Shown: positions 1 through 32,000 of the stretch, piece by piece
How the letters are laid out: each line of letters starts with the position of its first letter
Numbering within the stretch: the first letter of the stretch is position 1
NCBI RefSeq assembly: GCF_000829315.1
Contig: NZ_AP013028.1
Span: 60,001-92,000 of the forward strand
Reading direction: 5' to 3'
Source of the DNA: Wolbachia endosymbiont of Cimex lectularius
GTDB taxonomy: Bacteria; Pseudomonadota; Alphaproteobacteria; Rickettsiales; Anaplasmataceae
Length of the DNA: 32,000 nt
The notes under the pieces: generated by a model
Told to the model about the DNA's origin: nothing
Seen by the model: only the letters and a program-made list of their open reading frames with translations
Databases searched by the model: none
Program-made: the position numbers and the translations under genes

Positions 1-9605: not shown

Positions 9606-11729
9606 ATGGAGGGGTTTATGCCTATTAATTATTATAAAGTGTTAGGGGTGGAAAGAAATGCTACTGAAGAGGAAATAAAAAAAGCATATAAGAAATTAGC
9701 ACTGAAGTATCATCCAGATAAAAATCCTGGTAATAAAGAAGAAGCAGAGAAAAAATTTAAAGAAATCTATTCTGCATATCAGGTATTATCCGATCCAGAA
9801 AAAAGAAGTAAGTATGACATGGGAGAAGATATTGGTCAAAAAACTCGCTGGTCGGCGGAATGGCTACGTAAAGAATCAAGACGTCAAGATGAAGAATCAA
9901 GACGTCAAGATGAAGAATTAAGACGTCAAGATGAAGAATTAAGACGTCAAGATGAAGAATCAAGACGTCAAGATGAAGAATCAAGACATCAAGATGAAGA
10001 ATCAAAACGTCAAGATGAAGAATTAAGACGTCAAGATGAAGAATTAAGACGTCAAGATGAAGAATCAAGACGTCAAGATGAAGAATCAAGACATCAAGAT
10101 GAAGAATCAAAACGTCAAGATGAAGAATTAAGACGTCAAGATGAAGAATTAAGACGTCAAGATGAAGAATTAAGACGTCAAGATGAAGAATTAAGACGTC
10201 AAGATGAAGAATTAAGACGTCAAGATGAAGAATTAAGACGTCAAGATGAAGAATCAAGACGTCAAGATGAAGAATCAAGACATCAAGATGAAGAATCAAA
10301 ACGTCAAGATGAAGAATTAAGACGTCAAGATGAAGAATTAAGACGTCAAGATGAAGAATCAAGACGTCAAGATGAAGAATCAAGACGTCAAGATGAAGAA
10401 TCAAGACGTCAAGATGAAGAATCAAGACGTCAAGATGAAGAATTAAGACGTCAAGATGAAGAATCAAGACGTCAAGATGAGTTGAAAGATAGTATCATAC
10501 AAGGTGATTTTGAGAGGTGTCGTTCTTTGATAGAAGGAGGTGTAGACGTTAATGTAAAATTCCTCGATTCAACAACCCCAGTGAAACGTGCTATTGAGCA
10601 TGATCGTGAGAAAATTTTAGGTTTCTTGATTGAAGAAGGAGCAGAAATATCATTCAATGCTGCTTTAAGTGATGCTATTAAACATGGTTCTAAAAGGATT
10701 TTTGATTGCCTTTTAAATAAATATGCAGACAAAGTAGACATTAATCATCAAGATAAAGGTGGAAACACAGCTTTACACCATGCATTACAGGGGTTTATTA
10801 GGGATGAATCGAAATACAAAAATTTTGCTGAGTCACTCCTTGGCAAAGGTGCGAAACTTGATGTTAAAAATAACAAAAATGAAACTCCGTTTGATCTCTT
10901 GATAGGCTATGTTGAGAAGTATTCTTATGAAAAAGCGCAAGGATTAACCTTTGTTTTGGAGTTGCTTAGCAAGCATGAAAATAAAAATGCACTAAAAGAG
11001 CTAAAATATAAAGGTGATACTCCTGCGTTAAATAAACTGCTGGAACTTGCTGTTAAATATAATTCTCAGGGGGCTTTTAAATCTCTTTTAGATCAATATG
11101 ATATAGACATCAATTATCAAGATAAAAACAGAGATACAGCTTTACATCATGCATTAAAAGGGTTCATTGATGCTGAGTATGATTCTTCAAAACGAAATAG
11201 ATACAAAAGTTTTGCTGAATCACTTCTGAGTAAAGGTGCAAAACTTGATATTAAAAATAACAAAAATGAAACTCCATTTGATCTCTTGATAGACTATGTT
11301 AAGAAGTATTCTTCTGAAAAAGCGCAAAGACTGACTACTGTTTTAGAGTTACTCGACAAATGTAAAAATAAGGATGCACTAAAAGAACTAAGATGTAAGG
11401 ATGGCACTCCTGCATTAGATAAACTAAAGAAACTTGAGTCTGATTTTGACCGGTCGTACTCCACATTCAAAAATAGTAAAGTAGGGAACGTTCAAAAAAA
11501 TCTGCTACCAGAAAGCACATTTAATAATTCATTGTGGTACGTGATTGGTGCCATAGCTGGTGCAGCAATTGGAGCAGCCCTAGCATATAGCATTACTGAT
11601 GCTTTTTCAGTAATTATAGCAGCTGTTGTGATTGGTTCATTGCTAGGTATGGCAATAACTTATGGTGTTAGCAAATGTTTAGAGCAACCTAAAATAGAAC
11701 ATATAACAAAGGAACCATATGTATCTTAG
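9606..11729 (+). CDS. J-domain (DnaJ-like) protein with a 29 x 7-aa charged repeat, ankyrin repeats and a C-terminal 2-TM anchor
   Basis: J-domain [57 protein letters not shown], with HPD at 9711-9719. It is followed by 29 units of E(S/L)(R/K)(R/H)QDE. ANK-like units include [11 protein letters not shown] and [20 protein letters not shown], organised as a duplicated ~120-aa module. The C-terminus is [18 protein letters not shown]...[19 protein letters not shown]. The track starts at TTG 9561; ATG 9606 or 9618 is more plausible. Confidence 0.8.
9873..10481 (+). repeat. In-frame tandem repeat, 29 units x 21 bp (gaa t[c/t]a a[g/a]a c[g/a]t caa gat gaa)
   Basis: 609 bp equals exactly 29 x 21. 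Only three nucleotide positions vary, giving four unit types (SRR, SRH, SKR, LRR). The 5-unit (105-bp) block SRR-SRH-SKR-LRR-LRR recurs three times (units 5-9, 10-14, 19-23). Confidence 0.95.
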
Positions 11730-11753
11730 GGTGTGATAAATATTGAAGCAAAA

Positions 11754-12263
11754 ATGGTGCCATATAAGTAGCTGACACTGGAACCTAGGATACTGCTTTA
11801 GTAATAAATATTTAAGAAATTTACTAAATAGAGAAAAAAGCAAAAGGAGTCCCGTGGTGGCTAGTTATTTACTTTTGTGTCGAAATATCGGCGTTTTTTT
11901 TATTCTAAACGCTTGATGAATGCGACTTAGCTGCAAACGTTTAAAAAATTTACTAAACAGAAAAAACAGCAAAAGAAACCCCGGTAGCTAGTTATTTACT
12001 ATCTATCCTATAATATTGGCGTTTTTTTATGTTTTAAACGACTTATAAGCGCGTTTGAGCTTGAAAACCAGAAGTTTTAAAAAGACGTGAGGTGCACATA
12101 GTGCAAAAAATTAAACATGGTACACCAGATATACTAAGTTTTTTTGTCGTTTAATCTGCACAGACTGAAGATAAGTAATAGCTTCAATCTCATTATAAGG
12201 GGGTTGGTGAGATTTGTCAAGCAAATTTTGCTTTAATTCGTTTCTATGCTACTTGGATGACAC
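11754..12263 (-). repeat. ~0.5-kb composite repeat: gene-less (MITE-like) derivative of the Rpn cassette, inverted relative to 15710-16185
   Basis: Both ends carry the terminal palindromic motif (11754-11790 ..catataagtagctgacactgg; 12248-12263 gctacttggatgacac). Exact inverted matches to the 15.7-kb copy include 12190-12209 = rc of 15763-15782 (caccaacccccttataatga) and 12034-12055 = rc of 15927-15948 (aacgcgcttataagtcgtttaa). It contains 50-bp modules at 11808-11862 and 11941-11990. Confidence 0.8.
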
Positions 12264-12332
12264 AGTAGGTTATTTAGAGAATTTTACAAAAATCCATTTT
12301 TAACTTACACTATAGTTTTAAACCTACAACTT

Positions 12333-13847
12333 ATGCGCAATAGGCTTATAATCAAATCTTTTTCGGTACTGTGTATCCTCCTCCTTGCTTTATATGTAAT
12401 ACTGCCGAATTTCTTTGATAATAAGCTTCTTGTTTCAAAAAAGAGAATAAACCTAGGGCTCGACCTGAAAGGTGGGTCATCTCTGCTTCTTAATGTAGAT
12501 TTGGATTCTTACTTCAAAGAAAAATTGAGTATGTTAGCCGATGAAATAAAGGAAAGCCTACTAGCAAAAAGCATCGAATCCCGCGTACAAAGCGATAAAC
12601 AGGTGGTTGTAACTTTAAATAATACTGATGACTATAGGAAAGTTTCAACGCTAGTTCATAGAATAAACCCAAATTTAGAGCTAAATAGGAAGGATTCTTC
12701 GATTTTCATTTCATATAAGCCTCATTATAAAAATTCCCTAATCAATGAAGTAGTTTCAGAGTCGATAAATAACGTCCAAAGACGCCTGGATAAGCTTGGT
12801 ACGAGGGAAGTAAGCGTACAAAAACAAGGGCAGAACAAAATATTAGTTCAAGTGCCTGGAGTAGAAGATACCGAACAAATAAAATCTCTGCTTGGCAGAA
12901 CTGCTAAGCTAGCTTTCCATTTGGCAAACACTAATGTGGCCAAAATGCAGGATATAGACCACGAAACTACCGTCATATTCAAGGATTCTTTAGGCAACTC
13001 TTATCCAATATTCCGCAAGACTGAAATAGGCGGTGATTCGCTGGTTAACGCGTCAGTTAGATTCGGTTCGCTTGGTAAACCCACAGTACATTTTAAATTC
13101 GACAGCGTAGCAAGTAAGAGATTCGCAAAAATCACTAAAGAAAACGTGGGAAAACCCTTTGCAATTGTTCTCGATAACACAGTTCTAACTGTGCCAACAA
13201 TACGCGAACCAATTCTAAATGGAGAGGGAGAAATTAGTGGTAATTTCACTGAAAAACAAGCGGGTGAGCTTGCAATACTCCTAAAATCTGGCGCATTGCC
13301 AGCACCGCTTAAAATAATAGAAGAGAAAAATATCGGTCCAAGCCTTGGGGAAGAGTCAATAAAAGCAGGAGAAATAGCAGCGATAATCTCTATCGTAACT
13401 GTTGCTTTATTTATAATTATTATTTACGGCAAGTTAGGCTTATTAGCCTCTGTTGCATTGCTTTTTAATGTAATTTCTATACTATTAATTCTTACCCTAC
13501 TTGAGGCAACTCTGACTTTACCTGGAATTGCCGGTATTGCGCTAACTGTTGGTATGTCGGTTGACGCAAATGTTTTGATATTCGAACGCATTCGCGAAGA
13601 AATGAAATCAGGAAAAAGAACGGTCCGTGCTATTGAAGAGGGTTTTAAAAACGCAATAAAAACAATCCTTGATTCAAACCTCACCACACTAATTGCCGCG
13701 GGAATAATGTTTGCCATTGGCAGCGGGGCGATAAGAGGCTTCTCTGTTACTTTGTCAATAGGCATCTTATGCTCGATGTTTTCCACAATCACAGTCACAA
13801 AACTGCTAATAGAATTGTGTGTGGATCCGAAGAAGTTGGTACTTTAA
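12333..13847 (+). CDS. secD: Protein translocase subunit SecD
   Basis: 504 aa with an N-terminal TM helix, the LGLDLKGGSSLLL motif, a large periplasmic domain and six C-terminal TM helices (..LTLPGIAGIALTVGMSVDANVLIFERIREE..). Confidence 0.9.
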   Translation: MRNRLIIKSFSVLCILLLALYVILPNFFDNKLLVSKKRINLGLDLKGGSSLLLNVDLDSYFKEKLSMLADEIKESLLAKSIESRVQSDKQVVVTLNNTDDYRKVSTLVHRINPNLELNRKDSSIFISYKPHYKNSLINEVVSESINNVQRRLDKLGTREVSVQKQGQNKILVQVPGVEDTEQIKSLLGRTAKLAFHLANTNVAKMQDIDHETTVIFKDSLGNSYPIFRKTEIGGDSLVNASVRFGSLGKPTVHFKFDSVASKRFAKITKENVGKPFAIVLDNTVLTVPTIREPILNGEGEISGNFTEKQAGELAILLKSGALPAPLKIIEEKNIGPSLGEESIKAGEIAAIISIVTVALFIIIIYGKLGLLASVALLFNVISILLILTLLEATLTLPGIAGIALTVGMSVDANVLIFERIREEMKSGKRTVRAIEEGFKNAIKTILDSNLTTLIAAGIMFAIGSGAIRGFSVTLSIGILCSMFSTITVTKLLIELCVDPKKLVL

Positions 13848-13906
13848 GTTACTAATTCCAAAACAACGAAATTGCTGTATAATATCATTTTGAGGTTTTG
13901 TTTCTA

Positions 13907-15091
13907 ATGCATAGGTTTGCGATACTCTTTTCTATACTGCTTGCAATAGTTGCGTACTACTTAAACAATGAAGTCGTATTTGAAGTAGCAAAGCTATTTA
14001 GTGACATATTCATCAGCTTGCTCAAATTGATCAGTCTACCTTTAGTTTTTCTGTCCATAGTGTCTACAATTTCAGGACTTAAAGACTCGATTGAAATTAA
14101 AACTTTACTTAAGAAAACACTGTTCTATACGCTGCTTACAACCATTATAGCTGCGTTTGTTGCGCTATCTTTCTATTTACTTATGGATCCAGTGAGAAAA
14201 AATTTCATAAGTAACACGATAGAAAGCGTAAGTGACGGCAATTACAACTACTTTTCATACTTGAAATCACTCATTCCTTCAAATTTTGTGCAAGTCTTTC
14301 TTGAAAATAACGTTATTGGCAGCATATTGATCGCTTTTTTAATGGGTGGAGCTGTTATTTCACTCTCAAGAGAAAAACAGGATATATTACATCAAGTATT
14401 CTCTGCACTTTTTGATGCGTTGCTTAAAATTGCTCAAGGGTTACTGAAGTTTATTCCGCTTGCTGTATGGTCTTTTATCACATGTTTTTTGCACGAATTG
14501 AAAGGTGGCAGCGAGTTCCATAGTCTTTTGTGGTATTTTGCTTGCATAATGTCTGCGAATTTCGTGCAAGCGTTTCTGGTTTTACCGCTACTTATATGGT
14601 ATAAAGGCATATCGCCAATTCAAACGCTGAAGGGAGTTATGCCGGCGCTTACACTTGCGTTTTTTTCTAAATCATCCAGTGCAACACTACCGACAACCAT
14701 AGACTGTGTGCAAAATAAGCTAAAAGTGCCAAAGAAATTGTCGTCCTTTATTTTACCAATATGCACAACAATCAATATGAACGCATGTGCTGCGTTTATT
14801 TTGATTACAGTAATGTTTGTTGCAGAGATGAATGGGCACACATTTTCCTTAAGCGAAATGTTTATATGGATTTTTCTAGCTACAGGAGCTGCAATTGGCA
14901 ACGCTGGAGTGCCGATGGGATGCTATTTTATGGCAACTAGTTATCTTGTATCAATGAACGTTCCTTTGTATATTATGGGACTGATTTTGCCTATTTACAC
15001 GATTATCGATATGTGTGAAACTGCAATAAATGTGTGGTCTGATGTTTGCGTAACTCAAATAATCAATAAAGAATGTAAGGGTGAAACTTAA
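13907..15091 (+). CDS. Dicarboxylate/amino acid:cation symporter (DAACS/GltP family)
   Basis: Contains FFSKSSSATLPTT (HP1 SSSATLP signature) and GAAIGNAGVPMG (HP2-like). It is polytopic. The track starts at TTG 13898. ATG 13907 is better placed behind GAGG at 13892-13895. Confidence 0.85.
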   Translation: MHRFAILFSILLAIVAYYLNNEVVFEVAKLFSDIFISLLKLISLPLVFLSIVSTISGLKDSIEIKTLLKKTLFYTLLTTIIAAFVALSFYLLMDPVRKNFISNTIESVSDGNYNYFSYLKSLIPSNFVQVFLENNVIGSILIAFLMGGAVISLSREKQDILHQVFSALFDALLKIAQGLLKFIPLAVWSFITCFLHELKGGSEFHSLLWYFACIMSANFVQAFLVLPLLIWYKGISPIQTLKGVMPALTLAFFSKSSSATLPTTIDCVQNKLKVPKKLSSFILPICTTINMNACAAFILITVMFVAEMNGHTFSLSEMFIWIFLATGAAIGNAGVPMGCYFMATSYLVSMNVPLYIMGLILPIYTIIDMCETAINVWSDVCVTQIINKECKGET

Positions 15092-15097
15092 AAAACG

Positions 15098-15700
15098 ATG
15101 TTAGACAAAAATGATCCAATAATGGAGGAATTTGAGGAAGCTGGAGCGATTTTGCACGGGCATTTTGTCCTGTCATCAGGGCTGCATAGCGATACATATA
15201 TACAATGCGCTAAGATTTTTGAGAATCCAAGCAGAGCCATGAAAGTTTGCGAGCTATTGGCAAACAAGATAAGAAAAGAGCTAAGTAGCCCAATAGATTT
15301 AATACTATCTCCTGCCATTGGTGGAATAATCGTGGGTTATGAGATTGGCAGGCAGCTTGGAATCAGGACGATGTTTTGCGAGCGCGTTAATGGCAAGTTT
15401 GAATTGCGCCGCGGATTTGAGATCAAAAAGGGTGAGAAAATATTACTGATTGAAGATGTGATAACCACGGGTAAATCCTCACTAGAAGCGGTAGAATGTG
15501 CAGAAGGGAAGGGGGGTAAAGTCGTTGCTGAAGCTGCTCTAATCAAGAGGAATAGTGAAGCAAAATTGCCTTTTCCTGTTATATCTTTGCTTGAGCTTAG
15601 CATTGAAAACTACAGTGAAGCGGAGCTTCCTGAAGAATTGAGAAAACTGCCTGTAACCAAGCCAGGGAGCCGGGAATATCTAAGTAATTATGCAAAGTAA
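15098..15700 (+). CDS. pyrE: Orotate phosphoribosyltransferase
   Basis: HGHFVLSSGLHSDTYIQCAKIFENP plus the PRPP-binding loop KILLIEDVITTGKS; 200 aa. Confidence 0.85.
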   Translation: MLDKNDPIMEEFEEAGAILHGHFVLSSGLHSDTYIQCAKIFENPSRAMKVCELLANKIRKELSSPIDLILSPAIGGIIVGYEIGRQLGIRTMFCERVNGKFELRRGFEIKKGEKILLIEDVITTGKSSLEAVECAEGKGGKVVAEAALIKRNSEAKLPFPVISLLELSIENYSEAELPEELRKLPVTKPGSREYLSNYAK

Positions 15701-15709
15701 TTCTATTTT

Positions 15710-16185
15710 CAATGTCATCCAAGTAGCATAGAAACAGAATGAAAAAACTACTTGATAACTTTCACCAACCCCCTTATAATGATACTGAAGCTATTTGTTT
15801 AACTTCCCAATCTGTGCAGGTTAAAATGACAAGAAAACTTGTATTTGGCGTACTATTGTTTAATTTTTCGCACTATGTGCACTGCATGTCTTTTTAAAAC
15901 TTCGGGTTTCTACCCATACAAGCTGAAACGCGCTTATAAGTCGTTTAAGACATCACCCAACGCCGGATTTTAAAATAGAGATGGAATAACTAGCTACCTC
16001 GGGGTTTTGTTGTCCTTTTTTTCTGCCTGGTAAATTTCTTAAATATTATAGCTTAGACTAGTTGCGTTTAAAAGCAGCTAAATTGCAGCGTTTAAGGCAT
16101 AAAAACGCCAATACTAAAAATAAATACCGACCGGGGCTTCTTTTGCTTTTTTCTCTATTTAGTAAATTTTTTAATATAGTTGCAA
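15710..16185 (+). repeat. Composite repeat forming the upstream ~0.5 kb of Rpn cassette 2 (inverted partner of 11754-12263)
   Basis: Begins with caatgtcatccaagtagc (15710-15727), which is the reverse complement of 3173-3190. It contains 50-bp modules at 15991-16046 and 16126-16177. See the exact inverted 20-22-mers listed for 11754-12263. Confidence 0.8.
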
Positions 16186-16234
16186 TTCAAGATGAGGCTT
16201 GGGTTCGTAGGCCAATACATCCGAAACAAAAAGA

Positions 16235-16263
16235 TTGAATATTTCTACAGAATTGTGTATAAT
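16235..16263 (+). promoter_or_regulatory. Candidate promoter of Rpn copy 2 (TTGAAT-17 nt-TATAAT)
   Basis: TTGAAT at 16235-16240 and TATAAT at 16258-16263, embedded in the conserved leader caagatgaggcttgggttcgtaggccaatacatcc.aaacaaaaagattgaatatttctacagaattgtgtataat. Confidence 0.5.
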
Positions 16264-16289
16264 TATTAATATTTTTAAGCACTATAGTT

Positions 16290-17228
16290 GTGGCTTTCTC
16301 AAAATTTCTCGACCCTAAAAACGATGTAGCGTTTCGTCGTATCTTTGGTACTGAAAAAAATAAAGATATTCTTATTCATTTCTTAAATGATATTTTAGGC
16401 TTTACTGGCAAGGATGAAATAAAAGAAATAGAATTCCTCAGCACTATTCAAGATGCTGAAATTGCCTCCAAAAAGCAAAGCATTGTTGATGTTCTCTGTA
16501 GAGATGAAAATGGGGTGCAAGTGATAGTCGAAATACAGGTTGCTAAAACTAAAGGCTTTGAAAAACGTGCTCAATATTATGCTGCTGAAGCGTATTCAAG
16601 ACAGGCTAACAAAGGTGATCAATATGAAGACCTCAAAGAAATTATCTTTATCGCCATTGCCGATTGTATCTTATTTCCCGACAAGTCCGAATATAAATCA
16701 AAGCACACTATTCGGGATGAGGATACTAATGAGCATGACTTAAAAGATTTTTATTTTACATTTATTGAACTACCAAAATTTCCGAAAACGAAGGAAGATC
16801 AATTGGAGAGTATAGTAGAAAAATGGGTCTACTTTTTCAAGTATGCAGATGAAACCAGTGAAAAGGAATTGGAAAAAATAATAGGAAGTGACGTAATAAT
16901 CAAAAAAGCATATGAGGAGCTGAATAGATTCAACTGGTCAGAAAAGGAGTTCATAGCATATGAACAAGAAATAAAGCGTATTCGTGATGAGAAAGCTGTT
17001 CTAGCTCAAAAACTTGATGATGCTACTGAAAAAGGCAGAAAAGAGGGCATCCAAATCGGCAGGGAAGAAGGCATCCAAATCGGCGAAGAAAGAGGAGAAA
17101 AACACGCTAAAATAGTTGTAGCTAAAAACTCACTTAAGGCCGGTGTCTCTATAGATGTTATAGCTCAAATTACCGGACTTTCCCTCGATGAAATCAAAAA
17201 GCTAAGGAATTATATTTCATCTAGTTAA
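16290..17228 (+). CDS. Rpn-family PD-(D/E)XK nuclease / putative transposase, copy 2 (GTG start)
   Basis: (M)AFSKFLDPKNDVAFRRIFGTEKNKDILIHFLNDILG..SIVDVLCR..VIVEIQ..FEKRAQYYAAEAY. The C-terminal region carries a 24-bp tandem duplication (17043-17066 and 17067-17090, EGIQIGRE/EGIQIGEE). Confidence 0.8.
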   Translation: MAFSKFLDPKNDVAFRRIFGTEKNKDILIHFLNDILGFTGKDEIKEIEFLSTIQDAEIASKKQSIVDVLCRDENGVQVIVEIQVAKTKGFEKRAQYYAAEAYSRQANKGDQYEDLKEIIFIAIADCILFPDKSEYKSKHTIRDEDTNEHDLKDFYFTFIELPKFPKTKEDQLESIVEKWVYFFKYADETSEKELEKIIGSDVIIKKAYEELNRFNWSEKEFIAYEQEIKRIRDEKAVLAQKLDDATEKGRKEGIQIGREEGIQIGEERGEKHAKIVVAKNSLKAGVSIDVIAQITGLSLDEIKKLRNYISSS

Positions 17229-17268
17229 AAGCCTTGAGCTTGAGTCAAATGAAGACAGTATTCGAACC

Positions 17269-17517
17269 ATCCATCCACAGCTGTACGAACATTGTGATTT
17301 GAGCCTACCACTGGGGTGTCATGCCAGTGCTTGACACTGGCATCCAGGAATTTTACTAAGTTGGTGAGTATAAAAGTAGCTGTTTTATGTTAAAATACGA
17401 CGTTTTTGATAATTATGGAAAAGCTGGATCCCAGTGTCACGCACTGGGATGATACCGTCTGTTACGTAAATTACCTGCTAATTGCAATGTTCATACAGCT
17501 GTGCCATCCATCCAGGA
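17269..17517. repeat. Nested inverted-repeat structure containing a ~140-bp mini-element with two perfect hairpins
   Basis: Outer inverted repeat: 17279-17296 acagctgtacgaacattg against 17486-17503 caatgttcatacagctgt (17 of 18). Inside are hairpins atgccagtg-cttga-cactggcat (17321-17343) and atcccagtg-tcacg-cactgggat (17428-17450), each with a 9-bp perfect stem. They belong to the same family as the cassette termini. Confidence 0.75.
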
Positions 17518-17534
17518 AAATTCTCTGATTAAGC

Positions 17535-17646
17535 TCAAGTGTATACAGTTTCTACACCACTGGATATTTGTTGTGTTAATATTGAAGATAAGTGAACAGG
17601 AATGTCATTGGCTACTTTGTCCACGCATTCAACTTCAAACTGCTTA
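17535..17646 (-). pseudogene. Orphaned 3' end (35 codons + stop) of the large gene disrupted by the IS at 17647-18507
   Basis: Removing the IS and one TTA copy joins ..ELSLLSK (right flank) in frame to QFEVECVDKVANDIPVHLSSILTQQISSGVETVYT*, with the stop at 17535-17537. Confidence 0.7.
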
Positions 17647-18507
17647 GAACCTGTTTAAAATCTTCGTAACAGGAGAGAAATGAAGGAGAGGACTATCATC
17701 TGTAAGCTAGTGTTGAGCTTCCGCTCGCAATTTTTCCACAATCGCCTGCACTTTTCTAACCAGGCAAAAGAGCGTTCAACAACCCATCTTTTTGGCAATA
17801 CGACGAAAGTGTGTAACTCACTTCGCTTTATTACTTCAACAGTCGCACCAATGATAGCTTTTATTTGTGTTGCAAAATTTTCTCCTGTGTAGCCAGCATC
17901 AACCAGTATGTTTTTAACTTCAGAGAGGTTTACTTTAGCATTTTCGACCATTTTCACAGCACTGCTACGGTCAGTTGCTTCTGCCGTTGTTACATAAATT
18001 GCATGTGGCAAACCTTGTGTATCAACTGCAATATGGCGCTTTATCCCTGAAATCTTTTTACCTGCATCATAGCCTTTTTTTTTCAGCAGTATCTGCGTTT
18101 TTAACGCTTTGAGAATCAATTATACAAAAGCTAGTTTTCTCTTTCCGACCATTGCTGATACGGACCTCTCCAACTAATTTTTTTTAAGACTAATTCCAAC
18201 AAGCTTGGCTCTTCTCCATTCTTTTTACTCCACACTCGAAAATAGTAATATACGCTTTCCCATCTTGGAAAACCCTTTGGTAACATCCTCCACTGACAAC
18301 CACTTTTTAAGACGTACAACACCCCACAAAATACGTCATACAAATCAAGTTTTCTTGGTTTTGTTTTCTGCTTGCTACTCTCCAAAATTGGCCTGATTTT
18401 TTCAAACTGCTCTTGACTTATATTACTTGGATAACTTTTCTGCATAGACACCTCATTATTAATCTATGCTTACTTTACCTCACATTTCCAAGATTTTAAA
18501 CAGGTTC
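17647..18507 (-). mobile_element. IS5-family insertion sequence (IS1031 / ISWpi1-like), 861 bp, with 3-bp TTA target duplication
   Basis: 18-bp perfect terminal inverted repeats: gaacctgtttaaaatctt at 17647-17664 and its reverse complement at 18490-18507. Flanking direct repeats are TTA at 17644-17646 and 18508-18510. It encodes an IS5-type DDE transposase. Confidence 0.9.
17655..18451 (-). pseudogene. IS5-family DDE transposase, reading frame split into three segments at two homopolymer A tracts
   Basis: orfA (18131-18451) is MSMQKSYPSNISQEQFEKIRPILE...LVLKK. A middle segment in another frame reads LVGEVRISNGRKEKTSFCIIDSQSVKNADTAEKK. orfB (17655-18119) is GYDAGKKISGIKRHIAVDTQGLP..VDAGYTG..VVERSFAWLEKCRRLWKNCERK (D, D, E and the Y-R-E-K signature). 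The frame changes coincide with A8 (18178-18185) and A9 (18075-18083). Confidence 0.75.
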
Positions 18508-20591
18508 TTACTTAATAAGCTTAGTTCATTAACGGCAGAACGTGAATCATTTTGAATATTTGCACAAAATATAAGTCTTCTAGACGCTTCAGGATAATTG
18601 TAGTCCATTAAAAGCATAGCTGAAACTACCAAAAAAGAAATCACTTGAGCAATAAGAGAGTTTGTGAGAGCAAGTGGCAATAAAGATAAAGATATAACGA
18701 TAACGTACCTTGCCATATAATTGAATTTTGCAAAAAATAGCAACTTGGAATGTGAGTTATGTAACTTGCCATAAGAGTTAGTAAACGTTTCTTTATTATA
18801 CACAGTTCTAATATTAAATAATGGATGATCAGTTTTTAGCTTTGGCTCACCGAAACCAAATAAAGTATTAATGTTATGATAATAGGCTTGGCAATTAATA
18901 ATTTCCTGATTGATTTCACATATCCATTTATAAACTTGCTCTAGATCTTCCAATGAGCTATTTTTTATGTTTTTTAGAGAATTACTGAACTCACTTAAGT
19001 TCTTTTTAAAATCAATAATTTTCTTTAACTTGTTACCATTATTGTTATCCTGAGAATATATTATATTTAATATTATTGATAAACATTTTTTTCCTTCTTT
19101 TGTTGATAACAATGAATAGATAGATTTATCCAGTGCTTCAATGTAATTTTCATTTTCAAGAAGACCTACTGCTGTTTCTAGAAGTTTAACTAACCGTTCT
19201 TTTTCACCTGCGTTCTGTAATCCATTTGTTAGCAATTCAAGTGGTTCTTTAAGGGTATATTTTTTCTGTAATTTCTCTACCTTCTCCAATAGCAGCTCAT
19301 CGTGTTTGCTAATGATGCTTGAACACTTTAAAAAACTTTCAAGGCTACAATGCCTGATCACATAAGCATATGCTAACACCTTTTCGTCATCCTTTTCATT
19401 CAAAGTACATGATTTGGCTAAAAAGATTACATAATCAAATGCAAAATTTACATAATAAGCAGCTTTGGTAATTGTAGTTAAAACAAAGAAGAGTACTCTT
19501 TGTAAGAAAAGCGGTTTACCATCGTTTATTATTCTATTTCTATATGAACGAAGATATTCTTCTGTACTTTTGGCAATCTTACGTAAGTCTTTTTCTGTCT
19601 TTTCTACGTCAAAATCATTCATATCATGCACTTTTTCATACGCTTCTTTTATCAAACCATATGAAAAATCTTGCAGATCTTTATCATTAATATTTCCTAA
19701 CGCATCCATATTTTCACTGATGTAGATTTCCATTTTTGCTCCAAGCTCAACTCCCATTCTATTCTTTACCAGCTTACTATATCTGTCAACAGCTGGAAAT
19801 AGAACCTTCTGGCAAAAATATCTTGGTGGGCTTTTTAACTTCGCTAAAACCTTATCCACAAATAGTTCAACTTTTTCACCTGCAACTGCAAAAAACCACG
19901 ACTGTCTACTAATATTGCGTTCCCTATTTCTCCAAAGATTCTGCAAAGCTTCAGCTGGATCGTTAAATTGACTAGCTGAATCCGTAAATATTGATGCAAC
20001 GTGATTATACTCGCTGTCAAAACCACGACCTTTCGATCCATCTACGACTGTTGTCAATGCACATTTAGCTAATGCATTAACGTTTCCTTGCGAATAATCA
20101 CAATATTCAACACTGTCTTTGCCTTTGAATTCATGTATTTTAAAGGGTTCGTCCTTTTCAATACCACTTCTTTTAAGCCCCACAAAAATACACATATTAT
20201 CTTCACAGAAACTGTTGAGACTGTGCAGTGCACCTTCTTTTCTTTCTATAAGGTCATGCATTTCTTTACTTAAATGCCAGTTATCCACTATTAGCTTGCA
20301 TTGTTCATTGTCACATTTACCCAATGCTTCAATCACTGTCTTTATTTGTGGCAGAAGTTTATCTTGAGCAAATTCCTCATCAAAGCCTTTTTTCTTTAGA
20401 AAATCTACAACTTTGCCATCATCTACAACACTAATCTTACCTTTAACGCTTCTAGTCAACCTGCTTAAATCTTCTCTTCTTTGTTTATCTAAAGCGATGT
20501 TATCACACTCCATTAAAAATGAGAGCGTAAGGTCAATCATTAAATGCATTACTCTATATTTTAAGTACTTGTGAGTATCACTAAAGTTCAC
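18480..20591 (-). CDS. Large uncharacterised membrane-associated protein (distal part of a split ~1188-codon gene; last 8 codons are IS-derived)
   Basis: 703-aa ORF with no motif I recognise. Hydrophobic segments include LFFVLTTITKAAYYVNFAFDYVIFLA and YVIVISLSLLPLALTNSLIAQVISFLVVSAMLL. The C-terminal NLFKILEM* is encoded by the IS terminal repeat. Confidence 0.6.
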   Translation of the reverse strand: MNFSDTHKYLKYRVMHLMIDLTLSFLMECDNIALDKQRREDLSRLTRSVKGKISVVDDGKVVDFLKKKGFDEEFAQDKLLPQIKTVIEALGKCDNEQCKLIVDNWHLSKEMHDLIERKEGALHSLNSFCEDNMCIFVGLKRSGIEKDEPFKIHEFKGKDSVEYCDYSQGNVNALAKCALTTVVDGSKGRGFDSEYNHVASIFTDSASQFNDPAEALQNLWRNRERNISRQSWFFAVAGEKVELFVDKVLAKLKSPPRYFCQKVLFPAVDRYSKLVKNRMGVELGAKMEIYISENMDALGNINDKDLQDFSYGLIKEAYEKVHDMNDFDVEKTEKDLRKIAKSTEEYLRSYRNRIINDGKPLFLQRVLFFVLTTITKAAYYVNFAFDYVIFLAKSCTLNEKDDEKVLAYAYVIRHCSLESFLKCSSIISKHDELLLEKVEKLQKKYTLKEPLELLTNGLQNAGEKERLVKLLETAVGLLENENYIEALDKSIYSLLSTKEGKKCLSIILNIIYSQDNNNGNKLKKIIDFKKNLSEFSNSLKNIKNSSLEDLEQVYKWICEINQEIINCQAYYHNINTLFGFGEPKLKTDHPLFNIRTVYNKETFTNSYGKLHNSHSKLLFFAKFNYMARYVIVISLSLLPLALTNSLIAQVISFLVVSAMLLMDYNYPEASRRLIFCANIQNDSRSAVNELSLLSKNLFKILEM

Positions 20592-20599
20592 TTTCTCAC

Positions 20600-21964
20600 T
20601 TAACTCGGATATTGTTCCTCTGTTAGATTGGAATATTGCTTTTTAACACAGTTTATAAAATTTGACTGACGCAATTTTAGTCTGTAATCCTTGTACAGCA
20701 TTTTATCAGGCTTACACAAATTATAAATACTATAGCGCGTGTATGTTTTCCCATTTTCATATACTTCATCATCTTTGCCTTGAAATATAGAAATAAGATT
20801 CATTATACTATCTAAATCATATGTCAAAATCAGAGCATTTTCTCCAATTGGACTTTGTATGTTCCACCTTACAGATGTTAATAAATCATCAGTATCAACA
20901 AGTTTGTTGTGGTAAAAGGTTTCTTCGCATTTTTCAATGTATTCATGGGCTGGGCTAGATTTACATTTACTAGATAAGACTTCAAATAAATTAGCGAAAG
21001 CCCTTAAGAACAGTTGCTTTAACTCTACACCAGCAATTTTGCTGAACACCCACATGACTGGCGCCGTTATCATAAAAAAGACAATAACGGAAATTATATA
21101 CTTGGAACTATTAATCAGAAAAAGGTACAGCCTAAGATTTGAAGTGAAACCAATCTGTGCAGCTATTGCAGTAACATGGATATTTATAATAGGAAACAAG
21201 GCAATTGAAGATATGACATAGAGAGCAACACCAGTTGCTAATATTCGACCAAATTTTTCTCCATTGGTTTTTTTTATGATACCAGTTGTTTTTATAGTAT
21301 CTACAATGCAGCATCTACTTGATCTTGCAGGGCTGATAATTTTCCCACATCTGCTTAAGATTCTTCTTTTTGTAGTTGCAGCGAGATAGGTTGTAGGATA
21401 CTTTCTATCAAGCTGACATATATTTTCAAAAGCCTGTTGTTGGCTAATACTATCTGCTTCATCAATACTGATCCACAGTTTAGGTTTTTCACCGCTTTGA
21501 TTTCCAAGTTTTTGACCATCTTTTTGTTGTAAGAGCAAATCATGTGTTATTATAATTGTTGTAGGTTCAGTGTTTTTCAGTAAGTCCTCAATCCCTTGAG
21601 TAGTTTCAGGTGTTTCAATTCTTAAAGAAAATGCGTCACCTATCATTTTTTTAGCTTGATTCACTAAATTATTATTTGGCACTGCAACTAGATGATGAAA
21701 CCCTGCTTGAGCCAATACGTAACTATGCAACCCAATATCGTAAGTCTTGCCAAATCCAGTTTCTGCGTCAATCATAATATTGTAGTTAGTGGTGGAAGGG
21801 CTTTTTAAGTGTTCTAATACTCCCTCAACAACAGGTTTACGACGTCCTACTGTCACAGACTCCTTTGCATTGCCAAATCTTTTAGATTCTCCTTTTAACT
21901 CGCTGTCGATTTTTTCTAGGTTTTTTATAATAACTTGCTTGTCTTGATTGCTGATAGAGCACAT
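20600..21964 (-). CDS. SF2 (DEAD-like) ATPase N-domain protein with transmembrane segments (proximal part of the split gene)
   Basis: Motif I AETGFGKT (21743-21766), Ia-like LVAVPNNNLVNQ, motif II DEAD (21452-21463) and motif III-like LAATT. These are followed by hydrophobic helices ILATGVALYVISSIALFPII..VTAIAAQIGF and YIISVIVFFMITAPVMWVF (about 21038-21250). I saw no RecA2 domain (motifs IV-VI). Confidence 0.6.
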   Translation of the reverse strand: MCSISNQDKQVIIKNLEKIDSELKGESKRFGNAKESVTVGRRKPVVEGVLEHLKSPSTTNYNIMIDAETGFGKTYDIGLHSYVLAQAGFHHLVAVPNNNLVNQAKKMIGDAFSLRIETPETTQGIEDLLKNTEPTTIIITHDLLLQQKDGQKLGNQSGEKPKLWISIDEADSISQQQAFENICQLDRKYPTTYLAATTKRRILSRCGKIISPARSSRCCIVDTIKTTGIIKKTNGEKFGRILATGVALYVISSIALFPIINIHVTAIAAQIGFTSNLRLYLFLINSSKYIISVIVFFMITAPVMWVFSKIAGVELKQLFLRAFANLFEVLSSKCKSSPAHEYIEKCEETFYHNKLVDTDDLLTSVRWNIQSPIGENALILTYDLDSIMNLISIFQGKDDEVYENGKTYTRYSIYNLCKPDKMLYKDYRLKLRQSNFINCVKKQYSNLTEEQYPS

Positions 21965-22018
21965 TAAATAACCTCAACGTAATTCACACTATTGGTATAT
22001 ACAAGCTGATAAAATTGT

Positions 22019-22044
22019 CAATAACATTAGACATAATGTTATTG
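22019..22044. promoter_or_regulatory. 26-bp perfect palindrome (11-bp arms, 4-nt centre) in the divergent intergenic region
   Basis: CAATAACATTA-GACA-TAATGTTATTG, located 55 nt upstream of the 21964 start codon and ~150 nt upstream of virB9. Confidence 0.4.
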
Positions 22045-22196
22045 CTATTGAATGATGGAGAGACATACTCCATTATTTTGGCACGAAGTAACAAATTCAA
22101 TAAATTGTATGGCCCCTGTGTAATGGGAATTGGTATTAATAGTTGCAGTTTATGTCTCTCAGTGATAAAATGATGATCTGTGTATAATTTAATATT

Positions 22197-22982
22197 ATGA
22201 TTAGCTTACTGTTTGTTGTGCTGTTGTTTTTTTGTGGTGGTGATGCACTTGCAAAACAGGAACCACGTCCAATAGCTGCAGACAGTCACATAAAGGTCAT
22301 CAATTATAATCCACAGGCTATACATAAGTACACAGGTTTTTATGGTTACCAGTCGAGCATATTATTTGAGCCAGGTGAAGAAATAAAGAACCTTTCAATG
22401 GGTGATCCAACTGGTTGGCAGCTCGTTCCTCAAGGTAACAGGTTATTTATCAAACCTATAGATGATATCGCTGACACTAACGCAACTGTAATTACTAACA
22501 AAAGAGTTTATTACTTTGAGCTTCATGCTGAGGAAGCAACTGGATTGGATGATCCAAGATTAGCGTATGAAGTGAGGTTTCTTTATCCACTATTCAATAG
22601 TGATGAAATTTACACAACCAACAACGGTGATATCCTCGAGCAAGCTAATCCCAACACTATTCCTGACATAAGTGATATTGAGGTTGTGAAGAAAGGCTTA
22701 AATTTTAATTATTCCATCTCACATGTAAAAGGTAGTGAGTCAATAATACCAATTAAAGTTTTTGATGACGGGAAATTCACATATCTGCAATTCCATAAGA
22801 CAAATTCTGATTTTCCAGCAGTCTTTATGGTTGATTCTGCAGGATATGAATCTCTAGTAAATTTCCGTACAGTTGATGATTATCTTATAATTGAAAGAGT
22901 GGGCTCGGTGTTTACCTTAAGGAACGGATCAAGTACGGTCTGCTTGTTCAATGAAAACATGCCTTTTAAAAAGGGTAAGTAG
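22197..22982 (+). CDS. virB9: Type IV secretion system protein VirB9 (TrbG/VirB9/CagX family), isolated paralog
   Basis: Signal peptide MISLLFVVLLFFCGGDALA. N-domain IKVINYNPQAIHKYTGFYGYQSSILFEPGEEIKNLSMGDPTGWQLVPQGNRLFIKPID..TNATVITNKRVYYFELH matches the VirB9 consensus as I remember it. Confidence 0.85.
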   Translation: MISLLFVVLLFFCGGDALAKQEPRPIAADSHIKVINYNPQAIHKYTGFYGYQSSILFEPGEEIKNLSMGDPTGWQLVPQGNRLFIKPIDDIADTNATVITNKRVYYFELHAEEATGLDDPRLAYEVRFLYPLFNSDEIYTTNNGDILEQANPNTIPDISDIEVVKKGLNFNYSISHVKGSESIIPIKVFDDGKFTYLQFHKTNSDFPAVFMVDSAGYESLVNFRTVDDYLIIERVGSVFTLRNGSSTVCLFNENMPFKKGK

Positions 22983-23095
22983 CTGTTAAAGGCTATAGTG
23001 CCTCAGATACAGCACTTTCAGCATACACTAATTCAAACGGTTGTCATACCAGCATTTCCATTAGTCTTCAGTGTTGTATACGTTCTTTTCTTTTT

Positions 23096-23461
23096 CTAAC
23101 CTCTCCTGCTCTTCAATACAATATATGCAAGCGGATTAGCTTTAAGTCTTTCGACTCCTATTTCTTCCCCTGTTCCTTCGCAATAACCATAGGTGCCTAA
23201 TTTTATTTTTTCTAACGCCTCCTTAATTTTTTCCTTTTTGTCTTTTCTGTGCTGGATTAATTTTTCGCTTCTACTGTCTTCATCAGAATAATATGCACTA
23301 TCCTCTAGTTCTTGCTTCTCCAGCTCAGTAAGCATCGATTGCAACTTTGAGCTGAAATACTCTAACTGCTTTACGCTCATATATTCTTCGTCTTCTGAAG
23401 GAGTGTAATCTTCTGGTAATTTTATTTTTGGTAACTCTTCCATAACTGTATAACTAGACAA
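23096..23461 (-). CDS. dksA: DksA/TraR-family protein with degenerate zinc finger
   Basis: An acidic coiled-coil N-part is followed by LGTYGYCEGTGEEIGVERLKANPLA (compare DksA ..FGYCE.CG.EIG..RLEARP.A). Only one Cys is present and the C-terminal CxxC is missing. Confidence 0.65.
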   Translation of the reverse strand: MSSYTVMEELPKIKLPEDYTPSEDEEYMSVKQLEYFSSKLQSMLTELEKQELEDSAYYSDEDSRSEKLIQHRKDKKEKIKEALEKIKLGTYGYCEGTGEEIGVERLKANPLAYIVLKSRRG

Positions 23462-23545
23462 TAAAACCTGTATAATTTGCGAACAAGAAATTATACTACC
23501 TATAAGTAAACACTATAATTTATAATAAACATTTAAAGTCCTGGT

Positions 23546-24193
23546 ATGATCAGCTTAATAAAAAAATTAGCAATATATGATAAGAACTTTACCTATATAA
23601 TATGTGTTTTTACTGTAATGTTAAGCCTATCTTTATTCACACTTGAAAATAACAGTGAACAAGAAGTTATGTTAACATTAACATGGATATGTGCTACATT
23701 TGTTTTACAAATCTCTACAAATAATTTATTTGCTTCTGATTATCACGACGGAATATTAGAGCAAATTTTCATACAGCCGCTTTCTTCTAAGCTTATAATT
23801 ACTTGTAAAATTTTTGCTCACTGGTTATTGTTTGGGTTACCGATTTCAGTGATTTCTTCCATATTCAGCTTTGTAGTTCTTGGTAATAATACTGAACACT
23901 CAATAGTAGTAGGCTTATCTTTATTGCTCAGCACGTTGATAGTAATCAATATTTCAGCTGTTGGAAATGCATTAATGATTGGTCGAAACAACTTAGTATC
24001 GGGAATGTCACAAATTCTTGTTTTGCCAATTATAATGCCGATTTTTATATACTTTAAATTATTAGTTCAACTTGAAAGTTTATCCTTGAATATTCACACG
24101 TTGCTTATTACTGCTTTAATTTTTGCTATTCTGATAATCAATAGCATTATAGCTGCTCATATGGCATTAAAATTTGCTGTAGAACAGGATTAG
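23546..24193 (+). CDS. ccmB: Heme exporter protein CcmB (cytochrome c maturation ABC permease)
   Basis: 215 aa with six hydrophobic helices and the CcmB-like motif SDYHDGILEQIFIQPLS. Confidence 0.75.
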   Translation: MISLIKKLAIYDKNFTYIICVFTVMLSLSLFTLENNSEQEVMLTLTWICATFVLQISTNNLFASDYHDGILEQIFIQPLSSKLIITCKIFAHWLLFGLPISVISSIFSFVVLGNNTEHSIVVGLSLLLSTLIVINISAVGNALMIGRNNLVSGMSQILVLPIIMPIFIYFKLLVQLESLSLNIHTLLITALIFAILIINSIIAAHMALKFAVEQD

Positions 24194-24205
24194 AAGGCTT
24201 TACCA

Positions 24206-24718
24206 TTATTTGAGATCTTTACCACCGACAAAGTCTAAACCTACTAAATACATTTCCGTAGATTCAGATCTACTTGATTTTGGTTTGAAGTATTTTACTG
24301 TTTTAAATATTTTTTTTAATTCATTGTAAAAATCTTTATCGGACTCTCCTTGAAAAATTTTTACCACGAACTTGCCGCCATGATTTAGGAAGTGCTTTGC
24401 AAAGTTCAATGCTGCTTCGCATAAAAGCATGATTCTGATATGATCCAACGATTTTAACCCACAAGATTCTGGGGCCATGTCAGATAAAATTACATCGAAT
24501 TTTTGGTCTTTAAATCTTTCCCTTAAAATTTCAAGCTCATTTATATCGCATTGTATATATTCTACTCCAGCAATTGTATTTACTGGTTTTATGTCAATGG
24601 CAACCACATTTGCTCCTTTCTGAGATGCAACTTGTGACCATCCACCTGGAGAAGCACCAAGATCAATGGCTTTTTGCTCTTTTTGGAACAATTTAAACTT
24701 ATTATCTATTTCTATCAA
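24206..24718 (-). CDS. rlmE: 23S rRNA (uridine-2'-O)-methyltransferase RlmE/FtsJ; coding homology continues upstream to at least 24844
   Basis: SAM motif AIDLGASPGGWSQVA, DMAP motif LSDMAPE, and K..FQGE. The track start is a TTG. The same open frame upstream encodes TIKTRVKTAKGRKLSSTRWLHRHLNDKYVQKTNKDGYRSRSAYKL, the conserved RlmE N-terminus, with no ATG, GTG or TTG. Confidence 0.85.
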   Translation of the reverse strand: MIEIDNKFKLFQKEQKAIDLGASPGGWSQVASQKGANVVAIDIKPVNTIAGVEYIQCDINELEILRERFKDQKFDVILSDMAPESCGLKSLDHIRIMLLCEAALNFAKHFLNHGGKFVVKIFQGESDKDFYNELKKIFKTVKYFKPKSSRSESTEMYLVGLDFVGGKDLK

Positions 24719-24866
24719 CTTATATGCCGAACGTGATCTGTAACCATCCTTATTGGTTTTTTGTACGTACTTGTCATTTAAATGACGGTGCAGCCACCTG
24801 GTTGAAGATAGTTTTCTGCCTTTGGCTGTTTTTACTCTAGTTTTTATTGTTAATACCCTACAAGAA

Positions 24867-25451
24867 TCACTTATTATTGATTATGTCTTTTAGCTCTTTT
24901 TCAACCACTTCTTTCACCAGTGTATGAAGATACTTATTTAGCCATTCCGACAACTGAGGTTTTAAAAGAGATGTGACTAATTCTTCAACAGTAAGACTTG
25001 CTCTTTTTTGTTGCTTATGCTGTAGTTCACTTTGCATTCTTTCAAGTAGCTCTTTGATCTCTTCCATATTCTCTTTTAAGATTAGATGGTCATTGTTTTG
25101 CGTTTGTGGGCTACTGTTATCCACTTTTTTATTGCTCATTTGGGTATTATGCTGCAAGCGAACCTCTTCTTCCCCTAGATTGTGACTATGAATATTAAAT
25201 TTGATATTATCGAAAACCATTTCCTTATCCTGACTGCTGTTGTTGATGTCTTTTTTTTCATTATCCTCTTCTTTACTATCTTCTTCTGAATCTTCCAAGT
25301 ATTCTTCTTCAAGATACAGCACATCATCATCTTCTTTCTCCTTCTCCCTCTCTATTTCCACTTTATCACCACTGGCGTTTTTGCCCGATATGGCTTTTTT
25401 TATGTCTTCTAGAATATCTTTTACAGATTGATTGCTTTGTCCATCATTCAT
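24867..25451 (-). CDS. Acidic DUF2497 / PopZ-like protein
   Basis: A low-complexity D/E/K-rich centre is followed by the C-terminal helix block TVEELVTSLLKPQLSEWLNKYLHTLVKEVVEKELKDI. This resembles the conserved C-terminus of alphaproteobacterial DUF2497/PopZ proteins. The gene sits next to tolC, as in other alphaproteobacteria (from memory). Confidence 0.55.
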   Translation of the reverse strand: MNDGQSNQSVKDILEDIKKAISGKNASGDKVEIEREKEKEDDDVLYLEEEYLEDSEEDSKEEDNEKKDINNSSQDKEMVFDNIKFNIHSHNLGEEEVRLQHNTQMSNKKVDNSSPQTQNNDHLILKENMEEIKELLERMQSELQHKQQKRASLTVEELVTSLLKPQLSEWLNKYLHTLVKEVVEKELKDIINNK

Positions 25452-25470
25452 AACGCTAATACCATTAAAT

Positions 25471-32000: not shown

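Follow-up and report, generated by a model that had tools for sequence, protein, structure and literature searches.

Rpn genes of a Wolbachia endosymbiont are probably nested in a dispersed modular repeat and exchanged by recombination

Three genes of the Rpn family lie in the window, the 32,000-nucleotide stretch of DNA from the Wolbachia endosymbiont of Cimex lectularius analysed here, which belongs to a supergroup-F-like Wolbachia lineage. They are probably ordinary members of the family that sit within a mosaic repeat and that recombination adds, removes or swaps, and not a transposon with hairpin ends. The direct repeats around the genes are the T modules of this repeat unit and the inverted termini are the ends of the unit; Rpn brought neither. 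The shared ends are best assigned to a separate, abundant intergenic repeat instead of an Rpn transposon. An Rpn element with hairpin termini of its own, as proposed in the first-pass annotation, was not borne out. Its supposed parts (EL, H, P and T) are components of an independent repeat with dozens of copies that lack Rpn, the unit at guaB is without Rpn in two related strains, and Rpn paralogs of other Wolbachia share the promoter and coding sequence only.

In this Wolbachia lineage, a segment consisting of the B block, the promoter and rpn would sit inside copies of the separate high-copy modular repeat. Copies of Rpn would be gained, lost and exchanged through recombination between dispersed homologies, presumably by homologous recombination or gene conversion between one T module and another. 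The same repeats may also seed chromosomal rearrangements.

The Rpn genes and their leader

Rpn1 (2176-3051, + strand; 291 aa) and Rpn2 (16290-17228, +; 312 aa) are predicted Rpn/PDDEXK_2 paralogs, Rpn1 a predicted nuclease, and Rpn3 (29335-30159, −) is a paralog without a C-terminus that is probably decaying. All three were recovered where the earlier annotation had placed them. The proteins match the TIGR01784 (‘Rpn family’) profile with 140.4, 172.8 and 134.5 bits, respectively (cutoff 52.1 bits), and Rpn2 matches PF12784 (PDDEXK_2) with 189.5 bits (cutoff 27.4 bits). The family-profile match is full-length and above the curated cutoff.

In the alignment of the three window paralogs, D12, D67, E81-x-Q83 and R93 are invariant. 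The catalytic residues of RpnA are D11, D63, E82, Q84 and R94 (PMC5350276), and the D, D, E-x-Q, R signature of the window proteins fits this order and spacing when compared by position instead of by direct alignment. A linker of variable length is followed by a C-terminal helix-turn-helix-like part, which is absent from Rpn3. DNA homology between Rpn3 and Rpn1 runs on beyond the Rpn3 stop codon, which indicates that the C-terminus of Rpn3 has been lost. In Rpn2 an 8-aa duplication (GIQIGREE/GIQIGEER), also seen as an internal DNA repeat, precedes the helix-turn-helix-like part. The dS among the three genes ranges from 1.7 to saturated, so the paralogs are old. Judged from their sequence, they are old members of the known Rpn (recombination-promoting nuclease, PD-(D/E)XK) family. 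PADLOC gave no match for Rpn1, Rpn2, o454 or o703, and a sequence search of the PDB returned one short spurious match and nothing else.

The leader of the three paralogs had been described as near-identical. It is indeed shared, over 157-158 bp, at an overall identity of 84-89%; values of 90-100% are reached only between -126 and -36, among paralogs whose synonymous sites are saturated. The common sequence block reported earlier holds, with three copies of 35 bp in the window carrying 0, 0 and 1 mismatches against a chance expectation of 0. It lies in the B block, found at 2067-2110 (+; 35-mer at 2073-2107) for Rpn1, 16182-16225 (+; 35-mer at 16188-16222) for Rpn2 and 30266-30223 (−; a profile match) for Rpn3. 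The B block is followed by the promoter segment Pr, at 2111-2175 (+), 16226-16288 (+) and 30221-30161 (−; a profile match), respectively. The TTGAAT-17-TATAAT promoter noted previously is present, being read from the sequence of Rpn1 (TTGAAT 2120-2125, TATAAT 2143-2148) and scoring 10/12 at 16235-16263 ahead of Rpn2.

Matches to the Pr profile occur upstream of ~50 Rpn copies across genomes and supergroups, and Pr appears to be a conserved ~60-bp promoter segment of the sigma-70 type that belongs to the Rpn family itself. The B block was seen solely upstream of Rpn genes and solely within the window's lineage, and is absent from Rpn copies elsewhere. Its very high conservation is left over by the main reading and was counted against it. 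In a comparison of selection with gene conversion, leader identity was uniformly 88-95% whether grouped by paralog type or by genome.

The dispersed modular repeat

The unit is a dispersed modular intergenic repeat of ~0.3-0.5 kb. A promoter-like module (P) precedes a body (M), which is followed by a single T module or a pair of them and by an end of REP-like type (H). Its apparent plan begins with a left module (EL, X or G), and continues through P, which carries a near-consensus outward promoter, M and T, sometimes with a spacer and a second T, to the REP-like hairpin half-sites of H.

The unit upstream of Rpn2 (15705-16181, +), defined by profile matches, comprises EL (15705-15736), P (15736-15799, with a promoter scoring 11/12 at 15752-15780), M (15802-15997), T (16000-16047), a spacer and a second T (16132-16180). 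An inverted copy of it, the solo unit EL-P-M-T-spacer-T-H at 11755-12266 (−), contains no Rpn, and its promoter at 12220-12192 scores 12/12. The modules around Rpn1 all lie on the + strand. P (1747-1822), a profile match with a promoter-like TTGACA-17-TATCAT site, forms an inverted repeat with 30401-30326 and is followed by the M2 body variant (1823-2016) and T_up (2017-2066; profile to 2065). Downstream of Rpn1, T_down (3090-3139; profile to 3138) is a direct repeat of T_up, and H (3140-3191), a REP-like imperfect hairpin, abuts the guaB stop codon. The profile matches around Rpn3 lie on the − strand, with T (30316-30268) and P (30396-30337) upstream in the region 30160-30401, where the M body is absent, and T (29174-29129) and H (29127-29076) downstream at 29076-29176. 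The ~50-bp direct modules said to bracket Rpn1 and Rpn3 are therefore real, and are T modules. Eight T copies occur in the window, tandem pairs of T span ~130 bp, and the profile search found no T or H module 3′ of Rpn2. A 23-codon ORF in M (15826-15897) is not conserved: the second copy in the window has lost its ATG.

To the left of cassette 1, which holds Rpn1, lies the 5′ part of clpB (1-1554, −), a 520-aa frame that runs off the window; at this position L001, a collinear contig, encodes a Clp_N/AAA protein. The ORF at 608-1477 (+) was rejected as spurious, being antisense to clpB. Cassette 2 adjoins a true insertion sequence of the IS5 family (17646-18508, −) with 45-nt inverted repeats and DUF4096 and DDE_Tnp_1 domains.

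The 18-mer CAATGTCATCCAAGTAGC at the left end of cassette 2 (15710-15727, +) is, as claimed, the exact reverse complement of the right end of cassette 1, where it lies within H at 3173-3190 (−). Three matches occur in the window against 0.06 expected, the third being a copy with two mismatches at 12248-12265. This last copy agrees with the earlier proposal that the motif recurs at further ends; the other two sites put forward, 29078-29094 and the left end of 11754-12263, differ from the 18-mer by more than three mismatches and are matches to the H profile only. The supposed terminal hairpin folds only weakly, at -12.7 kcal/mol (z = -1.75), and 14 of 200 shuffled sequences did as well.

The left modules ahead of P are of at least four kinds, unrelated to one another, and the right end consists of one to four iterated half-sites ending in TGGGATGACA, so the ends of the unit are not sharp. 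EL and H are inverted copies of each other in a subset of units, most units having other left modules and an iterated right end. An imperfect inverted repeat of ~15-18 bp (TGTCATCCAAGTAGC) is found at both ends of some units and was counted against the main reading. No target-site duplication was seen around units or Rpn cassettes. The same inverted ends do not stand at a fixed distance around every Rpn copy: homology in other genomes stops at -55 to -70, and cassette 2 is without a right end.

Two perfect hairpins with a 9-bp stem and a 5-nt loop lie beyond Rpn2. That at 17321-17343 (-18 kcal/mol) belongs to a pan-Wolbachia REP-like family and is matched with one mismatch by the wMel primer IGR-60F; the second, at 17428-17450, has -16.5 kcal/mol and z = -2.2. 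A structured small RNA gene was rejected as an identity for the unit, since Rfam at gathering thresholds gave no matches in the window and the RNAalifold consensus of 40 units folds at -3.5 kcal/mol, with next to no covariation. ARAGORN found no tRNA in the window. An integron-type cassette was also rejected: the scanned window ORFs include no integrase or recombinase, and the T modules are direct repeats without a convincing hairpin.

The independence of the unit from Rpn is best seen in other genomes. A set of 63 metagenome contigs totalling 388 kb has matches to P (77), M (90) and T (71), or 67-90 unit copies, and a single Rpn gene; these contigs are a biased sample, chosen by an M-module pattern that catches the M1 variant only. 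Contigs break inside units, which left 19 units with enough flank to judge (1.5 kb or more of contig on the T side); Rpn lies on this side in one of them. The 42 complete units measure 286-319 bp from P to the first T, with a mean column identity of 74%. Units are present in several supergroups, at dozens of copies per genome, and one without Rpn lies between clpB and a Mg-chelatase gene in L001. Primers for the wMel intergenic regions WD1276/htpG, hemC/sucB and WD0072/73 match M and the hairpins with one to three mismatches, none of the flanking genes being an Rpn gene, and the IGR-1035 primer, likewise from a wMel intergenic region, matches T with one mismatch. Kinship of the unit with ncrwmel02 was rejected, as neither of two ncrwmel02 primer sequences (one a 24-nt amplicon end) matched the window at up to four mismatches. 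The M-module pattern found nothing in viral contigs, and a literature search gave nothing specific on a named Wolbachia MITE matching the unit.

Conversely, Rpn occurs without the unit. In wPsyChry, wCanCry, wStri and wTPut, homology among Rpn paralogs sets in 55-70 bp before the start codon and stops inside the 3′ coding sequence; generic Rpn copies have no common flanks. Flanking modules around Rpn were found in the window's lineage only. The termini and Rpn thus occur independently of each other, the finding that the first-pass annotation had itself named beforehand as refuting its proposal. Within the lineage of the window, units contain the majority of Rpn copies (at least nine loci and the three here); this strong association was counted against the main reading and may reflect common descent. 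A unit directly upstream of Rpn recurs in L057, L120 and L137, each with a different junction sequence, and such recurrence could reflect preference instead of chance. Outside the window's lineage, adjacency was found for 2 of ~37 copies, which is compatible with chance.

Probable recombination at guaB and rival explanations

An empty site was found in two related strains. In L148 and L147, the guaB genes of which are 97-98% identical, guaB is followed by H-T-M-P with a single T and no Rpn. The window differs from both by exactly the B block, promoter, Rpn1 and one T, bounded by direct T repeats, and the single T of L148 combines the 5′ half of T_up with the 3′ half of T_down. The difference therefore lies inside the unit, which is still there in the empty strains, ends included; no duplication other than T was seen. 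It is most simply an insertion or deletion between two T repeats, to judge by this alignment. The M2 body of the window is ~98-99% identical to that of the Rpn-less unit 3′ of guaB in L148, which makes the Rpn indel recent.

Further signatures of recombination accompany this one. Rpn3 is a mosaic, with flanks like those of Rpn1 and a body like that of Rpn2, and L005 and L120 carry an R2-like and an R1-like gene, respectively, at one orthologous locus with 94.5% identical flanks. Upstream of virB9, three strains show three arrangements; here a 24-bp ‘X’ sequence (22116-22138, with a second copy at 30445-30467) marks a rearrangement junction relative to wTis. Synteny breaks fall at unit edges. 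The weaker form of the earlier proposal, a recombination-active unit, is thus sustained, with T repeats as the filled/empty limits, and the annotation was right to caution that segmental duplication might be involved and that homology runs past the left end.

If Rpn were an autonomous transposon, EL and H would be its hairpin-forming ends, Rpn its transposase and the Rpn-less units its MITE-like non-autonomous derivatives. The 18 nt over which the ends of cassettes 1 and 2 match exactly in inverted orientation, and the related motifs at both ends of the solo unit, would suit this, as would the layout P-(M)-T-B-Pr-Rpn-T-H, which recurs in window cassettes 1 and 3, L047 and L007, and the presence of Rpn copies at different loci in different strains. 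However, units far outnumber Rpn genes and occur without them, Rpn copies of other supergroups have no such ends, and the variety of left ends, the variable number of right half-sites and the lack of any target-site duplication all speak against it. The guaB difference, at T repeats inside a unit with unchanged ends, largely refutes it. No autonomous transposase of the PD-(D/E)XK type is known, rpn genes have variable ends without terminal inverted repeats or target-site duplications (Zhong et al. 2023, PMC10400941), and RpnA is of little sequence specificity (PMC5350276). Such a transposon is extremely unlikely. Alternatively, the unit could itself be a MITE- or REP-like mobile element mobilised in trans by Rpn cutting its hairpins, which would explain the frequent adjacency of the two. 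The high copy number (dozens per genome, with contig breaks inside copies), the REP-like hairpins, the different Rpn junctions in several lineages and the unclassified, inverted-repeat-flanked repeat families of wMel (up to 45 copies, in family 8; PMC368164) are consistent with this. Yet constant ends and target-site duplications are absent, no link connects Rpn activity with hairpin sites, and adjacency outside the window's lineage is compatible with chance. At secD and guaB, moreover, the units are orthologous and stable across strains 91-98% identical. Sites upstream of virB9 and near o170 vary between strains, through either rearrangement or insertion. Mobilisation in trans is accordingly rated very improbable.

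Segmental duplication followed by selection would have copied an ancestral T-B-Pr-Rpn-T-H segment and kept its leader as an operator, insulator or terminator, with no ongoing exchange. This could account for Pr upstream of ~50 Rpn copies across supergroups and for the conserved -126 to -36 stretch beside saturated synonymous sites, and the T after Rpn1 can fold into a stem followed by a U-run (-10 kcal/mol). T is unconvincing as a terminator elsewhere, however, with z ~0 in other contexts and no listing by the terminator scan, and the B block is missing from Rpn copies outside the window's lineage. The recent indel at guaB, the mosaic paralogs and the swap of paralog types at one locus also tell against a history without exchange, which is unlikely. 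There is a small chance that the B block, promoter and rpn form a transposase-free cassette moving between unit copies by T-module recombination, perhaps stimulated by Rpn DNA breaks. A crossover between two T modules would excise such a cassette, which could re-enter at any other T. In contig L134, the T1-T2 interval holds an ORF-less group II intron. For the preferred reading of Rpn genes nested in the repeat, nothing indicates transposition by Rpn, in agreement with the published description of rpn genes without defined ends.

Relation to known systems and significance

The E. coli RpnA-E proteins (YhgA-like; RpnL toxin and RpnS intragenic antitoxin) belong to the same superfamily and COG-level family as the window Rpn proteins. 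The D...D...ExQ...R signature is kept, and again a variable region, into which the duplication of Rpn2 falls, precedes a small C-terminal domain. In both cases the genes are multi-copy, with single-gene loss or gain and variable ends. The window proteins differ in matching the Pfam model PF12784 instead of PF04754, in a C-terminus that resembles the Wmk helix-turn-helix (30-34 bits) and in the nesting of their genes in a dispersed repeat. No conserved in-frame internal Met that could start an RpnS-like protein was seen in the three paralogs.

Like the REP/BIME of enterobacteria and the Rickettsia palindromic elements, the unit contains clustered short imperfect palindromes, mosaic with other motifs, in many copies and at rearrangement points. 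It is far longer (0.3-0.5 kb), carries a near-consensus promoter and has no identified RAYT-type transposase. The promoter-bearing Correia elements of Neisseria are similarly dispersed and intergenic; they too have inverted motifs at the ends and contain a promoter able to read into neighbours. Correia elements measure ~100-155 bp and show both clear terminal inverted repeats and duplication of a TA target; no such repeats or duplication were found for the unit here. Insertion sequences are also multi-copy, and Rpn genes carry a ‘transposase’ annotation. In contrast to the neighbouring IS5-family copy, with its 45-nt terminal inverted repeats and DDE transposase, the Rpn cassettes are without constant ends or a known transposase fold. 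Among Wolbachia repeats, CGTC-4 repeats have been reported (PMC3733652), and the periods of wMel VNTR-105 and VNTR-141 contain 23-bp hairpins with a 9-bp stem (PMC3287509), to which the two perfect hairpins of the window are likened by description. The tandem T pairs, and the match of primers from repeat-rich wMel intergenic regions to M, T and the hairpins, add to this likeness to wMel VNTR periods and repeat families.

Rpn genes are still classed as ‘transposable elements’ in Wolbachia papers (PMC9203015). The window illustrates why this label misleads, as the ends belong to another, far commoner repeat and recombination at a short direct repeat would decide whether Rpn is present or absent. 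Another notable feature is the ~90-bp leader, nearly identical among paralogs with saturated silent sites. Should the cassette reading prove true, the T1-T2 interval would be a general cargo slot. A description of this promoter-bearing modular repeat is useful for annotation and strain typing, since the repeat interrupts assemblies, marks breakpoints of synteny and overlaps wMel intergenic regions once proposed as small-RNA candidates.

Rpn genes and gene content

Profile searches bore out the first-pass assignment of three ORFs to the Rpn/PDDEXK_2 family: Rpn1 (2176-3051, +), Rpn2 (16290-17228, +) and Rpn3 (29335-30159, -), which share 60-70% pairwise identity, Rpn3 being truncated. Residues D12, D67, E81-x-Q83 and R93 are invariant across the three paralogs and correspond to D11, D63, E82, Q84 and R94 of RpnA, a nuclease with little sequence specificity. 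It has been reported that RpnA substitutions D11A, D63A, E82A and Q84K lose all three in vivo phenotypes, and that Q84A and R94A lose the recombination phenotype alone (PMC5350276). In the profile search of window ORFs, the C-termini of Rpn1 and Rpn2 matched the Wmk model. Rpn2 also carries an in-frame tandem duplication (GIQIGREE/GIQIGEER, 17030-17096) in the linker preceding its C-terminal domain, recalling the variable repeat region of E. coli Rpn proteins.

The window begins with clpB (-), which runs off the left edge, followed by Rpn1, guaB, a TPR gene, an ankyrin gene and an MFS transporter gene. Exact-protein look-ups placed guaB in Wolbachia assemblies collinear with the window; its nearest homologs, 97-99% identical, are from supergroup-F-type hosts (e.g. 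Mansonella perstans, lice) and termite-gut MAGs. Four ~72-bp repeats, 66-95% identical, lie at 6195-6500 within overlapping small ORFs (6030-6697). The MFS gene (8132-9349) appears split or truncated into ORFs of 315 and 82 aa, called as 71 and 315 aa in contig L003, and is probably a pseudogene. The next gene (DnaJ-domain/ankyrin-like, 9561-11729) contains thirty in-frame 21-bp tandem repeats (9724-10626; core 94-98% identical). Contig L001, collinear with the window, has two ORF calls across these repeats (469 and 227 aa), pointing to variation in copy number or in assembly. Beyond it lie secD, SDF-family symporter and phosphoribosyltransferase genes, then Rpn2 and an IS5-family element (17646-18508) with 45-nt inverted repeats and a transposase in two ORFs, DUF4096 and DDE_Tnp_1. 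Several other genomes (L056, L062, L063, L074) also have IS5-family copies close to Rpn genes. Two genes without assigned function follow (18480-21964), encoding a 703-aa protein without a Pfam match and a 454-aa ResIII/DEAD helicase-like protein; PADLOC matched neither, and the pair is missing from the equivalent position upstream of virB9 in wTis (L047) and contig L137. The remainder holds virB9 and others, pdxJ, Rpn3 (-) and a ccdA-like gene.

The intergenic repeat and its relation to Rpn

Seven module profiles were made from window copies and then mapped: EL (left end), P (promoter-like), M (body, with a variant M2), T (~50 bp), B (a block upstream of Rpn including a 35-mer), Pr (the promoter segment of Rpn itself) and H (a REP-like end). 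The recurrent plan is a left module followed by P, M and T, in some copies by a spacer and a second T, and finally by H. A 510-bp solo unit (11755-12266) has no Rpn gene. Cassette 1 reads P-M2-T-[B-Pr-Rpn1]-T-H, cassette 2 EL-P-M-T-spacer-T-[B-Pr-Rpn2] with neither T nor H 3' of the gene, and cassette 3 P-T-[B-Pr-Rpn3]-T-H. T has eight copies in the window, and the proposed direct repeats around the genes of cassettes 1 and 3 are indeed T copies. P is a near-consensus promoter, with 12/12 matches at 12220-12192 and 11/12 at 15752-15780, the two best sites of that region. These two units (11755-12266, 15705-16181) flank the secD-SDF-phosphoribosyltransferase block in inverted orientation, their P ends facing inward and firing outward, and the pair is kept in metagenome contig L107 (8469-8991, 13056-13340; 91-92.5% identity). 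In three unrelated contigs (L099 ~1330, L136 ~190, L078 ~5630), units start 10-30 bp past tRNA gene 3' ends.

The unit has no sharply defined ends. Sequences of at least four unrelated types lie upstream of P, and at the right end the ...CTGGGATGACA half-site is iterated, with one to four copies. These half-sites are related to the perfect hairpins (9-bp stem) at 17321-17343 and 17428-17450, a type known from wMel VNTR periods (PMC3287509). The 18-mer reported at the left end of cassette 2 (15710-15727) recurs exactly, inverted, at the right end of cassette 1 (3173-3190); a further copy with two mismatches (12248-12265) brings the matches to three, against 0.06 expected, but two other claimed copies were seen by profile only. 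The proposed terminal hairpin is weak (z = -1.75), and forty aligned units yielded no conserved RNA structure.

Among 80 Rpn loci retrieved, one genome per species, the T-B leader was limited to a small related group (Gx481_bin163, Nx346_bin4, Spi319_bin9, wPaur, wTis). Homology between paralogs within wPsyChry, wCanCry, wStri and wTPut is confined to the coding sequence and the 55-70 bp before it (the Pr promoter), and stops inside the 3' coding region. The reverse search, in which metagenomes were queried by M-module pattern, gave a fragmentary, pattern-selected sample of 63 contigs (388 kb) with 77 P, 90 M and 71 T matches and one Rpn gene; among 19 units whose contig extends 1.5 kb or more on the T side, one had Rpn there. 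Many contigs start or stop within M, as expected of a high-copy repeat. Published primers for repeat-rich transcribed intergenic regions of wMel (WD1276/htpG, hemC/sucB, WD0072/73) match M and the hairpins with 1-3 mismatches. Taken together, primer matches, metagenome counts and Rpn-locus flanks indicate a pan-Wolbachia repeat family unlinked to Rpn. The IGR-1035 primer matched T with one mismatch; the passages used do not give the position of that wMel region. Primers for candidate wMel small RNAs (Woolfit et al. 2015), including the ncrwmel01 region, match modules at 17321-17343, 17428-17450, 12083-12104, 15870-15891 and 3082-3101 with 1-2 mismatches, so that some of these candidates belong to multi-copy repeats.

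Signs of recombination at the repeat modules

A site lacking Rpn was found in related strains. In L147 (wMpe) and L148, guaB is 97-98% identical and has the same post-stop junction (ccagagtagatcc...caatgtcatccaagtagc), followed by H-T-M-P with no Rpn gene in this unit. The L148 body is the M2 variant, ~98-99% identical to 1823-2016 of the window. The 5' half of its single T, like the sequence to its left, matches T_up (2017-2066) and the adjoining flank, and the 3' half and the sequence to its right match T_down (3090-3139) likewise; the strains therefore differ exactly by [B-Pr-Rpn1-tail-T], limited by direct T repeats. Rpn1 was either lost through a T x T crossover or gained when the segment came in at T. 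The outer ends of the unit are unchanged between the window and the Rpn-less strains. Past the P end of the unit, the window continues with clpB but L147 and L148 with ygfZ-like, groES and groEL genes, and the unit is also a rearrangement point.

Further signs were seen elsewhere. Rpn3 is a mosaic, with Rpn1-like 5' and 3' flanks (87-93%) and an Rpn2-like body. Downstream of the gene, L005 and L120 have a flank in common (94.5% identity), but the genes themselves are R2-like and R1-like, respectively, and only 80% identical. The region upstream of virB9 is arranged in three ways, one each in the window, wTis (L047) and contig L137, and a 24-bp sequence X is found at both window junctions. In L137, an Rpn-type Pr (6234-6295) lies between the H end of a unit and virB9; no Rpn gene was detected there, and the segment may be a relic of a deleted copy. 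At the ccdA site, where the window has Rpn3, contig L134 has a group II intron lacking an ORF, inserted between T1 and T2 (11244-12000; GTGCG start; Rfam RF00029, 50.5 bits versus a cutoff of 40), adjoining a ccdA homolog.

The 35-bp block occurs three times in the window (0, 0 and 1 mismatches). The leader, first described as near-identical, is 84-89% identical overall among paralogs; -126 to -36 alone reaches 90-100%. Identity falls at about the start codon, and dS between paralogs runs from 1.7 to infinity, so that synonymous sites are saturated. Across the loci compared, the leaders are uniformly 88-95% identical, whatever the paralog type or genome. This similarity may reflect either purifying selection on an operator-like element or gene conversion confined to T-B-Pr.

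The repeats themselves are genuine. The transposon proposal, with its defined hairpin ends, is rejected, since the repeat unit is independent of Rpn and its edges vary. Zhong et al. 2023 (PMC10400941) found that rpn genes have variable ends, with neither terminal inverted repeats nor target-site duplications, and that they work in defence as toxin-antitoxin genes and not as transposases; the Wolbachia data fit this picture. The 'recombination-active' reading is kept in a weaker form, through the T-bounded difference at guaB, the mosaic Rpn3 and the paralog swap. The evidence comes from the window, retrieved loci and fragmentary, pattern-selected metagenome contigs. The cassettes are best read as Rpn genes of a known family lying within a mosaic intergenic repeat that is independent of them, and their turnover as homologous recombination at repeat modules. 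The mechanism is an ordinary one, acting on a genome already rich in repeats.
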